Source: Patescibacteria group bacterium
GTDB lineage: Bacteria > Patescibacteriota > Patescibacteriia > UBA9570 > JAHJKD01
DNA length: 64,000 bases
Direction of reading: 5' to 3'
NCBI GenBank assembly: GCA_041660885.1
Contig: JBAZVM010000007.1
Coordinates: forward strand, 17,896 to 81,895
The notes under the pieces were generated by a model. That model made no database searches. It was not told the origin of the DNA and saw only the letters and a program-made list of their open reading frames with translations. Within the stretch, counting starts at the first letter, position 1; the number at the start of each line of letters is the position of its first letter. Below, in pieces: positions 1 through 64,000 of this stretch. A program made the translations under genes and the position numbers.

Positions 1-1196
1 TTCGCCAACTTGGAAGCTAAGTACGCCGTCTCATCTTCTTGCGTCATGGTTTGCGGCGTTAAAATGGTAATTACCGCGTCTACGTTTTTATCGCTTAATA
101 CCGCTTCTAAAGCCAGCTGATAGCGATCGGCCAAGGCATCACCGATAATGTCTACGGGATTATGCACGGAAGCAGATTTGGGCAAGTGCCGATGCAGATA
201 CGCGTTTGTTTCATTGGTGAATTTGGCCAAAACCAAATGAGTATCGCTTAAAGCATCAGTAGCCATGATGCCGGGCCCGCCCGCGTTAGTGATAATAGCC
301 ACGCGATTGCCCCGAGGCAAAGGCGCCAAACTGAAGGCTTTGGCAAAATCAAAAAGGTCTTCCACGGTTTTGGCGCGTATCACGCCGCACTGCTTGAAAG
401 CGGTTTTTATCACTCTATCGGATCCGGCTAAGGAGCCGGTATGAGAAGAAATAGCCGCCACTCCGGCAGAACTGGTGCCGGATTTTAAAACTATAATCGG
501 CTTGGTATTGGTAATTTTATCGGATAGTTTCATGAACGCCTGGCCATCGGTAATGCTTTCCAAATACATCATGATCACTTTGGTTTCCGGATCTTGAGCT
601 AAATATTTCATGAGATCTATTTCCGAAAGGCCGGCTTTGTTGCCAATGCTGATTATTTTAGAAAATCCGATTTTAGATTGATATGCCCAATCCATAATGG
701 CCACGGCCATGGCGCCGGATTGCGAAATCAACCCCACTTTGCCTTTTTCCGGCATGCCATCGGCAAAAGAGGCGTTTAAATTGATGTGCGGATTAATAAT
801 GCCCAAACAATTCGGGCCGATTAAATCTATTTTATATTTTTTTATGATAGCTTTCACCTGTTCCTCGCGCGCGGCGCCCGCCTCCCCTGTTTCTTTGAAT
901 CCGGCGGAGATGATTATTACTCCTTTAATTTTTTTCTTGCCGCATTCTTCCAATACATTGGCCACGAAATTAGCAGGTACCATAATTATAGCTAAATCTA
1001 CATTTCCTTTGATATTCAAAACGCTCGGATAACAAGTTAATCCGAGAATTTGGTTGGCTTTCAAATTTACCGGATAAATTTTCCCTTTAAATCCTAATTT
1101 TTTTATATTTTCCAAGACATCATGTCCTAAAGAACCTGGGCTTCTACTCGCGCCTATCAATGCTATAGATTTCGGTTTAAAAATATGGTCAAACAT
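1..1196 (-). CDS. NDP(ADP)-forming acyl-CoA/acetyl-CoA synthetase, N-terminal part (3' end runs off the window)
   Basis: Not in the ORF track because it is open to the window edge. Reverse-strand translation from the ATG at 1196-1194 gives MFDHIFKPKSIALIGASRSPGSLGHDVLENIKKLGFKGKIYPVN...GLISQSGAMAVAIMDW...AIITNAGGPGIMATD. This is the CoA-binding plus succinyl-CoA-synthetase-like pattern of NDP-forming acyl-CoA synthetases. Track ORF 697..1032(+) is antisense to it. Confidence 0.75.
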   Translation of the reverse strand, partial: MFDHIFKPKSIALIGASRSPGSLGHDVLENIKKLGFKGKIYPVNLKANQILGLTCYPSVLNIKGNVDLAIIMVPANFVANVLEECGKKKIKGVIIISAGFKETGEAGAAREEQVKAIIKKYKIDLIGPNCLGIINPHINLNASFADGMPEKGKVGLISQSGAMAVAIMDWAYQSKIGFSKIISIGNKAGLSEIDLMKYLAQDPETKVIMMYLESITDGQAFMKLSDKITNTKPIIVLKSGTSSAGVAAISSHTGSLAGSDRVIKTAFKQCGVIRAKTVEDLFDFAKAFSLAPLPRGNRVAIITNAGGPGIMATDALSDTHLVLAKFTNETNAYLHRHLPKSASVHNPVDIIGDALADRYQLALEAVLSDKNVDAVITILTPQTMTQEDETAYLASKLA

Positions 1197-1278
1197 GGCC
1201 GTATTATACCATAAACCTATTTCTTTTACAAAAAACAGCCTATTTTTATTAAGGCTGTTTTTGTTATTAGTTTCTTTA

Positions 1279-3084
1279 TTACAAAGGAGATACTAAAGCG
1301 GTTGTTGGATCGCTCCAGTCGCTGGCAAACCAAGTTTCATCAACATAATTATAAGCTTTAACTTTAAAAGTGTAATTTTTTCCGATCTGCCAGGTAAATT
1401 TATCGTGTCCTTTATTGGGAAGCCAGAAATAGATGCGGCCATTTTTCATGTGGTTGCGAATTGTTTTCCTGTTGTCAAAAGTAAATAATGTTTTTTTATT
1501 ACTATTATTTTTTTGAACTTGAACAACGTATTTTTGCGCCTTGCTTATCGCCTTCTTTTTCCAAGATATATACACTTGTCCATGCCATGGAATAGCCTCG
1601 TCCAACCGCATTTTCTTGCGCGGCACTTGAATTTCTTTAACGGTAGTTGGTTTCCTTGTTATTGCTTCCTCGTTTCCCGCGCTATATTCGCTGGTAATAT
1701 CATCGACTCTATCGGCTATTAAAGCGTATTGGGAAAAATGGTTAACCTGCATGCTTACCGTATCGTTAGTCGTATCCACGGAATATTGTTGAGGCAGCAA
1801 ACGAAACCAACGATTGTCTTCTTCATCGTAATAAGCAGGAATTAAATCTTCTTCGGTTAATCCCAATTGAGCAACAACATTACTATCATAGCTAAACTCA
1901 ATACTAAGCGGTCGATTAAAAGATTTAATCGAATTATTATTCGTGTCATAAGCGGTAAAATTATAGCTGAATCCTTCAATGGGGTAATCTATTACCGGCA
2001 AATCAAACGCGGCTTCGGCGATCACGCTGACATCCCCTGCTTCCTCGTCTATGGCGTACGCGGGAATGGCAATTTGCGTTCCATCCGACATGGTAATAGT
2101 ATAATCAGACTGCGAAGAAAAAGTGCCATTGGAGCCGGTGACATCATCGAGATCAAAACGTTCGGTCATGACGAAATCAGAAGCGGTTGTCCCCGCTGGC
2201 ATAACGATGCTGCCGTAATATGATTTAGTGCCTACTCTTGCTACTACGTTGATAATATATTCGTAATCATCATTTAAAGTAAAGCTGCAAGTCGCGTCGG
2301 TGCATGTACCTTGAGCGTAAGGCCCACTCGGCAAATAAGACCCCGGATTATCTTCGTCCGGTATCAAAGCGTAGGCTATAGCCGACCCGCTAGAGATATC
2401 TAAAGGGGAAAAATTTTCATCTAATAAAGAAAGTTGATAGCTATCAGACGCAACCGTAAAACTGATATCACCCAAATCGATCACATCACCGCGCGTGGGA
2501 ACAAAATTTCTGTAAGACACGCCCATGGTGTTCCCGTCGTAACTATTAATTATTATTTCATAAGTACCGGGCGCGATATTGGAAATATTAAACTTTCCCG
2601 TGCTGTCCGTTTGTCCGGAATAATAATCGTTGTCGCTTTCCGCTTCTTTACGCAAAATAGAAACATAATCATCGGCTCTGGGCGCGCCGTCTTCATCGAT
2701 AATTTTTCCTCGCACCGTTCCTTGCTGGTCAACCAAATTTACATAAACATTTTCCTCGTATGTTAAGCCATCTTTCACGTAAAAAGAATAATTTCCGTAA
2801 TTGTATCCTTCAGTTTGCAATTCGCATCCTGTTCCGCTGGAAAAATAAAGGCTGTATTCTCCTTCAGCGGCTACCGTAAAAACAAATGTTCCGTCTACCG
2901 CCGATGTAGTGGTCGTATCCACTCCTCCGCCGTTTAATAATAGACTCACAGAACACTCCGCTCCCGTTACTGTCTCTCCCACGGTGTTAAAAATTTGTCC
3001 GTTTATGGTGGACGCGGCCCAAGAGACTTGGGCAAACACAAATACTCCGATCATTGCCATCGGAATAACAAGCCATTTTTTCAT
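1279..3084 (-). CDS. secreted protein with carboxypeptidase-regulatory-like beta-sandwich repeats
   Basis: 601 aa with a signal peptide (MKKWLVIPMAMIGVFVFAQVSWA). Repeated beta-sandwich-like segments (GEYSLYF, GTYEIIINSYDG). No catalytic motif recognised. Confidence 0.6.
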   Translation of the reverse strand: MKKWLVIPMAMIGVFVFAQVSWAASTINGQIFNTVGETVTGAECSVSLLLNGGGVDTTTTSAVDGTFVFTVAAEGEYSLYFSSGTGCELQTEGYNYGNYSFYVKDGLTYEENVYVNLVDQQGTVRGKIIDEDGAPRADDYVSILRKEAESDNDYYSGQTDSTGKFNISNIAPGTYEIIINSYDGNTMGVSYRNFVPTRGDVIDLGDISFTVASDSYQLSLLDENFSPLDISSGSAIAYALIPDEDNPGSYLPSGPYAQGTCTDATCSFTLNDDYEYIINVVARVGTKSYYGSIVMPAGTTASDFVMTERFDLDDVTGSNGTFSSQSDYTITMSDGTQIAIPAYAIDEEAGDVSVIAEAAFDLPVIDYPIEGFSYNFTAYDTNNNSIKSFNRPLSIEFSYDSNVVAQLGLTEEDLIPAYYDEEDNRWFRLLPQQYSVDTTNDTVSMQVNHFSQYALIADRVDDITSEYSAGNEEAITRKPTTVKEIQVPRKKMRLDEAIPWHGQVYISWKKKAISKAQKYVVQVQKNNSNKKTLFTFDNRKTIRNHMKNGRIYFWLPNKGHDKFTWQIGKNYTFKVKAYNYVDETWFASDWSDPTTALVSPL

Positions 3085-3124
3085 ATTTTTTTATTTATTT
3101 AAAATGCTAATATAATACTTCAGC

Positions 3125-4369
3125 CTAATTTAACTCTTCCTCAATTTGCATCAAGCGATTATATTTAGAAACGCGCTCTGTACGGCAGAGCGAGCCTGTT
3201 TTAATGTAATCCGCGCTTACGGCCACGGCTAAATCGGCAATGGTGGTATCTTCTGTTTCGCCGGAGCGGTGAGAAACCACTACTTTGTATTTATTCTTTT
3301 GCGCCAAAGTGATGCAAGAAACAGTTTCGGTAAGCGTGCCGATTTGATTAAGCTTGATTAAGATGGCGTTCCCCACCTTGCGCTCGATGCCCATTTGCAA
3401 GCGCTTAATATTGGTAACGAATAGGTCATCCCCGATCAAGTGAATCTTTTTTCCCAAACGGCGAGTTAACGCCCACCAGTTATCCCAATCGTCTTCGGCT
3501 ATGCCGTCTTCCATAGAAATCATATGATATTTATCCACCCATTTTTCGTACACTTCCATTAGCTTTTTCGCGTCCACTTTTTTCTTATCAAATTTATATT
3601 TATTCTTTCCCAAATAAAATTCCGAAGCCGCGGCATCCAAAGCCAAATTAATGTCCCTGCCCAACACATAGCCCGCTTCTTCTATGGCTTTTTTAATATA
3701 AATAAGAGCGTCTTCATTTTTATGCAAATGCGGCGCAAACCCGCCTTCGTCTCCCACGCCCACGCTTTGTCCGGCTTTAGTGAGAATCTTTTTTAAAGCG
3801 TGAAAAACTTCGGCGCCCTGGCGCACGCGTTCGTGTAATTTTTTCGCTTGAGGCACTACCATGAATTCTTGGATTTCAAGACCACTATCAGCATGTTTGC
3901 CGCCATTTAGAATGTTCATCATGGGATATGGTAGTTTATAGTGTTTCGTTGGCAGTTTATAAGTATCGTGAATATACTTATAAAGCGGCTGATTCTTGGC
4001 TTGGGCAGAAGCACGGGCGCAAGCAAGAGAAACGCCCAAGATGGCGTTGGCGCCAAGCTTGTCTTTATTTTCCGTGCCATCAAGTTTAATCATTAGCTCG
4101 TCTATAGCTTTCTGGTTAGCGGCATCTTTGCCAATTAATTTTGGCGCGATAATTTTATTTACATTATTCACGGCTTTAAGCGTTCCTTTGCCGTTGTATC
4201 TTTTTTTGTCGTTATCGCGCAGCTCCAAAGCTTCGTGCACTCCGGTGGACGCGCCCGATGGCACCATGGCCTCGGCTGACACGCCGTTTGTTAATGTCAC
4301 CTTGCAAGCTACCGTGGGATTGCCGCGGGAATCTAATATCTCGCGCGCGTGAATGGATTTAATTTTCAT
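3125..4369 (-). CDS. eno: enolase
   Basis: 414 aa. N-terminus MKIKSIHAREILDSRGNPTV and the SHRSGETEDTTIADLAV signature. Confidence 0.95.
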   Translation of the reverse strand: MKIKSIHAREILDSRGNPTVACKVTLTNGVSAEAMVPSGASTGVHEALELRDNDKKRYNGKGTLKAVNNVNKIIAPKLIGKDAANQKAIDELMIKLDGTENKDKLGANAILGVSLACARASAQAKNQPLYKYIHDTYKLPTKHYKLPYPMMNILNGGKHADSGLEIQEFMVVPQAKKLHERVRQGAEVFHALKKILTKAGQSVGVGDEGGFAPHLHKNEDALIYIKKAIEEAGYVLGRDINLALDAAASEFYLGKNKYKFDKKKVDAKKLMEVYEKWVDKYHMISMEDGIAEDDWDNWWALTRRLGKKIHLIGDDLFVTNIKRLQMGIERKVGNAILIKLNQIGTLTETVSCITLAQKNKYKVVVSHRSGETEDTTIADLAVAVSADYIKTGSLCRTERVSKYNRLMQIEEELN

Positions 4370-4380
4370 AAATATTATTA

Positions 4381-5508
4381 TTAGTTAAGAGCGATTACTC
4401 CGGGCAGCTTTTTTCCTTCCAAAAACTCCAGCATGGCGCCGCCGCCGGTGGAAATAAAAGATATTTTATCAGCCAAGCCCATGGCTTTTACCGCTTCTAC
4501 TGTTTCTCCGCCGCCGATAACGGAATAAGCCGAAGACGCGGCCACGGCTTTGGCAATGGCCAGCGTGCCTTTGGCAAACTCTTCTTCTTCAAATATGCCC
4601 ATGGGGCCGTTCCAAATAATTGTCTTGGCTTTGCTAATGGCTTCGTTATACAAACTTACCGTGTCTGGCCCGATATCCAAGGCCATTTCATCCGGCTCTA
4701 TTTCGCCCACGGCTTTTATTTTTAAATCCGCTTTATCTTCTATGCTTTTTGAAACAATAACATCTTCAGGCAAGCGCAGTTTATTGCTTAGTAAATCTTT
4801 TACCGTATCGGTTAAATCGGCTTCTACCAAAGATTTTCCCAGTTTATGATTCTGCGCCAACAAAACCGTGTTGGCCAAAGCTCCGCCCAATAGTAAATAT
4901 TCTACTTTGGGCAATAAATTTTTAATCAGACCAATCTTGGTGGAAATTTTCGCGCCACCGATAATGGCAACGATTGGTTTCTCCGGATTATTCAATACCT
5001 TTTGCAAATTATTAACTTCCTTTTCCATGAGCAAGCCCGCGGCATGGGGCAATAAACGCGCCACGCCTTCGGTGGAAGCGTGCGCCCGGTGCGCCGTGCC
5101 AAAGGCGTCGTTTACATAGCAATCGCCCAAGGCGGCTAGCTGTTTACAAAAAACGGGATCATTCTTTTCCTCACCAGCATAAAAACGAATATTTTCCAGC
5201 AAAACTATTTTTCCTTCTGGCACGGTTAAATCTTTGCTATAGGAAACATGCTCGCCCAATAACTCATGCAATTTTAAAGAGACCGGTTCCAAGCGCATGT
5301 CTTCGTTTACCTTGCCCTTGGGCCTTTTAAAATGCGCCATGATAATTATTTGTTTGGCGTTTCTTTTTATCAGCTCCTTTATAGTCGGCAATGCTTCTTC
5401 GATTCTAGTGGCATCTTTAACTTTTTTGTTTTCATCTAGCGGCACGTTGAAATCCACGCGCAGCAGGACTTTTTTTCCCTCCACGTTCAAATCTTTTAAG
5501 GTCTTCAT
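4381..5508 (-). CDS. pgk: phosphoglycerate kinase
   Basis: 375 aa with LLRVDFNVPL, NDAFGTAHRAHAS and STGGGAMLEFLEGK motifs. Adjacent to eno. Confidence 0.95.
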   Translation of the reverse strand: MKTLKDLNVEGKKVLLRVDFNVPLDENKKVKDATRIEEALPTIKELIKRNAKQIIIMAHFKRPKGKVNEDMRLEPVSLKLHELLGEHVSYSKDLTVPEGKIVLLENIRFYAGEEKNDPVFCKQLAALGDCYVNDAFGTAHRAHASTEGVARLLPHAAGLLMEKEVNNLQKVLNNPEKPIVAIIGGAKISTKIGLIKNLLPKVEYLLLGGALANTVLLAQNHKLGKSLVEADLTDTVKDLLSNKLRLPEDVIVSKSIEDKADLKIKAVGEIEPDEMALDIGPDTVSLYNEAISKAKTIIWNGPMGIFEEEEFAKGTLAIAKAVAASSAYSVIGGGETVEAVKAMGLADKISFISTGGGAMLEFLEGKKLPGVIALN

Positions 5509-5521
5509 AATTAATTATATG

Positions 5522-5562
5522 CCTCTCCCCCTGACCCCCCTCTCCGTTTTCCGGAGAGGGGC
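5522..5562 (+). repeat. CCTCTCCCC-CTGACCCC-hairpin repeat, copy 1 of 5
   Basis: Sequence cctctccccctgacccccctctccgttttccggagaggggc, with a 10-bp stem CCCCTCTCCG/CGGAGAGGGG. The same family recurs at 48910, 49994, 50147 (inverted) and 53892. Confidence 0.8.
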
Positions 5563-5582
5563 AAGAGTATAAAAGAGGAAAT

Positions 5583-8450
5583 TTATTTTTTAATATTTTT
5601 TTGCTCTATGGGAATTTTGGCGTTGAAAGTGGAACCTTTGCCCAAGCCCTTGGACTCCGCCCAAATTTTTCCGCCATGGCCTTCCACGATTTTCTTGGCA
5701 ATGAAAAGGCCCAGGCCAGCGCCATTGGGGTTTACTTTCATCATGCCGTCTCCGCGCACAAATTTATTAAACAGCTTGGGCGCTTCTTTCGGGTTTATGC
5801 CGATGCCCGTATCTTTCACGGAAATCAGCACATGGCCATCCAGCTTTTTTAAGCTTAATTCGATTTGGCCTTTATCCGTATATTTAATGGCGTTGTCTAC
5901 CAAGTTTAAAATGACGTCTTGAATTTTATCCATATCCACTGTTACTTCGGGAATGGTCTGTTCCGGTTCGTTAAGAATCAGCTTAATATTCTTTTTATCG
6001 GCCGTGGGTTTTAATTCGTGAAGCTGCCTGGCAGATACTTCCACCAAATTGGCCTTGGCCCAAGAAAAGTTGAACCTGCCCGCTTCTATTCTGGCAATAT
6101 TCAAGAAGAGATTCACCATGCGGATAAGCCGGCGAGAAGCATCAAACACTTCTTTCATAATGGGAATTTGTTTGCGGGATAATTTTCCATAATCCCCTTC
6201 TATGATCATGGAAAGGTAGCCCATAATGCCGGAAAGCGGGGTGCGCAACTGATGGCTGGTGATGGACATAAATTCCGATTTCGCGGTGTCCAATTCTTTC
6301 AAATGTTCGTTTACTTCTATTAATTTTTTATTGATTTCTTTTACTTTGTTGTAAACTTCGGCGCGCTCCAGAGCCAAACCCATTTGGTTGGCCACCACGC
6401 TTAACAAACGCAAATCGTCTTGGGATAAATCTTCCTTAGCTTTAAGCAAACTGAAATGGATTACACCCAATACTCTATCGCCGGCTATCAGCGGATAAAC
6501 CATACCGGTTTTCATGCGCGGTTTTAGGCTGTCTATTTTCTTTACCAAAACCGCCGGCAACGGAGGCGATAAGAAATCCGAAAGCCTGGAAGAAATTTGC
6601 TCTTTTCTTTGTATAACGGCTTTAGCCAATAAATTGTCGCCATCCACGATAGACAAACAGTATTTGGATAAATCTTTTCCGACCAAATTAAAAATTGCTT
6701 CCGCTTCGCTGGTGTTCATGGAAATGGATTTGCCGATCAATTGCTTGCCATCCGTGCTTGTTAAGGCCAGCAAAGCCGTGCTACAAAAGGGAATGTCTTC
6801 GGGAATTTCATTGATAATGTTTTGGCTGATTTGGTCTATTTCCAAAGTGGATAAAATGGTGTTGGAAAATTTCTGCAAAGTATTCAAGGAAGAATTGCGT
6901 TCCGCCAAGAATACGTTGGTTTGTTTTAAAGCCACATTGGCTTTTTTTAAATTCTTCGTGGCGCGTTCCACTTCTTTCTGCAACTTCACATTGAACTTCT
7001 GCGCTTCCTGATACAATTTGGCTTTTTCCAAAGAGGTGGCCAATTGCGGGGAAACCACTTCCAAGAAATGAATGTCTTCATTGGTAAAAACATCTCCGCT
7101 GCTTTTCGCGGCCATTAATATCAAAGCGGAAATATTTTTATCCTTGAAAACCGGGGTAACCAAAGCCGCGTTCAAACCGTTTATTTCGGCCAATATTTTT
7201 TCTATTTTTTTGGCTTCCACTTCATCCGGCATGTCGTACATCATTCTTTCCAACTCGTCGTAAACTATAATATCTTTATGCTCGGTTAAATATTTCACCA
7301 AAGCCGAGGAAATGGTCTTTTTTTGCTGGAGCTGTTTCTTTTTTCTGTTCCTCTTTAAAATATTCCCGTTAATTTCTTCGTATTCCTGATAATCTAAAAA
7401 ATCATTATCCGGAGAGGTAATGAGCACGCGCACCTTTTTTATTTTTAAATTATCCTCCAACTGGCTCTGCGTTTCCAGCACAATCTTGCGCACGGACATT
7501 TCTTCCGAAAGCGTTTTTGTCAGCTTCCTTAGAACCTCATCGTAATCTATCTTGCCTTTAAAAAATATTTTATCCGTAATCTTGGCCAAGAACGCCTTTA
7601 GCGGATCCAACAATAATACTATTAAAACCGAAGCCACTATCCAAGCAATGTATTTGTTGATTCCCGGAGTATCGGCAAAGAATATGGCAGCCAAAAGGGA
7701 CACCAGCACAAATGTGGCGGTGACGATAAAGGTCATGATAAAGAAGACGAGAGAACGAGTGATGATGAAAGAAACATTCATCAAACGGTAGCGGATGATG
7801 GCAAATACGGTGAATCCTCCCATGAATAAGGCTAATATCTGCCCAAGCCAATTGAATACAAAATTACCCATCCATGGCATTATCAAATTGGTAGACATAG
7901 CGAAATTTGAGGCTAAAAAATAACCCCAAAATACATATTTAATCTGGGATTTCTCTGCTGGCGAATATTGTTTTGAAAAATATTTTCTTAATAAATTAAT
8001 TAACCCTAAACTGAAGTAGCCGCTAATATATAAAGCATATAAATAATAAAGAGATCCAAAATCTATAAATTTTTCTTCACCAGGTATAAAAGCCACATTC
8101 TCAATAATATAATCCGGTAAAATAATTAAAATTATTAATAGTATCTGTGGTATGAAAATCAATAGGGTTCTTAAAAAGCTTCTTTTTCCTTTTGGAAAAA
8201 TAAAAGTAAAGTAAACAAAAGGGCTGGCAGTAAATGTAGCGGCTATGTATAGAACTCTGCACCAAAAAACAGATGCTTCTACAGTAGTAGCGGCTCTATA
8301 AAGAATCATTGATAATACCCAAAAAATAACTCCAATAACTACAAAGAAATATGCGATATTGGTAATTTTTCTGGAACGGGCAAGAAGTAAATATGCTAAA
8401 AAAATATTAAAACAGACTACAATGACCAGTATAATATTAATTGCATCCAT
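5583..8450 (-). CDS. sensor histidine kinase (N-terminal 7TM receptor domain, GAF-like regions, HisKA, HATPase_c)
   Basis: 955 aa with a multi-TM N-terminus. H-box FMSITSHQLRTPLS. ATPase motifs NLVDNAIKYT, DTGIGI and GAGLGLFIAKKIVEGHGG. Confidence 0.85.
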   Translation of the reverse strand: MDAINIILVIVVCFNIFLAYLLLARSRKITNIAYFFVVIGVIFWVLSMILYRAATTVEASVFWCRVLYIAATFTASPFVYFTFIFPKGKRSFLRTLLIFIPQILLIILIILPDYIIENVAFIPGEEKFIDFGSLYYLYALYISGYFSLGLINLLRKYFSKQYSPAEKSQIKYVFWGYFLASNFAMSTNLIMPWMGNFVFNWLGQILALFMGGFTVFAIIRYRLMNVSFIITRSLVFFIMTFIVTATFVLVSLLAAIFFADTPGINKYIAWIVASVLIVLLLDPLKAFLAKITDKIFFKGKIDYDEVLRKLTKTLSEEMSVRKIVLETQSQLEDNLKIKKVRVLITSPDNDFLDYQEYEEINGNILKRNRKKKQLQQKKTISSALVKYLTEHKDIIVYDELERMMYDMPDEVEAKKIEKILAEINGLNAALVTPVFKDKNISALILMAAKSSGDVFTNEDIHFLEVVSPQLATSLEKAKLYQEAQKFNVKLQKEVERATKNLKKANVALKQTNVFLAERNSSLNTLQKFSNTILSTLEIDQISQNIINEIPEDIPFCSTALLALTSTDGKQLIGKSISMNTSEAEAIFNLVGKDLSKYCLSIVDGDNLLAKAVIQRKEQISSRLSDFLSPPLPAVLVKKIDSLKPRMKTGMVYPLIAGDRVLGVIHFSLLKAKEDLSQDDLRLLSVVANQMGLALERAEVYNKVKEINKKLIEVNEHLKELDTAKSEFMSITSHQLRTPLSGIMGYLSMIIEGDYGKLSRKQIPIMKEVFDASRRLIRMVNLFLNIARIEAGRFNFSWAKANLVEVSARQLHELKPTADKKNIKLILNEPEQTIPEVTVDMDKIQDVILNLVDNAIKYTDKGQIELSLKKLDGHVLISVKDTGIGINPKEAPKLFNKFVRGDGMMKVNPNGAGLGLFIAKKIVEGHGGKIWAESKGLGKGSTFNAKIPIEQKNIKK

Positions 8451-8522
8451 ATAATTATTTTGTATTTATTATTTTTTCAACCTTAGAGAATTTAACTATA
8501 ATATTATAACAGATTTTTCCTA

Positions 8523-8561
8523 AAACTAAAAGAAGACTTGTTTCCAGCCAAACAAGTCTTC
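8523..8561 (-). terminator. intrinsic terminator of the GC-rich 2-gene unit
   Basis: On the minus strand GAAGACTTGTTT-ggctgg-AAACAAGTCTTC is followed by TTTTAGTTTTAG. It lies 35 nt after the 8596 stop. Confidence 0.7.
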
Positions 8562-8595
8562 GTTCCCCAAGCGCAGCATGCTGTCGCATCCGCAC

Positions 8596-9636
8596 TCAGG
8601 GCTTCTCCGCCTTCTTTTCGCGCACGTTGTCGTAGTGCGCTACCAGAAGGGGAATAAACCCGAGGTGAGCCGCGATCTCCGCGAACTCACCCATGTCTTG
8701 GAAACCATTGCGACCATTCCCGTTGGCCGCAACAGTAACCACCGCTTCCCACACACAACCCGGAAGCCAGTTGGCCTTATAACCGGGAAGGGCGGGACTA
8801 AAAGCGAACCCAGGAAGAGAGATGGCCACCTTGTACAAGTGGCACCCTCGAGCTCGAACGAGTTCGCACAGCCAGCTTGGAATCTGGGGGTGCGTATCGT
8901 CGAGCACTTTGGTGCCCTTCGCAAGATGTGGCACACAACTCTCGAATTGTTCACCTTCGGCGGTGAGCACGACGACCACCTGGCATTTCTCCAACCGGCT
9001 GGGGTCGGAGGTGCGAGTGACGCCGCCGTCGTACTGTTCTTCTTTGAAACGCTGATCGAGGGCTACGATGTTCTGGTAGCCCAACTCCTTGAGCCGCTCG
9101 ATCAACCGAGAACCAGAGTAACCACCCCCACCAACCACCGCCAGTTGTTTCATGCGGTGGATCTCGTGGCGTGCATATACCATGTGCACGCCCTGAGAAA
9201 TGGTGTGGATGGTTCCTCGAACGCCGTCCACGAATGGATGGGCGTTCATATCGTGTCCGTGCCGCGCCAAAATACCCGGCATGCGCCCGGCAATGGCCAC
9301 CTTGGTCTCCGAAGAGATTCGGGCAGCCGTATACCGAAGCGCACCGTACAGACGCGCCGCCTCAGAGGGCTCCGCCTCCGCCTGCTGTGTGGAGATCATT
9401 GTCCCGAAGTAGAGACCTCCCCCGATGAACCCAAGCGGGAACACCGTTGGAAAGATCCTTTTCGCGATGCCGATCGTCCACGCAGGGAAGTAGCCCTTTG
9501 TGTCTTCGGGTGTACCGGGGTACACCACGAAGATGAAGGGCCACTGCCGCTGTCGGAAGATGTGCCACCCCAGCAGGAGGGTGACCATCTGTACGAACCG
9601 GAACATGGTCCGGTTCAGACGCCGTAGCGTCCTCAT
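8596..9636 (-). CDS. NAD(P)-binding oxidoreductase, acyl-ACP-reductase / shikimate-DH-like family (GC-rich island 1)
   Basis: 346 aa. Rossmann motif VVGGGGYSGSRLIERLKELGY. N-terminal FIFVVYPGTPEDTKGYFP and the overall layout resemble cyanobacterial acyl-ACP reductase-type proteins (from memory, not searched). Hydrophobic N-terminus. SD GGAGGTG lies 4 nt before the ATG. The antisense 349-aa track ORF is rejected. Confidence 0.6.
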   Translation of the reverse strand: MRTLRRLNRTMFRFVQMVTLLLGWHIFRQRQWPFIFVVYPGTPEDTKGYFPAWTIGIAKRIFPTVFPLGFIGGGLYFGTMISTQQAEAEPSEAARLYGALRYTAARISSETKVAIAGRMPGILARHGHDMNAHPFVDGVRGTIHTISQGVHMVYARHEIHRMKQLAVVGGGGYSGSRLIERLKELGYQNIVALDQRFKEEQYDGGVTRTSDPSRLEKCQVVVVLTAEGEQFESCVPHLAKGTKVLDDTHPQIPSWLCELVRARGCHLYKVAISLPGFAFSPALPGYKANWLPGCVWEAVVTVAANGNGRNGFQDMGEFAEIAAHLGFIPLLVAHYDNVREKKAEKP

Positions 9637-9673
9637 GGTGCACCTCCAATGTTGTGGGTAGCGAGTTGAGACA

Positions 9674-9835
9674 TCACGTGATGGCGAGCATCACCGCAAT
9701 GAACGCCGTAACCGCCAGCAATGCAAGCACTGCCACCGGCCAGACGCCAAGCAATGGTGCCCACCAGGGGAGATTCCGCATCTCCTCCAACTTATCACGG
9801 ATGTCCGTGGTTTCATCCGGCGACAACGGGGCCAT
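9674..9835 (-). CDS. small membrane protein (53 aa), first gene of GC-rich island 1
   Basis: Below the track size cut-off. My translation is MAPLSPDETTDIRDKLEEMRNLPWWAPLLGVWPVAVLALLAVTAFIAVMLAIT. SD AAGGAGG lies 5 nt upstream. There is one C-terminal TM helix. The stop is 38 nt before the next start. Confidence 0.5.
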   Translation of the reverse strand: MAPLSPDETTDIRDKLEEMRNLPWWAPLLGVWPVAVLALLAVTAFIAVMLAIT

Positions 9836-10030
9836 GATGCCCTCCTTCTTTTTGCGCTACTTACTCCTTGTTGATTTCCTGTTTCTTCGTCTTGGGAACG
9901 AACTTTGAAACAGGAAGTGGGTTGAATTGCCTCCCAAGGGATAGGGAGGGCTTCTCTGTGAACTATTTAAATGTACTATCCCACAGTGAAAAAGCGGTAT
10001 TGAAGCACTACAAAAATTTCTTTGTATAAC

Positions 10031-10053
10031 AAAAAAGCCCGCCTGAACGGGCT
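10031..10053 (-). terminator. intrinsic terminator-like hairpin directly after a promoter
   Basis: Minus strand AGCCCG-ttcagg-CGGGCT followed by TTTTTTG. It starts 2 nt after the putative -10 at 10055-10060. Confidence 0.45.
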
Positions 10054-10054
10054 C

Positions 10055-10083
10055 ACCATAACGATATTTTTTATTTTTGTCAA
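10055..10083 (-). promoter_or_regulatory. sigma70-like promoter facing island 1
   Basis: Minus strand TTGACA (10083-10078), 17-nt spacer, TATGGT (10060-10055). Confidence 0.35.
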
Positions 10084-10113
10084 GTCCTATCCCCTAAATA
10101 TGTGAATAACAAT

Positions 10114-10140
10114 AAAAGACGCCATTTTTCGCGTCTTTTT
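10114..10140. terminator. bidirectional terminator-like hairpin after island 2 gene
   Basis: AAAAGACGC-cattttt c-GCGTCTTTT, with an A-run and a T-run on either side. Confidence 0.55.
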
Positions 10141-10232
10141 ATCATATATGAAAATATTTTATTTATGTATGCGACGGAGGGCTCCAGCTGTGCTGTTGTG
10201 AAACCCTCCGTCTGTGCGCCGCGCATGGCTTC

Positions 10233-10436
10233 CTACCTCCCGAAGAGGTAGCTGAGGCTCGACCCGCCCAACGCGAGCCCGAGAACCACGTTGCCGATGC
10301 TCAGCACGATGTGTCCCTCCGCCATGAGGAATCCCCCAGCGAAGACCGATCCGATGCCACCGATCACACCGAGAATCGCTCCCACGATGGCGATCAGGAC
10401 CATCATCAACCCCTTTGTCGACATTTGGAACGTCAA
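10233..10436 (-). CDS. small glycine-zipper membrane protein (GC-rich island 2)
   Basis: 67 aa: MTFQMSTKGLMMVLIAIVGAILGVIGGIGSVFAGGFL...LGLALGG. Two predicted TM helices rich in GxxxG. TTG start with SD GGAGGTG 4 nt upstream; an alternative ATG is at 10424. Confidence 0.55.
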   Translation of the reverse strand: MTFQMSTKGLMMVLIAIVGAILGVIGGIGSVFAGGFLMAEGHIVLSIGNVVLGLALGGSSLSYLFGR

Positions 10437-10495
10437 GAAACACCTCCGGTTGAAACCGGGGGCATCATATCAATAAATTTGATTTTGTCAAGACT

Positions 10496-11923
10496 TTATG
10501 GTGTATTACTTTTATTTCCGAATTCTCTCTTTACCCTTGCCACAGCCTCTTCATAGCACAAAACTCTAGCTAAAGCACTATTGATTTGCTTGCTAGTATT
10601 CTTTAATAGGATGTTTTCTTTTTCGGAAAAGATATCATTATTATTTTTAGGACCAATTAAAATAAACCCATTAATAGCATCAACTTGTGTTAAACCGGCA
10701 ATGGCTGTTATATTTTCTTTTTGCATAAATTTATTCATTCTTCCTAAAATATCAGCGTTTTCTTTGTTTACGGAAATATAAGGAATCTCTTGTTTCAAAA
10801 GTAACGATCTATCTTCTTTAAAATATTCTAGAAATAATTCTTGTGTTTCTTTATCTAAAACCTTTTTACCGGCTGTTGGATAAAAATAGCCCAAATCTGG
10901 TATAGAAAAATCTCTTACTATTATATCTACTTTTTCTATTTTTAATCGTTCTTTAATAAAATCTATACATTGTTCCAAGAGATCCTTTAGATAAGTGGTA
11001 TAGCTAATATTGGTATTGAATTCTTCAATGTGTTTGGATAAATCTATTTCTTCTTTATTAATATATTTATTAGTTATTCGCAAAATAATTTTATTTAGAA
11101 TAGGCAGAAAAATAATTAGAAGAACCACTTCAATAATAACAATATCATTTATATTATAATTCTTTGTGGAAAAATATCGATTTAAAAGCAAGACCAAAGA
11201 AATTATTACTCCAGCTATTCCGCAAAAAGTTATCAGATGAAAAACGCTTTTTTTTAAAACTACCCTTATATCCATAAAACGGTAGCGCGTAATGGCATAA
11301 GCGGTTATTAATATGTAAGCAGAAGCTAAAATATTACCAATGGGCGGAACGGGTATGTTATACCAATATAAATAATTGGTAATTCCCCCGCCGTAACCGA
11401 TAAAGGTTCCGATAATTAAATATTTTATCTGAATCTTTTTGATATCTTTTGCTGTTTTGTATTCTTTAAATAAAAGATAAACCGTATAAGCAAGGCAAGC
11501 CAACCACAGTATTAAAAACGGATGATACATAATCCCCGGTTTGGGCCAAAAGGTGAAACTATATACCGTCTCCACTTTAGCGACAAACAAATTGGTAAAA
11601 TCAAAGCATAAAAAAACCAATCCTAAAGAATAAGAAATTATCAATAAAAGCTTCTTTTTATAATTAAGAAAGACGGTAATAAAATGCAGGTATGCCACGG
11701 GAATAAAAATCGCGCCGGCCATTAAGCATCTGCACCAAAATAAAGCACCGGATTCCGTAGATGCTATTTGCCAGAAAAAATAGCAAATACTCCAGATAAA
11801 AATAAAAAAACAAAACAAAAAATGATAAATTTTAATATTCTTTTTCGCCTTTATTAAAATTAATATGGCCAATATCGAACTGGTTAAAGCGTTTACTAAA
11901 GCTGCTATAGCAAAATATATCAT
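10496..11923 (-). CDS. 7TM receptor domain + GAF-like protein without kinase module
   Basis: 475 aa. The N-terminal multi-TM region aligns by eye with the N-terminus of the 5583..8450 kinase (FWCRCLMAGAIFIPVAYLHF vs FWCRVLYIAATFTASPFVYF). The C-terminus resembles the end of a GAF domain. No HisKA or HATPase. Confidence 0.6.
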   Translation of the reverse strand: MIYFAIAALVNALTSSILAILILIKAKKNIKIYHFLFCFFIFIWSICYFFWQIASTESGALFWCRCLMAGAIFIPVAYLHFITVFLNYKKKLLLIISYSLGLVFLCFDFTNLFVAKVETVYSFTFWPKPGIMYHPFLILWLACLAYTVYLLFKEYKTAKDIKKIQIKYLIIGTFIGYGGGITNYLYWYNIPVPPIGNILASAYILITAYAITRYRFMDIRVVLKKSVFHLITFCGIAGVIISLVLLLNRYFSTKNYNINDIVIIEVVLLIIFLPILNKIILRITNKYINKEEIDLSKHIEEFNTNISYTTYLKDLLEQCIDFIKERLKIEKVDIIVRDFSIPDLGYFYPTAGKKVLDKETQELFLEYFKEDRSLLLKQEIPYISVNKENADILGRMNKFMQKENITAIAGLTQVDAINGFILIGPKNNNDIFSEKENILLKNTSKQINSALARVLCYEEAVARVKREFGNKSNTP

Positions 11924-12234
11924 ATATTTTTTTTAGAATAAAAATCAGCGTAAAATCATAGTGGAAAACACCTTCAACAATAGCCGGTATTCTACCAAGA
12001 CAGCCATTCCCCATTCAACTGCCTTGATGTTTTCGTAACCTCCTTTACCCTGAGCCCATTCTTCTTTGGCTGATTGCCAAAAAGTTGTCGAAGGGTTTTT
12101 TAGGAGCGCTAGATTTTACGCTGTTTTTACTCTTAAACCATTCTCGCAGTTTAAGAGCGGAAGGGCAGAAGAGGCGGGTTTCATGCCCTCTTGGCCTAAC
12201 ACTACCCATTATACCCCATTATGGTCAATAGACT

Positions 12235-12326
12235 TTTAGAGACGGCGCTAAACAAAAAGCCAGCCTTTTTGGGCTAACTTTAGCCAAAAAACTTATGTGG
12301 ATAACTTATTTAGCGACGGCGCTAAA
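12235..12326 (+). promoter_or_regulatory. pair of 7-4-7 palindromes TTTAG(A/C)G-ACGG-CGCTAAA (locus 1)
   Basis: Sites at 12235-12252 (TTTAGAGACGGCGCTAAA) and 12309-12326 (TTTAGCGACGGCGCTAAA, perfect 7-bp arms), 74 bp apart. The second overlaps the last codons of 12306..12665. Confidence 0.6.
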
Positions 12327-12665
12327 CTTATGTAATTTCTCTACTTTATTATCTAAACGCTGTAACCAATCAACCACAAAAACATGATCTTCATCAATTT
12401 TATTTACTCTTATTGCTATTGCATCGACAGCGCTCACTAAGTCATTAAACTCACTTCGATAAACCATATTCTGTTTAATTTCTGAAATTTCTTCAGTATT
12501 TTTTAATACAGTATTAATTAAACGATCGAACTTTTTATCATGATCTCCTAACTTAATATTAATCTGGTCGAACTTTTTATCATGTTCTTCTAGTTTACTG
12601 TTGATCAGATCGAACTTTTTATCATGTTCGTCCAGCTTTAATAATATTTTATCAATTTTTGTCAT
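12306..12665 (-). CDS. coiled-coil protein with three 14-aa tandem repeats (EHDKKFDxINxKLx)
   Basis: I place the start at the internal Met MTKIDKILLKLDEHDKKF (ATG 12665-12663). The track N-terminal extension runs through the ssb terminator hairpin. A 42-nt DNA period is visible at 12526/12568/12610. Confidence 0.5.
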   Translation of the reverse strand: MTKIDKILLKLDEHDKKFDLINSKLEEHDKKFDQINIKLGDHDKKFDRLINTVLKNTEEISEIKQNMVYRSEFNDLVSAVDAIAIRVNKIDEDHVFVVDWLQRLDNKVEKLHKFSAVAK

Positions 12666-12722
12666 AGGTCTATATATTTTATATTTAAAGATTATTGCTG
12701 TCAAAGATAGGAATTTATCCCG

Positions 12723-12754
12723 GAATGTCCCCCGCATTAATGCGGGGGACATTC
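12723..12754. terminator. perfect 16+16 palindrome after ssb
   Basis: GAATGTCCCCCGCATT|AATGCGGGGGACATTC, 7 nt downstream of the ssb stop. No clear U-run. Confidence 0.5.
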
Positions 12755-12760
12755 ATCCGG

Positions 12761-13183
12761 CTAAAACGGATTTTCCGTGGTAGCCGGGCTTTCTTCAATA
12801 ATGGTGGCTTCTTCCGCGACTTTTTGCGCGTCTTCGCGCTTGGTGGCGCCGCCGAGCATAATCATGTTGCTGGCCACGACATCAGTGAAATACTTTTTCT
12901 TGCCATCTTTGCCTTCGTAGCTGTTGTTGTTCAAACGGCCTTCAAAATACACTTTGTCCCCTTTTTTTAAATAAGCGGCCATGTTTTGGCCCAGTTTGTT
13001 CCAGCCAATGACGGTGTGAAAATCCGCTTTGCTTTTCTTTTCTCCGCTTTTTTGGTCTTTCCACTTGTGGTTGGTGGCCAGGGTTACTTTTGTTACGCTT
13101 TGTCCGGAAGTTAAATTCTTGTTTTCCGGTTCTCGGGCAATGTTGCCGATAAGAATTACTTTGTTTAGATCCATAAGATTCAT
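12761..13183 (-). CDS. ssb: single-stranded DNA-binding protein
   Basis: 140 aa. OB-fold N-terminus LNKVILIGNIAREPE...FHTVIGWNKLGQNMAAYLKKGDKVYFEGRL and an acidic tail. Confidence 0.85.
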   Translation of the reverse strand: MNLMDLNKVILIGNIAREPENKNLTSGQSVTKVTLATNHKWKDQKSGEKKSKADFHTVIGWNKLGQNMAAYLKKGDKVYFEGRLNNNSYEGKDGKKKYFTDVVASNMIMLGGATKREDAQKVAEEATIIEESPATTENPF

Positions 13184-13486
13184 TTAATTATTAATATTTA
13201 AATGGGTAATTGTTGGAAGCCCGGGCTAACAAAATTAATGTTTAGCAAAAAGAAAATCATAGGCGAGCTCCCCTTGCTAGAGAAAATCAGCCCGAGCTTT
13301 TTTAAGTTGTCAACAGGTTTTTTGAGACGGCTCCCTACTTGTCGTATCTCAAATTGCCTTGTTTTGATGCGGAGGAAAACTTCTTCCGCAATTTTTTTCA
13401 AAAAAAACAGAGACGTCCCTAAAAAGGGAACGCCTCTATTTTCTGAAATAATCTTAGCAAAAATTAAATGGATGTCAAATATTGAA

Positions 13487-14041
13487 TCATTTATTCCTCC
13501 ACTTAAAATAATCTTGATCCTCTTCCATGATCTTTTTAAGATTATCGCGGATGAAATCAGCTTTGTTTATCTTGCCATGCTGGCTTTTCCAGTTTAAATA
13601 GTTCTCTAAGGACTCTGTCATGCGTAAAGTGTATTTAATATTAGGTACTTCGGCGATCTGCAGAGTGGGCTTGATGCTTTTTACGAATTTATAAAGCGTG
13701 TCTTTTAAATTATTCTTGCAATAACTCTTTATTTGAATACTACGCGGCACATTTTTACGGCGTAAATACATAAGCAAAGGCCTGGGCGGATTGCTCTTTT
13801 CAAAGAAGCATAGGGTTTCCTTCTGAAGCAAAATAGCTTGAGCCAATAAATAATTTATCTGCGCGTCGGCTTTGGTGATTTCCAATAATAAGCCGTCTAC
13901 GCGTTCCAGCGGATTAATATTAATCTGATCCCAAGTATCCATGGGGCCCGCGTCCTGCGGTTTTTGCCATAGCTGCACTCCGCTTTTCACTAAGAGGGTG
14001 GCGGCTTCGGTTTTTTGCGGATCTTGCAGATAAATAATCAT
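13487..14041 (-). CDS. hypothetical protein (C-terminal ribbon-helix-helix-like segment)
   Basis: 184 aa. Its start codon abuts the stop of the upstream gene 14043..14999. No confident family assignment. Confidence 0.4.
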   Translation of the reverse strand: MIIYLQDPQKTEAATLLVKSGVQLWQKPQDAGPMDTWDQININPLERVDGLLLEITKADAQINYLLAQAILLQKETLCFFEKSNPPRPLLMYLRRKNVPRSIQIKSYCKNNLKDTLYKFVKSIKPTLQIAEVPNIKYTLRMTESLENYLNWKSQHGKINKADFIRDNLKKIMEEDQDYFKWRNK

Positions 14042-14042
14042 A

Positions 14043-14999
14043 TTAAAATTCTCCGGCTAAATTCTGCCCCATTAATTTTTTTACCTTCTTAATATCGCTG
14101 GTTTGCCCCAAAACCCAAACAAACTTGGCTACGGCTGTTTCATAATTGATTCCGGAGCAAATAAAAACATTATCCGATTTTATTTCCGTGCCCTGGGAAT
14201 AAACGCATACGGGAATATGCTTCGGTAAATTGTAGCGGCTGGGGTAAAGTTGTTCTTGAAATCCACGAATAAAAATACCGGCGTAATCTTTATTAGCCAA
14301 ATCAGCTTCGCTTTCCGGGTGTACATCCAATATTTTAACGCGGCTGATAAATTTACCGTTGAATTCCGGATCATTCTCATGCCTTTTTTTCACGTAATTA
14401 TTTAGGTGAATGCCAAATTGGATCCTGGCTAAAGAATGCTTTTGAAAAAAAGAAAGATATTTTCCCGGATCATCCCAATTGAATTTAGCTTGCGTAGCGC
14501 GCACCAAATGATTACCAATAACCACGCCCACTTCGGAATTATCCATGGTGGCGATCTGCACGGCGTTGATGAGCCCGGATTTAATAGCTAAAGTTTCGAA
14601 TTCTCCGAAACTAATGGGCTTTTTTTTCTGTTGAAAAAAAATTTGCTCGTTTTCCTCAGGCAAGGCCGGGCCAGTAAATATAATGGGCTTGCCCGTGTTC
14701 TGCGCCATAAAAGCCAGCAAAGAACTGGTGTAAACGATATTATCTATGCTATGCGTTATTACAAAGCCGTCGTATTTTTTATAATTATCTTTGATAATAG
14801 TTGTTAGCCTGCCAGCCAAATCCCAAGGCACATCCGCACCCGCGCCATGCCATACAAAATACGGTTCCACTTGCGCCATCATTTGCAGCTCAAAGGAATT
14901 GGAAATCCACTTTTTTAACATGGCCAAATTAAAATCCGGCCCAAAGGTGGTGCCTCCGGCGTAGAGCAAACAGATTTTTTTCTGGCTTAAAGATTGCAT
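14043..14999 (-). CDS. L-asparaginase/GatD-like domain protein
   Basis: 318 aa. KICLLYAGGTTFG resembles the asparaginase GGT(I/L)xG threonine motif, and ITHSIDNIVYTSSLLAF resembles HGTDTMEETA. Confidence 0.5.
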   Translation of the reverse strand: MQSLSQKKICLLYAGGTTFGPDFNLAMLKKWISNSFELQMMAQVEPYFVWHGAGADVPWDLAGRLTTIIKDNYKKYDGFVITHSIDNIVYTSSLLAFMAQNTGKPIIFTGPALPEENEQIFFQQKKKPISFGEFETLAIKSGLINAVQIATMDNSEVGVVIGNHLVRATQAKFNWDDPGKYLSFFQKHSLARIQFGIHLNNYVKKRHENDPEFNGKFISRVKILDVHPESEADLANKDYAGIFIRGFQEQLYPSRYNLPKHIPVCVYSQGTEIKSDNVFICSGINYETAVAKFVWVLGQTSDIKKVKKLMGQNLAGEF

Positions 15000-15033
15000 A
15001 TTTCTCTTATTTTTTTCAATTCTTCCACAGCTT

Positions 15034-15127
15034 TTTTAAGACGGCGCTATTATTTATAATCTCTATTTTAACCAATATATACAAGCTTTTTCTTAAATAT
15101 TTGTTTATTTTTAGAGACGGCGCTGGT
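15034..15127 (+). promoter_or_regulatory. pair of 7-4-7 palindromes (locus 2), second abuts the -35 of the cassette promoter
   Basis: Sites at 15034-15051 (TTTTAAGACGGCGCTATT) and 15110-15127 (TTTAGAGACGGCGCTGGT). A third half-like copy TTGACGGCTCT lies at 15131-15141. Confidence 0.55.
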
Positions 15128-15130
15128 TGA

Positions 15131-15159
15131 TTGACGGCTCTATAAAATCATCATATCAT
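15131..15159 (+). promoter_or_regulatory. sigma70-like promoter of GC-rich cassette A
   Basis: TTGACG (15131-15136), 17-nt spacer, TATCAT (15154-15159), about 70 nt before the ATG at 15231. Confidence 0.4.
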
Positions 15160-15230
15160 CCCTTTGTCTTTCTAGTCCAGATGTCCTGGGCAAGAAAGCG
15201 TTATCACACGCAACTCAAGGAAACACGCCA

Positions 15231-15917
15231 ATGTTGCGCTCGTTCTTCGACACCATCATCTGCCTCGCGCTCCTCAGCGCCTGCGCCCCGACCGACACCG
15301 ACAACCAGGAGCCTCTCGAGGACACCGACAACAACGAGTACACCTACACCAACGAGCCGGCCATCGAGTCCTACCCGCTCAACCTCTCGGACAACGACTA
15401 CGGCCCCGCCCTCGACGAGGAGGATCTCTACCTCATCGAGCAGGTCTACGGCGACATGTCCAAGGAGGAGTGGGAGATGCTCCTCGACGACCTCGCAGAG
15501 CTGACCGAGGAAGAGCTGCAGGAGTGGCTGGCCATCCTCGCCGAGGATCTCAGCGAAAACTCCACCATGAAAATTGCCTCCTGCTCCGGCTACTACGGCA
15601 GCCGCATCGGCTACGGCTGGTTCCCCTACTCGAGCACCTCCACCTACCGCAACCTCTGGACCACCAACTGCTACTTCCGCGGCGCGCAGTGCGGCAAGGA
15701 CTACATCGCAAGCTTCTGGATGGGCCCGGACTACCGTGGCGACCAGAGCGACCTCGTGGCTTATGCCTCAACCACCTCGGCACGGCTCTATCTGTTCTAC
15801 AGAGGAGGATACTCGGGGGAAATCTATCAGGGCGGATCGTACTACAACTTTTACGCCTGCTGGCCATGGGAAATTGGCGGTCTCATCGACAAGGCCCAGC
15901 TCAAGCAGATCTACTGA
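15231..15917 (+). CDS. lipoprotein, acidic linker + Cys/Tyr/Gly-rich C-terminal domain (GC-rich island 3)
   Basis: 228 aa with lipobox LLSAC. Codons end almost exclusively in C/G. SD-like AAGGAAA lies 8 nt upstream. Overlapping alternate-frame track ORFs are rejected. Confidence 0.7.
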   Translation: MLRSFFDTIICLALLSACAPTDTDNQEPLEDTDNNEYTYTNEPAIESYPLNLSDNDYGPALDEEDLYLIEQVYGDMSKEEWEMLLDDLAELTEEELQEWLAILAEDLSENSTMKIASCSGYYGSRIGYGWFPYSSTSTYRNLWTTNCYFRGAQCGKDYIASFWMGPDYRGDQSDLVAYASTTSARLYLFYRGGYSGEIYQGGSYYNFYACWPWEIGGLIDKAQLKQIY

Positions 15918-15937
15918 TGATTCTGAAGATCAACGAG

Positions 15938-15991
15938 AAACGCAGGGGTAAAGAGAAGTGCTTAAACTTTACTTCTTTGCCTCTGCGTTCC
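15938..15991 (+). terminator. long bulged hairpin with conserved loop, copy A
   Basis: AAACGCAGGGGTAAAGAGAAGTGCTTAAACTTTACTTCTTTGCCTCTGCGTTCC. Near-identical to copy B (21924-21978) and related to copy C (23008-23056). Confidence 0.55.
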
Positions 15992-16012
15992 AATCATTTG
16001 ATAATAGATAGA

Positions 16013-16059
16013 TTGACATTATTTATAATTTTGTTAGCATACCTATGTATTCTAGGTAT
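16013..16059 (+). promoter_or_regulatory. promoter + putative PadR operator (copy 1)
   Basis: TTGACA (16013-18), 16 nt, TAGCAT (16035-40), overlapped by the inverted repeat ATACCTA-n7-TAGGTAT (16039-16059). About 50 nt match the padR upstream region with 4 differences. Confidence 0.55.
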
Positions 16060-16080
16060 TAATAAATAATTAAAATTATT

Positions 16081-17025
16081 ATGCACAAAGAAATTAAAAA
16101 AGATGAACGGAAGGATGGAAGCATAAAAAAAATATTTAAAATTTTATTAAATATTTTTTCCATTGCCCTCATTTTTTATTGTTTATTGGCAACAATTTTA
16201 ATCTGGTTGCTTGATAAACAAATTATCTCTTCAGTAATTAACATTACTAAAACATCCCCTGCTTTTGTCATTATTATGCCAAAAATGCTAATTGAATTGT
16301 TATTTTTAATTATACCGCTAACTATCTTTCAATTATTTGATATTGTTATATGGTTCTGGTTTATAGGCATAATTCTGTTTATTATACTTGGTTTAACCTG
16401 CTTTTCTTTCATTAAAACCATTATAAAGAATAAAAAAGAGAATAAATTAACATTCATCAATTTTCCTTGGATTAAATTAACTTTGGCGGTCTGGTTAATG
16501 AGCATTTTATTTTTTGGGTCAACGGGAACACCATCTCTAAGATGGAGCCAGCCGGTTATAAAAGTCTCTCGAAATATAGAAGTAACTCAATTTGGTCCTA
16601 TATATAATTTTGTTAAATATACTAATCGTGATGACGGCTTTTTCAAATATTCAATCAATATAAATATAGATAATAAATTTAGTGTGCAGCAGATAAAAAA
16701 TTCCAATAAAATTTCTTTATATAATATTATTAATGGATCAAAACTTAAGAAAAATAATAATTCTACGGCAATAGCAGAATATTCGGGAGATGAAACATTG
16801 CCAGCCGACATTAAGTGCTATGCCAATAATAATACTCAAAATAATTATATATACCTAAAAAACAGATGCAATGAATTATGGTATAAAGAAAAACTAATAT
16901 TTAAAACTAAAGAATGGCCTGTTTGGGTAAAACGAGTCGAAATAAATAATGATAATACCAAGCTTTTAATTCATATTTATCCCGGATATGTTACTCCCGA
17001 ATCTGTATTTTTAGTCACACTATAA
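16081..17025 (+). CDS. membrane protein (N-terminal TM bundle + Asn-rich extracytoplasmic domain)
   Basis: 314 aa, very AT-rich, with several predicted TM helices. Confidence 0.55.
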   Translation: MHKEIKKDERKDGSIKKIFKILLNIFSIALIFYCLLATILIWLLDKQIISSVINITKTSPAFVIIMPKMLIELLFLIIPLTIFQLFDIVIWFWFIGIILFIILGLTCFSFIKTIIKNKKENKLTFINFPWIKLTLAVWLMSILFFGSTGTPSLRWSQPVIKVSRNIEVTQFGPIYNFVKYTNRDDGFFKYSININIDNKFSVQQIKNSNKISLYNIINGSKLKKNNNSTAIAEYSGDETLPADIKCYANNNTQNNYIYLKNRCNELWYKEKLIFKTKEWPVWVKRVEINNDNTKLLIHIYPGYVTPESVFLVTL

Positions 17026-17032
17026 TTGTAAT

Positions 17033-17368
17033 ATGAAAATTATCGTTCTTAAATCAATTATTACAATCATTTGTTCTTTTTTTAGCGGGTTAATAATGTT
17101 TATATTACCAAGCCACTTTATACCCATATCTCCGGATAAATGGTACGACGATCCTTTTATATTCATACTATTTGGCATGATACTTGGGGCATTAATAGGA
17201 TGGTGGCTGAGTGATAAAAATATTTTGCGAGCTGCTATTGGAATTTTTTTGTATTTGATTGTCATATTTCTATCTTTTAATACTTTTACCAGTACCTTAG
17301 GATATGTATTATCTTTGCTTGCTTTAATTTCAATCGCGGTTTTTGTAGGTATTGCCCAGAAAAAATAA
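17033..17368 (+). CDS. small membrane protein
   Basis: 111 aa, about 4 TM helices, 7 nt after the previous stop. Confidence 0.5.
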   Translation: MKIIVLKSIITIICSFFSGLIMFILPSHFIPISPDKWYDDPFIFILFGMILGALIGWWLSDKNILRAAIGIFLYLIVIFLSFNTFTSTLGYVLSLLALISIAVFVGIAQKK

Positions 17369-17375
17369 TATTAAT

Positions 17376-17422
17376 TTGACATAATTTTTATTTTTGCTAA
17401 CATACCTATGTATTCTAGGTAT
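17376..17422 (+). promoter_or_regulatory. promoter + putative PadR operator (copy 2, autoregulatory)
   Basis: TTGACA (17376-81), 16 nt, TAACAT (17398-403), and the inverted repeat ATACCTA-n7-TAGGTAT (17402-17422). Confidence 0.55.
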
Positions 17423-17444
17423 TATCAAATAATTAAGCAAAAAT

Positions 17445-17762
17445 ATGCTAAATAAAGAACTGCTAAAAGGCTTCTCCCCCATTATCATCCTCTCCGTTTT
17501 AAGCGATGAAGCAAAATACGGGTATCAAATTGTGAAAGACATTAAAAAGAAAAGCGACAAATCATTAAACATCGCCGAAGGTACGCTTTACCCGCTTTTA
17601 CACAAGTTGGAAAAAGAAAAAATGCTTTACTCTTTTTGGCAAGAAGCCGGTGGCAGGAAAAGAAAATATTACGCGCTTTCGGCCAAGGGAAAAAAAGCAT
17701 TAAAAACGCAAAAGAACGACTGGCAATTATTTTTAAAAACCATGCATCAGGTTATCGATTAA
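17445..17762 (+). CDS. PadR family transcriptional regulator
   Basis: 105 aa. ILSVLSDEAKYGYQIVKDIKKKS...IAEGTLYPLLHKLEKEKML...RKYYALSAKGKKAL is the typical PadR winged helix. Confidence 0.85.
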   Translation: MLNKELLKGFSPIIILSVLSDEAKYGYQIVKDIKKKSDKSLNIAEGTLYPLLHKLEKEKMLYSFWQEAGGRKRKYYALSAKGKKALKTQKNDWQLFLKTMHQVID

Positions 17763-17767
17763 TTTTT

Positions 17768-18946
17768 ATGTTTTTATATAATCTTTGGCAAAAAACATTC
17801 TTGCCGGAAATAGATGATGAACTGGACGCTCATTTAAGCGAAGCCATGGATTTTTATTTAGAGCAAGGAGTTGATAAAAAAGAAGCCCATAAAAAAGCCC
17901 TGGCAGATTTCGGGGATCGTTCTTTGGTTATCAAGCAATTATTAAAAGAAAATATTTCATCTTATTATAATTTCTTGGCAACGATTTCTTTTTTATTGTG
18001 CGGCGTTATATTTATTGCCGGTTTTATTTTTTCTCATTCGGATTTTCTCATTAACGCCTTTTTTCTAAAATTTATATATATTTGGGCCATTTTCGCTTTA
18101 ATGCTGATCGGCCTGTATTATGTTAAATTTATTAATAATTTTTGGGGCGCTTTTAAAAATAAAACTTTGCTGGCGATTTTTTCTTTTATATTTATTTATA
18201 ACTTTATTATTGTTGTTTTTTATGATATTGATGCCATAGAAATAATAATGCAAAACACCCTTCTTCTAACGCCATTGTTAGCGTTGGCTTTCATCGGTAA
18301 AAAATATTCAAAACAATATCTATTCAGATTAGAAAAAATTATCTTTGTTATCATTACTCTTTGCACGGTTGCTCAAAAATCCGTTCTTAGCAGCTTGGGC
18401 AGTATTAAATGTTTATTCATAACGCCGGATAAATTATCTTCCGGCGCTTCTTCTTTTTCTTCATGCCAGCAATTATCTTTTTTCAGTTGGAATCTTTTGC
18501 CGTTTTGGTTAATCGCAGGGGCTTCTATAGGAATGCTTCTATTTTTTCTTTTTAATTATTTAAAAAGCAAACAAAACATAATAAACAAAATCTTTATCGG
18601 CTTAACCAGCACAGCCATGATTGTCTGCCCCATATTTCTTTTTGACAGCAATAACTACCATAAAGTGGAAATCATTAATTGGCAGCCGGAGATTATTCAA
18701 GCTTACCGCGATATCTTAGGCCGAGATCCGGAAGAGAAAGACATGGCTTTTTACGCTGAACATGAGACTTATTTATACATGGACAGAATCAAAGACACTT
18801 TATATCAATCTCAAGAAAGAGAAATAAAAATTAATCTGATTTATCAAAAAATATTAAAAAGATCGCCCAGCGAAGAGGAGCTAAGCAGATATATAGAAAA
18901 TAGAATGAGTATTAAAGAAATTAGAAACGAACTGCGAAATTTATGA
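17768..18946 (+). CDS. PadR-associated membrane protein (N-terminal permease-prefix-like helix, multi-TM core, C-terminal DUF4214-like repeats)
   Basis: I place the start at ATG 17768 (MFLYNLWQKTFLPEIDDELDAHLSEAMDFY). The track start 17636 overlaps padR in another frame. The C-terminus IIQAYRDILGRDPEEKDMAFY / IYQKILKRSPSEEELSRY resembles DUF4214. Confidence 0.6.
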   Translation: MFLYNLWQKTFLPEIDDELDAHLSEAMDFYLEQGVDKKEAHKKALADFGDRSLVIKQLLKENISSYYNFLATISFLLCGVIFIAGFIFSHSDFLINAFFLKFIYIWAIFALMLIGLYYVKFINNFWGAFKNKTLLAIFSFIFIYNFIIVVFYDIDAIEIIMQNTLLLTPLLALAFIGKKYSKQYLFRLEKIIFVIITLCTVAQKSVLSSLGSIKCLFITPDKLSSGASSFSSCQQLSFFSWNLLPFWLIAGASIGMLLFFLFNYLKSKQNIINKIFIGLTSTAMIVCPIFLFDSNNYHKVEIINWQPEIIQAYRDILGRDPEEKDMAFYAEHETYLYMDRIKDTLYQSQEREIKINLIYQKILKRSPSEEELSRYIENRMSIKEIRNELRNL

Positions 18947-20088
18947 AGTATGCTAAATATATTATTACATGTTCTTTCCTGATAATCTGCTTGCCTTTTT
19001 TATCCAAAGCTGAAGAGACTAATGCTATTGTCTCCTTTATCCCCCAAGAAATCGACGACCAAATAATTTACCCCTCCCGTTTTGTCATTCCTGAAGTAAA
19101 AACTTTTCATTACTTATCTTACGACTCTGTTAAGATTAATCCCGCTTGGGCGAATAAAGGTTATTATTTTGAAATATGGAATGATCAGAATCGTCCCCTG
19201 CCGGATTATAAAGCGAGAAAGCTGGAAACCGATATCATTGATTTAAGCCGCGTTGATGCCACGCAGACAAAAGCCATCCGCATAGTGATATTCATTCCGG
19301 ATAATAAAGAAGCGCTGGCTCCGGGCGATTTTGCTTTTAGCTGGCAATCGGGTTTTGATTGGCGCTTGTTGGTTTTTACAATATTCACCAGCCTACTGAT
19401 AATATTAATAATAATTTTTTCTATTTATTATCGCCTTAAGCCTAAAGAGATTTTAAAGCTCACAAAAAAATTGAGTTTCAGAGGCAATATAGAAACCGAT
19501 TCTAAAAAGCAAATAATTTTATTGATTTGGATAATAATAATTTTTGCGGGCATTTATGGGGTGGCTTTGGGTTATTTTATGGGAGGAATACAAATACTCT
19601 ATGTTCTGATCAAACTGCCGCTTCTATTCATTGGATCTTTATTCATTTCCTTTATTACCGCTTATGTTTTGAATTTATTATTGGGAGGAAAAGAAAAAGC
19701 AACGGCGGTATTTATCAATGCTTTAAGCGCCTTGGCCATTACTTCATTGATTCTCGCTTCGTTGGCGCCGGTATTATGGTTTATGATAATTATCCCAAAT
19801 AAGCACGACATTATAGTTTTTATTAATGTTTTATTTTTCGGCATTGCCGGTTTGATTGGAGCTTTATTTTTCTATAAACAAAGCCGTAATAAAAATATAC
19901 TGGGTTTCCTGCTGTGGCTGTTTTTATATGGATTAGTGGCTCTGCAATTATCTTGGTTGCTGCGCCCTTGGGTGGGATTAATGGAAAATGTGGATATAGC
20001 CATTCCCTTTTTGCGCCTTTACGATGGTAATGTGTTTGTGGAAATATTCAATATAATAACCCGCGCGGGAAGCGGGCACGCAATTTAA
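18943..20088 (+). CDS. membrane protein: signal peptide + ~120-aa outer domain + 6-7 TM C-terminal domain
   Basis: 381 aa with ATGA overlap to the upstream gene. The C-terminal TM domain looks paralogous to 20104..20703. Confidence 0.6.
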   Translation: MKYAKYIITCSFLIICLPFLSKAEETNAIVSFIPQEIDDQIIYPSRFVIPEVKTFHYLSYDSVKINPAWANKGYYFEIWNDQNRPLPDYKARKLETDIIDLSRVDATQTKAIRIVIFIPDNKEALAPGDFAFSWQSGFDWRLLVFTIFTSLLIILIIIFSIYYRLKPKEILKLTKKLSFRGNIETDSKKQIILLIWIIIIFAGIYGVALGYFMGGIQILYVLIKLPLLFIGSLFISFITAYVLNLLLGGKEKATAVFINALSALAITSLILASLAPVLWFMIIIPNKHDIIVFINVLFFGIAGLIGALFFYKQSRNKNILGFLLWLFLYGLVALQLSWLLRPWVGLMENVDIAIPFLRLYDGNVFVEIFNIITRAGSGHAI

Positions 20089-20103
20089 TTAATTAATATA
20101 TTT

Positions 20104-20703
20104 ATGAAAACATCAATCATTAAAACATTACTAAAAAACAAACAAGAAATCTACGAGTACTTGTTTCACGAAGAACGCTGGAATAAACTGACAATAAAAT
20201 TATTGCTTATCAGTTTATTTGGCATTGCCTTCTATGGCTTGGTTATGGGAACTTATGTGGATGAGTGGCAACATTGGTTTAAGATCAGTTATAAAGCCAT
20301 TCTATTAATATACGGTTCCATTATTTTATGCGTACCCGCCTTGTATGTTTTTACCAGTATTGCCGGCTCTAATCATACTTTAAAACAAATTGTTTTTTTG
20401 CTTTTAGGCGCCTTAGCCACAGTAGGAATTGTTTTCACTGGTTTTTTACCTATAGTTTGGTTCTTCACTTTTTGTACCAAAGATATTGTTTTTATTCGCG
20501 TAATGCACGGAGCAATAATTTTCTTAAGCTTAAGCTTCGGTTTATTTTATTTTCAGCAAGGCATGAATTATCAACCAGATAAAATAAAAAAACACGGCTA
20601 TTTTGGTGTTTTATTTTTATGGATGTTAGTTTTCTCAGCGGTTCTTTTGCAAATGGCGATAAAATTATCACCTTGGTTTAACAGCTTCAAAGGTTGGTGG
20701 TAA
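20104..20703 (+). CDS. multi-pass membrane protein, paralogous to the C-terminal domain of 18943..20088
   Basis: 199 aa. Shared pattern F-G-x-YG...YV...AL...P(I/V)(V/L)WF. Confidence 0.55.
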   Translation: MKTSIIKTLLKNKQEIYEYLFHEERWNKLTIKLLLISLFGIAFYGLVMGTYVDEWQHWFKISYKAILLIYGSIILCVPALYVFTSIAGSNHTLKQIVFLLLGALATVGIVFTGFLPIVWFFTFCTKDIVFIRVMHGAIIFLSLSFGLFYFQQGMNYQPDKIKKHGYFGVLFLWMLVFSAVLLQMAIKLSPWFNSFKGWW

Positions 20704-20720
20704 AATTTTGTCCACAAGAT

Positions 20721-20800
20721 TATTGCGACGGCGCTAAAAAATATTAGTTAATAATTATGGATAAACATGAAATAATCTACTTTTTAGCGACGGCTCTGAA
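20721..20800 (+). promoter_or_regulatory. pair of 7-4-7 palindromes (locus 3), second abuts the -35 of the cassette promoter
   Basis: Sites at 20721-20738 (TATTGCGACGGCGCTAAA) and 20783-20800 (TTTAGCGACGGCTCTGAA), 62 bp apart. Confidence 0.55.
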
Positions 20801-20802
20801 TT

Positions 20803-20831
20803 TTGCGCAATAATATTTTCTAATTTAAAAT
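20803..20831 (+). promoter_or_regulatory. sigma70-like promoter of GC-rich cassette B
   Basis: TTGCGC (20803-08), 17-nt spacer, TAAAAT (20826-31). Followed by a GC-rich leader of about 165 nt. Confidence 0.35.
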
Positions 20832-21002
20832 ATAAGCAACGAATCGACAATCTAAAAGGAAAGCTCGAGGGAAAATCGGGCAAGATCCCTACCATCTTGT
20901 TTACCCGATTCTCCCTGGGGCAACCTGGGATGCTTCTGCTCCACTCTCCGGCTGTTCGGAGGGAATGGGTATTAGCATCTAGTTCATTGGAGCGAACGAA
21001 CC

Positions 21003-21899
21003 TTGAAAACGTACATCGCCATCCTCCTGAGCCTCGCGCTCACGGGCTGCGTGCCCGAGAGCACCGACGACAACACCGAGCTCGCGTTCGACACGGCCTA
21101 CGACAACACCGAGAGCGTCGCCGACGGCAACTACACCGTCACGATCTCGGAAGACGAGGCCAAGCGCAGCGCCATGTTCGGCCTCGACGAGGACATCTAC
21201 TCAGCCACTTCTACCATCGTGGGCCCCCTCCAGTACCGCAACGAGTGGATTCCCGCGTACGAGGTCACGGTCAACGGTGGAGACCACATCATCCTCCGCT
21301 ACATCGATGGGAACGACGGCACCCTGCTCCAGGACATCGACGCCTACCACGAGATCCCGACCATGAACGAGGTCGATCTGCCGGAAGACGTCATGGCGTC
21401 CTACTACACGTCCTGCCCGTCCGGCTGGCCCCTGTGCATCGCCAACCCGTCGTCCATCACCTTCTACAGCCAGAACGACCCGAGCTGGAAGTATGACCTC
21501 CTCGGCAACAGCAGCACTTCCACCATCGGCGGATACGGCTGCCTGCTCTCGAGCTACGCCATGGAGATCTGCAAGAACGGGCACGGGTGCTACACGCCCA
21601 AGCAGCTGAACGCCTACAAGACCTGCTTCTCCGGCGATCTCGTGATCAACTCCTGCATCGCCAGCAAGGTCGGTGCCTCCTACTCCACCATCAGCCTGGC
21701 CTCGCTCTGGGGCAAGATCGCCTCCGGTGTTCCCGTGGTGGTCTACGGCAAGTCCTCCTGCATGGGCGGCAGCTACCACGCCCAGATGATCTGGGGCCAC
21801 GACGGCTCCCGCTACTGGACCAAGGACCCCTGGTACGACTGGACGAACCAGGACCAGGCCATGTGCGTGTCGTCGCCGAGCTATCGCGTCATCCACTAG
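21003..21899 (+). CDS. lipoprotein with PepSY-like domain and C-terminal papain-fold (C39-like/CHAP-like) cysteine peptidase domain (GC-rich island 4)
   Basis: 298 aa, TTG start, lipobox LALTGC. PepSY-like segment AYEVTVNGGDHIILRYIDGNDGTLL. Motif YSQNDPSWKY...IGGYGCLLSSYAM (candidate Cys) and later GGSYHAQMIWGHDG (candidate His). Codons end almost exclusively in C/G. Confidence 0.65.
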   Translation: MKTYIAILLSLALTGCVPESTDDNTELAFDTAYDNTESVADGNYTVTISEDEAKRSAMFGLDEDIYSATSTIVGPLQYRNEWIPAYEVTVNGGDHIILRYIDGNDGTLLQDIDAYHEIPTMNEVDLPEDVMASYYTSCPSGWPLCIANPSSITFYSQNDPSWKYDLLGNSSTSTIGGYGCLLSSYAMEICKNGHGCYTPKQLNAYKTCFSGDLVINSCIASKVGASYSTISLASLWGKIASGVPVVVYGKSSCMGGSYHAQMIWGHDGSRYWTKDPWYDWTNQDQAMCVSSPSYRVIH

Positions 21900-21923
21900 A
21901 GATGCACGATATGTTCGCTCACA

Positions 21924-21978
21924 AAACGCAGGGGCAAAGGAAAGTGCTTAAAACTTTACTCCTTTGCCTCTGCGTTCC
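21924..21978 (+). terminator. long bulged hairpin with conserved loop, copy B
   Basis: AAACGCAGGGGCAAAGGAAAGTGCTTAAAACTTTACTCCTTTGCCTCTGCGTTCC. Confidence 0.55.
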
Positions 21979-22008
21979 GACTCTATTTATCAATAATTAA
22001 ATAAAGCT

Positions 22009-22998
22009 ATGAAAAAAATTGTATTGTCAGCGATGTTTTTATCGCTTATGATCATGCCTTTTTCTACGTTTGCCAGCAAGCAAGTTACGCAAAGTTTCAA
22101 ACACCCATTTACTTACCTTCCAATGAAAACAGGGGCCATGATTTTTACGCATGAACAAAAAAATTTCTACTACTCGCAGACTCCTGAAATCGCAGTAGAT
22201 TGGAAAAAATATAAGTTAAGCTCCACCTTTGATTCAATTCAGGGAGAAGCCGTTCATTTCAAAAACTATACTTATGCTATCGGTGGAGACATATATAACA
22301 ACGGTTATTCGCAAGATGAAACATTCGATAGAATTATTAGATTTAAAGATGAAAACCCGAAAAAAATAGAAACAGTAATAACCATAACGAATGAAAGTGG
22401 AGAGTATATTACTCCATTAATATATAATTTGGTTTCTTTTGAAGATAAACTATATACCTATACGGCTTTGGAAGAATTGCTTCAATCGTCCGATGGCACT
22501 GATTGGACTACCGTAGAAACAACCGGGCTGCCGAATAATAAAACTTTGGAACAGTTTATCGCCACTACCGATACATTATATGCCAGAATTGATAATACGA
22601 TTTATTACACAAAAAATGGCGCGGATTGGCATAAATTAAATAGACAATTTTCCGGTGTTACAAACATTATGGTTTATAAAGACAAATTGTTTGTTAATAA
22701 CAGAAACGAAAACAACGAATCTGATTTATTTAAATTAAAAAGCAACCATTTTATCAAAATTTGTTCAAATAAAAAGGGCTTTATTGATGCCACTAACTCT
22801 GCGTTGTTTTTAATAACCAACACTCTAACGGACGAAGAAATTAGCTATAAAATCTATAAGAGTACGGATGGTGAAAAATTCACTAAAGTGGCTAGTGGCG
22901 AAAATGCTATAACTTTTGATCCCATGGAAGTTAATGGGGAGACTCTTTTTACAATTAGTGGTTCTGAAAATACCAATACTTATTTATTAAGGATTTAA
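22009..22998 (+). CDS. secreted protein with BNR/Asp-box-like motifs (beta-propeller-like)
   Basis: 329 aa with a signal peptide. Motifs SSDGTDW, KNGADW and STDGEKF. AT-rich, native-like composition. Confidence 0.55.
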   Translation: MKKIVLSAMFLSLMIMPFSTFASKQVTQSFKHPFTYLPMKTGAMIFTHEQKNFYYSQTPEIAVDWKKYKLSSTFDSIQGEAVHFKNYTYAIGGDIYNNGYSQDETFDRIIRFKDENPKKIETVITITNESGEYITPLIYNLVSFEDKLYTYTALEELLQSSDGTDWTTVETTGLPNNKTLEQFIATTDTLYARIDNTIYYTKNGADWHKLNRQFSGVTNIMVYKDKLFVNNRNENNESDLFKLKSNHFIKICSNKKGFIDATNSALFLITNTLTDEEISYKIYKSTDGEKFTKVASGENAITFDPMEVNGETLFTISGSENTNTYLLRI

Positions 22999-23007
22999 AA
23001 TTTAAAT

Positions 23008-23056
23008 AAAAAAGAGGCAACGGGAAGTGCTTAAACTTTACTCCATTGCCTCTTTT
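23008..23056. terminator. hairpin copy C, bidirectional terminator between convergent genes
   Basis: AAAAAGAGGCAACGGGAAGTGCTTAAACTTTACTCCATTGCCTCTTTTT. It has the same loop as copies A and B and is flanked by an A-run and a T-run. Confidence 0.65.
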
Positions 23057-23071
23057 TCGTATTCTAGCAAA

Positions 23072-24367
23072 TCAATTATTTTTTGCCCAGCTCTTCTCTT
23101 GGCGCACTAATAAATCTTCCGCCAATTCGGGATTAGCCATAATTTCTTTGGTAATTATCTCCATACGCGCGCTTTGCGAGCCTTTAATGAGAATGATATC
23201 GCCGCGGTGGATCTCATCCTGCACCGGACGGCTGGCTTCATTGGAAGTGGTATAGGAAAGAACCGTCCCCGCTGTCATGTTCTTTTCTTTGGCTGCCTCG
23301 GCCATATTTAGAGCTTTATCTCCTACGGTAATCAATATATCCACACCGCTCTCCGCTATGAAACGGCCGAGTTCTCGATGCGCTTTTTTTGAATTATCCC
23401 CCAGCTCTTCCATGTTTCCCAAACACGCAATCTTGCGGCCGGTTACTTGTACCTTAGATAAAACCTCTAAAGCTTTTTCACAGGCTAAAGGTGAAGAATT
23501 ATAACTATCGTCTATTATTATAGTATCTTTAATTCCTTTTAATAAATTCATCCGGCCTTTAGGCGGCTTATAATTTTTTAGCGCCGCGGAAATCTCCACC
23601 AGATTCATTTTTAAAATTAATCCGCAGGCGATGGCGCAAAGAGCCGCGTAAACTTGGGGCTCGCCCAGCGCATTCATAATTTTAAACGGAACCGTATGGC
23701 CTTGGTAATTTACTTTAAAACTTATGCCCGCGCTTTCCTCGGCCATGGCTCTTTCCAAATCCAAAGTATAATTAATATCCGAAACTCTGATGAGCGCTTT
23801 TTCGTTTTGCCCAATGGTATATAAAGAAGCTTTGGTTTTTTCAACTAACAGTTTTAATGAGGCATCATCCGTATTAATAACGGCAAAATCATTACTCTTT
23901 AGATGGGTGATGATATTGGCTTTTTCCCTGATCAAATGTTCTACGTTTTTAAAGAACTCCAAATGCACGGGATTCTCGCCGACAGCCGTAATAATACCGA
24001 TATGGCAAGGAGCCAGCTTGATTAAATATTTTATATCTCCGGGTTTGTCCGCTCCCATTTCCAGAACAATAACTTTCGGATAAGGCCAATAAATGGCTAC
24101 AACCAAGGCTTTAAAAAATACCGCTAACCATAAAAAAATATTCCTACCGCCGGCTTTAGCGCCGATAATGGTAAGCGGAACGCCTATTTCATTATTATAG
24201 TTTTTAATATTGCGGCGCACTTTAAATTTTTCTTTAAGCACGGCGTAAATAGCTTCTTTGGTGGAAGTTTTACCCACGCTGCCGGTAACGCCAATAATCT
24301 GCGGCTTATAACGCCAGAGAATTATTTTAGCGAGATAGTATAGTATTATTTCTAATGCTTTCTTCAT
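23072..24367 (-). CDS. murF: UDP-N-acetylmuramoyl-tripeptide--D-alanyl-D-alanine ligase
   Basis: 431 aa. P-loop GVTGSVGKTSTKE, Mur ligase layout, dcw cluster context. Confidence 0.85.
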   Translation of the reverse strand: MKKALEIILYYLAKIILWRYKPQIIGVTGSVGKTSTKEAIYAVLKEKFKVRRNIKNYNNEIGVPLTIIGAKAGGRNIFLWLAVFFKALVVAIYWPYPKVIVLEMGADKPGDIKYLIKLAPCHIGIITAVGENPVHLEFFKNVEHLIREKANIITHLKSNDFAVINTDDASLKLLVEKTKASLYTIGQNEKALIRVSDINYTLDLERAMAEESAGISFKVNYQGHTVPFKIMNALGEPQVYAALCAIACGLILKMNLVEISAALKNYKPPKGRMNLLKGIKDTIIIDDSYNSSPLACEKALEVLSKVQVTGRKIACLGNMEELGDNSKKAHRELGRFIAESGVDILITVGDKALNMAEAAKEKNMTAGTVLSYTTSNEASRPVQDEIHRGDIILIKGSQSARMEIITKEIMANPELAEDLLVRQEKSWAKNN

Positions 24368-24368
24368 A

Positions 24369-26168
24369 TTATTCCCTATCGGGCGGTATTTGATAATAAT
24401 CTAAAATATATTCAGCGATATCGTGCCATATGGGCGCGACAGAACCTTCAGCCCAAGAAACATCTTGCGGTTCATCCATTTTTACCAGCATAATAAATTG
24501 CGGATTGGATATGGGGGCATAGCCCACGAAAGTATCCTTATGCCGAGAACCGGAATAACCCGAGCCGTCTTCCAAGGCAATCTGCGCCGTGCCTGTTTTT
24601 CCACCTATATAATAGCCCGGTATAGCCGCCATATAGGAGTGCCCGTTATCCACAACGTTGACCAGCATAGCAGATATAGTGGAAGCTGTCTGCTGGGAAA
24701 AAACTTGGCGCACAACAGTCGGTTCCGTTACTTCTTTATAGCCATTTGCTTTAACTTTTTCCGCAATAATATAAGGCTTCATTAATTTTCCGCCGTTCGC
24801 TAAGGTATTATACGCTGTAATAAGTTGAATAGGCGTAACTGTTATACCTTGGCCGTAAGAGGATGTGGCAGAATAAATATCTTTTAGCTGTTCCAGCGAG
24901 GAAATGTTGCCGGAATTTTCTCCGGCTAATTCTATCCCCGTTTCTTCGCCAAAACCCAAATTTTTTACATATTGATACCAAGCTTCATTGCCAATTTGCT
25001 GCACCGCGTAGATAGAACCTGTATTCAATGATTTCGCCAGTACATATTTCATATCCACCACGCCATGCGCGCCTTTTTCCGCGGTGTCGGAATTGCGTAT
25101 GGTGTAATTAGCGATTTTCACATAACCTTTGTCTTCATAGGTGGAATAAGGAGTTATTTTTCCCATATCTATGGCCGCGCCCAAAGAAAAAGATTTAAAA
25201 ACAGAACCGGATTCGTATTGATCCGATACCGCGCTGTCCATAAATACGCTTACTGATTCCACATCGGAATAATTATTCGGATCAAACGACGGAAAATTGC
25301 ATAAAGCGAGAATAGCGCCGGTTGTAGGCTGCATAATAATAACAGTTCCTTGTTTGGCTCCATGTTTCTCTACGGCCTGCTGCAATTTATCGCAAGCGTA
25401 AAATTGAATATTTTTATCAATGGTCAAATACAAATCATCTCCGTCTTGCGCTTCTTCCGTAATTTTATCGCCAATGGCCAAGAAACGGCCGGAAGCATCC
25501 TTCTCGCTTAGCAAGTATCCCGGCGTTCCTTTCAACTCATCTTCGAAATATCCTTCCAGCCCATACTGCCCTACCCTGGCATCGTCTTTCACTCCCAAGA
25601 AACCCGTAAGATGCGCGGTGTACTCCGCGTTCGGATAATAGCGCCAAGCTTCGCTGGTAAAATCAACCCCTTCTATTTTCAAATCCTCTATGGCTTTTTT
25701 CTCGTAATCGGAAACGCGGCGCTTTAAAACTTCATAGGTGTCTTTTCTGTCGTTATCTAGCATTTTCGGTTCAAGCTTTTTATTTAATTCATCCTGGCTC
25801 ATGCCAAGCAAAGGCGCTAAATCCTTTACCGCTTGTTCGCTGTTTTCTATCAGCCACGGATTGGCATAGACAACGGCTAAATCTTGGTTGGCCGCTATTT
25901 TGTAGGTACTTTCCGCGCTCAACGGATCGCGCACGTAAATTTCTCCACGATTGGGAAATAAATCTTTATATAAATCATGATTTTGCGAAGCCAAAGCCGC
26001 GTAAAAATTATGCTGCCAAACTTGCACATAAGCCAGACGCATAATAATAATGCCGCCGACGATAAAAAAAATAGCGCAGAGCACTTTCAAACGATCAGCC
26101 GCGGCCGGCGCTTTTTTTATTTTATGAGAAGAATAATGAAATCTATTTTTAAAAAATTTTTTGATCAT
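24369..26168 (-). CDS. ftsI: penicillin-binding protein (FtsI/PBP2-type transpeptidase)
   Basis: 599 aa with an N-terminal TM anchor. SxxK (SGSVFK), SxN (SLN) and KTGTA motifs. Confidence 0.85.
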   Translation of the reverse strand: MIKKFFKNRFHYSSHKIKKAPAAADRLKVLCAIFFIVGGIIIMRLAYVQVWQHNFYAALASQNHDLYKDLFPNRGEIYVRDPLSAESTYKIAANQDLAVVYANPWLIENSEQAVKDLAPLLGMSQDELNKKLEPKMLDNDRKDTYEVLKRRVSDYEKKAIEDLKIEGVDFTSEAWRYYPNAEYTAHLTGFLGVKDDARVGQYGLEGYFEDELKGTPGYLLSEKDASGRFLAIGDKITEEAQDGDDLYLTIDKNIQFYACDKLQQAVEKHGAKQGTVIIMQPTTGAILALCNFPSFDPNNYSDVESVSVFMDSAVSDQYESGSVFKSFSLGAAIDMGKITPYSTYEDKGYVKIANYTIRNSDTAEKGAHGVVDMKYVLAKSLNTGSIYAVQQIGNEAWYQYVKNLGFGEETGIELAGENSGNISSLEQLKDIYSATSSYGQGITVTPIQLITAYNTLANGGKLMKPYIIAEKVKANGYKEVTEPTVVRQVFSQQTASTISAMLVNVVDNGHSYMAAIPGYYIGGKTGTAQIALEDGSGYSGSRHKDTFVGYAPISNPQFIMLVKMDEPQDVSWAEGSVAPIWHDIAEYILDYYQIPPDRE

Positions 26169-26530
26169 TCACTTAAAGCCACGGAAGGTTTGCCAGAGAG
26201 GTATTCCGCATCTGTTACCGGTTCCAGAGTAAAATTTTCGCTGACTTGCTTTATATTGTCCATTGATTGCAGGCTTTGCACGTGTAAATCTAATTGCTTA
26301 TTTTGGCTTGAAACCGCGGCCAGCTGATCCTGCAATTGATCCAAGGCAAAACCATCGGCCGAAGTATCATTCACCAAGCCGATATAAGAAACGAATAACG
26401 CGATAATAATAGCGACAAAAGCGATATTTAAAACAAAATAATTCAAAGAAATCCTATTATACCAATGCTGGGCCTTTGGTGCGGCTGTTTTTTGGCAATT
26501 CAGTTTAGAAAACCGGAAAAATTTAGACAT
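26165..26530 (-). CDS. ftsL: FtsL-like cell division membrane protein
   Basis: 121 aa with a single TM helix and a coiled coil. Located between rsmH and ftsI, with a 4-nt overlap with ftsI. Confidence 0.55.
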   Translation of the reverse strand: MSKFFRFSKLNCQKTAAPKAQHWYNRISLNYFVLNIAFVAIIIALFVSYIGLVNDTSADGFALDQLQDQLAAVSSQNKQLDLHVQSLQSMDNIKQVSENFTLEPVTDAEYLSGKPSVALSE

Positions 26531-26536
26531 CTTATT

Positions 26537-27478
26537 TTAAATTTTAGCTATTACTCTTAATTTAGCGCTGCGGGATGGAGGATTATCCTCTATTTCCTTA
26601 GGGCTGGGAGTAACAGGTTTCTTGGTTAATAATTTAATTTGCTTCTTGTGGTGGCAAACGCACATGGGAACATCGGGCGAACACAGGCAGTCTTTGCTTT
26701 CCTGCCGGAAAAAATTCTTTACGATTCTATCTTCTAACGAGTGGAAAGAAATTATCGCCAACCGACCCCCTGGTTTTAAAAGCCTTAAGGCGGAAGGCAA
26801 GAACTGTTGCAGGTTATAAAGTTCGTCATTTACGGCTATGCGCAAGGCTTGCCAAGTGCGAGTGGCCATGTGAATTTTCTTCGGCTTCCTCTGCCCTTGG
26901 TAAGCCTCGGCCACGATTTTTAAAAGATCCGATACTTTTTCTATTTTTTTTGTTTTTCTATATAAACAGACACGACGAGAGATTTTTTTAGCCAGCGGTT
27001 CTTCTCCATACTCTTTCAATAAACTGCATATTTCTTCTTCGCGGTAAGTATTCAGAATGTCCGCCGCTGTTAGCGGACCATCCTCATTCATTCTTAAATC
27101 TAAGAGCTCATCAGGTTTTTGAAATGAGAAACCGCGTCCTGCGTCTCGGATTTCATAACTAGATACCCCAAGGTCAAGTAGAATAGCAGATACTTTTGAT
27201 AAAAATTCCAGTTGCTTCCCATAAAATTCGATCTTGGCAAAACTATCGTTAATTAATTTAAACTGGTTGCTGACTAGGCTTAGCCTCTCCTGGCTGGCCT
27301 TGATGGCCGCTTTGTCTAAGTCTAGCCCCAGTAAAAAACCATTCGGTTTTATTTTTTTTAATATCTCCCGAGAATGCCCTGCTCCGCCAATGGTGCCATC
27401 TATTGCTATATCTCCCGGTTGAACATTTAAATAATCTAGAACTTCCTTTAAAAGAACAGGGGTGTGCTGGAATAGCAT
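26537..27478 (-). CDS. rsmH: 16S rRNA (cytosine1402-N4)-methyltransferase
   Basis: 313 aa. HTPVLLKEVLDYL and DGTIGGAGHS motifs. Confidence 0.9.
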   Translation of the reverse strand: MLFQHTPVLLKEVLDYLNVQPGDIAIDGTIGGAGHSREILKKIKPNGFLLGLDLDKAAIKASQERLSLVSNQFKLINDSFAKIEFYGKQLEFLSKVSAILLDLGVSSYEIRDAGRGFSFQKPDELLDLRMNEDGPLTAADILNTYREEEICSLLKEYGEEPLAKKISRRVCLYRKTKKIEKVSDLLKIVAEAYQGQRKPKKIHMATRTWQALRIAVNDELYNLQQFLPSALRLLKPGGRLAIISFHSLEDRIVKNFFRQESKDCLCSPDVPMCVCHHKKQIKLLTKKPVTPSPKEIEDNPPSRSAKLRVIAKI

Positions 27479-27482
27479 GGCT

Positions 27483-27914
27483 TTAAACGCCTATCTCCCC
27501 CAATGCTTCGGCAATATCGCTGCTATCTTTTTCCGTACCCTTTTTATAAGCCTCCCATTTCGTTTCATCCCATATTTCCAGACGATTATACAAACCGGCG
27601 ATAACGGCTTTCTTTTTTATGGCCGCGAAATGGCGCAAATATTCCGGCAGAATGATCCTTCCTTGGCCGTCCAGCTCTACATCCATAGCGCCGGCTAGCA
27701 TTAAGCGGGAAAAAGCGCGGGTATTGGCTTTGGAAATAGGCAAAGTGGCCAGTTTATCCGCTAATTTCTGCCATTCTGTTTTGGTATATAAAAATAAGCA
27801 GTTATCAAGCCCTCGGGTAACTACTGCTCCTTTGGTGAAATCTTTTCTAAACTTAATCGGTACCGCTAAGCGGCCTTTTTCATCTAGATTATGGTTGTAT
27901 TCGCCAATAAACAT
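27483..27914 (-). CDS. mraZ: transcriptional regulator MraZ
   Basis: 143 aa. MFIGEYNHNLDEKGRLAVPIKFR and a second DGQGRIILP repeat. Confidence 0.9.
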   Translation of the reverse strand: MFIGEYNHNLDEKGRLAVPIKFRKDFTKGAVVTRGLDNCLFLYTKTEWQKLADKLATLPISKANTRAFSRLMLAGAMDVELDGQGRIILPEYLRHFAAIKKKAVIAGLYNRLEIWDETKWEAYKKGTEKDSSDIAEALGEIGV

Positions 27915-28079
27915 ATTTTCTCTTTATAGTTATGCACTTTTAGGGGTTGTTGTCCCCACTTTTATCCACTTTTTTAGTAAGTATCCCCATTATACACCAC
28001 TTTGATAAACAGGTCAAACACTTAAAACCACAAAAAAATACCCCTTTTTAGGGGTATTATGTCAAATTTTGTGGATAAC

Positions 28080-29735
28080 TCAGTCTTTTATGGGCAATTT
28101 TATGTAAAAGGTGGTTCCTTTATCTTTTTCAGATTCAAACCACACTTCCCCACCATGTTTGAGTATGATGCTTTTAACTATATATAATCCGAGGCCGGAA
28201 CCGGTTGGCTCTTCATTGATAGCTCTTTTTCCTCGATAAAAACGCGTGAATAATTTTACCCCCTCTTCATCAGTGATCCCGATGCCGCTATCCGCCACTT
28301 TAATGATAATATTCTTATCTTTGGTATAGGCTCCTAGAATTACCTTTCCTCCTTTGGCCGTATATTTTACGGCGTTGTCCAGTAAATTCTGGACGCACAT
28401 ATTTATTTTCTGCAAATCAACCCTGATCAAGGGCAATTCACCTTTGGGTTTTTCCAGAATCAAAGTGATTCCTTTTTGTTTGGCGTTTTCCACGTAATGA
28501 TCGTATAATTTTTCTAAAACTTTATCGATGTAAGTGGGTTCTATTTTGAAAGGCAGTTTATCGCGGTCTATTTCCGTGATGCCGAGCAGATTATTCATCA
28601 TGCTGATCACTTCATTGGAGCGCTGGAATCCCTTTTTTAGAAGATCGTTCTGCTCGGTACTTAATTTGCCTACATCGCCGTCTAAGAGCATTTTCATCAT
28701 CCATTTAATACTGGAAAGGGGCGTGCGCAATTGATGCGCGGCCGTGGAAATAAAATCGGATTTCATTATTTCCAGTTCTTTATCCGCCGTGATATCCCTG
28801 ATCAGAATGATGTAGCCATTAATTTTTTTCGCGCGATCATGAAGAATATGGCAATGCACGGAATAAATGTAATGATTAATATCATCGTTTATCGTAATTT
28901 CTTGGCTGGTATTTTTTTTCTTTTCTATGGACGCCATGATAAACTCCGATATCGGATTAAAACACGGCCTAAACAATTCGGCATTTATTAATTTGTTATC
29001 AATCAAACCCGGTTTTATGCCGAATATTTTTACCGAAGCGACATCGTTTATCAAAATTACTTTATTAGCGGAATCTAAAGCTATAACTCCATCCGTGATA
29101 TTGTTCAAAGTGACGCTGACTTTATCGCTTTCCTCTACTATTTCGTCTTCCCTCAAGCGCATCAAGTGCCCGATAAACGCCGCGAATAAAGAGACAATAA
29201 TAATCAAAGCCACCACGATCATGGAATTCTGTATGGTAAGAGCCGGATTTAAATAAAAACCGGGGTCCAAACTAAAGCGCCAAAAATGCGGAATGATTCT
29301 TTCATATTCCAAGAAAATCATGACAATATAAAGCATGCTCGCGGTGAGGGAAAACATGATAATTTCCAGCGCCTTGAATAATAAAATAGCCGTGGCAATG
29401 GTAATGAAATAAAATAAAAAGGCGTAGCTTTCCACTCCGCCGGTCATATAAATCAAGGCCGTATACATTATCTGGTCTATCAATATCTGCATAACGCTAA
29501 CAATATATAATTGCCTGTCGGAATAATGCTTTTTATCGCGTTTCAAATAAAAATAAAAGCAGGCGTTATAACCATAACCAATAAGCAACAATAAAAAAAT
29601 AGAAAGATCGAAATGAACCACATTTAAAAAAGTAATCTGCAGAACGCCCAGCAAAGCCAAGCCCGTATGTATAGCCCAGCGGCTTAAGACGATGCGGCGT
29701 AAAGTGGAAAGCAGGGCTTGCTTTTTATCTAGCAT
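28080..29735 (-). CDS. sensor histidine kinase (multi-TM, PAS-like, HisKA, HATPase_c)
   Basis: 551 aa. H-box FISTAAHQLRTPLSSI. Motifs NLLDNAVKYT, DSGIGI and GSGLGLYIVKSIILKHGG. Confidence 0.85.
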   Translation of the reverse strand: MLDKKQALLSTLRRIVLSRWAIHTGLALLGVLQITFLNVVHFDLSIFLLLLIGYGYNACFYFYLKRDKKHYSDRQLYIVSVMQILIDQIMYTALIYMTGGVESYAFLFYFITIATAILLFKALEIIMFSLTASMLYIVMIFLEYERIIPHFWRFSLDPGFYLNPALTIQNSMIVVALIIIVSLFAAFIGHLMRLREDEIVEESDKVSVTLNNITDGVIALDSANKVILINDVASVKIFGIKPGLIDNKLINAELFRPCFNPISEFIMASIEKKKNTSQEITINDDINHYIYSVHCHILHDRAKKINGYIILIRDITADKELEIMKSDFISTAAHQLRTPLSSIKWMMKMLLDGDVGKLSTEQNDLLKKGFQRSNEVISMMNNLLGITEIDRDKLPFKIEPTYIDKVLEKLYDHYVENAKQKGITLILEKPKGELPLIRVDLQKINMCVQNLLDNAVKYTAKGGKVILGAYTKDKNIIIKVADSGIGITDEEGVKLFTRFYRGKRAINEEPTGSGLGLYIVKSIILKHGGEVWFESEKDKGTTFYIKLPIKD

Positions 29736-30133
29736 AATTTCTTTTTTGGTTTTGTTATTGTTGGAGCGCTTTTATAAGCGGGATTGATCGCTTTTACGCT
29801 CTTTATTCTCTTGATGTTCTTTAAAGTTTTTTTCAAATCTTTAAATTGCTTTTTTGATAAATTATAAATCGGTATTTTCAAAGCATAAGCCCAAGCATTA
29901 ACAAAAACAGCTAGCAAGCGCAGGGATGTGAATGTCCCCTCCCCTTGATAGATAACTAATCCCGTAATATCTGATGGAACGACTTTGTGTTCTTTTAAAA
30001 ATTTATCCGCCAAATATAATATCTTTTCCCCTTCATCAAAACGCAAAACAAACTTTTTTTGTTTAAAAAAATTATAATCAGCTAATGCCATGTAGAGCTG
30101 ATCTTTTTTATAATTACTTATAATTAAATTCAT
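29729..30133 (-). CDS. truncated TsaB(YeaZ)-like protein
   Basis: 134 aa. VIYQGEGTFTSLRLLAVFVNAWAYALKIPIY resembles the TsaB GPGSFTGLRIG region. Only the N-terminal half is present. Confidence 0.45.
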   Translation of the reverse strand: MNLIISNYKKDQLYMALADYNFFKQKKFVLRFDEGEKILYLADKFLKEHKVVPSDITGLVIYQGEGTFTSLRLLAVFVNAWAYALKIPIYNLSKKQFKDLKKTLKNIKRIKSVKAINPAYKSAPTITKPKKKLC

Positions 30134-30248
30134 GAAAATAATATATTGATAACACCATTATTATAGCATATATCCGCTCCTTTTATTATAGGCGGATTCT
30201 TGCTATAATAATCAGGTTAAAAAACTTAATTATTATTAAAGCTTTATT

Positions 30249-31190
30249 ATGGTGAACATTCCCAAACCGCAAAAGAAAAAATTCTATAAAAAATGGTGGT
30301 TTTGGCTTATTATGGTGTTTTTATTGATAGTCGCCTTGGGCGCGTATGGCGGTTATTACACTATGCAACAAGTAAAAAATGCCGCCAATTCCAATTCAGA
30401 GCAGGAAGCGACCGCGGAGATTAAGGACTTAGTTAAAACCGTATCTTTGGAAGGAAAAATCCAATCAAAAAAAGAAGTGGCTTTATATTTTGGCGCAAGT
30501 GGAGAAGTGATCGAAACTCATGTACAAATCGGCGATGTGGTGAAAGAAGATCAATTGCTAGCTAAAATCGATGCCGACGGATATCCCGCCAGCGCTAAAG
30601 AAATAAAAGCGCCGTTTGCCGGTGTAATAACAAACATTAATATTTTCGATGATATGTTGGTAACTCCGCAAACCGCGGCCATTACTTTATCTAGCGAGGA
30701 GACGGAAATATCAGCCACGGCTTCGGAGAATGAAGTGCTTGATTTAAAAGCCGGGCAAAAGGCCACTATTACTTTTGGCAGCTTGCCCGATGTTTCTTTG
30801 GAAGCCACTGTAATTTCCGTAGCTGAAGAAAAAACCGAAGCCTCCAGCATGGCCGTGAGCGCCGCAGCGAGTGCCGGCAACAGCGGTTATGAAATCAAAT
30901 TAGATTACAGCAAGCCAAGCGATTTAATTTTAAAAAGAGACTTAAGCTGCGACATTGAAATAGTCGCCGCGGAAAAGAAAAGCGCTTTGTCCATTCCTTT
31001 GGCAGCCGTTAAATGGGAAGACTCGCAAGCATATGTGAATATTAAAAACGGAACAACTACGGAAAAAAGAGATATTAAGCTTGGCTTTGAGGGAGATGAG
31101 AATACGGAAGTTCTAGAAGGTTTGAAAGAAGGAGAAAAAATCATCATGTTCTCCGCTGAAGACTTAAGCACCAATTCTTCCATGTTTTAA
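30249..31190 (+). CDS. efflux periplasmic adaptor (HlyD/MacA-like)
   Basis: 313 aa with an N-terminal TM helix and a lipoyl-like hairpin (LLAKIDA...IKAPFAGVIT). Precedes the ABC ATPase and FtsX-type permease genes. Confidence 0.7.
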   Translation: MVNIPKPQKKKFYKKWWFWLIMVFLLIVALGAYGGYYTMQQVKNAANSNSEQEATAEIKDLVKTVSLEGKIQSKKEVALYFGASGEVIETHVQIGDVVKEDQLLAKIDADGYPASAKEIKAPFAGVITNINIFDDMLVTPQTAAITLSSEETEISATASENEVLDLKAGQKATITFGSLPDVSLEATVISVAEEKTEASSMAVSAAASAGNSGYEIKLDYSKPSDLILKRDLSCDIEIVAAEKKSALSIPLAAVKWEDSQAYVNIKNGTTTEKRDIKLGFEGDENTEVLEGLKEGEKIIMFSAEDLSTNSSMF

Positions 31191-31193
31191 AAT

Positions 31194-31871
31194 ATGAAGC
31201 ATCCTTATTTGATAGAAATCGAAAATTTGGGCAAAAGCTTTTGGCTGACGGAAACCAATTGCCTGCATGCTTTGAAATCCGCCAATTTGAAAATTAAAGA
31301 AGGTGAATTCATTGCCATTATGGGGCCATCCGGTTCGGGCAAGTCCACTTTAATGAATCTGCTGGCTTTTTTAGATTACCCCACTTCTGGCAAGTATTAT
31401 TTCGGGGGCAATAACATTACCAGCTTTGAGGAAGACTACCAAGCCGAGCTGCGCAATTCCGTGATCGGCTTTGTTTTTCAGCAATATAACCTGCTCCCCC
31501 GCACCACGGCCATAGATAATGTTCGTTTGCCTCTGATCTACACCGGCCTTTCTAAGAAAAAGCAGATCATTAAAGCAAAAGAAGCTTTGGCTAAAGTCGG
31601 TCTTTCCGACCGCCTCTACCATACGCCGGCTGAACTTTCCGGCGGGCAACAACAGCGCGTTTCTATCGCCCGCGCGCTAATAAACGACCCGAAAATTATT
31701 TTTGCGGATGAACCCACAGGCAACTTAGACAGCCAATCCGGCTACGATATTATGGAGCTCTTCATCGCGCTTAACAAAGAAGGCCGCACCATTATTATGG
31801 TTACGCACAGCGAAGATGTGGCCAAATTCGCGCACCGCGTTATAAGAATTAAAGACGGAAAAATTATATGA
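31194..31871 (+). CDS. ABC transporter ATP-binding protein (MacB/LolD type)
   Basis: 225 aa. Walker [10 protein letters not shown], signature LSGGQQQR, Walker B IIFADEPT. Confidence 0.9.
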
Positions 31872-33112
31872 TTTTAGCAGAAAATATAAAAACCGGCTGG
31901 CACCAGCTGATGCTGAATAAAGGCAAAAGCTTTTTAACCATGTTAGGCATTATTATTGGCATTTTTTCCGTAATCTATATGATGACCATCGGCCAATCCG
32001 TGAAAAACTTTTTAATATCGCAAATTGAATCGATCGGTACCAATACTATTATGGTTATGCCCACCAGCGTTATGGAAGGCGAAACCGTGGGCCAGAAAGA
32101 TTTCAGCTTAACTATGGATGACGTGGAAGCGTTGCGCGAATCCGAGTTGGCTTCCCATTTGGAAGCCGTCTCCGGCATGGTTTCCTACACGGGCAAAGCC
32201 ACTTATGAATCTGCCAAAAAAACTTATGATGTTTATCTTTCCGGCTTGCATCCGGATGGTAAAATTGTCAGCAATTATAAATTAATCCAGGGCCGTTTTT
32301 TCACTCAAGCGGAATACGATCAAAACGCCCGAGTGATGGTGCTATTGGAAAACGACGCGGAAACCCTATTCGGAGATAAGAATGCCGTAGGGCAAGAATT
32401 AAAAGTTGATGATAAAAAATTCACTATAATCGGGGTGCTAGAAAAACAATCTTCCATGCAGCCGTCTATGGGCTATATCCAGCCGGTCGTTCCGCTAACC
32501 ACGGTTCAATCGTTATTCAATAATAATTCCAAAGACGTTACTTACATCTTGGCTAAAGTAGATGATAAAAATAACATACCGTCCACCGTGGCCGCCATGA
32601 AAAATATTTTAAACCAAAGGCATCCAACCGGCAAAGGAGAAGACGCGCCAGTGGAAGTGCAGAGTATGGATTCTTTCTTATCTATATTCAATAATGTTCT
32701 GCTCGGCATTCAGCTTTTCTTAAGCCTTATCGCCGCCATCTCGCTTTTGGTGGGCGGCATCGGCATTATGAATATCATGCTTATGACCGTGAAGGAGCGC
32801 ACCAAAGAAATCGGCTTGCGCAAAGCCATTGGCGCCAAGCGCTCTAATATTCTTGTTCAATTTCTGGTGGAATCCGTAGTCATCACCATTATCGGCGGCG
32901 TTATCGGCATAATCGCCGGCATTGCGTTTTCCGCCATTACCGTATTTATCGTAAATTTGGCCATGCCCGATTGGGGAGTATTTCTTTCCATCTCCTGGAT
33001 CGGCGTAATATTAAGCTGCACGGTTTCCATTTTAACCGGCATCCTTTTCGGCCTCTATCCGGCCATCAAAGCCTCCCGCCTCTCCCCCATTGAGGCGTTG
33101 AGGTATGAGTAA
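31868..33112 (+). CDS. ABC transporter permease (MacB/FtsX family)
   Basis: 414 aa. MacB-like periplasmic domain plus a C-terminal FtsX TM bundle (TKEIGLRKAIGA). 4-nt overlap with the ATPase gene. Confidence 0.85.
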   Translation: MILAENIKTGWHQLMLNKGKSFLTMLGIIIGIFSVIYMMTIGQSVKNFLISQIESIGTNTIMVMPTSVMEGETVGQKDFSLTMDDVEALRESELASHLEAVSGMVSYTGKATYESAKKTYDVYLSGLHPDGKIVSNYKLIQGRFFTQAEYDQNARVMVLLENDAETLFGDKNAVGQELKVDDKKFTIIGVLEKQSSMQPSMGYIQPVVPLTTVQSLFNNNSKDVTYILAKVDDKNNIPSTVAAMKNILNQRHPTGKGEDAPVEVQSMDSFLSIFNNVLLGIQLFLSLIAAISLLVGGIGIMNIMLMTVKERTKEIGLRKAIGAKRSNILVQFLVESVVITIIGGVIGIIAGIAFSAITVFIVNLAMPDWGVFLSISWIGVILSCTVSILTGILFGLYPAIKASRLSPIEALRYE

Positions 33113-33134
33113 AATTATTTAGAATGATCGATTG

Positions 33135-33893
33135 TTATGGCAGATCGACCAATCTATGCGTGTTTCCGGAATAAGTATTATCGAGCAAACTAATCTCGGA
33201 ATTCTTTAAGCGGATGGCAGTGCCATTCTTAATAAAATTATTGCGCCAGCAAACATTGTCTGCCGCTGAATCCTTCAAGCTGATGCCTCGCCCGTTACTG
33301 CGCAAGGTGCTGTCTTTTACGGAAAGGCCTGTTGTGTCTAAGCCGCGCACTCCGGCTTTGGTGTTATTTTTAATAATGGAATTACCTACATCAAGTGTGC
33401 TGTTCTCATGAGCGAATATTCCGTAAACTTCGCTATTGTTAATAGTCTGCTCCCAAACTTCAACAAAAGCTCCTTCTTCCAAAATAACGCCGTATCTATC
33501 CGCGTTTCTTAAAAACCCATATTTGATATCCGCGATACCGCCATCTAACACCCTCACTCCGTAATTTTTATCCGTGGCGTTTAAAATCAAATATTGCAAT
33601 TCCAAGTCCGCTCCCGCTGAAACAAGCACCTTTCCCTTTATGATAACTTCAGTATTATTTAGAGAATTTCCGGTTAAGACAACTTCTATATTTTCGGGAA
33701 TGGTTAGATCTTCTTCGTATGTACCCGCGTCAATGCTGACATAATCTCCCGTTTGGACATTATCAAGAGCCGCTTGAATGGTATGATAATCATCCGAAGC
33801 GTCGCTGCCTACCACCAGGCTTTCCGCTTGAGCAACTAATCCCAAGCCCAGCATTAAGACGCTGCAAAGAACAATTTTTTTTAATTTTTTCAT
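33135..33893 (-). CDS. secreted right-handed beta-helix repeat protein
   Basis: 252 aa with a signal peptide and repeated N/G-rich beta-helix turns (NNSEVYGIFA, KNNTKAGVRG, RSNGRGISL). Confidence 0.6.
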   Translation of the reverse strand: MKKLKKIVLCSVLMLGLGLVAQAESLVVGSDASDDYHTIQAALDNVQTGDYVSIDAGTYEEDLTIPENIEVVLTGNSLNNTEVIIKGKVLVSAGADLELQYLILNATDKNYGVRVLDGGIADIKYGFLRNADRYGVILEEGAFVEVWEQTINNSEVYGIFAHENSTLDVGNSIIKNNTKAGVRGLDTTGLSVKDSTLRSNGRGISLKDSAADNVCWRNNFIKNGTAIRLKNSEISLLDNTYSGNTHRLVDLP

Positions 33894-33912
33894 ACTTTTT
33901 TTATTTAATATT

Positions 33913-34467
33913 TTAATATTGCGGTAATCTAAGCGTCACTCTTGGCAAGGACATCTCATTTTCTTCCAGAGCCTTATTGGTAACGACTTCCGTAAACCCG
34001 CACGCGGAAAATTGTTTGTAAGCGGAAGTGGATTTTGAAGCTTCCAGATGAGAGCGACCTTTTTCTCTGGCAGATCGATATGCCGATGAACTTTCTTCGC
34101 CCAATATTATGGTAATAATGGTGATATCCGGATTATTTATTAAAGCCTGCAAATGCATTAAAGTGCCCACGGCCGCTTCTTTATCCATAACTCTTATAAG
34201 TTCCCCTTCTAAAACTCGTTCTTCCGCGTCATTAAACACAGAAAATGTCATGCGGCCCATGGTGTTATCTTTATTGTCTTTGGCAATAATGGTATTGCCG
34301 TTGATAATTATTTTATAATCCAATTCTTTTTGCAAATTATTAAAAAGAAAAACCCAAGTTTTTTTTCTTTCGTCTATCGCCGCTTTTCTTAATCTTCTTC
34401 CTAATTTTTCACCTGCAGACATTTTTTCCATATACCTCATACTACCAAAAACAGCCTTGAATATCAA
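33913..34467 (-). CDS. hypothetical protein
   Basis: 184-aa ORF with no recognised motif. Confidence 0.4.
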   Translation of the reverse strand: MIFKAVFGSMRYMEKMSAGEKLGRRLRKAAIDERKKTWVFLFNNLQKELDYKIIINGNTIIAKDNKDNTMGRMTFSVFNDAEERVLEGELIRVMDKEAAVGTLMHLQALINNPDITIITIILGEESSSAYRSAREKGRSHLEASKSTSAYKQFSACGFTEVVTNKALEENEMSLPRVTLRLPQY

Positions 34468-34492
34468 GGCTGTTTTTTTAGAAAAAGTTTTA

Positions 34493-36775
34493 CTATTTTA
34501 CGGTAATGGTAACGGCTTTGGAATCGGTGCGCGCGTATTCATGAGCGAATTTATGGCGCGGTTTCCATGTCATGCGATATTTATGAGTATTGTTAGCAGC
34601 AAAAGAAAAATGTACTTTCCCCAAACTATTGGTATTTTTAATGGATTTTATCTGCCATTTGGTGCCATGTTTCTGATACAAGATAACTTTTTTATTCTTT
34701 AAAAGTTTCTTGGTGGTTTTGTCCTTCAAAGTAGAAGATAATCTCACGGCAGCGCCCTCGCTCACATGCCTGTTAGACATGGATTTAAAATGCGCTTTAG
34801 ACTTTAAGGAAAACAAACCATGCTCGCTGCCCACCACTAAGCCATCAAAAACCAAAGTGTTGAAAGTTTCCGATTTTAGCCCGGTATAAAGCACGCCCCA
34901 AGTTTCCCCAAGGTCGCTGGATTTCAGCAATATGCCATGGGATTCATCATCGCGGCAAGAAACATACAAAGTATTCGGAGTGGTAGAGTTCTGAATGGTG
35001 ATAGAGCTGAATTCATAATAATCCGTTAAGCCATCAATCTTTGTCCAATTAGCGCCAGCATCGATTGATTTATAAAAACCATCTTTACCTTGCGTGCTAT
35101 CCCCCGAAGCAGCCACATATAGGATATTCTCATCATCCGGATCTATCATAATGCTGTTGATATTCACAATTTCGGAAATACCGGTTAATTTTTCCCAGGT
35201 ATCGTTGGAATATTTATATACTCCTTTTGTTTCAGTACCGGAATTGCCCGCGCCGACATAAATAATGCCGGTTTCGCTGACCGCGATGGAATGAGCCGGA
35301 GCGTCATCTATCAAGCCCATATCCGTCCAATTCTCTCCACTGTCCGTACTTTTTAGAAGCACGCCAACTGTGGTGCTGGATAACGCGGCGTATACTATCG
35401 TGGGATCGTTCGGATCATTCACAAATTGGTACGGCCTTAATATGTTCATGCCCGTGTCCGCATCAATATACGCGTCTACATCAATGGATGGCGCGTCTGC
35501 CAATACCCAAGTTTCACCGCTATCGGCACTGCGGAATATAAAACCGCCGATGGAGCCGGCTAATACTATAGTGGAATCATCCGGCTTTACCCAAACAGAT
35601 TCGCCGATGCCGCTGGGGTCGCAGCGCTCCGGAGCGCAAGGCAATACAGGAAATTCCCAAGTCGGGGCGACAGAATTAAAATCCGTGGTTTTAGCCAAAC
35701 CATTGGTAGATGAAACCCATGCCGTGGTTTTATCCGTTGTATAACTGATGGCTTCTACATTCACGGCGGTAATACCCGTGTAGGAATTTTGCCAAGTAAC
35801 GCCGCCATCCGTGCTTTTGGTAACACCGCTCATGCTGTCTCCGTATAAAACTAATTCGTTCGCTGAATTTACTTCAATGGTTTTTCCCGGACCGCGGACA
35901 ATATCCGTAAAATCCATTTGCGTCCAAGTTACTCCCCCGTCATCGGTGAAGCTGCTGCAAGCGTACATTCTGCCTAAGGATGTCCAACTGGTTATAGTGT
36001 TGCAAGAAGATGGCGCGTTCGTAATTTCCGTAAAAGTTACGCCATTATCCGAAGATAGCCATAAATGATTGTCATTGCCTATTGTCAGGTAGTTCTCGTT
36101 ATAAGGATTGGTGCGTACCGCGGTAAATGAAGTGGCACCGGTGGTTACGGCAGCCCATGTAGCGCCGTAATTAGTGCTCACATAAAGAGTGCTGGCTAAA
36201 GTATCGCCATCATAAGCAACGGCGTAAAAAATACCGGCTGTTTTTGAAGCGGCCAAAGAGGAAACGGAGTTGGTGGCGTCCACAGTGGCGGTTGTCCAAG
36301 TGGTGCCGTTGTCCGTGCTGATTTTAACTTCGTTGTTCCATCCGCCGATTATTGTTCCGGAGCCGAAAACCAAAGGATTGCCCGCGTTTTCTTGAATTAA
36401 AGTTAAGGTAGCGCCATGGTCAGTGCTTGAATATAAATCTCCGCCTAATCCGATATAGACCGTACCAGTGGCATGATCAACATCCACTGATTGGCCGGAG
36501 CCGAAATCGTTATTACCGGCCGGTTGTTGCCAAGTGGCGCCTGCGTCCTGTGAATAAAAAAAGCCATTCGGAGTACCGCTGGCTATGGTATAAATATAAT
36601 CTCCGTCTATGGCGATATCCCAAGTATTTCCGCCATATAAGCCCAAGCTGGTATAAATACCGCCTTGTTGCGCTTCCGGCACTACTTCATCTTCCGCTTG
36701 CACGGCCGCGGTTGAGCTTAACACGCCAAAACAAACAACAGCGCTCATTAAGCACCGAAATGTTTTTTTGAACAT
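34493..36775 (-). CDS. secreted BNR/Asp-box repeat protein (multi-propeller, sialidase/Sortilin-like fold)
   Basis: 760 aa with a signal peptide and at least 10 Asp-boxes (SQDAGATW, STDNGTTW, STDGGVTW, SADSGETW, STDSGENW, SIDAGANW and others). Confidence 0.75.
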   Translation of the reverse strand: MFKKTFRCLMSAVVCFGVLSSTAAVQAEDEVVPEAQQGGIYTSLGLYGGNTWDIAIDGDYIYTIASGTPNGFFYSQDAGATWQQPAGNNDFGSGQSVDVDHATGTVYIGLGGDLYSSTDHGATLTLIQENAGNPLVFGSGTIIGGWNNEVKISTDNGTTWTTATVDATNSVSSLAASKTAGIFYAVAYDGDTLASTLYVSTNYGATWAAVTTGATSFTAVRTNPYNENYLTIGNDNHLWLSSDNGVTFTEITNAPSSCNTITSWTSLGRMYACSSFTDDGGVTWTQMDFTDIVRGPGKTIEVNSANELVLYGDSMSGVTKSTDGGVTWQNSYTGITAVNVEAISYTTDKTTAWVSSTNGLAKTTDFNSVAPTWEFPVLPCAPERCDPSGIGESVWVKPDDSTIVLAGSIGGFIFRSADSGETWVLADAPSIDVDAYIDADTGMNILRPYQFVNDPNDPTIVYAALSSTTVGVLLKSTDSGENWTDMGLIDDAPAHSIAVSETGIIYVGAGNSGTETKGVYKYSNDTWEKLTGISEIVNINSIMIDPDDENILYVAASGDSTQGKDGFYKSIDAGANWTKIDGLTDYYEFSSITIQNSTTPNTLYVSCRDDESHGILLKSSDLGETWGVLYTGLKSETFNTLVFDGLVVGSEHGLFSLKSKAHFKSMSNRHVSEGAAVRLSSTLKDKTTKKLLKNKKVILYQKHGTKWQIKSIKNTNSLGKVHFSFAANNTHKYRMTWKPRHKFAHEYARTDSKAVTITVK

Positions 36776-37053
36776 AGTTTTTTTGTTTATATTAATTATT
36801 TTTAATAAAAAACGTATATAATAAATATTATAATACTTTTATAAAAACAATACAATTTTTTAAATTGACATTATTCCAATAATAATATAAAAAAGATATA
36901 TGGGCATAGAAAGTTACTCATTGTAAGCAACTTATGCAACAATATATGGAACAAGCCAAAACACTGATGAATGAGTTAAACTTACCACCTAATCACTGGT
37001 TACGTGTTTTTGCACAGTACGGTCTAGAACGAAAGCGTTAAGCACTAATAATT

Positions 37054-37830
37054 ATGGCTAAAAATAATTCAAACCAGTTTGACCGTCGTCCACCAACATA
37101 TCTTGAAGGATATGAGGGTTTTCGACTTCCAAAATCATTTCAAGAAATAGATGCCGGATTGTCTCACTTAGAAAAAAAGGATCACCTGCGAATTGCTGAT
37201 GTAATGTGTGGAACAGGCATTGTCGGAAAGCACCTCTTAGAGGTTATTGGGGCAGATAAGATTACAAAAATGGTTTTTATTGATGGCAGTCAGAAGATGT
37301 TAGATGCCATTGAGACGACTTTGGAAAAATTTCAGGCGTTTGCTGAAAAGTTACCTTTTAAAGATGAATCTTTTGATCTACTGGTAGTTCGCGCAGGGTT
37401 CAACAATGTTGAAAAAGGCCTGTATGTTCCCATTCTTCAAGAACTGCTGCGAGTTCTAGCCAAAGATGGAGTATTGATTGTTCAAGATCATTTTCCAATA
37501 GATGAACAATCACAGATAGCCGTTAATGCTCTGGAGTTACAGATTGCAGAAGCAGATGGCAGAAATGATACGCCATACATCCCAACGACAGTGGAGTTTG
37601 GAGAGATGGTGCAGGCAGCACATGGTAAAATTATGGCCCAATCTGAGTTTGAATTTCCTTTCAATTTTACAGACAGATTTAAGAGTAAAGGCCTTTCTGA
37701 AGAATCCATTGCTCAATTAAATACCTCTATTCTGGCGCAATCAGCAAATAGATTACAAGTTAAAATTGTAGGTGATGATATTTTGATCACCCATCCTATC
37801 ACTACTTTCACCATCACTAAAGAAAGTTAA
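37054..37830 (+). CDS. class I SAM-dependent methyltransferase
   Basis: 258 aa. Motif I DVMCGTGIVG and post-I/II LLVVRAGFNNV. Confidence 0.7.
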   Translation: MAKNNSNQFDRRPPTYLEGYEGFRLPKSFQEIDAGLSHLEKKDHLRIADVMCGTGIVGKHLLEVIGADKITKMVFIDGSQKMLDAIETTLEKFQAFAEKLPFKDESFDLLVVRAGFNNVEKGLYVPILQELLRVLAKDGVLIVQDHFPIDEQSQIAVNALELQIAEADGRNDTPYIPTTVEFGEMVQAAHGKIMAQSEFEFPFNFTDRFKSKGLSEESIAQLNTSILAQSANRLQVKIVGDDILITHPITTFTITKES

Positions 37831-37998
37831 GCCCGGCTATTTTTTTACTTTATGTTTCCGACCAGACTGTTTTTTATTTTTTATACAGGGCGTTGGAATT
37901 ACTCAATACTAATTTAAGGAAAGGGCTATAGCCCTTCGACAAGCTCAGGGTTATAACTCTGAGCGAGGAGCGAATAAAATGAGCGACAAGTCGAAGAG

Positions 37999-38070
37999 CT
38001 GGGGAGGTAGGATTCGAACCTACGAATGACAGATCCAGAGTCTGTTGCCTTACCGCTTGGCGACTCCCCA
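37999..38070 (-). tRNA. tRNA-Gln (anticodon CUG)
   Basis: Minus-strand sequence TGGGGAGTCGCCAAGCGGTAAGGCAACAGACTCTGGATCTGTCATTCGTAGGTTCGAATCCTACCTCCCCAG. It folds as a cloverleaf with U1-A72, anticodon loop CUCUGGA and T-loop TTCGAAT. Confidence 0.9.
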
Positions 38071-38171
38071 TCTGCTTCGTTCCGCCGCGGCGGAACTTCG
38101 CAGGATTAAATATAATATTATCTATTACGTTCAATCCTGCGTAGTCCGAACGGAGTGAGGACGTAGCAGAT
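38071..38171. mobile_element. ~101-bp MITE-like palindromic element flanked by an 11-bp direct repeat
   Basis: Terminal inverted repeats TCTGCTTCG (38071-79) and CGTAGCAGA (38162-70). Inner inverted repeat GCAGGATT/AATCCTGC. Flanked by GCGACTCCCCA at 38060-70 (the tRNA-Gln 5' end) and at 38172-82 (abutting the dnaX stop). Confidence 0.55.
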
Positions 38172-38182
38172 GCGACTCCCCA

Positions 38183-39802
38183 CTATTGTTTGGCGTCAGA
38201 GCCAAAAGAATTCACGGCTAAATCCCACACATTGGCCGCGTCTTCTTCCGTGACATTATCTAAATTATCGGATTGCGCGTTTTCCGTCAAGATTCTTTTC
38301 GCTTCGTATTTATCGTCTACCAGGCACACTAGCGTAACCGTACGCCCCATTTCTTTGGATACCACTTCTTCAATATAGCCTTGATTGGTGTGATCGCATA
38401 AACGATCGCGGTGAAATTTATATTTTACTCCTATAGTCAGGGTGTTGTTTTTAGAGAAAGAAACGATTTGCGCGATGCTCAAAGTTAAAGCCAGGGAATG
38501 GTTCTTTTCCCGCAGATTTTTAATGATTATTGGCCATTTTTCTTTTACCGCGGCAAGACTAGCTTCATCCAATTCTAAATTAGCGTTTGCTCCGTTTAAT
38601 TGAGGCTCGCTCTTTTTTTGCGGTAAAGTGGCGGAAAATAAAGGCTTAATCTCGCTTAAAGGCGCTTTTTTTTTAGGCTCGGCCATAGGCGGGGCGACTG
38701 CCACTTCTTTTTTTCTTTCGCACCAGGCTACAGAAGCCAGTTCCAAAGGTAATTGCACTATTAAGCTATTTTTTAATTCTTCGTTTTTTTGTATAAATAA
38801 GCTAATCATGGAGGCAATTTCTAAAGCGGTGATTTTTTGCAAAGCATTGGAAACGGATTGGTAGATATTTTGATCAAAATCGAGATTATCAAAATCGGAT
38901 AATTTTCCCATTATTTTAAAGAGCATTAATTTGCGTAAGAACTCTAAAAAATTCTTAAAAAATTCATTAAGATCAATACCATTATCCACCATTACGTTTA
39001 TCTGCTCTAAAGCGCCGCGCGTATTCTTTTCCGCCAATAAAATAAAAAAATCTACCAGCAAATTGAATCTGGTCTTGGGCAGAACCAATTCCGCCAGCTC
39101 CGCGGTGATGTGTTTATCGTCTAAAGCCAGCACCTGAGAGAGCAAACTTTCTGCGTCGCGAGCCGATCCTTCGGAATTAGCCGCGATTTGTTGAAGGACG
39201 GCCAAGTCCACCTGAATTTTTTCCGCTTCCGTAATCTTTTTTAATTTGCCGATAATTTCTTTGCCGCTTACTTTTCTAAAATCAAATTTTTGGCAGCGGG
39301 AAATAATCGTGGCCGGCACTTTATGAATTTCCGTGGTGGCCAATATGAAGGTAATGCGCTCCGGCGGTTCTTCCAAGGTCTTTAACAAAGCGTTAAAAGC
39401 CGAAGCGGAAAGCATGTGCACTTCGTCTATAATGAAAACTTTATAAGGCAAAGTACTCGGGGATACCAGCGCGTTATTGATAATATTATCGCGCACATTA
39501 TCCACGCCCGTATTGGAAGCGGCGTCGATCTCGATTATATCAAGAGCTTTATTCTCGTTGATCATCCGGCAATTGGCGCACTCGTTGCAGGGGTCCCCCT
39601 CTTTCTGGTTGAGGCAGTTTACGCTTTTAGCGATCAATCTCGCTAAAGTGGTTTTGCCAATGCCGCGAGGCCCGCAAAACAAATAAGCGTGAGAGGTTTT
39701 TTTACCTTTCAGCTGGTTGAGCAATGTTTGTTTGATGTGGTCTTGCCCGATGACGTCTTTGAATGTTTGCGGCCGGTATTTACGGTATAAAGCTTGGGAC
39801 AT
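38183..39802 (-). CDS. dnaX: DNA polymerase III subunit gamma/tau
   Basis: 539 aa. FCGPRGIGKTT Walker A, Zn module CNECANC, box IIDEVHMLS, SRCQKF. Confidence 0.9.
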   Translation of the reverse strand: MSQALYRKYRPQTFKDVIGQDHIKQTLLNQLKGKKTSHAYLFCGPRGIGKTTLARLIAKSVNCLNQKEGDPCNECANCRMINENKALDIIEIDAASNTGVDNVRDNIINNALVSPSTLPYKVFIIDEVHMLSASAFNALLKTLEEPPERITFILATTEIHKVPATIISRCQKFDFRKVSGKEIIGKLKKITEAEKIQVDLAVLQQIAANSEGSARDAESLLSQVLALDDKHITAELAELVLPKTRFNLLVDFFILLAEKNTRGALEQINVMVDNGIDLNEFFKNFLEFLRKLMLFKIMGKLSDFDNLDFDQNIYQSVSNALQKITALEIASMISLFIQKNEELKNSLIVQLPLELASVAWCERKKEVAVAPPMAEPKKKAPLSEIKPLFSATLPQKKSEPQLNGANANLELDEASLAAVKEKWPIIIKNLREKNHSLALTLSIAQIVSFSKNNTLTIGVKYKFHRDRLCDHTNQGYIEEVVSKEMGRTVTLVCLVDDKYEAKRILTENAQSDNLDNVTEEDAANVWDLAVNSFGSDAKQ

Positions 39803-40431
39803 TATTTCTCCTTAAGTTCCATATCAAGCCCGGAACTAAGCTCCCAATCGTTGCCGGAAGCTAATTCCCCCTCCGCTCCTGTGGTTAATTGTTTATCGGA
39901 AACAATATTTTCTATGGCTGCCCAGCGGCTGTCTTGATCTTTCGGTACGAGAATCACGGCTTCATCGCCGGTATCGCCTTTATAATAAGTTACCGAAGCC
40001 ATAATCACTTTATAGCTTCTGCCATTGGCGAGTACGCGGAATTCTTTGGTTTCTTCGTCTTTGGAAAGCTGGCCTACCAATCTTTGCCTGTCAACCGGGC
40101 CGATTTGCTTATAAACAAAGGAACCATCGGGCATTATGGTTAGCTTTAAAATATCTCCTTCCACCAATTTCGATTTTGAAGCGTAATTTGGGGCAATGGT
40201 GTAAATTTTGCCATCGGGCCCGACCATGTTCTGGCCGTCGAATACGCCTTCTACCACTTTGGTATTCTTGGTTAGATCTTCCTTGGCTACGGTTTTAGCC
40301 TTGTTTTTTATGGTTTCCGGGATATCGTCCGGTGAAAGTTCGCTTAATATTTGGTGAGCGAGATTGATATTGGTTTGCGCGTTCTCTAGATATTGCGTTA
40401 AGAGAAGCAGTTGATCATTGTTTTTTGCCAT
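39802..40431 (-). CDS. hypothetical protein
   Basis: 209 aa. Its stop overlaps the dnaX start by 1 nt. No motif recognised. Confidence 0.5.
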   Translation of the reverse strand: MAKNNDQLLLLTQYLENAQTNINLAHQILSELSPDDIPETIKNKAKTVAKEDLTKNTKVVEGVFDGQNMVGPDGKIYTIAPNYASKSKLVEGDILKLTIMPDGSFVYKQIGPVDRQRLVGQLSKDEETKEFRVLANGRSYKVIMASVTYYKGDTGDEAVILVPKDQDSRWAAIENIVSDKQLTTGAEGELASGNDWELSSGLDMELKEK

Positions 40432-40496
40432 GTTTTTTTTATTTTATTATTTTTTTTAGCTTTCTTATTTTAGCACCGATTAAGCCCGCTGTCAAT

Positions 40497-43070
40497 CTAC
40501 ATAAAGGTGTCCGGAGGCATGACATTTTTCTCACTGGCGGAGAGATTTTCCAGCTGGCCGCGCTCTTTTACTTCGGCTTCCACAATGGCTCGTTCACGCC
40601 CGTATTTCAAGCGGGAAAGCTGCTTTAGCTTGTCTGCCAAATCCGGATTCCCCGGAGTGGGCATTATGGTGCGCATATTAAACGGCCGAGACACCGTATT
40701 ATCTATTAATAATTTAATATTAGCCGTGTATTTTTCCACGTTAATAACATCGTTTTCATCAAACACCGGCGCAAATTCTTTGGCCATAGTTTCCGCGTCT
40801 TCCACGCCGATACGGAACGCCACTTTGGTGCCGGCGTTGCCGAACACGGCATCACGAATGCTGGTATCTTGCTGCTTTACTAACTGACTAATATATTGAT
40901 GAGCTAAAATTAAACAGAGTTTATATTTTCTCGCTTCGGATAATATGGTGGCGATGCTATCAGTAGTATAGTTTTGGAACTCATCAACATAGAGGTAAAA
41001 ATCTTTGCGCTGCTCTTTAGGCATGTCCGCCCGGGCCATGGCCGCCATTTGGATTTTAGAAACCAATATCAAGCCTAGCAAACTGCTGTTCACCTCGCCC
41101 ACTTGGCCTTTGGAAAGATTCACCAATAATATTTTTTGATTATCCATGACATCGCGCACGTTAAAACCGGATTTAGATTGCCCCACGATATTGCGCATCA
41201 TGTCGTTCGTTAGGAAGCGGCCAATTTTGGAAATGACGTAAGAAAGCATATCCGCTGCTTGCTGGCCCGCTTGGGATTGTTCGTATTCCTGCTGCCAGAA
41301 GTTCTTTACTATTACATTCTTCACGTTTTTTAATTTTCCTTGGCGGAATTTTTTATCAGTGAACATTCTCGGTATTTCTATAAGAGTGGCGCCGGCTTCT
41401 TTATCTTCCATCAAAGCCAGCATGGCGTTTCTCATGTAATGTTCAAACATGGGGCCGATCATTTCTTGGCCGAATAATTTATAGAAAATAGCCACCATTT
41501 CCTGCACCGCGAAATCGCGCATGGCGTCGTTATCCGCTTCCAGCATGTTCAAACCAATGGGCCTTTCGATGTCCGAAGGATTAAAGATAACTACGTCGTC
41601 CGCTCTTTCTTTGGGAATGTGCGGCAGAACATCGTTAACCAAATCGCCGTGAGGATCGATAATGCCCACGCCTTCGCCGTTCTGAATGTCTTGTATGGCT
41701 AAGGAAGATAATAAAACGGATTTACCAGAACCGGTTTGACCGATGACATAAATGTGGCGTCTCCTATCTTCCCTCTTCATGCGCACGGGTATGTGAATGC
41801 CGCGATAGCTTACTTCTCCGAGCAGCACGCCTTCTTTCGGCATGTTAAACGGCGGGGCGGCTTTTTTAGAAAGCAACCAGCGAATATTCGGAGTTTCCGT
41901 GGAAGGCAAGGGCATATGGAAAAGAGAAGTCATTTCCTTGGTATTTAAAATGAAACTTCTCTTTTCATCGAATTCTCGATAAATAAACTGATTGATGAAT
42001 TTGGCATCAGAATGGATTTTCGGAGCGCGAAAAGCGTTTAAATATTCGTAAGAAGAATATTGGGTAAAGGCGCTTAAAATGTTTTGCAGTTTATAACCGG
42101 CGATTTCCTTATTGGCCGCGGAAACCACTACGCGGATGTTTACATCGAAACCGGCATGGGAAGTTTTATCTTCCAAGGCCTTAACGATTTCTTCCTGCAT
42201 GGGAGACAAGCGATACTCTTTTTCCGTAATGACATCGATGCCTTGTTCGGATTTCTTTCTTTTGGAAGAAACGCCCCTTCTGAAAGTATTCCACACTTGA
42301 TAAAATATATTGCCGTAAACTTCATGGATAGCGGTATCCAGCTTTTTGCCCTGTTGCATAATGGCGGCTACCTTGGCCGGAGCGCGATGCCACCGGGAAT
42401 GCGCGGAGCGAATGACATATTGAATGGCCGCGCCTTCGTTTTTTTCGAATTTGGAAAGCGAGTTGGTTAAAGCGTTTAAGGGATCATTTTCCATTTTGTC
42501 GTAGGTTAAAATGGAAAAGATGTCTCTTTTGGCTAAGGATAAAGTGGCTCCCACAATGGCGCCTTTTGGGGAAAAAATATTGTAATCATCCACTTCTTCT
42601 ATTACCGCGGCATCGTATTGAGCTTGCAATTGCTGCTCAAAATACCTTTGTAAAAATTTCGGCACGTCCGCGTAAAAAGAAATGAGCTGATCGTTGTCCG
42701 CTACTATTTCCAAAGAAAAATGATCGTTGCGTCCAAACCACCAAGCGTGCAAACCGGTTTGTGGCTGCATGCCTCCCATGGCGGAAAAAAATGTATCCGC
42801 GATGCTGATTTTTTGCTGCAGAGTTTCTTTGCGTTGGGAAGTCATGCCTTGATCCTGCTGTTTTAAATCTTGTTTCGGCACTTTAATGAGCAAAGTAACC
42901 ATTTTAAAATTATCCAGCTTGCGCATCCAGGCTTGCACTATTTTTCGCACTATCGATAAAATAGCAAAACCGACAACCAGACAAACTAAAATATAAACCG
43001 CTAAAATCATTAGCGGAGAAGCGATAAAATCTCCGGCTTGAAATAATATTTCGTTAATAACGTCTACCAT
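40497..43070 (-). CDS. membrane-anchored TraD/VirD4 (TrwB-type) coupling-protein-like P-loop NTPase
   Basis: 857 aa with an N-terminal TM helix. Walker A GQTGSGKS. Walker B region FYLYVDEFQNY...ARKYKLCLILAHQYISQL. Confidence 0.65.
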   Translation of the reverse strand: MVDVINEILFQAGDFIASPLMILAVYILVCLVVGFAILSIVRKIVQAWMRKLDNFKMVTLLIKVPKQDLKQQDQGMTSQRKETLQQKISIADTFFSAMGGMQPQTGLHAWWFGRNDHFSLEIVADNDQLISFYADVPKFLQRYFEQQLQAQYDAAVIEEVDDYNIFSPKGAIVGATLSLAKRDIFSILTYDKMENDPLNALTNSLSKFEKNEGAAIQYVIRSAHSRWHRAPAKVAAIMQQGKKLDTAIHEVYGNIFYQVWNTFRRGVSSKRKKSEQGIDVITEKEYRLSPMQEEIVKALEDKTSHAGFDVNIRVVVSAANKEIAGYKLQNILSAFTQYSSYEYLNAFRAPKIHSDAKFINQFIYREFDEKRSFILNTKEMTSLFHMPLPSTETPNIRWLLSKKAAPPFNMPKEGVLLGEVSYRGIHIPVRMKREDRRRHIYVIGQTGSGKSVLLSSLAIQDIQNGEGVGIIDPHGDLVNDVLPHIPKERADDVVIFNPSDIERPIGLNMLEADNDAMRDFAVQEMVAIFYKLFGQEMIGPMFEHYMRNAMLALMEDKEAGATLIEIPRMFTDKKFRQGKLKNVKNVIVKNFWQQEYEQSQAGQQAADMLSYVISKIGRFLTNDMMRNIVGQSKSGFNVRDVMDNQKILLVNLSKGQVGEVNSSLLGLILVSKIQMAAMARADMPKEQRKDFYLYVDEFQNYTTDSIATILSEARKYKLCLILAHQYISQLVKQQDTSIRDAVFGNAGTKVAFRIGVEDAETMAKEFAPVFDENDVINVEKYTANIKLLIDNTVSRPFNMRTIMPTPGNPDLADKLKQLSRLKYGRERAIVEAEVKERGQLENLSASEKNVMPPDTFM

Positions 43071-43585
43071 TTATTTTTATTTTCTTTTTTATATTGGCGC
43101 GCGTAATCCATTATTTTCTGCGCTTTTATTTTGGCTTCCTGTTCTAAAAAATATTTATTAATGCTGGGAATGATAGATAGCCATTCTTTTATTAAAGTAA
43201 GGAGATTTTTCGCCCTTACTTTAAATTGGCGGATCATGGTATCGATAGCCGTGGCTGTTTCCTCCCCTTTTTTCCTGAAAACCTCCTTCTTTTTTTCATC
43301 CAAAGAGCCGTAGAAAGTATCTAAATGCTCGGAGAGAATTTCTTCCACGCGGATCAAGCTTTCCGATTTGGGAATCACCACGGAAGTACTGGGAGTGGCT
43401 TTGGCGTTTTTAACAACATACGGAGATTGCCCCGGATGATCGGCGTCGACCTTATAATATTCTTTTTCGGCTTTTTCTTTTTCTAAACCCGGCTTCTCCG
43501 GTACTGGCAAAGGCGCGGTTTCTATTACTGGTTTGGGCGTCTTTTCCAAAGTAAGAGGTTTGCCTGAAGTCTTTAAAACTGGCAT
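43064..43585 (-). CDS. hypothetical protein, translationally coupled to the NTPase
   Basis: 173 aa with a 7-nt overlap with 40497..43070. Pro/Lys-rich N-terminus and a helical C-terminus. Confidence 0.5.
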   Translation of the reverse strand: MPVLKTSGKPLTLEKTPKPVIETAPLPVPEKPGLEKEKAEKEYYKVDADHPGQSPYVVKNAKATPSTSVVIPKSESLIRVEEILSEHLDTFYGSLDEKKKEVFRKKGEETATAIDTMIRQFKVRAKNLLTLIKEWLSIIPSINKYFLEQEAKIKAQKIMDYARQYKKENKNKW

Positions 43586-43674
43586 ATATTGTTTATACTA
43601 TTTGCTAAATAATAACATTTTTTTAAAACCAAGGCAACTTTGATTTCTTCGCGTCAATATGTTAAAATAGCCGC

Positions 43675-44622
43675 ATGAATAATAATATCAGAGATATTAA
43701 ACATAAAAATTCCCGTTGGATAGTGGTTAATTCCCCCTCCAGAGCGGATATTGATTTTTTACATGATAATTTCAAAATCAATCCCCATGATTTAGACGAT
43801 ATCATCGCTCCTTCGCAACGCTCAAAAATAGATAAATACGAAAAGTATATATTTCTCATTTTCTTATTTCCGGTGTTTAACAGAAAAACCAGGGAGATAG
43901 AATCTTCAGAAGTGGATTTTTTATTGAGCAAAGAATGTTTGGTTACCATTCATCGCGGCAACTTACCCCCCTTGAACGATTTTGCGGCCAGAATTTATAA
44001 ATCCGCTTCAGCCAAGGAAAAGTTTATGCAAAATGGCACTCAAGATATGCTTGCCAAACAATTAGATATGCTGCTTCTTTATTGCTATCCGATTCTAGAC
44101 CACATTAGTGTGGATGTTAATAATATCAAACAGCAAATTTTTACGGGTAATGAGAAAAAAATGGTGGCGCAAATTCTATTCATCCGGCGCAATATCACGG
44201 ATACGCGTAAAATCATGCAGTCGCACAAAGCTACGCTGGAAAAATTGCTGAAACAACACTCGGACGTGGAAATAATAAAAACCCACTACGGCATTGAAAA
44301 AAAATTCTTCTATGATTATGAAAACCTAATAGATTATACCAAAGAAACATGGGATCAGCTGGAGTCTTTAAAAGAAGCCATTGAAGCTTTGGAAGAAACC
44401 AATGAATCGCTGATTTCCGATAAATTAAATTATGTCATGAAAGTGCTGACTCTTATATCCGTGGTAATGCTGCCCGCCACTTTCGTGGCCAGCTTGTTCG
44501 GCATGAACACGGAGCACATCCCTTTCAGCGGTTCATCGTATGATTTCTGGTTATTTTCCGGCGTTACTTTAATCGCTTCGGTAGTATTAATAGCTATTTT
44601 ATGGAGGAAAAAATGGTTTTAA
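43675..44622 (+). CDS. corA: CorA family magnesium transporter
   Basis: 315 aa. C-terminal two TM helices with the GMN motif ([10 protein letters not shown]). Confidence 0.85.
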
Positions 44623-45998
44623 AATTATTAAACACGCTTTCGCGCAAGAAAGAAACATTCAAACCGATCAACGATAAAAAAGTCGGTGTTTATACTTGCG
44701 GACCGACCGTTTATAACTACGCGCACATTGGCAATTTGCGCACTTATATTTTTGAAGACATTCTAAAACGCGTTCTGCAATATAACGGTTACCGGGTAAA
44801 ACATGTTATGAACATTACGGATGTTGGCCATTTAACTTCCGATTCCGATACCGGAGAAGACAAAATGGAAAAAGGAGCTCTTGATCAAAAAAAGACGGTT
44901 TGGGAACTAGCCAAATTATATATCGCTTCCTTTAAACAAAACATGTCTGATTTAAACCTCCTATCCCCCGAGATTTGGTGCAAGGCTACGGATCATATTA
45001 AAGAACAAATCAGTTTAATAAAAAAGCTGGAAGAAAAAAGTTTTACTTACAAAACAAGCGACGGCGTTTATTTTGACTCTAAAAAATTTAAAAAATACGG
45101 CAAATTAGCCAAGCTCGATATTAAAGGCATGCAAGAAGGGGCTAGAGTAGCTAAAAATTCGGAAAAGAAAAGTATTACGGATTTCGCTTTATGGAAATTA
45201 TCCCCGACCGACAAAAAAAGGCAAATGGAATGGGAATCTCCGTGGGGAAAGGGCTTTCCGGGCTGGCATATAGAATGCTCGGCCATGGCCATGAAATATT
45301 TAGGTGAAACTATCGATATCCATTGCGGCGGTGTTGATCACGTGCCCGTACACCACACGAACGAGCTGGCGCAAAGCGAAGCAGCCACGGGTAAAAAGTT
45401 TGCCAACTATTGGCTGCATGGAGAATTCTTGCTTATTAACGAAGGCCGCATGGGAAAATCAAAAGGTAATTTCATCACCCTGGACACTTTAAAAGAAACT
45501 GGTTACAGCCCGCTCGCCTACCGTTACTTCTGCTTGGGCGCGCATTACAGAAGCAAGCTGAATTTTTCCTTAAAAGCTTTGCAGGGCGCGCAAAATTCCT
45601 TAAACAATCTTAATAAAACCATTTACGATTACGATGATCCTACAGAAGTAGATACGCAATATCAAGAAAAATTCATGAAAGCAATCAACGATGATTTGAA
45701 TATGCCGCAAGCTTTGGCCTTAGTTTGGGAATTGGTTAAATCCGATATGGAAACCGGCAAAAAGTCCGCTACTTTATTTGAGTTTGATAAAGTATTGGGC
45801 CTCCAATTGCAGGAAAGCTTTGACAAAGCCGAAGAGGAAAAAGCCGAAATACCAGATGAAATTTTAAAACTGGCTGAAGACCGCCTGGAAGCCCGCGAAC
45901 AAAAGAACTGGGCGCAAGCGGATAAATTAAGAAAAAAAATCAACAAATTGGGATATAACATCGAAGACGCGAAGGATGGCTATCATATAAAAAAATGA
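44601..45998 (+). CDS. cysS: cysteine--tRNA ligase
   Basis: 465 aa. HIGH motif ([10 protein letters not shown]) and a KMSKS-like motif (RMGKSKGN). An alternative start is at 44613 (MVLKLLNT). Confidence 0.9.
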
Positions 45999-46000
45999 GC

Positions 46001-46029
46001 ATAACCCCCCATTTAAAATGGGGGGTTAT
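46001..46029 (+). terminator. hairpin after cysS
   Basis: ATAACCCCCCATTTAAAATGGGGGGTTAT. The track dus start at 46018 falls inside it. Confidence 0.5.
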
Positions 46030-46044
46030 GTGCCAGACAATAAT

Positions 46045-46989
46045 ATGAATTTTTGGCATAAATTAAAAAAACCGATTCTCGTGTTGGCGCCCATGGCCGG
46101 AATAACCGATTCGGCTTTTCGGCAACTGTGCCACGAATATGGAGCGGATGTGGTGTACACTGAAATGACCTCGGCCGACGCCCTGTTTTACGATTCCGTA
46201 AAAACCAAAGAAATGCTGAGCTTTAATAAAAAGGAAAAGCCCGTTGTTTGCCAGCTATTCGGAAAAAGGGTAGATGTATTTCCCAAAGCCTGCCAAATGG
46301 TAGAAAAAGCCGGCTTTTCCGGCATTGATATTAACTTCGGCTGCCCGGCCAGGAAAGTGGTGCGCCATGGCGGCGGCGTCACTTTAATGAAAGATTTAAA
46401 CCACTGCCATAAAATTATAGAAACCGTACTCTCCTCTACCAAGCTGCCTGTATCCGTGAAAATCAGAAAATCCATTGGTGATGTTACAGCTATAGACTTC
46501 TTAAAAAAAATGCGAGACTTAAATATATCTGCCGTGATGATTCATGGCCGCACCTACGAAAAACCCTTTCAAGGAGAAATTGATTATAAAATGATCAAGC
46601 AAGCGAGAAAATATTTTAAGGGAATCATAATCGCTAACGGCAATATCAATTCCGTGGAGCAAGCACAAATAACTTTAAAAAAGACAGGAGCCGATGGCCT
46701 GGGATTGGCCAGAGGGTTATATGGTAAGCCGTGGCTATTTAGAGAAATAAAGAACGCTATGGTTGGCCGTGTGGGGAACGCACATGTGCGTTCCTTACCA
46801 GACATTCCAACTATAGCTATCCGCCATGCGGAATTGCTGCACAAAACCAAAGGCAAGAAAGGCATGTTTGAAGTGCGCAAGCATTTAGCCTTTTATGTTA
46901 AAGGCTTGCCTGATGCCACAAAAATACGCGCCGAGTTAGTGCGCGTTACTAGCGTGGGAGAGGTAAGAAAAATAATGGGGCGTCTATAA
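46045..46989 (+). CDS. dus: tRNA-dihydrouridine synthase
   Basis: I place the start at ATG 46045 (MNFWHKLKKPILVLAPMAGITD). Motifs DINFGCP and HGRT. Contains the in-frame palindrome at 46774-46799. Confidence 0.85.
   Translation: MNFWHKLKKPILVLAPMAGITDSAFRQLCHEYGADVVYTEMTSADALFYDSVKTKEMLSFNKKEKPVVCQLFGKRVDVFPKACQMVEKAGFSGIDINFGCPARKVVRHGGGVTLMKDLNHCHKIIETVLSSTKLPVSVKIRKSIGDVTAIDFLKKMRDLNISAVMIHGRTYEKPFQGEIDYKMIKQARKYFKGIIIANGNINSVEQAQITLKKTGADGLGLARGLYGKPWLFREIKNAMVGRVGNAHVRSLPDIPTIAIRHAELLHKTKGKKGMFEVRKHLAFYVKGLPDATKIRAELVRVTSVGEVRKIMGRL
46774..46799 (+). repeat. GGGAACGCACATGTGCGTTCCTTACC palindromic element inside dus
   Basis: 20-nt palindrome GGAACGCAC(A/G)TGTGCGTTCC, translated as GNAHVRSLP. 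The second copy is at 61533-61558. Confidence 0.8.
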
Positions 46990-47015
46990 CCCCCGGTTTA
47001 AAACCGGGGGATTTT
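46988..47015. terminator. hairpin/terminator between convergent dus and 47014..47691
   Basis: AACCCCCGGTTTAAAACCGGGGGATTTT. Confidence 0.6.
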
Positions 47016-47691
47016 AATCGTCATTCTCATCTCTTCGCCCAAAGAAAATCATCGCGATAATGGGAGCGATAATCCAGGCGAACTTGGTCCACTCATTGGT
47101 GAATATGAATTGCGTGACCGCGGAAAATTTGGTTAAGAACATGGCGGGCATGAACGAGAGAGACACGGAAATAAGCAAACCGACATGCAACAAGCTGAAA
47201 ATTATCACTTGCCACCACTTCCCTTGCGAGGAAGTATCCATGCTGTTTAAGATGGCGGAGCGGGAAAGCAGGAAGAATAATACCACGAATACGGAAATAA
47301 AAGCGGTTATTTGCAAAGAAAAATTTTCATTGATTTTAATATTCAAAACAAAATCCGGCAGAGCGTTTACCACGGCCAAAGCCATGTAGATGCTTACCAA
47401 TATGGCGATGATTCTATCTTTACCCAAAGACATGCCGTACAACAAAGCGCCAACCACGAAAAACGCGGCTAAGAAAAGATCCCACGAGGGATTATTCCAA
47501 TCTAAATTCAATTTTTTCGCTTCCGCCATTAAGTTTCCGGCATTTACTGTGCCGGTGGCGGTTTGATTCGTATTGGCATTGGCCTCTTCTGTGGTGGTTT
47601 GATTCGTGTTGGTATTCTTGGCCTCTTTGTTTTTTTTGTTCTTAACCGCGAGCTGTGTGGGCTGGCTGGCTAGAACCAATGTTTCCTCCAT
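47014..47691 (-). CDS. membrane protein with Asn/Thr-rich N-terminal low-complexity region
   Basis: 225 aa with about 5 TM helices. Confidence 0.5.
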   Translation of the reverse strand: MEETLVLASQPTQLAVKNKKNKEAKNTNTNQTTTEEANANTNQTATGTVNAGNLMAEAKKLNLDWNNPSWDLFLAAFFVVGALLYGMSLGKDRIIAILVSIYMALAVVNALPDFVLNIKINENFSLQITAFISVFVVLFFLLSRSAILNSMDTSSQGKWWQVIIFSLLHVGLLISVSLSFMPAMFLTKFSAVTQFIFTNEWTKFAWIIAPIIAMIFFGRRDENDD

Positions 47692-47714
47692 ATGGTATTA
47701 TTATACCACAAATT

Positions 47715-48905
47715 TTAAAACACGCCAAACCAGCCTGATTTATCCACTGATTCTCCTTTTAATTCAGCCAATTCTTTATAGAGCTTTTTCTCTTTGGCTG
47801 ATAGCTTCTTTGGTATTTTCACGATAACGGTAACCAGCTGGTCACCAGAGCCCCCTCTTTGCAAATGAGGCATGCCTTTTCCTTTAATCTTGAACACTTT
47901 CCCGCTTGGGGTTCCGGCCGGGATGCTTAACTCGCCTTCGCCGTCTATGGTTTGTATGTCTACGGTGGTACCGAGCGCGGCTTGCGCCGGGCTGATTTCT
48001 ATTTCACTTAATATATCGTCTTGTTCTCTTTTAAAATCGCGATGCTTTTTTACTTTAATATGCAGATATAAGTCTCCGGCTCTGCCGCCTTTGGTTCCGG
48101 CCTCTCCTTCGCCATCGAGCCTCATTGTTTGGCCGTCGGCTATGCCAGCGGGTATCTCCACTTTGGTGTTGATAGATTTTTTCACAATGCCCGCGCCTTC
48201 GCATTCGCTACAGGGCTTCTCGTAAATCTTTCCTTCGCCATGGCATTTATCGCAAGCGGCGTATGTGCGGATAGCGCCAAGAATGGTGCGCTGTAGTTGC
48301 GCTATTTGCCCCGTGCCTTCGCATTTGTCGCAATCCTTTATGGGCGTGCCCGGTTCCGCGCCATTGCCCGAACAATTCGGGCATTTTACGGTCTTGTAAA
48401 ATTCCACTTCTTTTTTGGAGCCTGTATAGGCTTCCTCAAAACTAATTTCCATTCTGGCTTCGATGTCTTGGCCGTGCTGGGATCTTCTCCCCCGGCCGCC
48501 TCTTCTTCCGCCACCACCAAACCCAAAAATTTCACTAAATATATCGCCAATTCCGCCTTCGCCAAAATCAAAATTAATACCTTGGCCATCAAATCCGGAA
48601 AATCCTTGCCCGCCTCCTTGGGCTCCTTGCTGGCCTCTGGCGTATTTCATGAAGTCTTCCCAATTCATGCCGCCGCCGAACCCGCCTTGCTGGTCGAAGC
48701 TGCTGCCGAATTGGTCGTATTGTTTTCTTTTTTCTTCATTACCCAAAACCTGATAAGCTTCGTTTATCTCTTTAAACTTTTCTTCGCTTCCCGTGGCTTT
48801 GTCCGGATGGTATTTATGCGCCAGCTTCCTAAAAGCTTTTTTCACTTCATCCTGGCTCGCGCCTTTCTCTACCCCGAGAATTTTGTAGTAGTCTTTATTG
48901 CTCAT
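47715..48905 (-). CDS. dnaJ: molecular chaperone DnaJ
   Basis: I place the start at [12 protein letters not shown] (ATG 48905-48903). The track extension reads into repeat copy 2. HPD motif, G/F region and four CxxCxGxG zinc motifs. Confidence 0.9.
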
Positions 48906-48909
48906 TCGT

Positions 48910-48945
48910 CCTCTCCCCTGACCCCTCTCCATGTCTGGAGAGGGG
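48910..48945 (+). repeat. CCTCTCCCC hairpin repeat, copy 2
   Basis: cctctcccctgacccctctccatgtctggagagggg. Confidence 0.8.
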
Positions 48946-48961
48946 TAAATATTTTATTAAA

Positions 48962-49984
48962 TTATTTTTTAATACCACATTGAACTAATAACTGGTCTAA
49001 TTCTTCTTGTGACTGTGGTAATTTATATCCTGTCATTCCAAGTATAGCTCTTTTAAGTGCGACTGTTTCAAATCCCTGTGCAAAATTATCTATTAATCCT
49101 TGTTGAAAACATTCATTGCTAATTTGACGAAATTGTCTGATATCTTTAATACTACCAATAATAATCCTTATAATTCGAGTAAAAATATCGTGCGAAATAA
49201 CATCGGCAAAATTTTCTTTGAAATAATGGAAAATGTTATCTTCCAACAATGCTCTGACTACCAATAAATCATCGATGGGCTTATGATATTTATCTCTTCT
49301 ATTTAATTCATCACCATAACTATAAATATATGGGCTGTTAGAACTAAATTTTTTTGAAACATTATAATCGCTTTCTATCTTGTTCGCTATATCAGTATGA
49401 TAAGAACCTAAAGCAACTAACACTTTAACTACTGGATGACTTTTATATTTTGGATCTTTACCAATAATAACTGGCAATTCTTCTTCAATCTTACTTCTAA
49501 TATAGCTTTCTCTATGCCGATTATAATCTGAATTTATTGATACTGCTTGTTTTCTTAAAGCAATCGCCTCATCAAAATCTCCATAAATAAATTCATTCAT
49601 TGCTCTATTTTCTTCATCACTTCCATCACTTTTATTAACTAATTCATGTTCTTTCGGTACATCAAAAAAATAAATGTCTTTGTTTGAATTATACAATACT
49701 GCATCTTCTTGCTCCTTAGCATCTTTTGGCCCCCTGCTTTCCTCAATATTTTTTGGTTTCTTTTCTCCTTTGGCAATTTCTCGCAAATAGTCTAATTCTT
49801 CTTGCATCCAACCATAAGCCTCTGGAATATAAATATCAGCCTGTGCGATTAACTTTTGCAGACAAGCAAAATCTTCCATACTACGATGCGCGGAAAAAAA
49901 GAAAGTAATTTCAATCCTCGGCTCGCCTTCTCTGCGTTCCTGATTTGGTCTTATTCCAGGTGTTTTTGATTCTATTGTACCCAT
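48962..49984 (-). CDS. hypothetical protein inserted between dnaK and dnaJ (possible TraB/PrgY/Tiki-like fold)
   Basis: 340 aa. FFFSAHRSMEDFACLQKLIAQADIYIPEAYGW loosely resembles the TraB-family GTAHVS...PD-V-VEL pattern. This is a weak, by-eye match. Confidence 0.5.
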   Translation of the reverse strand: MGTIESKTPGIRPNQERREGEPRIEITFFFSAHRSMEDFACLQKLIAQADIYIPEAYGWMQEELDYLREIAKGEKKPKNIEESRGPKDAKEQEDAVLYNSNKDIYFFDVPKEHELVNKSDGSDEENRAMNEFIYGDFDEAIALRKQAVSINSDYNRHRESYIRSKIEEELPVIIGKDPKYKSHPVVKVLVALGSYHTDIANKIESDYNVSKKFSSNSPYIYSYGDELNRRDKYHKPIDDLLVVRALLEDNIFHYFKENFADVISHDIFTRIIRIIIGSIKDIRQFRQISNECFQQGLIDNFAQGFETVALKRAILGMTGYKLPQSQEELDQLLVQCGIKK

Positions 49985-49993
49985 ACCTCTTAT

Positions 49994-50033
49994 CCTCTCC
50001 CCCCTGACCCCTCTCTACTTCTGGAGAGAAGAG
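49994..50033 (+). repeat. CCTCTCCCC hairpin repeat, copy 3 (degenerate stem)
   Basis: cctctcccccctgacccctctctacttctggagagaagag. Confidence 0.7.
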
Positions 50034-50146
50034 ATTATTAATTATATATTTTTAATTTAAATAATATTATTCTTTATTAAATTATTACCTGAAAGCGCGG
50101 CTAGAGAGCCACGCTTTCTTCGTAGTAATTCAATACCCCATTATAC

Positions 50147-50186
50147 GCCCCTCCCCGGAAAACGGGGAGGGGTTAGGGGGAGAGGC
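50147..50186 (-). repeat. CCTCTCCCC hairpin repeat, copy 4 (inverted orientation)
   Basis: The reverse complement reads gcctctccccctaacccctccccgttttccggggaggggcg. It abuts the dnaK stop codon. Confidence 0.75.
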
Positions 50187-52084
50187 TATTTCTTCGCCTT
50201 AAAATTAGCGTCTTCGGTTTTCTTATCATCCTTCTTCTCCGAGCCCTTCGTGTCTCCGTGATTCTGCTTTGGCGCAGTTTGCTGTTGCTGTTTGTATAAA
50301 ATCTCTCCGATTTTTTGGGCGGCTTTGGAAAGCTCTTCCGTGGCTTTCTTGATGTCGGCCACATTATCGGTAGCGTTTACTTTTTTAAGAGCTTCAATTT
50401 TTTCTTCGATCTTTTTCTTCTCATCAGCCGGAACTTTATCCTTGGCGTCATCCAGCGCTTTTTGCGTGGTATAAGTTAAGGTTTCCGCGATGTTCTTGGT
50501 TTCTATGAGCTCTTTCTTTTTTCTGTCTTCATCCGCATGGATTTCGGCGTCTTTCTGCATTTTGGCTATTTCGTCCTTAGAAAGTCCGGTGGAAGCTTCA
50601 ATGCGGATAGACTGCTCTTTGCCCGTGGCTTTATCGCGCGCCTTTACATTCAAGATGCCGTTGGCGTCGATATCGAAAGTAACTTCAATTTGAGGCATGC
50701 CTCTCGGAGCCGGCGGTATGCCGGATAATATGAAGCGGCCTAAGGTTTTATTGTCCGCGGCCATTTCGCGTTCGCCTTGCAAAACATGGATTTCCACCGA
50801 TGTTTGGCTGTCCGCGGCGGTCGAGAATATCTGCGATTTGGAAGTAGGCACGGTGGTGTTTCTGTTGATCAACGGTGTGCGTACGCCGCCTAAAGTCTCT
50901 AACCCTAAGGTTAAAGGAGTAACATCCAGCAAGAGCACATCGCGCACTTCGCCTTTCAATACGCCGGCTTGTACCGCGGCGCCGATGGCCACTACTTCAT
51001 CCGGGTTCACGGATATGTTCGGCTCTTTGCCGAAAAAGTCTTTAATTAATTTAATGACCATGGGCATTCTGGTTTGTCCGCCCACCAGTACTATCTCGCT
51101 TAACGCGCTTTTATCTATTTTGGAGTCTTCTAAACATTTTTTAACCGGGCCTAGAGTCTGATTCACCAAATCGCCTACTAATTCTTCCAGTTTGGCGCGG
51201 GTAAGCGTAAGCACCAAATGTTTCGGGTTGCCATCTACTTGAGTGATAAACGGTTGATTGATTTCCGAAGTCATAGCCGTGGAAAGCTCGATCTTGGCTT
51301 TTTCCGCCGCGTCTTTCAAACGCTGTAAAGCCGCCGGATCCTTTGATAAATCCACGCCTTCTTGTTTCTTGAATTCTTCTAAAATCCATTTAATCAAAAC
51401 TTGGTCAAAATCATCTCCGCCCAAGTGTGTGTCCCCATTGGTGGCTTTCACTTCTACCGTGTCTTGGCTGACTTCCAAAACAGACACATCAAAAGTGCCG
51501 CCGCCTAAATCGTAGACCAATATTTTTTCGTCTTTCTTTTTATCAAAGCCGTAAGCCAAGGCCGCGGCTGTTGGTTCATTGATGATTCTTTTTACTTCCA
51601 AGCCCGCGATCTTGCCCGCGTCTTTGGTGGCTTGCCTTTGGGAGTCGTCGAAATAAGCCGGCACCGTGATTACGGCGCTGTCTACTTTCTCGCCCAGCCT
51701 TGCTTCGGCATCGGCTTTCAGCTTCTGCAGAACCATGGCCGAGATTTCTTGCGGCGTGTATTCTTTGTCTCCCATTTTTATTTTCACGCGGTCGCCGTCT
51801 TGCACTAAGTCAAAAGGAAACACATCTCTGTCTCTTTTTACTTCGGCATCGTCCCATCTTCGGCCGATCAACCTTTTAATGGAATACACAGTATTCTTAT
51901 GGTTGGTGACAGCCTGCCTTTTAGCCAATTGGCCCACCAGGCGTTCGCCTGATTTGGTCATGGCCACCACGGACGGAGTGGTTCTGGCGCCTTCTTTGTT
52001 TTCCAACACTTTGGGCTGGCCTCCCTCGATTACGGCCACGCATGAGTTGGTTGTTCCTAAGTCAATTCCGATTGTTTTAGACAT
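50186..52084 (-). CDS. dnaK: molecular chaperone DnaK
   Basis: 632 aa. [17 protein letters not shown] and [10 protein letters not shown] signatures. Confidence 0.95.
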
Positions 52085-52258
52085 ATTTATTGATTATTAA
52101 TTAATAAGTCTTATTGTCGTAACCCACATGTATAAAACATGGGGTTACTCCTTTGGATATCTTAGCAGGGTATCCCCACATTTAATGTGTGGGATAACCG
52201 GTCTAGATGTCTCACTCCCCGGCGCGAGGGTTCACGCCAGGTATGTGAACTATCTAAA

Positions 52259-52636
52259 TTATTTCGCCTTAATCTTGATTGTTTTCTTTTTGGCTTGCGG
52301 CGCCTTGGGAATGGTTATTTTCAATAAACCTTCCTTGTATTCGGCTTCCGCTTTTTCGCCATCCACCGCTACGGGCAAAGCCACAGAGCGATGAAAGCCG
52401 CCATAGCGCACTTCCTTGCGGTAATAATTCTTTTCGTCCACTTCGCTCTTTTGTTCGGATTCCCCTTCAATGGTTAACACATCGTTTTCAATGGATATGT
52501 TTACTTTGTTCGGGTCCATCTTCACAACCGGGGTTTCTACCACTACCGCGTCCTTGGTTTGGTAAATATCCAAGGCCGGAGTAAAGTTTTCAAATTCATC
52601 CAAATTCATCATTGGTGACCATGGAATTAATCTCAT
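52259..52636 (-). CDS. Hsp20/alpha-crystallin family small heat-shock protein
   Basis: 125 aa. Alpha-crystallin domain ending GLLKITIPK. Confidence 0.85.
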   Translation of the reverse strand: MRLIPWSPMMNLDEFENFTPALDIYQTKDAVVVETPVVKMDPNKVNISIENDVLTIEGESEQKSEVDEKNYYRKEVRYGGFHRSVALPVAVDGEKAEAEYKEGLLKITIPKAPQAKKKTIKIKAK

Positions 52637-52638
52637 AT

Positions 52639-53136
52639 TTATTTTCCACCTCCTTTCTTTTGTTTACTTATTATAACTTTGGCCGGTCTGATTACTTTAC
52701 CCTGCAGAGTAAAGCCGGCTTGGTTAACCTTAATTATTTTGCCTTCTTCTTGATCCGATTCTTCTTCCGCCACTATCTCGTGCTTGGCTGGATCAAATTC
52801 TTCTCCCAGCACTTTTATTTCTTCTACTCCGTTATCCTGCAATATTTTATTGAAATAATTCTGAATATGTTTGATGCCGGTTAACCACGGGGAATTCTGT
52901 TCTTTTACCGGAATCTGCTTAAAAGCGTGATTAAAATAATCAGCCAGGGGCAATAACTGCATTAACATGTCTTCATTGGAATATTTCCTGAATTCATCCA
53001 TTTGCTTGGTGGTTTCCTTTTGCAAATTCTGGTAATCGGCATTGGCTCTTTTCCATCCGGCCAAATATTCTTCGCATTTTTTACAGATTTGTTGCGGAGA
53101 CGCATTGCCATGCGTCTTTACGTTTTTATTAAACAT
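52639..53136 (-). CDS. grpE: nucleotide exchange factor GrpE
   Basis: 165 aa. ANADYQNLQKE, LPLADYFNHA and FDPAKHEIV motifs. Heat-shock operon context. Confidence 0.85.
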   Translation of the reverse strand: MFNKNVKTHGNASPQQICKKCEEYLAGWKRANADYQNLQKETTKQMDEFRKYSNEDMLMQLLPLADYFNHAFKQIPVKEQNSPWLTGIKHIQNYFNKILQDNGVEEIKVLGEEFDPAKHEIVAEEESDQEEGKIIKVNQAGFTLQGKVIRPAKVIISKQKKGGGK

Positions 53137-53838
53137 TTATTTATTAAAATTATTTATATATTTTATTAAAGAATAATTTAAACCGTAATCCATGCGCGTT
53201 GGGCCCAAAATGCCGAATACGCCGTTTAAGCCGTGCTTAAAATTATATGGCGCCACCACCAAGGAACACTGCGGGCTGAAGGGATTCTTCTCCCCCACTA
53301 AAATCTCCGGCGCTTTTAATTCTTTCTTGTGCAAAGACGCCATTACTTCGTCGAATTGATCGATAATTTCCGATAAATTGTAAATAACTTTTATATCTTG
53401 AAATTCCGGTTTCTGAAATAAATTGGAAATGCCCGTGTAATAAAAACTGTTTTCCTGCAAACTGAGAACGATAGTCTCGTTCGCCAGTTCCGCGATAGCC
53501 TTGCTGATATTTTTTAAAGTCTGCTCCGGATCTTTGCCTGTTTTAGCCAAGCCTGTTAAGGCATCAACATGTTTCTTGTGCAGTTCTATATCTTTGTTGA
53601 AAAAATTATCCAAATAATATTGGTAGCCTTTAGAAGAAGGAACACGACCGGCCGAAGTATGCGGCTGGTGGATGAGACCTTCTTTTTCCAGCTCGGCCAT
53701 GTAATTTCTGGCCGTAGCCGAAGAGCAATCAAGCCCGCAATTTTCCACAAGGAATTCCGAACCCACGGGTTTCGCGGTTTTGATATATTCCTTGATTATG
53801 GCCTGAAATAAGGCATTTTTTCTATCCAAAGCTTTCAT
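53137..53838 (-). CDS. hrcA: heat-inducible transcription repressor HrcA (short form)
   Basis: I place the start at MKALDRKNALFQ (ATG 53838-53836). The track start reads into CIRCE. N-terminal winged helix ATARNYMAELEKEGLIHQPHTSAGRVPS. Confidence 0.8.
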   Translation of the reverse strand: MKALDRKNALFQAIIKEYIKTAKPVGSEFLVENCGLDCSSATARNYMAELEKEGLIHQPHTSAGRVPSSKGYQYYLDNFFNKDIELHKKHVDALTGLAKTGKDPEQTLKNISKAIAELANETIVLSLQENSFYYTGISNLFQKPEFQDIKVIYNLSEIIDQFDEVMASLHKKELKAPEILVGEKNPFSPQCSLVVAPYNFKHGLNGVFGILGPTRMDYGLNYSLIKYINNFNK

Positions 53839-53858
53839 ACTTTGGTATGATAACGTAA

Positions 53859-53885
53859 TTAGCACTCCCCTGTCAAGAGTGCTAA
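53859..53885. promoter_or_regulatory. CIRCE operator (HrcA binding site)
   Basis: TTAGCACTC-ccctgtcaa-GAGTGCTAA, a perfect match to the consensus TTAGCACTC-N9-GAGTGCTAA, about 20 nt upstream of hrcA. Confidence 0.9.
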
Positions 53886-53891
53886 TTCTGT

Positions 53892-53928
53892 CCTCTCCCC
53901 CTAACCCCTCTCCATGTCTGGAGAGGGG
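53892..53928 (+). repeat. CCTCTCCCC hairpin repeat, copy 5
   Basis: cctctccccctaacccctctccatgtctggagagggg. Confidence 0.8.
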
Positions 53929-54020
53929 AGATTGTTATATATAAGATGATGATAAATTTTGGGGAGATGCGCGAAACGGTAGTCGTTTTGAACCGCGCGC
54001 ATCTCTTGTCCCCTCCTCAG

Positions 54021-54326
54021 TCATTCCTTCGGAATCCAGCCGTAGTCTGCGACTCGCGGCGTGTAGTAGGGACCCGCATCCGGATCCCAACACTCGGCCG
54101 CAAACTGGCCGCTTCTAGAGGGGTACAGATGAACCTGACCCCACATCCGGCGCGGCTGGAAGAAATCTGGAAAAAGGGTGACTTCCCCTTCCATCCAGAC
54201 TGCGAATCCTCGTTCTGTGGTCGTATCGAACTCGACCACACAAGCATTCGCATCTTCGTTATAGCCCCGAAGCTCCTGAGGCTTGGGGCAGCCTACTAAG
54301 AACAAAAGCACCAAAAAAAGTCTCAA
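54021..54326 (-). CDS. small lipoprotein (GC-rich island 5)
   Basis: 101 aa. TTG start with SD AGAGGTGGA just upstream. Lipobox FLVGC. GC-rich mature part. Confidence 0.55.
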   Translation of the reverse strand: MRLFLVLLFLVGCPKPQELRGYNEDANACVVEFDTTTERGFAVWMEGEVTLFPDFFQPRRMWGQVHLYPSRSGQFAAECWDPDAGPYYTPRVADYGWIPKE

Positions 54327-54383
54327 GATCCACCTCTCTCTGGTTGAAGTACGCTAACAATGTATAAGCTTATTTCACTTAAG

Positions 54384-55061
54384 TCAATCCTGATTTTTTA
54401 TGGAAAAAGGATTGAATTTGGTATGTCTATCGTAATAGTCTTCTTGCTCTTGTTTCTTTAGAAAGCCGACAATTTTGTAAGTGATCGGCGTAAATATAGT
54501 TTCCAAGCCGACTTTAAAAATATAATTGGAAATTAGAACCGTCAGCAATAAAGAAGCGGGCAAAACACCCCAAAAGGCTACGAGTACGAAAATCGCGGTA
54601 TCAAACCCCTCGCCTATTATTGTTGAGCCGATGGTGCGCAGCCATAAAAACTTGCCTTGAGTTTTTATTTTTAATTTCGCCAGAGTAAAAGAATTAGTGA
54701 ACTCGCCAACCAAATAAGCTATTAAACTCGCGGCTACTATTCTTGGAGTTAAACCTAATATAGCGTTATACGCTTCTTGATTCGGCCAATCCGCGGCAGG
54801 AGGTAGCTTGCCTACGATAATGATCGTAAGGGACATTAACAAGGCGCAAGCAAAGCCCGTCCAGATCACTCTACGCGAACGGGCATATCCGTAAACTTCG
54901 GTTAAAATATCGCCGAAAATATAACTTAAGGGAAATAAAAGCGTTCCGCCATCAAAAGTAAACGGCCCGAATAACATTATTTTCGTTGAAACGATATTGG
55001 AAATCAATAACACGGCCACGAACAGCCCAAGAATAATATCGAAATATTTATATGGTTTCAT
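54384..55061 (-). CDS. yhhQ: queuosine-precursor transporter (YhhQ/VUT family)
   Basis: 225 aa, 6 TM helices. Typical LFPLSYIFGDILTEVYGY and RTIGSTIIGEGFDT motifs. Confidence 0.8.
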   Translation of the reverse strand: MKPYKYFDIILGLFVAVLLISNIVSTKIMLFGPFTFDGGTLLFPLSYIFGDILTEVYGYARSRRVIWTGFACALLMSLTIIIVGKLPPAADWPNQEAYNAILGLTPRIVAASLIAYLVGEFTNSFTLAKLKIKTQGKFLWLRTIGSTIIGEGFDTAIFVLVAFWGVLPASLLLTVLISNYIFKVGLETIFTPITYKIVGFLKKQEQEDYYDRHTKFNPFSIKNQD

Positions 55062-55065
55062 AAAG

Positions 55066-55137
55066 CACCGGGTACGGGAATCGGACCCGTGTTATCTGGC
55101 TGAGAACCAGACGTCCTAGCCACTAGACGAACCCGGC
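55066..55137 (-). tRNA. tRNA-Glu (anticodon CUC), copy 1, atypical T-loop
   Basis: GCCGGGTTCGTCTAGTGGCTAGGACGTCTGGTTCTCAGCCAGATAACACGGGTCCGATTCCCGTACCCGGTG. The cloverleaf folds. The T-loop TCCGATT has C at position 55. The first acceptor pair is G-U. Confidence 0.7.
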
Positions 55138-55234
55138 ATATTAATAATTGTTATACTCGATAAACAAACTCGTCTCTTCTTCATCTACACTATTTTACGA
55201 TGATCAGTTCCCGTCCAACTGATCATCGTACCTC

Positions 55235-55630
55235 CTACAACGACTCTACGTTGTACATCGGCGCTCTACTGGGATCTTGAAAAAATTGTTTACAACTCAG
55301 AGGTGTAATGTACAATTCTACTCTCCGAGTTTGCCCCTCCATACTCGGTATCCATGTACATTCACCCTTGGGTCTCATTTGTTTGAATTCCGCGTTGCAC
55401 ATCGCGAGCGCTTCATTATAAGCTTCTTTGGATTTAGCCATTTTGTCCGACGCGACGAGCAAACAACATTGACCATTCTTAGGGCAATAGTAATACGGAT
55501 TCTTACCGCCCGTTGAAAACGATGGGGATGACGGTGTTTCCTCGCCGTAGATACCCGCCAAGAAAAGGAACAACACGACCACCAACATAAAAACACAAAA
55601 GCCAATAAACGTCACCCAGTTCTGCCGCAT
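55235..55630 (-). CDS. membrane-anchored Cys-rich exported protein (island 6)
   Basis: I place the start at MRQNWVTFIGF (ATG 55630-55628, SD GAGGA 4 nt upstream); an alternative ATG is at 55657. The track start 55774 would read through the tRNA. One TM helix and 6 Cys in the ectodomain. Confidence 0.5.
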   Translation of the reverse strand: MRQNWVTFIGFCVFMLVVVLFLFLAGIYGEETPSSPSFSTGGKNPYYYCPKNGQCCLLVASDKMAKSKEAYNEALAMCNAEFKQMRPKGECTWIPSMEGQTRRVELYITPLSCKQFFQDPSRAPMYNVESL

Positions 55631-55662
55631 AGTATCCTCGTTTTTTATTGGCATCATTGCCG

Positions 55663-55734
55663 CACCGAATATGGGAATCGAACCCATGCTATCTGGCTGA
55701 GAACCAGACGTCCTAGCCACTAGACGAACCCGGC
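55663..55734 (-). tRNA. tRNA-Glu (anticodon CUC), copy 2
   Basis: The 5' 45 nt are identical to copy 1. The 3' part is TAGCATGGGTTCGATTCCCATATTCGGTG, with a canonical T-loop, but the acceptor stem has three G-U pairs. Confidence 0.7.
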
Positions 55735-55790
55735 ATATAAGAGGCGCATTGTTATGCGCCTCAAAAACAAACAATTTTATTAAATATATA

Positions 55791-56813
55791 TTATTTTATA
55801 TATTTGGCAAGTTCCACGGCTTGTTCCACCAAGCGGTTGGAATAGCCCCATTCGTTATCATACCAAGCGATTACTTTTACCAAATCGCCGCCAACCACAT
55901 TGGTTAACGCCAAATCAACGATATTGGAAGCGGGATTGCCCACTACATCGGAAGAAACAATAGGTTCATCAGTAACGGTAAGAATGCCTTTATACTTCGG
56001 CTGTTCGCTGGCCTTTTTCAAGGCGGCATTCACTTCTTCTTTGGTGGTTTCTTTTTCCGTAATGAACACGATATCGGAAAGAGAACCGCAAGGCACTGGT
56101 ACGCGAATGGCCAAGCCATCGAATATACCTTTAAAATGTTTAATGGTTTTACCCACGGCTCTGGCCGCTCCGGTGGAAGTGGGCACGATGTTCAAAGCGG
56201 AAGCGCGCGCTCGGCGCATATCCCCGCTTTTATGGGAACCATCTACTAAATTTTGATCCGCGGTATAGGCGTGGATGGTGGTCATCATGGCTTTTTTTAC
56301 GCCGAATACTTCTTGCATTACTTTCATCACTGGCGCGATGCAATTGGTGGTGCAGGAAGCGTTAGAAATAATCTGTTCTGACTCATGGTCCATCTCATCT
56401 TGATTAACGCCTAAAACATAAGTGCCTACCGGGTCGTCCCCTTTGCTTGGCGCGGAAATGATCACGCGTTTGGCGCCGGCATCTAAATGCGCTTTGGCTT
56501 TTTCCTTTTTGGTAAAAAGGCCGGTGCATTCCAACACGATATCAACGCCCAATTCTTTCCAAGGAAGATCTTTGGGTTCTCTCACTGCTAATTTTTTATA
56601 TTTTTTACCGTCTACCACTAAAATATCTTCTCCTTCAGTGCTCACGGTTCCCTCGTAGGTTCCATAGACGGAATCGTACTTGAATAAATGCGCGGAATCT
56701 TGAACAGAAGATAATCCATTGATAGCTACGACTTCTACGTCGTTTCTTTTTATCGCTACTTTGAAAGCAGCTTTCCCGATACGGCCAAAGCCGTTTATGG
56801 CAATTTTCACCAT
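55791..56813 (-). CDS. gap: type I glyceraldehyde-3-phosphate dehydrogenase
   Basis: 340 aa. INGFGRIGK and the SNASCTTNC active site. Confidence 0.95.
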   Translation of the reverse strand: MVKIAINGFGRIGKAAFKVAIKRNDVEVVAINGLSSVQDSAHLFKYDSVYGTYEGTVSTEGEDILVVDGKKYKKLAVREPKDLPWKELGVDIVLECTGLFTKKEKAKAHLDAGAKRVIISAPSKGDDPVGTYVLGVNQDEMDHESEQIISNASCTTNCIAPVMKVMQEVFGVKKAMMTTIHAYTADQNLVDGSHKSGDMRRARASALNIVPTSTGAARAVGKTIKHFKGIFDGLAIRVPVPCGSLSDIVFITEKETTKEEVNAALKKASEQPKYKGILTVTDEPIVSSDVVGNPASNIVDLALTNVVGGDLVKVIAWYDNEWGYSNRLVEQAVELAKYIK

Positions 56814-56886
56814 ACAATACTTTATTAATAATTAACGAACGGCGCCATTATAGCGCCAAAAATAACTAAAAGCAAGGCAATTACGC

Positions 56887-57843
56887 TTACTTTTTCCACT
56901 CATAATTATCAAACGCCCATTGAATCAATTCTTTGCTTTCCGCGTCGCGAGAAACTTCGTCTGGCAAGCCCATAACTACGGTAATTATTTCGTTTCCTTG
57001 AGCATTTTTTGCTATTGAAGCCAAACAATAACCGGCCTCATAAGTAAAACCGGTTTTACCGCCAATCACATTTACTTCTTCGTCGAGCATTATTTTAACC
57101 GTGCTTTTTACCGTGTGTTCATGATTATCCGGAGGAATAAGCATTTTATGTTCCTTCATCGCCATGGCTTCTTTTAATTCTTTATGGCTGATCACTTCTC
57201 CTAAAATTATGGCCATATCTTGGGGGCTTGATTTGTTGTTTTCATCCAAGCCGGTTGGTTCCACGAAATGGCTGTTCTGCAAACCCAATTGCTCGGCTTT
57301 CTTGTTCATGGCTTTTTTAAATTGCTCATCGTTCATGCCAATACTATGAGAAAGCGCCATAGCCGTATTATTGGCCGAACCTATTAAAGTAACGCGCAAA
57401 AGATCCAGCATGTTCAACTCTTGGTCGCTGTCGATTTGCAGCTTGGCGCCGATCAAGCTGTTTTCTCCTGATGTCATTTTATGTTTTGCGTCCCATCCCG
57501 GATTATTTTCCGCAAAAACCAAAACAGTCATTAATTTTGTCATGCTCGCTATAGGCAAAGAAGCGGTTTGGTTCTTTTGCCAAAGCACTTCTTTTGTTTT
57601 GGCGTCCATAACGACAGCGGCCTTGGCTTGAATATCTTCCGGACCCGCGTTTAGTCCCTTTGGCCGGGGAGGAGTTGCTTCTTTTATAGTCGGCAAGTCA
57701 CTTTTAATTTTTCCCATGCCAAAACTATATTCATTATCCGCGCTGTAAGTTGGAACTAAATATAAATCGTCTTCAATAATTTGCGGGACGGAAAAACCAG
57801 TAAGTTCGGCTAAGATGAATAAGCTTAATAAAAAATTATTCAT
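56887..57843 (-). CDS. D-alanyl-D-alanine carboxypeptidase (S11 family)
   Basis: 318 aa with a signal sequence. SxxK (ASMTK), SxN (SAN) and KTG (GGKTGFT) motifs. Confidence 0.8.
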   Translation of the reverse strand: MNNFLLSLFILAELTGFSVPQIIEDDLYLVPTYSADNEYSFGMGKIKSDLPTIKEATPPRPKGLNAGPEDIQAKAAVVMDAKTKEVLWQKNQTASLPIASMTKLMTVLVFAENNPGWDAKHKMTSGENSLIGAKLQIDSDQELNMLDLLRVTLIGSANNTAMALSHSIGMNDEQFKKAMNKKAEQLGLQNSHFVEPTGLDENNKSSPQDMAIILGEVISHKELKEAMAMKEHKMLIPPDNHEHTVKSTVKIMLDEEVNVIGGKTGFTYEAGYCLASIAKNAQGNEIITVVMGLPDEVSRDAESKELIQWAFDNYEWKK

Positions 57844-58432
57844 GTTTTTTCTCTTCCACTTTTTCTAAGTCTTGAAAAAAATCTTCTTTGTTCTTATTCT
57901 GCGCTAAAAGCACCTCGCCTAATTTTAATTCTCTGTTTAATTTTTCAAAATCCGGCAATTCTTTTAATTCCTTCAAACCCAAGTGCTGCATGAATTCAAA
58001 AGTCACTTGATATACGGGCACGCCTTTCTTTTTATCTTGCCGCTCGGCTACCAAGCCGCGGATCATCAAGTTGCGGAGAATCAAGCTACAGTTCACTCCC
58101 CTGATCATTTCTATGTCCGCCTTTGTTATGGGGCCGCGATAAGAAATAATAGCTAAAGTTTCCAAAGATGGCCGGGTTAATTCTCCGGTGCGCTCGTCTT
58201 TAATGTATTGGCGCACAATCTCGCTGCACTGGGGGCTGGTTATCATTTGCACGCGGTCGCCGTCTTGCATCAAAGCCAGCCCGCTTTCTCTTGTTTCGTA
58301 TTCTTTGCTAAGTTCGGCTAAAGCGGCTTTCAGTTCTTCTTCTTTACAATTTAAAATTTCTTTTAATTTAGACTTCTTTAAAAATTTAGAGCAGACAAAT
58401 AAAACGCTTTCTAATTGTTGTTTTAACTTCAT
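57836..58432 (-). CDS. scpB: segregation and condensation protein B
   Basis: 198 aa. LETLAIISYRGPITKADIEMIRGV motif. Overlaps scpA. Confidence 0.8.
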   Translation of the reverse strand: MKLKQQLESVLFVCSKFLKKSKLKEILNCKEEELKAALAELSKEYETRESGLALMQDGDRVQMITSPQCSEIVRQYIKDERTGELTRPSLETLAIISYRGPITKADIEMIRGVNCSLILRNLMIRGLVAERQDKKKGVPVYQVTFEFMQHLGLKELKELPDFEKLNRELKLGEVLLAQNKNKEDFFQDLEKVEEKKHE

Positions 58433-59130
58433 ATTTTTTGAATTTTTATATCTTCGAAATTATTTTCTTGCTTTACGCAAATAAATTCTTGTTTTACCAG
58501 TTCAAGCAACGCTAAAAAAGTTACGATTACTTCAGTTTTATTTTCCGCCTGATTTATTAAATCTTTAAAGCTCATTTCCAGTTTGGAAGCCAAAGTTTGC
58601 TGCAAATGAGAAATTTTCTCTTTCAGGGTGACGGACTTGGCAATAGCCGCGCTGGGCAATTTAATAATCGGCTCCAGCGAATCTAACACATCCTGATAAT
58701 AATTGCGTAGATCCCCTTGGTCGAAATCCGCGGGCGGGGTAAAAATAATTTCCGGCGCCAAATAGCGCGAATCCACGCGGCCGTAAGTGAAGTTGCGTTC
58801 TTTGATTTTGCTTTCCATTTTAATGGCCGCGTCATGAAACTCGCGGTATATTTTTAACTGTTCCTCCAGATTACCTTCAGGTTCATCATCATCTACTTGC
58901 AAATACGGCAATAAGGCTCTTGATTTGATCAATAATAATTTTGTGGCCACCACTAAAAAGTCCGCCAATTCTTCGGGATATAATTCTTCCACGCTGGATA
59001 AGTGCTTAATAAATTGCTCTGTAACTTTAGATAAAGAAATCTCCGTTATTTTAAGCTTCTCTTGCTCTATCAGGTTCAGAAGCAATTCAAAAGGTCCTTC
59101 GTATTGTTCAAGTTTTACTTGATACGCCAT
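58429..59130 (-). CDS. scpA: segregation and condensation protein A
   Basis: 233 aa. FEGPFELLLNLIEQEKLKITEISL N-terminus. Confidence 0.8.
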   Translation of the reverse strand: MAYQVKLEQYEGPFELLLNLIEQEKLKITEISLSKVTEQFIKHLSSVEELYPEELADFLVVATKLLLIKSRALLPYLQVDDDEPEGNLEEQLKIYREFHDAAIKMESKIKERNFTYGRVDSRYLAPEIIFTPPADFDQGDLRNYYQDVLDSLEPIIKLPSAAIAKSVTLKEKISHLQQTLASKLEMSFKDLINQAENKTEVIVTFLALLELVKQEFICVKQENNFEDIKIQKI

Positions 59131-59132
59131 GA

Positions 59133-59603
59133 TTATTTTTTTGCTTTGGAAAAAACAGCCTTACGCGGCTCTTCCAATTTTACGAATTGATTAGTTTTAA
59201 CGATGAACGATTGAGTATATTCTCCGGTGTTGAGTATCAGCTCTTTATTTTTATATAAAGCGGCGTCCATATATACGGGCAGCTTCAACAGCTTGCCAAA
59301 AGCCGGAGTGGCTCCCACTTTGCCCATGACATTTTTTTTCATCCATGGCTCCTTGGCAAAATCCACGCTCTTGGCTTTGGTTGCTTTCTTGAATTTGGCT
59401 TTGTCTAAATTCTTGCCGGCCGGCAACAAAGCCAGGCCGTATCCTTTGTCGATTTTCATCACCAAAGTTTTCACCACCAAATTCGGCTTTAAGCGCTGCG
59501 TGCAAGCGGAATCTAAAGCCGTAAAAACTTTACGATGTTCCACCACCTCATATTTTATTTTATTGTCTTCCAGATACTTAATGATTTTTTTTGCTATAGC
59601 CAT
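59133..59603 (-). CDS. YbaK/aminoacyl-tRNA editing domain protein
   Basis: 156 aa with YbaK-like size and pattern (VKTLVMK...G...PFG). Confidence 0.6.
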   Translation of the reverse strand: MAIAKKIIKYLEDNKIKYEVVEHRKVFTALDSACTQRLKPNLVVKTLVMKIDKGYGLALLPAGKNLDKAKFKKATKAKSVDFAKEPWMKKNVMGKVGATPAFGKLLKLPVYMDAALYKNKELILNTGEYTQSFIVKTNQFVKLEEPRKAVFSKAKK

Positions 59604-59604
59604 A

Positions 59605-60972
59605 TTATTTATTCTTTTTAGCCTTTCTCTTTTGAATCACCAAAGCAATAATTTTTCCCGCGAATAATAGGCCGTACATTATAATGCAGGCTAAACCGGC
59701 GGAGGCCAGCGCCATTTCATCGTCCATGGCGTAATAATAGGATGAACCGTTAAACAGCTTAACCATGGCGTATACGGAAAAAATTATAGACGCGACAACG
59801 AGCAACCCTGAAACAACCACATCGATAATCTGAAAAACTTTCATTACCGTGCGTACAGCCGGGCGAGAGGTTAAGTAATAAACCAAGCTAAAAATTAAAA
59901 AGAAGAGAAAAAACGGAGTGAATAAAGCGCCGAGCAAACCAAACACGGCCATGATAACGGTGTAAAATATCATCTTGGCTGTGTCTTCCCCGTCCCATTC
60001 ATAGCCGGATTTTACTTTTGTGTCTTTGTCCGCGTCTTTCGGGAAAAGATCTTTTTTCATATCAGCCACATAATAAGAACTGTGATACAGCTTCGTCAGC
60101 CAATATTTATTTTGCTGAGGATCAACCCAATAATCGCCGTTTGAATTGGTCGCTAATTTTTTTACTTCCTTGCTCTTGATAGTATCGGCGTATTCCGTGG
60201 TAAAGCCGCTTAGCTCTTGTTTGTGATCGGTAATAACATAAAGATAAATGCTCATGTAGGGGCTGGTATAATAACTGGAATAGTAATCACTGCTGGTCAC
60301 GGGAACATTTTGCGTGTCCGCGGATATCTGGGAAATTTTTAAAGGGAAAGTAATGTTCTCGGCCGTGAAAGTAAGAGCAAGAGGAGTAGCCGTGCCCGTG
60401 CTTAATTCACTGGCGACATCTGTGTCTTCCGCCATCTCTGGCACTATTTTCGCGGCTACGAAATACCAGCCGTTATTTATGTAATCGGTAAAAATGTATT
60501 TATACTTTTCCGGATATTTATACCCGTTATCCGTGAGCCATTTAGAGAGCGCGGTTGAATCCGTAGCCGAAAGCACGGATATATCGTAATAATCCACGGT
60601 TTTTTGTTCTAATACCGTGACACCGCTGTCTTTTTCAGTCGATTCCGCACCTAAACCCACAGAATAATCGTACGCGGGGTAATAATACCCTCCGGTAAGA
60701 TCTTCCAATTCCACAAACAAATCTTGCGTGCCCTGGGTTACTTCCGGCTGATTAGGCGTGGGTATAATCCAGGCAAAATCTTTGGCGTTTCCTTGAAAGG
60801 TCATGGAAAGCACTAAAGTTTCCATTTGCGATTCGGATTCGTAAAAAATCGCTCCCCTTTGCTGGGTTTCCCAGATATAATAATTGTCCGGAGGAATTAG
60901 TCCCCCGTCGGCTTTCGTTACTAACGGCAATAATAAGCTCAGGCAGAAAACAAACAGAATAATTTTTTTCAT
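59605..60972 (-). CDS. DUF2330-like secreted/membrane protein
   Basis: 455 aa. Signal peptide, then QRGAIFYE...LVLSMTFQGNAKDFAWIIPTP as in DUF2330. C-terminal TM helices. Confidence 0.6.
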   Translation of the reverse strand: MKKIILFVFCLSLLLPLVTKADGGLIPPDNYYIWETQQRGAIFYESESQMETLVLSMTFQGNAKDFAWIIPTPNQPEVTQGTQDLFVELEDLTGGYYYPAYDYSVGLGAESTEKDSGVTVLEQKTVDYYDISVLSATDSTALSKWLTDNGYKYPEKYKYIFTDYINNGWYFVAAKIVPEMAEDTDVASELSTGTATPLALTFTAENITFPLKISQISADTQNVPVTSSDYYSSYYTSPYMSIYLYVITDHKQELSGFTTEYADTIKSKEVKKLATNSNGDYWVDPQQNKYWLTKLYHSSYYVADMKKDLFPKDADKDTKVKSGYEWDGEDTAKMIFYTVIMAVFGLLGALFTPFFLFFLIFSLVYYLTSRPAVRTVMKVFQIIDVVVSGLLVVASIIFSVYAMVKLFNGSSYYYAMDDEMALASAGLACIIMYGLLFAGKIIALVIQKRKAKKNK

Positions 60973-60980
60973 ATTTTTAT

Positions 60981-61337
60981 TTAAAGATAATTATTTTGAT
61001 GCAATCTATGATTTTGTCTCTGTTCAATTATACCCGCCTCCACTAAACGCACGATCATTCTTTCTCTTAAATCCAATTCCAATATTTCCTTAATCTGTTT
61101 TGGCATTCTCGCTTGATTTTCTTTAAGCCAAATCCAGTATTGGGATATTACTCCAATAAGTTGTTCAGAATCCATGGAGTGTATTTTTTCTGTGGCTTCT
61201 TCCGCGGAATTAACTTGTAAAAACTCCACAAAAAACCCAGAGAATATTTTTTCTTCTCTTTTTTCCATATCTCTGTCTTCAGCGAACACTGGTAATGTTC
61301 CTTCATGTTTATTTCCTAATCTTCTTCTTGCTGGCAT
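60981..61337 (-). CDS. hypothetical protein
   Basis: I place the start at the internal Met MPARRRLGNK (61337). The track start overlaps 61349..61660. Confidence 0.4.
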   Translation of the reverse strand: MPARRRLGNKHEGTLPVFAEDRDMEKREEKIFSGFFVEFLQVNSAEEATEKIHSMDSEQLIGVISQYWIWLKENQARMPKQIKEILELDLRERMIVRLVEAGIIEQRQNHRLHQNNYL

Positions 61338-61348
61338 GAATAAATTTT

Positions 61349-61660
61349 TTAAAATAATTTTTGCTGGCGTGCCTTGTAAATCTTTAAAGCGGCTTTCTTG
61401 CCTTGCGGCGTTAATTTCACGAAAGTGAAAAACCATTTAGTCGCTGTTCTTTTGCCGTAACCCGTTAGTAATCCTTTATCTATTAATCTATTTATACTCC
61501 GGCTGATAATATCTATCTGATCTTTCTTTGTCGGGAACGCACGTGTGCGTTCCTTACCTTTTCTTTTTTTATAGAAATCAAGCAACTTGCCTCTTAATAC
61601 TTTTTCCCGAGCCCCGAGGCATTCCATGAGAATGTATTTCTGTAGGGCGGAAAGAGTCAT
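61349..61660 (-). CDS. small winged-helix DNA-binding protein
   Basis: 103 aa, basic. IISRSINRLIDKGLLTGYG is a recognition-helix-like segment. Carries the palindromic element translated as ERTRAFPT. Confidence 0.5.
   Translation of the reverse strand: MTLSALQKYILMECLGAREKVLRGKLLDFYKKRKGKERTRAFPTKKDQIDIISRSINRLIDKGLLTGYGKRTATKWFFTFVKLTPQGKKAALKIYKARQQKLF
61533..61558 (+). repeat. GGGAACGCACGTGTGCGTTCCTTACC palindromic element inside 61349..61660
   Basis: Same 26-mer as 46774-46799, with one central A/G difference. Confidence 0.8.
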
Positions 61661-61677
61661 AATATTATTTATTAATT

Positions 61678-63057
61678 CTAGAGGCCTAATTCTTTTAATT
61701 GCGCCTTATCAACACTTGATGGCGAATCCATTAGCGGGTCCCGGCCTTCCAAAGTTTTTGGAAAAGCGATCACCTCGCGGATGCTTTCCTCCCCGGCCAG
61801 TACCATCACTAATCTATCTAACCCGCAGGCGATTCCACCGTGCGGTGGCACGCCATATTTAAACGCTTCCAGCAGATGGCCGAACTTGGCTTGGATCTCT
61901 TCTTTGCTGTGGCCCAAAGCTTGAAACACTTCGGATAATATTTCCGGATCATGCGTACGAATGGATCCGCCAAATATCTCATTGCCATTCAAAGCTAAAT
62001 CGTATTGTTGCGCTTTTATGCTTTCCAATTTTCTTTCTTTAAGTTTCGGCAGATCTTTTTCTTGGATGGCGGTGAAAGGATGATGCGTGGCTCCCCAGGT
62101 GCCGTCGTCTTTCTTTTCAAACATGGGAAAATCCGTGACCCAGCAAAAAGCCAGCTCGTTTTTGTCTTTTTTATCCTTTCTCATGTCCGGCCGATCATTT
62201 TTATATTTGGCCATGGAGTCTTCATAGCTGATTCTCGGGAAAGGCGTTTGCGCGATTTTCTTTTCCGGGCAAACCTTGGCCACTAATTCTATTATTAATT
62301 TTTCTATCAAGTTTAAAATTTCTTCTTGGTCGGTAAAACTTTTCTCCACATCAAGCTGGGTGAATTCCACTTGTCTGTCTCCCCTCGCGTCTTCATCGCG
62401 GAAGCAGCGCACCACTTGAAAGTACTTTTCCATGCCGGCCACCATCAGCATCTGCTTATATTGCTGGGGAGACTGCGGCAAAGCGTAAAACTTTCCTTTA
62501 AAATTGCGGGAAGGCACTAAAAAATCTCTCGCGCCTTCGGGAGTAGACTTTGAGAGAAAAGGAGTTTCAATTTCCGTGAATCCCTGCTTGTAAAAATACT
62601 CTCTCATGAATCGAACAACATCATGGCGCAACACCAGATTCTTTTTCATTCTCTCTCTTCTTAAATCCAGATACCGGTATTTCAGCCTTAACTCCTCATT
62701 AACTTCTTCTTTAAACTGGTCTTTAATTTCAAAAGGCGTTACTGCCGCTTTATTGATAATCTCTAAATCTAAAGCCTCAATCTCTACCGTACCGGTCGGT
62801 GTTTCTTTTTTCACTTGCTTTGGCGGCCGGGCATTAACTTTGCCTTTTATGGCAACTACATATTCCAAGCCAAGTTGGTCCGCTTTTTTTATCAATTCCT
62901 TATTATTCGGCAAGAAAACAACTTGCACTTGGCCTGACTTATCGCGCAAATCGATAAATATCAGCTTGCCCATATTGCGGCGGCTGTGCACCCATCCTTT
63001 TAATAACACCTCCTGACCGATTTTTTCTGCGCTTTCAATGGTATTGGTTCGTTTCAT
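61678..63057 (-). CDS. aspS: aspartate--tRNA ligase (compact form without the bacterial insertion domain)
   Basis: 459 aa. QSPQQYKQMLMVAGMEKYFQVVRCFRDEDARGDRQVEFTQLD, GGSIRTHD and PPHGGIACGLDRLVM class II motifs. Confidence 0.85.
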   Translation of the reverse strand: MKRTNTIESAEKIGQEVLLKGWVHSRRNMGKLIFIDLRDKSGQVQVVFLPNNKELIKKADQLGLEYVVAIKGKVNARPPKQVKKETPTGTVEIEALDLEIINKAAVTPFEIKDQFKEEVNEELRLKYRYLDLRRERMKKNLVLRHDVVRFMREYFYKQGFTEIETPFLSKSTPEGARDFLVPSRNFKGKFYALPQSPQQYKQMLMVAGMEKYFQVVRCFRDEDARGDRQVEFTQLDVEKSFTDQEEILNLIEKLIIELVAKVCPEKKIAQTPFPRISYEDSMAKYKNDRPDMRKDKKDKNELAFCWVTDFPMFEKKDDGTWGATHHPFTAIQEKDLPKLKERKLESIKAQQYDLALNGNEIFGGSIRTHDPEILSEVFQALGHSKEEIQAKFGHLLEAFKYGVPPHGGIACGLDRLVMVLAGEESIREVIAFPKTLEGRDPLMDSPSSVDKAQLKELGL

Positions 63058-63076
63058 GAGATTAATTAAAATTATA

Positions 63077-64000
63077 TTATTTAGGTCTTTTTTTCAGCTC
63101 ACTGGGAACTGGGCTTTTATTTTCTTTATAAAATTCTCCTTCCGGATCGTTTACTTCAAATTTCATTAACTCGTTCATCAATTTCCAGAGGTTATTATCT
63201 TTAATTATTTTTTCTATTTCTTTATGAGTAATACCCAAATATTGTAAATCATGGCACGAACCATCAACATATTCTGCCATGTTATTTTGCCAAACACTCA
63301 ATTTTCTTTGATTATCCGGTAAAAAATACTTGTTTGAACCGCTATTATGCATTTCATGAATATGAAAACGCATTATATCATCCGGTACTTTGAACAATGT
63401 GGTTAAATAATATGAATAATCACGATTTTTTTCCACTTTATTCGAAAAAGCGGCGCTGCTTCTGTCTAAATCTTCAATATTGTCTTCGTGACTACCCCCT
63501 CCTGAATAAGCATGCCCGTATTCATGAAAAAAAGTTCCTTGTTTATAACGCTGACGATCAAAGAATGCTCTATTTATTTTTAAAGTGTCGTCCGTCGGAT
63601 CATCCGGCGTGCCGGCGTTATTCCAACGAGCCACGCTGACGCCATAGCCTAAATCACGCGCTTCTCCGTGATGTTCCGTATATAAACTGATCCTGCCGCT
63701 TCTCATGTGTTCTGATAATCGAGCGAACATGTCCGCCAGCTCATCTATGGCCACTTGCTTTTGTTCGTCGGTTGGATTTTTATAAACCGTGCCGTCTTTA
63801 GTCATTACAAAAGTATCGGAAGCTCTTACTACGTCTTGCGCCACCGGCAAATAATATTGCCCGGCTAAATCCATTAATCCAATTAATTCTTGCCTTTTTT
63901 CTTCGCCTATGGCGTTTTTATCTACACCCGTATCGGTTGTGGGTGTTTCTTCTGCATCATCTCCCCGAGTTTTTGTATATCCGTAATAAAAAGCACCTAA
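63077..64000 (-). CDS. HExxH zinc-metallopeptidase-like protein (5' end probably beyond the window)
   Basis: The track gives 63077..63874. The frame stays open upstream to base 64000 (...GDDAEETPTTDTGVDKNAIGEEKRQELIGLMDLAG). Motif FFHEYGHAY. Confidence 0.55.
   Translation of the reverse strand, partial: LGAFYYGYTKTRGDDAEETPTTDTGVDKNAIGEEKRQELIGLMDLAGQYYLPVAQDVVRASDTFVMTKDGTVYKNPTDEQKQVAIDELADMFARLSEHMRSGRISLYTEHHGEARDLGYGVSVARWNNAGTPDDPTDDTLKINRAFFDRQRYKQGTFFHEYGHAYSGGGSHEDNIEDLDRSSAAFSNKVEKNRDYSYYLTTLFKVPDDIMRFHIHEMHNSGSNKYFLPDNQRKLSVWQNNMAEYVDGSCHDLQYLGITHKEIEKIIKDNNLWKLMNELMKFEVNDPEGEFYKENKSPVPSELKKRPK

Follow-up and report, generated by a model that had tools for sequence, protein, structure and literature searches.

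Known PadR Systems With Membrane Partners

Dyads of a HAAS-domain membrane protein and a PadR-like regulator have been proposed as an alternative to two-component systems (Ravi lab, mSystems 2024, PMC11237479). The lltR-lmo0600(DUF1700)-lmo0601 operon of Listeria monocytogenes is auto-repressed, with a 100-150 fold derepression, and it was demonstrated by experiment that lltR primarily targets the operon in which it lies (Hauf et al., 2019, PMC6624303).

The locus described here, which lies in a 64-kb stretch of patescibacterial DNA (the window), is similar to the HAAS-PadR-like wHTH dyads in several respects: a standalone small padR stands directly upstream of a gene for a multi-TM protein, this partner carries a short N-terminal three-helix signalling domain, both are strictly linked across genomes, and the proposed logic, in which a membrane sensor governs the release of PadR, would be the same (PMC11237479). 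Unlike in those dyads, however, the TM body is a 7-TM one with a DUF4214-like tail, and not PspC, LiaI-LiaF-TM, Toastrack, FtsX or FtsW/RodA; its N-terminal domain matches none of the HAAS-related Pfam models (DUF1700, DUF1129, DUF1048) and, in place of the GxP motif described for HAAS, retains a conserved F-G; and the dyad is here coupled with a conserved 5-TM paralog pair, to which it is fused in one genome.

The lltR operon likewise begins with a small PadR gene; behind it lie genes for a multi-TM protein of HAAS type and for another envelope protein. Nevertheless, that operon belongs to a Firmicute and has DUF1700 and DUF4097/Toastrack partners, whereas the Patescibacterium has a 7TM-DUF4214 protein together with the two 5-TM paralogs, and the second operon with a duplicated promoter has no described counterpart in the Listeria system (PMC6624303).

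A third point of comparison is offered by LmrR/lmrCD of Lactococcus lactis and bcPadR1-BC4207 of Bacillus cereus, whose regulators belong, like the one of the window, to PadR subfamily-2 (~105-116 aa, single C-terminal helix) and bind an inverted repeat at their own and at a second promoter, one regulator thus controlling two transcription units, an arrangement that recurs here with binding being predicted (PMC3506622, PMC4534193). Their operators follow the canonical PadR motif, ATGT-N8-10-ACAT (PMC3506622), whereas the predicted operator here is ATACCTA-N7-TAGGTAT. Furthermore, LmrR is a direct drug sensor in control of an ABC transporter, whereas a HAAS-type partner and no transporter are found here.

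The Locus and Its Conserved Cassette

A sequence-only reading of the region had described a module of six genes, five of them encoding membrane proteins. Its gene coordinates (Table 1), the 7-nt gap separating the start of g2 from g1, the ATGA overlap at 18943-18946 and the multiple hydrophobic segments in five of the six products were all as claimed.

Table 1. Features of the padR locus (positions within the window)
Feature	Position	Strand	Description
Promoter-operator segment (operator predicted), copy 1	16013..16073	+	-35 TTGACA 16013-16018; TG-extended -10 TAGCAT 16035-16040
Operator O1 (predicted)	16039..16059	.	ATACCTA-TGTATTC-TAGGTAT
g1	16081..17025	+	314 aa; ~4 N-terminal TM segments, 170-aa C-terminal domain
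g2	17033..17368	+	111 aa; small membrane protein, 3-4 TM segments
Promoter-operator segment (operator predicted), copy 2	17376..17436	+	-35 TTGACA 17376-17381; TG-extended -10 TAACAT 17398-17403
Operator O2 (predicted)	17402..17422	.	Sequence identical to O1
padR	17445..17762	+	105 aa; small PadR subfamily-2 type winged-helix repressor; Pfam PF03551
g4	17768..18946	+	392 aa; permease-prefix/HAAS-like N-terminus (~10-61), 7 TM helices, DUF4214-like helical tail (305-392)
g5	18943..20088	+	381 aa; beta-sandwich (~24-138), predicted extracytoplasmic, after a signal peptide or anchor; TM helix (140-162)
g6	20104..20703	+	199 aa; paralogous to the 5-TM domain of g5 but short, without C-terminal tail

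The conserved unit, however, is smaller than the proposed module. The order padR-g4-g5-g6 recurs at about 15 other loci in Patescibacteria and Kerfeldbacteria, with unrelated flanks, and no homologs of g1 or g2 were found at these other cassette loci. The trio of padR, permease-prefix protein and paralog, for which a test of neighbourhood conservation had been suggested, is co-conserved in many Patescibacteria genomes. Moreover, g5-g6 occurs without padR or g4 in loci L009, L005/L028, L030 and L032, and padR-g5-g6 without g4 in L023, arrangements which indicate that both the regulator and g4 are dispensable for the g5/g6 pair.

PadR is recognized by the Pfam model PF03551 with 75.8 bits (2.6e-21; cut-off 27). 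Its best NCBIfam match, at 87.7 bits and under the cut-off of 101.8, is TIGR03433, which we take to be the acidobacterial PadR associated with permease-prefix FtsX-like ‘ADOP’ permeases. The partner encoded here also carries a permease-prefix domain 1, but it is not an FtsX-like permease, and membership of TIGR03433 is not reached.

The assignment of a permease-prefix domain to g4 was upheld by the NCBIfam model NF038403 (permease-prefix domain 1), matched at 34.7 bits (cut-off 30) and also in 8 of 10 g4 orthologs, and that of a DUF4214-like tail by matches in 7 of 10 orthologs, the match in g4 itself being sub-threshold (18.5 vs 23.2 bits). In the ortholog alignment two invariant Cys, C215 and C233, fall in a beta-hairpin loop predicted to be outer, and this, together with seven predicted TM helices and positive-inside loops, places the tail outside. 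The fusion agrees: P0023 is a g4::g5 protein of 785 aa, encoded immediately after padR in L018. The AF2 model of g4, from which the secondary structure was taken, has a pLDDT of 59 overall and a poor membrane part.

Beyond its TM helix, g5 continues with a basic cytoplasmic linker and a 5-TM domain, and it ends in a conserved tail (LRPWVG...PF.R...GNVF.E). The earlier view of g6 as a paralog of the g5 TM domain holds (residues 184-343; BLASTP 2e-8, 24% identity), and g6 comes after g5 in all loci reaching past g5. An outer domain in g5, also seen then, holds as well; its topology is a prediction, weakened by several orthologs of the L002 clade that have no clear signal peptide.

Could this PadR rather be a classical ligand-sensing repressor that binds a small toxic compound, with g4-g6 and g1-g2 forming a detoxification, efflux or resistance device? 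Over its full length it can be aligned to solved structures of small PadR proteins, e.g., 5dym and 3f8b/LmrR, it retains the C-terminal-helix Trp (NDWQLF), and known small PadR proteins control transporters or membrane resistance proteins (PMC3506622, PMC4517056); export had, indeed, already been suggested for this locus. Nevertheless, searches of the products gave no assignment to a transporter family, ATPase, ABC-2, MFS, Yip1 or SpoIIM, which leaves the export proposal unsupported, and no structural match was found for the TM domains of the cassette. In addition, bcPadR1 and bcPadR2 possess the Trp and yet have no ligand pore (PMC3506622). The permease-prefix domain is strictly beside PadR, PadR and g4 being together in 17 loci, an adjacency that fits a protein partner better than a small ligand. 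Ligand sensing is an unlikely explanation of the cassette.

A Duplicated Promoter and Its Candidate Operator

A duplication of about 50 nt with 4 differences had been noticed ahead of g1 and padR. The duplication itself is real and extends over 61 nt with 89% identity in the alignment, while the count has to be corrected to 5 differences in the 49-nt core (16013-16061 vs 17376-17424). Both copies contain TTGACA-16-TA(G/A)CAT, as described, with a -10 that is also TG-extended, and the padR promoter is sigma-70-like. Copy 2 begins 8 nt past the g2 stop, and no terminator was predicted between the two. The possibility that the segment is a common repeat unrelated to PadR finds no echo in the remainder of the 64-kb window, where there are no further copies.

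The inverted repeat ATACCTA-n7-TAGGTAT, likewise reported before, is an exact 21-nt palindrome, ATACCTATGTATTCTAGGTAT, the same in both copies; allowing as many as 3 mismatches, the 64 kb contain no further site, and shuffles expect 0. O1 includes the final 2 nt of the -10 hexamer as well as the start of transcription predicted at ~16046-16048. In the closest two orthologous cassettes the element stands at the same position after TTGACA, as ATACCTA-ATAATGC-TAGGTAT in L004 (PadR 73% identical) and as ATACCTC-TGAATCC-GAGGTAT in L003 (67% identical): the half-sites are kept, the spacers differ, and L003 carries a symmetric A>C/T>G change. Such a combination of kept half-sites, free spacer and symmetric change is the pattern expected for a dimer operator, although the change represents one event, since the window-type operator is present in three genomes only. 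In 347 kb comprising the window and the loci, the motif ATACC-N11-GGTAT occurs in four promoters only (O1, O2, L003 and L004), i.e., at padR-type-cassette promoters and O1. The 14 more distant cassette loci have another conserved and partly palindromic block in the padR promoter, TTGCATCGTATAnCGAGGTATG-n-TAGnnT, upstream of which the sequence is unalignable. From comparison of these promoters, the kept half-sites, the overlap with the -10 and start, and the confinement to these promoters support the view that the palindrome behaves like a PadR operator.

An alternative would be that the segment is merely a copied strong promoter, the repeat being a 5′-UTR RNA hairpin involved in stability or translation, or functionless, and in either case unbound by PadR. 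All four sequences can fold as hairpins of 7-9 bp (-5.7 to -9.0 kcal/mol), for which the A>C/T>G change of L003 is equally compensatory, and the departure from the canonical ATGT/ACAT motif counts against the operator reading. However, the left arm begins within the -10 hexamer (at 16039, the hexamer being 16035-16040), so that a transcript starting ~7 nt downstream cannot include it. Three of the four sequences have weak fold z-scores (-1.05 to -1.84; L003 has -2.9), the element occurs with padR-type cassettes only, and operators of dimeric winged-helix proteins typically show just such perfect dyad symmetry around a free 7-nt spacer. We thus regard the hairpin as improbable, still more so than ligand sensing, and retain the palindrome as candidate operator.

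Genomic Setting and the g1-g2 Operon

The block is AT-rich and wedged between GC-rich cassettes, as had been stated: its G+C is 31.8% vs 41.3% for the window, with 27.1% in the g1-g2 operon (GC3 0.24-0.28) and 33.8% in the padR operon, while the flanking cassettes reach 60-63% (GC3 0.88-0.94). That it is a recently acquired mobile island (e.g., toxin/immunity, defence, phage-derived), merely silenced by PadR, would be in line with a cassette G+C 5-8 points under the surroundings in the window and in L003, its absence from the syntenic relative L007 and its position in a variable island flanked by compositionally foreign cassettes, but we consider this the least probable of the alternatives, given that PADLOC gave no hits, no relatives exist among 2.9 million viral contigs, neither integrase, transposase nor flanking direct repeats were found around the cassette, and the cassette matches its flanks in G+C in most other genomes and lies among housekeeping genes, e.g., rpsB-tsf.

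Neither g1 nor g2 has a family match in the Pfam and NCBIfam profiles. The C-terminal domain of g1 is Asn- and Lys-rich with a Cys pair, and is probably extracytoplasmic. The sole g1 homolog, P0180 (57% identity), is found in L007, which is syntenic with the window at 76-80% nucleotide identity and carries neither operator nor padR cassette; it has no counterpart of promoter copy 1, homology restarting only at 16058, about the operator end. A g1 homolog in such a context indicates that g1-g2 is a lineage-specific recruit, captured through promoter duplication.

A Probable Transmembrane Signalling Cassette

The interpretation that we favor, and consider reasonably probable, is that of an autorepressed HAAS-PadR type transmembrane signalling cassette which has gained a second target operon in this genome. 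Against it stand the departures of the g4 N-terminal domain from the HAAS domains described so far and the loci that keep g5-g6 without padR or g4. A PadR dimer on the palindrome would block RNA polymerase at both promoters, and its binding would provide negative feedback on the padR operon together with co-regulation of g1-g2. g4 would act as sensor or transducer, touching PadR with the three-helix permease-prefix/HAAS-like domain at its cytoplasmic N-terminus and reading, with its 7-TM body and extracytoplasmic DUF4214-like tail, the state of the membrane or cell surface. A change in that state would then take PadR off the DNA, through membrane sequestration or reconfiguration. In turn, g5 and g6, being 5-TM paralogs, may assemble as a heteromeric pair. 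The beta-sandwich of g5 presumably touches the tail of g4 on the outer side, because both form one polypeptide in one relative.

The core of the cassette is best read as a widespread pair of 5-TM paralogs without annotation. A role in the envelope or in surface maintenance seems to us likelier than one in small-molecule efflux and, by likeness to HAAS-PadR systems, the cassette may serve in the sensing of envelope stress.

A padR cassette with an unannotated pair of membrane proteins

The block at 16013-20703 comprises a first operon (g1 and g2) and a cassette of four genes, padR, g4, g5 and g6, with a promoter-operator segment before each (see the table). Its sequence and open reading frames were borne out as the sequence-only reading had described them. 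In the source MAG the genes carry the locus tags WC752_03520-03545, and each of the six proteins stands alone in its cluster at 90% identity.

Features of the module, its surroundings and the comparison loci (loci from other genomes or metagenomes, designated L)
Feature	Sequence	Coordinates	Description
GC-rich stretch	window	8578-9636	59% G+C; long overlapping ORFs (349 aa, plus strand; 346 aa, minus strand)
26-nt motif, first copy	window	15024-15049	
First GC-rich unit	window	15231-15988	
Gene of first unit	window	15231-15917	
Terminal hairpin	window	15940-15988	
Promoter-operator copy	window	16013-16073	before g1
Palindrome O1	window	16039-16059	
g1	window	16081-17025	314 aa
g2	window	17033-17368	111 aa
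Promoter-operator copy	window	17376-17436	before padR
Palindrome O2	window	17402-17422	
padR	window	17445-17762	105 aa
g4	window	17768-18946	392 aa
g5	window	18943-20088	381 aa; signal-like N-terminus, beta-sandwich (residues 24-138), TM helix, basic linker, five further helices, conserved C-terminal tail
g6	window	20104-20703	199 aa; paralog of the g5 5-TM domain (2e-8), without the C-terminal tail
26-nt motif, second copy	window	20711-20736	
Second GC-rich unit	window	20868-21975	
Hairpin leader	window	20868-20930	
Gene of second unit	window	21003-21899	
Terminal hairpin	window	21926-21975	
tRNA-Glu(CUC)	window	55065-55137	minus strand
tRNA-Glu(CUC)	window	55662-55734	minus strand; ORF called across it
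GC-rich unit	L007	1827-2583	
AT-rich 180-aa gene	L007	2640-3182	
GC-rich unit	L007	3175-3726	
Extension of P0180	L007	4830-5298	C-terminal, about 155 aa
GC-rich unit	L007	5314-6450	
GC-rich neighbour	L001	4481-5913	
GC-rich neighbour	L002	6265-6696	
GC-rich neighbour	L003	4863-5369	
GC-rich neighbour	L005	95-868	
Fifth gene	L002	6824-7612	
Fifth gene	L011	7741-8466	
Fifth gene	L012	5428-6306	
Fifth gene	L020	7709-8623	
Fifth gene	L025	7939-8760	
Fifth gene	L031	3239-4114	
Band_7/SPFH gene directly before 5-TM pair	L032	3944-6332	Candidatus Jacksonbacteria MAG

The padR product matches PF03551 in Pfam over residues 15-87 (75.8 bits, cut-off 27), and its residues 2-103 align with small PadR structures (5dym, 4.6e-19; LmrR, 3f8b, 8.8e-14). 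Judged by its sequence, it is of the subfamily-2 type, small and LmrR-like, with a single predicted C-terminal helix after the wHTH; this subfamily is defined by a length of about 110 aa and only one such helix (PMC3506622).

The adjoining gene, g4, begins with a match to the NCBIfam permease-prefix domain 1 (NF038403; residues 13-57, 34.7 bits against a cut-off of 30), which recurs in 8 of 10 orthologs. We provisionally take NF038403 to be equivalent to HAAS, a short N-terminal signalling domain of membrane proteins, given a shared example of fusion to FtsX. By profile HMMs, a PadR match lies directly upstream of a HAAS match in 17 loci. The AlphaFold2 (AF2) model places helices at residues 2-32, 37-48 and 51-61 (pLDDT 72-84), and the domain found no PDB match by sequence and no Foldseek match, the HAAS reference structure being 2O3L. 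Further along, two invariant cysteines (C215 and C233) lie in a loop modelled as a beta-hairpin. Built from four sequences, the model as a whole has a pLDDT of 59 and shows seven long helices, its membrane region being good for helix count only; this count and the positive-inside loops would place the N-terminus inside and the C-terminus outside the cell. The C-terminal tail, highly conserved among the ten orthologs, is modelled as a helical bundle (pLDDT 85-90) with weak Foldseek similarity to phycobilisome-linker domains (E >= 2.3). Seven of the ten orthologs match DUF4214 (PF13946) there, the best at 7.8e-6; the g4 of the window scores 18.5 bits, below the cut-off of 23.2.

The closest described scheme is the HAAS-PadR dyad, in which a short helical domain, found N-terminally in membrane or sensor proteins, is invariably partnered by a standalone PadR, to which it has been proposed to pass a membrane signal, a scheme that rested on gene neighbourhoods only (PMC11237479). 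Experimental footing comes from two Listeria systems: lltR-lmo0600(DUF1700)-lmo0601, which is auto-repressed 100-150 fold (PMC6624303), and lftR-lftS (DUF1048), whose members are functionally linked (PMC4517056). The window shares with the dyad a permease-prefix N-terminus on a membrane protein adjoining a standalone padR gene. The HAAS domain is described with a three-helix core, a kinked third helix and a GxP motif; g4 has three modelled helices there and an F48-G49 that is invariant in its ten orthologs and is followed by no proline. None of these orthologs matches DUF1700, DUF1129 or DUF1048 at E<=0.1.

No Pfam, NCBIfam or PDB family covers the five-helix (5-TM) domain shared by g5 and g6. 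PDB profile searches gave nothing meaningful for either protein, and Foldseek returned nothing for their membrane parts and no more than generic jelly-roll similarities (E >= 0.01) for the g5 sandwich. The Yip1, SpoIIM and ABC-2 folds that had been put forward as candidates found no counterpart in g5 or g6, either in Pfam and NCBIfam or, by sequence or fold, in the PDB; SpoIIM and ABC-2 were equally absent from two sets of 62 and 21 relatives. As for Yip1 (PF04893), it was weakly matched by 3 of the 62 (best 1.4e-4) and by 1 of the 21 at E 0.16. The domain is widespread: an exhaustive profile search recovered 1,477 representative clusters at 50% identity (E <= 1e-3), about 30 of them with the full architecture of g5.

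The sequence-only reading had singled out padR, the permease-prefix gene and the paralogous pair as a neighbourhood that might be conserved, and the same gene order does recur in different surroundings. A word-indexed search found nine g5 relatives only, whose contigs keep the order padR, about 390 aa, about 380 aa and about 200 aa while their surroundings differ. Further loci were added by scans of metagenome and genome contigs, the latter with a narrower alignment, the broad TM-family alignment having no sufficiently conserved block. By BLASTP and local HMMs, the four-gene cassette, complete or edge-truncated, is present in the window, L001-L004, L010-L012, L020, L021, L024, L025, L027, L029 and L031, with fragments in L006, L013 and L014; these loci are labelled Patescibacteria or Candidatus Kerfeldbacteria, some third-party assemblies carrying the label 'Gammaproteobacteria'. 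In one cassette clade g6 is followed by a fifth conserved gene (about 262 aa, no family), which the window lacks.

The "long + short" pair of g5 and g6 is the oldest part of the cassette. It is seen in Patescibacteria, in a Planctomycetota MAG and in one unassigned metagenome contig; it occurs without padR or g4 in L009/L019, L005/L028, L030 (the Planctomycetota MAG) and L032 (a Jacksonbacteria MAG), and L023 has padR, g5 and g6 without g4. In L032 and L033, where PadR and g4 are absent, a Band_7/SPFH gene lies directly before the pair, a possible pointer to some part in membrane organisation or stress. At L018, the gene after padR is one ORF of 785 aa, of which residues 11-398 resemble g4 (2e-33) and residues 426-784 resemble g5, with no signal peptide between them. 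From this fusion, the tail of g4 and the sandwich of g5 are predicted to share a compartment and to interact.

It is possible that PadR instead senses a ligand directly, with resistance or efflux as the output, but no transporter homology speaks for this.

A candidate operator shared by two promoters

The repeat reported before g1 and padR was confirmed by pairwise alignment as a 61-nt segment in duplicate, with 89% identity, but its 49-nt core differs at five positions and not at four. In each copy TTGACA stands 16 nt before a TG-extended -10 hexamer, TAGCAT or TAACAT; a 21-nt palindrome, ATACCTA-TGTATTC-TAGGTAT, is identical in both. The 64-kb window holds no further match to it with up to three mismatches, and shuffled sequences also give none. 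The stretch from g2 to the padR promoter has no predicted terminator, so that read-through is possible.

That the segment could be a pure promoter copy, or encode an RNA hairpin, is disfavoured. The left arm of the palindrome starts inside the -10 hexamer and the predicted start site consequently falls inside the palindrome, which favours a DNA operator; moreover, the element is exclusively associated with padR. As RNA, the palindrome is predicted to fold weakly, and the only known RNA elements that Rfam finds in the window are three tRNAs. (Two tRNA-Glu genes, both on the minus strand, are separated by about 600 nt.)

A putative DNA operator is also consistent with the two cassettes nearest to that of the window, where the half-sites are kept and the spacer differs. 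The padR promoter of L004 reads TTGACA ... ATACCTA-ATAATGC-TAGGTAT, and that of L003 carries ATACCTC-TGAATCC-GAGGTAT, a symmetric A>C/T>G change relative to the half-sites of the window. Across 347 kb of window and fetched loci, ATACC-N11-GGTAT is confined to four promoters, the two of the window and those of L003 and L004.

In a distant clade, whose PadRs are about 55% identical, 14 promoters have TTGCAT-CGTATAnCGAGGTATG-n-TAGnnT in common, the sequence upstream not being alignable, and three of the 14 contain a perfect palindrome, CATCG-N5-CGATG. Neither this element nor that of the window type matches the canonical PadR operator ATGT-N8-10-ACAT, which belongs to the studied members and not to the protein family as such (PMC3506622). 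The recognition helix, EGTLYPLLH(K/R)LE, is near-invariant over both clades, with a single P(L/I/V) variation, and no specific residue change of PadR could be linked to the change of operator between them. The clades also differ in their leaders: in the distant one (L002, L010, L012, L020, L021, L024, L025, L027, L031) a TAGGGT-like -10 element ends 5-8 nt before the padR start, the mRNA being probably leaderless, and in the window clade padR has a leader of about 35-40 nt, without an obvious Shine-Dalgarno sequence.

Recruitment of the first operon

The six genes do not form a conserved unit. The products of g1 and g2 are membrane proteins without family match and have no homologs in any cassette locus; a single g1 homolog was found overall, P0180 (57% identity), encoded on L007. 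This locus is syntenic with the window from an asparaginase gene to mur/PBP genes, at 76-80% nucleotide identity, and P0180 shares the island there with three GC-rich cassettes and an AT-rich gene of 180 aa; g2, the padR cassette and the palindrome are all absent from L007. Upstream of g1, the two sequences become homologous again at 16058, the last base but one of the operator; in the window lineage, then, the g1 promoter has given way to a copy of the padR promoter-operator. The spacer, identical in both window copies and different between species, indicates a recent duplication and not convergence. The C-terminal extension of P0180 nearly duplicates the 180-aa gene that stands two cassettes upstream of it; domains are thus being shuffled inside the L007 island.

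As had been noted, the block is AT-rich between GC-rich cassettes (31.8% G+C vs 41.3% for the window). The first operon reaches 27.1%, its GC3 of 0.24-0.28 pointing to a bias beyond an amino-acid effect, and the flanking genes have 60-63% G+C and a GC3 of 0.88-0.94. That the block is a mobile, phage-derived or defence island, as the 5-8 points by which the padR cassette is more AT-rich than its surroundings in the window and L003 and its indel relative to L007 might suggest, is disfavoured by empty PADLOC (0 matches for all six proteins) and viral-contig scans and by a cassette G+C like that of the flanks in most genomes.

The flanking GC-rich genes, with lipoprotein-like signals, look like repeated units. 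Both end in a hairpin of about 50 nt (ACGCAGGGGyAAAG...CTTTGCCTCTGCGT), and the second also has a conserved hairpin leader, GGGAAAATCGGGCAAGATCCCTACCATCTTGTTTACCCGATTCTCCC, at its start. L007 holds three units of this type, which share the leader and the hairpin and alternate with very AT-rich genes; the units are about 80% identical in nucleotides between this locus and the window, like the flanks, and have no Rfam match. A 26-nt motif, TCCACA...GACGGCGCTA, stands upstream of both genes (77% identity), its second copy starting 8 nt past the g6 stop codon and possibly marking where the inserted cassette ends downstream. Four further, unrelated loci likewise have, beside their PadR cassette or g5-g6 pair, GC-rich genes: those of L003, L001 (a minus-strand ORF) and L005 have signal- or lipoprotein-like N-termini, and that of L002 is known by its G+C alone (0.63). 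One GC-rich neighbour in L001, on the minus strand, looks like a lytic transglycosylase. A third GC-rich stretch of the window lacks the hairpin pattern of the other two.

Proposed circuit and significance

Sequence comparison shows how the cassette is built, that it is conserved, that it carries an operator signature and that g4 and g5 are fused in one locus. By analogy with the HAAS-PadR dyad, a circuit in four steps can be proposed. PadR would bind and repress both promoters; g4 would pass on, by way of its N-terminal domain, a cue from the membrane or surface; g5 and g6 would assemble into a heteromeric complex in the membrane, joined to g4; and g1-g2 would be extra outputs in the window lineage. 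A wider reading, to which we give little credence, is that g4, g5 and g6 are one membrane complex of undescribed kind, whose core, the "long + short" 5-TM pair, acquired in Patescibacteria a beta-sandwich on the outside and a HAAS-7TM-DUF4214 sensor, the cell thereby adjusting surface and membrane proteins, including g1-g2, to host contact or envelope state.

We regard the finding as real, and the system as a variant of a recently described kind that offers a testable candidate operator, the prediction of a complex and a membrane-protein family not yet annotated. Should the circuit prove to be no more than an ordinary operon, autorepressed and encoding membrane proteins whose role is unknown, the gain would be modest. 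Comparative genomics here supplies a clean candidate operator for a HAAS-PadR dyad, a natural g4::g5 fusion predicts a physical complex, a recent case of regulon growth through promoter-operator duplication is documented, and a widespread unannotated family of paired 5-TM proteins is flagged. Patescibacteria have tiny genomes and few regulators, and their surface biology is mostly unknown; a cassette with a defined operator, repressor and membrane partner is among the few of their circuits that are directly testable in a heterologous host. Were the wider reading true, the operator duplication would catch a PadR regulon in the act of growing, in a reduced genome that has few regulators.

Follow-up and report, generated by a model that had tools for sequence, protein, structure and literature searches.

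Two tRNA-Glu(CUC) genes spaced 597 bp apart, with a single small gene between them, were found in a 64-kb stretch of DNA (64,000 nt, hereafter the window) from a Patescibacteria group bacterium. This raises the question of how a lone gene came to lie between two copies of a tRNA. Patescibacteria (CPR) have tiny genomes with few recognizable mobile elements, and their routes of gene gain are poorly understood. A sequence-only reading of the window had pointed out a perfect 49-nt identity between the two copies next to a divergent 3' part, and proposed a site-specific or homologous crossover at the tRNA gene in which the insert supplied a replacement 3' half. The features of the locus are as follows:

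54384..55061, minus strand: Vut_1 family queuosine-precursor transporter, right flank (Pfam PF02592, E = 1e-53)
55065..55137, minus strand: tRNA-Glu(CUC) copy 1, the native resident (ARAGORN; Rfam RF00005)
55093..55141, minus strand: 49-nt exact repeat, copy 1 member (4 leader nt + tRNA positions 1-45)
55138..55170, minus strand: copy 1 leader, diverged and without a hairpin, homologous to the copy 2 leader (anchored alignment); the tRNA leader of relative L084 is collinear with it too
55142..55689, minus strand: segment between the identical 49-mers (copy 2 3' part, ORF131, hairpin, copy 1 leader)
55196..55230, minus strand: perfect 14-bp stem with a 7-nt loop directly 3' of the ORF131 stop codon, no U-tract after it (folding)
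55235..55630, minus strand: ORF131, an orphan of 131 aa, membrane-anchored at its N terminus and with a region rich in Cys
55662..55734, minus strand: tRNA-Glu(CUC) copy 2, extra and lineage-specific (ARAGORN; Rfam RF00005)
within 55662..55734, minus strand: 3' 28 nt of copy 2, carrying G46, U50-A64, U55, U67 and U68
55690..55738, minus strand: 49-nt exact repeat, copy 2 member
55735..55773, minus strand: copy 2 leader, including a hairpin downstream of GAPDH (55741-55762; folding)
55791..56813, minus strand: type I GAPDH, left flank and synteny anchor (Pfam)

ARAGORN called tRNA-Glu(CUC) at both positions, and the Rfam RF00005 scores were nearly equal (55.7 bits for copy 1 and 55.6 bits for copy 2, gathering score 29); the single-copy orthologues of relatives scored 54.8–63.8 bits. 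Direct comparison bore out the identity of 55093-55141 and 55690-55738, as well as its composition of four upstream nucleotides plus tRNA positions 1-45. The identity breaks off exactly at either end, and the 49-mer has no further occurrence in the window. The copies differ at six sites in the 3' 28 nt, rather than at seven in the last 27 nt as had been counted. All six are transitions, located in standard tRNA numbering (copy 1/copy 2) at 46 (A/G), 50 (C/U), 55 (C/U), 64 (G/A), and 67 and 68 (C/U in each case). They are compatible with the cloverleaf: the T-stem pair 50-64 is compensated (C-G in copy 1, U-A in copy 2), G1.U72 occurs in both copies, and G5.U68 and G6.U67 occur only in copy 2, whose 3'-half sequence is GCATGGGTTCGATTCCCATATTCGG. 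Both copies fold and score as tRNAs, with minimum free energies of -30.9 kcal/mol (copy 1) and -25.0 kcal/mol (copy 2).

In E. coli, position 46 is among the major identity determinants of GluRS, and the identity set includes U11-A24, the U13-G22:A46 triple and a lack of residue 47 (PMC9976931). Judged by this E. coli rule, which may not hold in Patescibacteria, the two copies have U11-A24, U13.G22 and the lack of residue 47 in common, with A46 in copy 1 and G46 in copy 2. Copy 1 retains the native sequence and would be the working tRNA, and copy 2, still tRNA-like in its fold, is probably the weaker copy because of G46 and the two extra G.U pairs.

The repeat had been described as the tRNA plus 4 nt only, but homology continues ~35-40 nt into the diverged leaders (p ~0.002, anchored alignment; divergence ~25-30%), giving a full repeat unit of ~110 nt (leader + tRNA). 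Therefore what was brought in or copied was a whole leader-plus-tRNA unit. No homology was detected downstream of the tRNA copies (p = 0.25). The copy 1 leader need not be foreign, since it is similar to the native leader of L084. The hairpin in the copy 2 leader has a folding energy of -16.3 kcal/mol (z = -7.6), and the hairpin 3' of ORF131 one of -20.5 kcal/mol (z = -6.6), with an arm that is unique in the window. Hairpins of the form GAGRCGC...GYCTC-TTAT that resemble the copy 2 leader hairpin precede the single tRNA in relatives L081 and L082. Orthology of these with the GAPDH-terminator hairpin is visually suggestive but statistically weak (p = 0.06-0.13).

The insert encodes a single Cys-rich membrane-anchored protein, as had been read from the sequence. 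ORF131 was the best-scoring of the six frames, has a GAGGA Shine-Dalgarno motif (read from the sequence) 5 nt upstream of its ATG, and carries six Cys C-terminal to the transmembrane helix. In an AlphaFold2 single-sequence model this helix (residues 3-28) was confident and the remainder had low pLDDT; the mean over the model, 58, was too low for a fold search. The codon usage of the gene is atypical for the host. No Pfam family was matched, and a search of 5.8 billion proteins returned only the protein itself. HMMER matches among 1.84 billion representatives reached E values down to 1e-36 only by adding up 8-18 weak matches to repeat proteins rich in T/S, and were rejected as homology. A relationship with the ORF of a small lipoprotein located downstream of Vut_1 was unconvincing, as the 72-aa alignment had 29% identity and many gaps. 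Scans of viral contigs for the tRNA core, the copy 2 3' half and ORF131 gave zero matches and no donor sequence, and tblastn of ORF131 against phages and plasmids also gave none. Consistent with the earlier reading, no integrase or recombinase was detected in the insert or in the 16 window ORFs scanned against Pfam (six adjoining the locus and ten otherwise unannotated). The insert ends have no terminal inverted repeats.

The order of the locus was confirmed by an independent JGI assembly (Ga0172379_10328351, L088), which is 100% identical to window positions 55123-56135 and runs from GAPDH through copy 2, ORF131 and the leader to 15 nt into copy 1. In an exact 45-mer scan of metagenome contigs, only this second assembly of the same organism was found, and no empty-site allele.

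To place the two copies in context, we compared eight genomes, whose GAPDH proteins are 68-91% identical to that of the window. The neighbourhood GAPDH ... tRNA-Glu ... (Vut_1) ... HrcA-DnaK is kept in seven related Patescibacteria genomes. Wherever sequence exists, one intact tRNA-Glu(CUC) was present in the relatives recovered via GAPDH or Vut_1 (L081, L082, L084-86, L089, L093, L095, L097); the contigs of L081, L086 and L097 stop at the tRNA or shortly after. Neither copy 2 nor ORF131 occurs in any relative examined, and the two-copy pair is not conserved, with a single intact copy in seven relatives. The segment between the copies is thus specific to the lineage of the window genome, as ORF131 is absent and tRNA-Glu is single and intact in all relatives with available sequence. 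The single tRNA without the insert, which the earlier reading had proposed to look for, was found, but no contig of the relatives held a strict empty site, in which one tRNA joins the two flanks. The inferred ancestral order (GAPDH, hairpin leader, one tRNA, Vut_1) is intact on no single contig, and the adjacency of L083 and L095 depends on a 28-nt overlap. Apparent strain variation among L084-L087 came from gene calling; their DNA is identical.

Copy 1 matches the one tRNA of L095, the closest relative, at 73 of 73 positions, C55 included. The four-fold-degenerate-site identities between the two genomes are 0.56 for GAPDH, 0.47 for PBP and 0.61 for Vut_1; given a full match despite 47-61% identity at such sites in the flanking genes, copy 1 is the conserved native gene. 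Because copy 1 equals the L095 tRNA, the 3' part of copy 2 is the novel piece, in agreement with the proposal of a replacement 3' half. A mosaic test did not clearly distinguish the three four-fold-site identities, and there is thus no evidence for separate histories of the two flanks. DNA homology between the window and L095 (88%) starts at 55140, 3 nt upstream of copy 1. The 3' end of copy 1 lies 3 nt ahead of the Vut_1 start codon, and this tRNA-Vut_1 junction is kept in L084/L085 and L095. Elsewhere Vut_1 is a poor anchor because the transporter is widely shared: among 80 Vut_1 loci from many phyla, tRNA-Glu was a neighbour in none of the 30 scanned. Across the clade, A46 is invariant (copy 1 and 7/7 relatives), and the tRNA sequences group by genome, not by position.

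The same tRNA has been struck in the relatives. The content of the slot is different in each of the eight genomes compared, with cargo mostly 5' of the tRNA, and includes Phd/ParE, GIY-YIG, small ORFs and partial tRNA copies. In L095, Phd/ParE occupies the slot upstream of the tRNA. L093 has a 47-nt copy of tRNA positions 27-73 located 104 nt downstream of the intact tRNA, and L097 has two 54-nt repeats (leader + tRNA positions 1-18) on either side of a GIY-YIG gene. These att-like partial copies in two relatives support the suggestion of recombination at the tRNA. No similarity was found among the cargo segments of the relatives or between them and the window. A truncated ORF at the end of L095 was considered as an HUH (IS200/RAYT-like) transposase, which Pfam did not confirm. 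Together, these results show that insertions have recurred at tRNA-Glu(CUC) in this Patescibacteria clade and that the gene is a hot spot for them.

We lean slightly towards the explanation that a lineage-specific segment of ~0.6 kb was inserted at this hot spot by recombination between foreign DNA and the resident tRNA gene, with the latter acting as attachment site or region of homology. The incoming DNA would have brought a leader of its own, a sequence resembling tRNA-Glu and a single cargo gene, ORF131. The simplest route would be a Campbell-type integration by one crossover within the identical 5' 49 nt. Its product would read GAPDH, leader, copy 2 (resident 5' + incoming 3'), ORF131, hairpin, incoming leader, copy 1 (incoming 5' + resident 3') and Vut_1. 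Everything novel or diverged in comparison with the relatives sits between the 49-mers, inside 55142..55689, and the outer parts are resident-like, which fits the single-crossover prediction. The recombination may have been carried out by a trans-acting or since-lost integrase, or by RecA-type homologous recombination after DNA uptake. In favor of a crossover we counted that the acceptor pairs straddling the identity boundary (5-68 and 6-67) are G.U in copy 2, while the 50-64 pair, wholly within the divergent part, is Watson-Crick compensated; the orphan status and atypical codon usage of ORF131 were counted for a foreign origin. Against it, a donor with A5/A6 pairing U68/U67 and a reciprocal crossover 3' of position 6 would predict A.C mismatches in copy 1, and none were seen. 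A 597-bp circle would also be far below the size of any self-mobile element known to us. The perfect identity beside divergence is compatible with a crossover footprint but is weaker evidence than had been claimed: tRNA positions 8-48 are invariant even between the window genome and L089 (82% GAPDH identity), C-to-U changes opposite G are tolerated single steps in tRNA stems, and with rates taken from the relatives the probability of all six changes landing in the 3' part comes to roughly 0.01-0.2.

The intrinsic invariance of positions 8-48 in the clade means that the 49-nt identity needs no crossover, and this speaks for an origin in situ, which we regard as possible but unlikely. In that history, the leader and tRNA would have been copied in place, through unequal crossing-over for instance, a small cargo gene or an ORF formed de novo would have come to sit between the copies, and the redundant upstream copy 2 would have drifted under relaxed, structure-preserving constraint, with the D-arm and anticodon arm held identical by selection and/or gene conversion. 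Leader homology alongside tRNA homology is what a segmental duplication would leave, all six differences are structure-compatible transitions, the ~25-30% leader divergence fits neutral divergence since the split from L095, and L097 has short local duplications of the leader and tRNA 5' part. Such a history takes two or more events, with ORF131 and the hairpin needing an origin of their own besides, and it does not predict that both diverged parts (the copy 2 3' half and the copy 1 leader) face inward. It also has to place six changes in copy 2 against none in copy 1 and the L095 tRNA. Finally, U55 in copy 2, the state outside the C55 clade, would need a reversion. Less probable still is a decayed classical genomic island, a sub-case of recombination with the resident tRNA that makes a specific claim about the enzyme: a larger integrase-encoding element would have lost its integrase and most of its cargo through deletions in this streamlined genome, with ORF131 left between attL and attR. 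The L093 locus, with a displaced 3' fragment (positions 27-73) only 104 nt from an intact tRNA, is a textbook precedent for it and indicates that decay at this site can be near-complete; further precedents are the regenerated target and displaced fragment of the Islander model as outlined in PMC4383910 and the degenerate remnants with partial tRNAs known from tycheposon islands (bioRxiv 10.1101/2020.12.28.424599). At the window locus itself, the distal repeat comprises an entire tRNA with its leader instead of a 3' fragment, the perfect match falls in the 5' part and not the 3' part, no integrase fragment is detectable in the insert or the scanned window ORFs, and phages, plasmids and viral contigs gave no homologue of ORF131.

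Two further alternatives carry far less weight. An ancestral tandem pair, kept by selection to boost GAG decoding for GC-rich acquired genes and lost in all sampled relatives, is highly improbable. The earlier reading was correct that GAG is favored by the GC-rich island genes and disfavored by the backbone (its share among Glu codons is 68% for four GC-rich island ORFs and 21% for 54 backbone ORFs), and each copy scores as a tRNA. A link of the extra GAG-reading tRNA with these islands is speculative. The single intact copy in seven relatives, the grouping of the tRNAs by genome and not position, and G46 in copy 2 at a major E. coli GluRS identity determinant (PMC9976931) speak against such a pair, as does ORF131, which is not GAG-rich (3/9 Glu codons). 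An assembly artefact, a mis-join or collapse at the 49-nt repeat among strain variants, is barely credible. Contigs do often stop at or inside the tRNA (L081, L086, L088, L096, L097), but L088, from a different JGI assembly, reads through the whole arrangement as far as the start of copy 1 at 100% identity, and sequencing reads, being longer than 49 nt, span the repeat.

The locus is close to several known systems. As in Islander-type tDNA islands, which by definition are inserted into a tRNA gene by an integrase and leave a regenerated tRNA and a displaced fragment, lineage-specific DNA lies between direct tRNA repeats, an intact tRNA is kept, the upstream copy is seemingly a hybrid with a replaced 3' part, and the same tRNA is struck repeatedly in relatives. 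The island is absent and a single uninterrupted tRNA is present in all the relatives listed above as carrying one intact copy, though not as a strict one-contig empty site. Unlike those islands, the insert is ~0.5 kb with one gene, ORF131, and lacks an integrase, and the ten unannotated window ORFs are without a recombinase domain. The direct repeats are both complete: the second is a full tRNA with homology into the leader, not a 3' fragment, and the perfect identity is in the 5' two-thirds. Islands associated with tycheposons in Prochlorococcus share with this locus a streamlined genome, a fixed tRNA-adjacent slot, small lineage-varying cargo and leftover tRNA fragments (bioRxiv 10.1101/2020.12.28.424599). 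They differ in that no tycheposon-type recombinase or replication module was found at this locus or those of the relatives, where cargo is mostly 5' of the tRNA. A direct duplication flanking the insert, chimeric copies and a perfect-identity tract at the crossover are also features of Campbell-type homologous integration or homology-facilitated illegitimate recombination after uptake; this is a general mechanism and not a family, and a circular intermediate and competence are putative here.

Integrative elements of actinomycetes such as SLP1 (tRNA-Tyr) have att identity that spans the whole tRNA gene, are >10 kb and encode int and xis. They resemble the window locus in having full-length tRNA sequence at both ends of the integrated DNA, and differ from its small integrase-less insert in size and in their int and xis genes.

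Integron gene cassettes are also ~0.5 kb, with a single ORF followed by a strong palindrome and no recombinase in the unit. It is very unlikely, in our view, that the 597-bp unit (leader, tRNA-Glu sequence, cargo gene and palindrome) is a minimal integrase-less cassette moving between Patescibacteria with tRNA-Glu(CUC) as an integron-like attachment site, in which case the L093 and L097 footprints would be other products, possibly of an unrecognised trans-acting nuclease or recombinase. In contrast to integron cassettes, the only palindrome at this locus is a perfect 14-bp stem and not an attC-type imperfect palindrome with R/L boxes; IntI, attI and a cassette array are absent, and the repeats are tRNA genes. 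Transposons, IS elements and MITEs do not match either, as there are no terminal inverted repeats and the flanking repeat is a ~110-nt unit, not a short target-site duplication. The locus is an ordinary-looking recombination event at a tRNA hot spot and no new kind of system.

It nevertheless illustrates, cleanly and in a form that allows comparison, the entry of single small genes into CPR genomes through a conserved tRNA-anchored slot, where the tRNA is left duplicated in whole or in part and no integrase stays behind. If Campbell-type homologous recombination after uptake is true, gene gain in CPR would be tied to their DNA-uptake lifestyle; if a trans-acting recombinase was involved, the enzyme is still to be found. 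The comparison also corrected a tempting misreading of the tRNAs. C55 had been taken for a blemish of copy 1, but it is the native state in the clade, found also in L095 and L081. Of the three acceptor-stem G-U pairs described as a blemish of copy 2, two are indeed extra, while G1.U72 is common to copy 1 and all relatives. It is copy 2 that is unusual, with G46 and these two pairs. Both C55 and G1.U72 are therefore normal for tRNA-Glu(CUC) in this clade, a small oddity of tRNA biology.

ARAGORN called both tRNA-Glu(CUC) copies at the locus, copy 2 upstream beside GAPDH and copy 1 beside the Vut_1 transporter gene. The Rfam tRNA model scored copy 1 at 55.7 bits and copy 2 at 55.6 bits, and the single-copy orthologues of related genomes at 54.8–63.8 bits. 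The features follow in minus-strand gene order.

Features of the tRNA-Glu locus (window positions)
56813..55791, minus: GAPDH, first in gene order
55762..55741, minus: strong hairpin (-16.3 kcal/mol) between GAPDH and copy 2
55734..55662, minus: tRNA-Glu(CUC) copy 2 (ARAGORN, Rfam)
31 nt, minus: gap between copy 2 and ORF131, including a GAGGA Shine-Dalgarno sequence
55630..55235, minus: ORF131, an orphan open reading frame of 131 aa (ORF call)
55230..55196, minus: perfect 14-bp palindrome (-20.5 kcal/mol), after ORF131
58 nt, minus: spacer between the palindrome and copy 1
55137..55065, minus: tRNA-Glu(CUC) copy 1, its 3' end 3 nt ahead of the Vut_1 ATG
55061..54384, minus: Vut_1 transporter
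54326..54021, minus: small GC-rich lipoprotein ORF within a GC-rich patch (53862–54339)
After the lipoprotein ORF, minus: HrcA-GrpE-HSP20-DnaK, last in gene order

The order from GAPDH through copy 2 and ORF131 to the start of copy 1 is independently supported, since contig L088 from a second JGI assembly is 100% identical to 55123–56135. Another contig of that assembly (L096, Ga0172379_10264935, positions 1–60) begins inside copy 1 and covers its junction with Vut_1. It carries three T-arm/acceptor mismatches to copy 1 (G57T, C62T, C68G) and a mismatched tip, which are most likely low-coverage errors at a contig end, although they may represent a degenerate allele.

Direct comparison confirmed that 55093–55141 and 55690–55738 are identical over 49 nt (4 leader nt plus tRNA positions 1–45), with identity breaking exactly at each border; the window has no third copy of the 49-mer. 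The sequence-only reading had counted seven differences in the remainder of the tRNA, but we found six in the last 28 nt. All are transitions (copy 1/copy 2, standard numbering: A46/G46, C50-G64/U50-A64, C55/U55, and C67,C68/U67,U68); 50–64 is a compensated T-stem pair, and the changes at 67 and 68 turn G-C into G.U. An alignment anchored at the tRNA start also pairs the 45-nt upstream stretches of the two copies (GTTTGTTT ... ATAACAAT ... TATTAATAT), with a score matched by ~0.2% of composition-matched window segments or shuffles. The copy 1 leader lacks the hairpin-forming G+C stems of the copy 2 leader; it aligns collinearly with the native leader in the relative L084 as well. Because the upstream sequences align and no homology was found downstream of the two copies, the repeat unit comprises a leader of ~35–40 nt (~70–75% identical, with indels) and the tRNA (100% identical over 49 nt, 79% over the remaining 28 nt).

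GAPDH homologues placed the contig in Patescibacteria, near Kerfeldbacteria-labelled MAGs. We compared contigs with GAPDH 91% to 68% identical and one contig with a 96%-identical Vut_1, which share the neighbourhood ScpA-ScpB-PBP5-(Sm_multidrug_ex)-GAPDH ... tRNA-Glu(CUC) ... HrcA-GrpE-HSP20-DnaK. Each relative has one intact tRNA-Glu(CUC) wherever sequence is available, and none of them has a counterpart of copy 2 or of ORF131. Contigs L083 and L095, from one sample, are probably adjacent, given a 28-nt overlap between the tail of one contig and the head of the other.

Contents of the tRNA-Glu slot in relatives (GIY-YIG and Phd/ParE genes assigned by Pfam)
L081 (GAPDH 86%): nothing between GAPDH and tRNA; contig end 55 nt beyond the tRNA
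L082 (GAPDH 82%): nothing; beyond, SBF (reverse strand) and HrcA
L089 (GAPDH 82%): 152-aa ORF; beyond, no Vut_1 within 366 nt
L084-86 (GAPDH 75%): ~1.9 kb of small GC-rich ORFs; beyond, Vut_1 and SBF
L093 (GAPDH 68%): GIY-YIG gene; beyond, Na/Ca exchanger and HrcA
L097 (GAPDH 70%): 94-aa ORF and GIY-YIG gene; beyond, contig end
L083 + L095 (GAPDH 91%; Vut_1 96%): Phd/ParE toxin-antitoxin pair; beyond, Vut_1

The slot is an insertion hot spot, because its cargo differs by genome and the segments show no similarity among relatives or to the window. The insertion and the duplication at this tRNA hot spot are real, well bounded and lineage-specific. The slot of the closest relative (L083 2111–2198 and L095 1–579) also has a near-consensus sigma-70 promoter (TTGACA, 17 nt, TATAAT) and a G+C-rich hairpin beside its Phd/ParE pair.

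Copy 1 is the orthologue of the relatives' tRNA and is under strong purifying selection, since it is identical to the L095 tRNA at 73/73 positions, C55 included, whereas identity at four-fold-degenerate sites in the flanking genes is only 47–61% between the window and L095/L083. The DNA homology with L095 (88%) begins 3 nt upstream of copy 1, at 55140, and continues through Vut_1. U (pseudouridine 55) is near-universal at tRNA position 55, and C55 had been taken as a blemish of copy 1; its presence in L095 and in the single tRNA of L081 shows that it is not a defect. Three genomes have the T-loop UCCGAUU in their native tRNA-Glu(CUC) (window 55065–55137, L095 580–652, L081 7083–7155). Of the three acceptor G-U pairs counted against copy 2, two are indeed extra and confined to it, but G1.U72 is present in 8/8 genomes compared and is no defect either. 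G46 is unique to copy 2, with A46 in copy 1 and 7/7 relatives; in E. coli, GluRS uses the U13-G22:A46 triple as a major identity determinant (PMC9976931). The minimum free energy of copy 2, with its two additional G.U pairs, is -25.0 kcal/mol versus -30.9 kcal/mol for copy 1. The unusual features belong to copy 2, the less canonical copy.

ORF131 has no Pfam family and only itself as a match among 5.8 billion proteins; viral contigs, phages and plasmids gave no match. HMMER matches among 1.84 billion representatives were rejected as homology, being summed weak hits to T/S-rich repeat proteins. AlphaFold2 was confident only for an N-terminal helix (residues 3–28), which six Cys follow. Its frame is the best of six by host codon usage, with a score of 0.008 versus 0.33 ± 0.10 for host genes. 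These properties fit a putative gene that is real but foreign or young.

We propose that incoming DNA carrying ORF131 and a homologous leader-tRNA unit underwent one crossover with the resident tRNA gene, which would yield the whole arrangement in one step. Such a crossover would predict direct duplication of the entire homologous unit, a perfect-identity tract at the exchange site, novel or diverged sequence confined to the interval between the identical tracts and sequence of the resident type beyond them, and G.U at exactly the acceptor pairs straddling the identity boundary, all of which were observed. Between the tracts lie the 3' part of copy 2, ORF131, the palindrome and the copy 1 leader; the pair wholly within the divergent part (50–64) is Watson-Crick compensated. 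As noted earlier, the insert lacks an integrase; it holds no other recombinase, and none was found among 16 window ORFs scanned against Pfam either.

The juxtaposition of identity and divergence, read from sequence as a crossover footprint, is present, but the split of 0/45 versus 6/28 differences is less telling than it seems. tRNA positions 8–48 are identical even between the window genome and L089, and if site rates are estimated from relatives, all six changes would fall in the 3' part with a probability of ~0.01–0.2. A C-to-U change opposite G is the tolerated single step in stems, copy 1 shows none of the mismatches expected from an A5/A6 donor, and the inferred ancestral state was not seen on one single contig among the compared relatives. 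Because of the weak split and the missing A5/A6 mismatches, a duplication in situ, with later insertion and with drift of the redundant copy, stays, although rather unlikely in our judgement, a serious rival to the single crossover.

The event is of an already known kind with some unusual anatomy. The locus behaves like a tRNA-anchored genomic islet. It lacks the integrase of an Islander-type island, from which it also departs in that the second tRNA is complete with its leader and the identity lies in the 5' part. The known systems nearest to it are generic Campbell-type integration and degraded tRNA-proximal islands, of which the tycheposon islands of Prochlorococcus are an example. Palindrome, repeat, domain and folding checks showed that no integron cassette, IS or MITE fits the locus.

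Two relatives carry independent recombination footprints at tRNA-Glu. In L093 (GCA_964572175.1, CAZNEH010000007.1), a 47-nt copy of tRNA positions 27–73 (4615–4661, 91% identical) sits 104 nt downstream of the intact tRNA-Glu, as the classical 'displaced fragment'. The 104-nt spacer holds many CCCGAT/ATCGGG-type palindromes, and a GIY-YIG gene overlaps the tRNA 5' end. In L097 (SRR17165147 contig), the GIY-YIG gene directly ahead of the intact tRNA-Glu is bracketed by two 54-nt direct repeats (6374–6427 and 6702–6755, 96% identical). Each repeat runs from tRNA-Glu leader through tRNA positions 1–8 and a G+C-rich double hairpin of 32 nt to tRNA positions 9–18, so that the hairpin element lies between U8 and C9 of the tRNA-like fragment. 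The G+C-rich hairpin motif ACCCGCCTNNGGCGGG is common to L081 (7195–7210), L097 (6402–6417 and 6730–6745) and the Vut_1 locus L001 (10378–10393); the window does not contain it. Flanks were read in L081 and L097, and there the motif forms part of a double hairpin that adjoins tRNA-Glu sequences or lies within them. It may be a small element of the REP or MITE type.

The Vut_1 start codon lies 0–3 nt after the tRNA-Glu 3' end in three genomes (window 55061–55065, L084 9000–9001, L095 652–656), leaving no space for a separate ribosome-binding site; tRNA-Glu and this queuosine-precursor transporter gene are therefore probably co-transcribed. Vut_1 (54384–55061) is 65–72% identical to proteins of Zixibacteria, cyanobacteria, Chloroflexota, Bacteroidales and DPANN archaea (loci L001-L080), an unusually high cross-phylum conservation that suggests frequent horizontal transfer. 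Downstream, the minus-strand lipoprotein ORF (54021–54326, lipobox LVGC) is evolving very fast, since it shares only 43% identity with its homologue in L095 (1388–1753, likewise 56% GC), against 96% for the neighbouring Vut_1.

The reported GAG preference of the islands held, with GAG forming 21% of Glu codons in the backbone versus 68% in GC-rich island ORFs. An adaptive dosage link between the extra GAG tRNA and the islands is unsupported, because every relative already has this tRNA as a single gene, ORF131 itself is not rich in GAG, and the extra tRNA, copy 2, is the less canonical of the two. Three sharply bounded islands (8512–9959, 15109–15952 and 20840–22000; 57–59% GC versus 41% in the backbone) had no flanking direct repeats. 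Each contains one ORF with GC3 of 0.70–0.94 and GAG-biased Glu codons; two of the three ORFs have lipoprotein-like N-termini (LLSAC, LALTGC) and no Pfam family, and the third has weak sub-threshold NAD-binding Pfam matches only.
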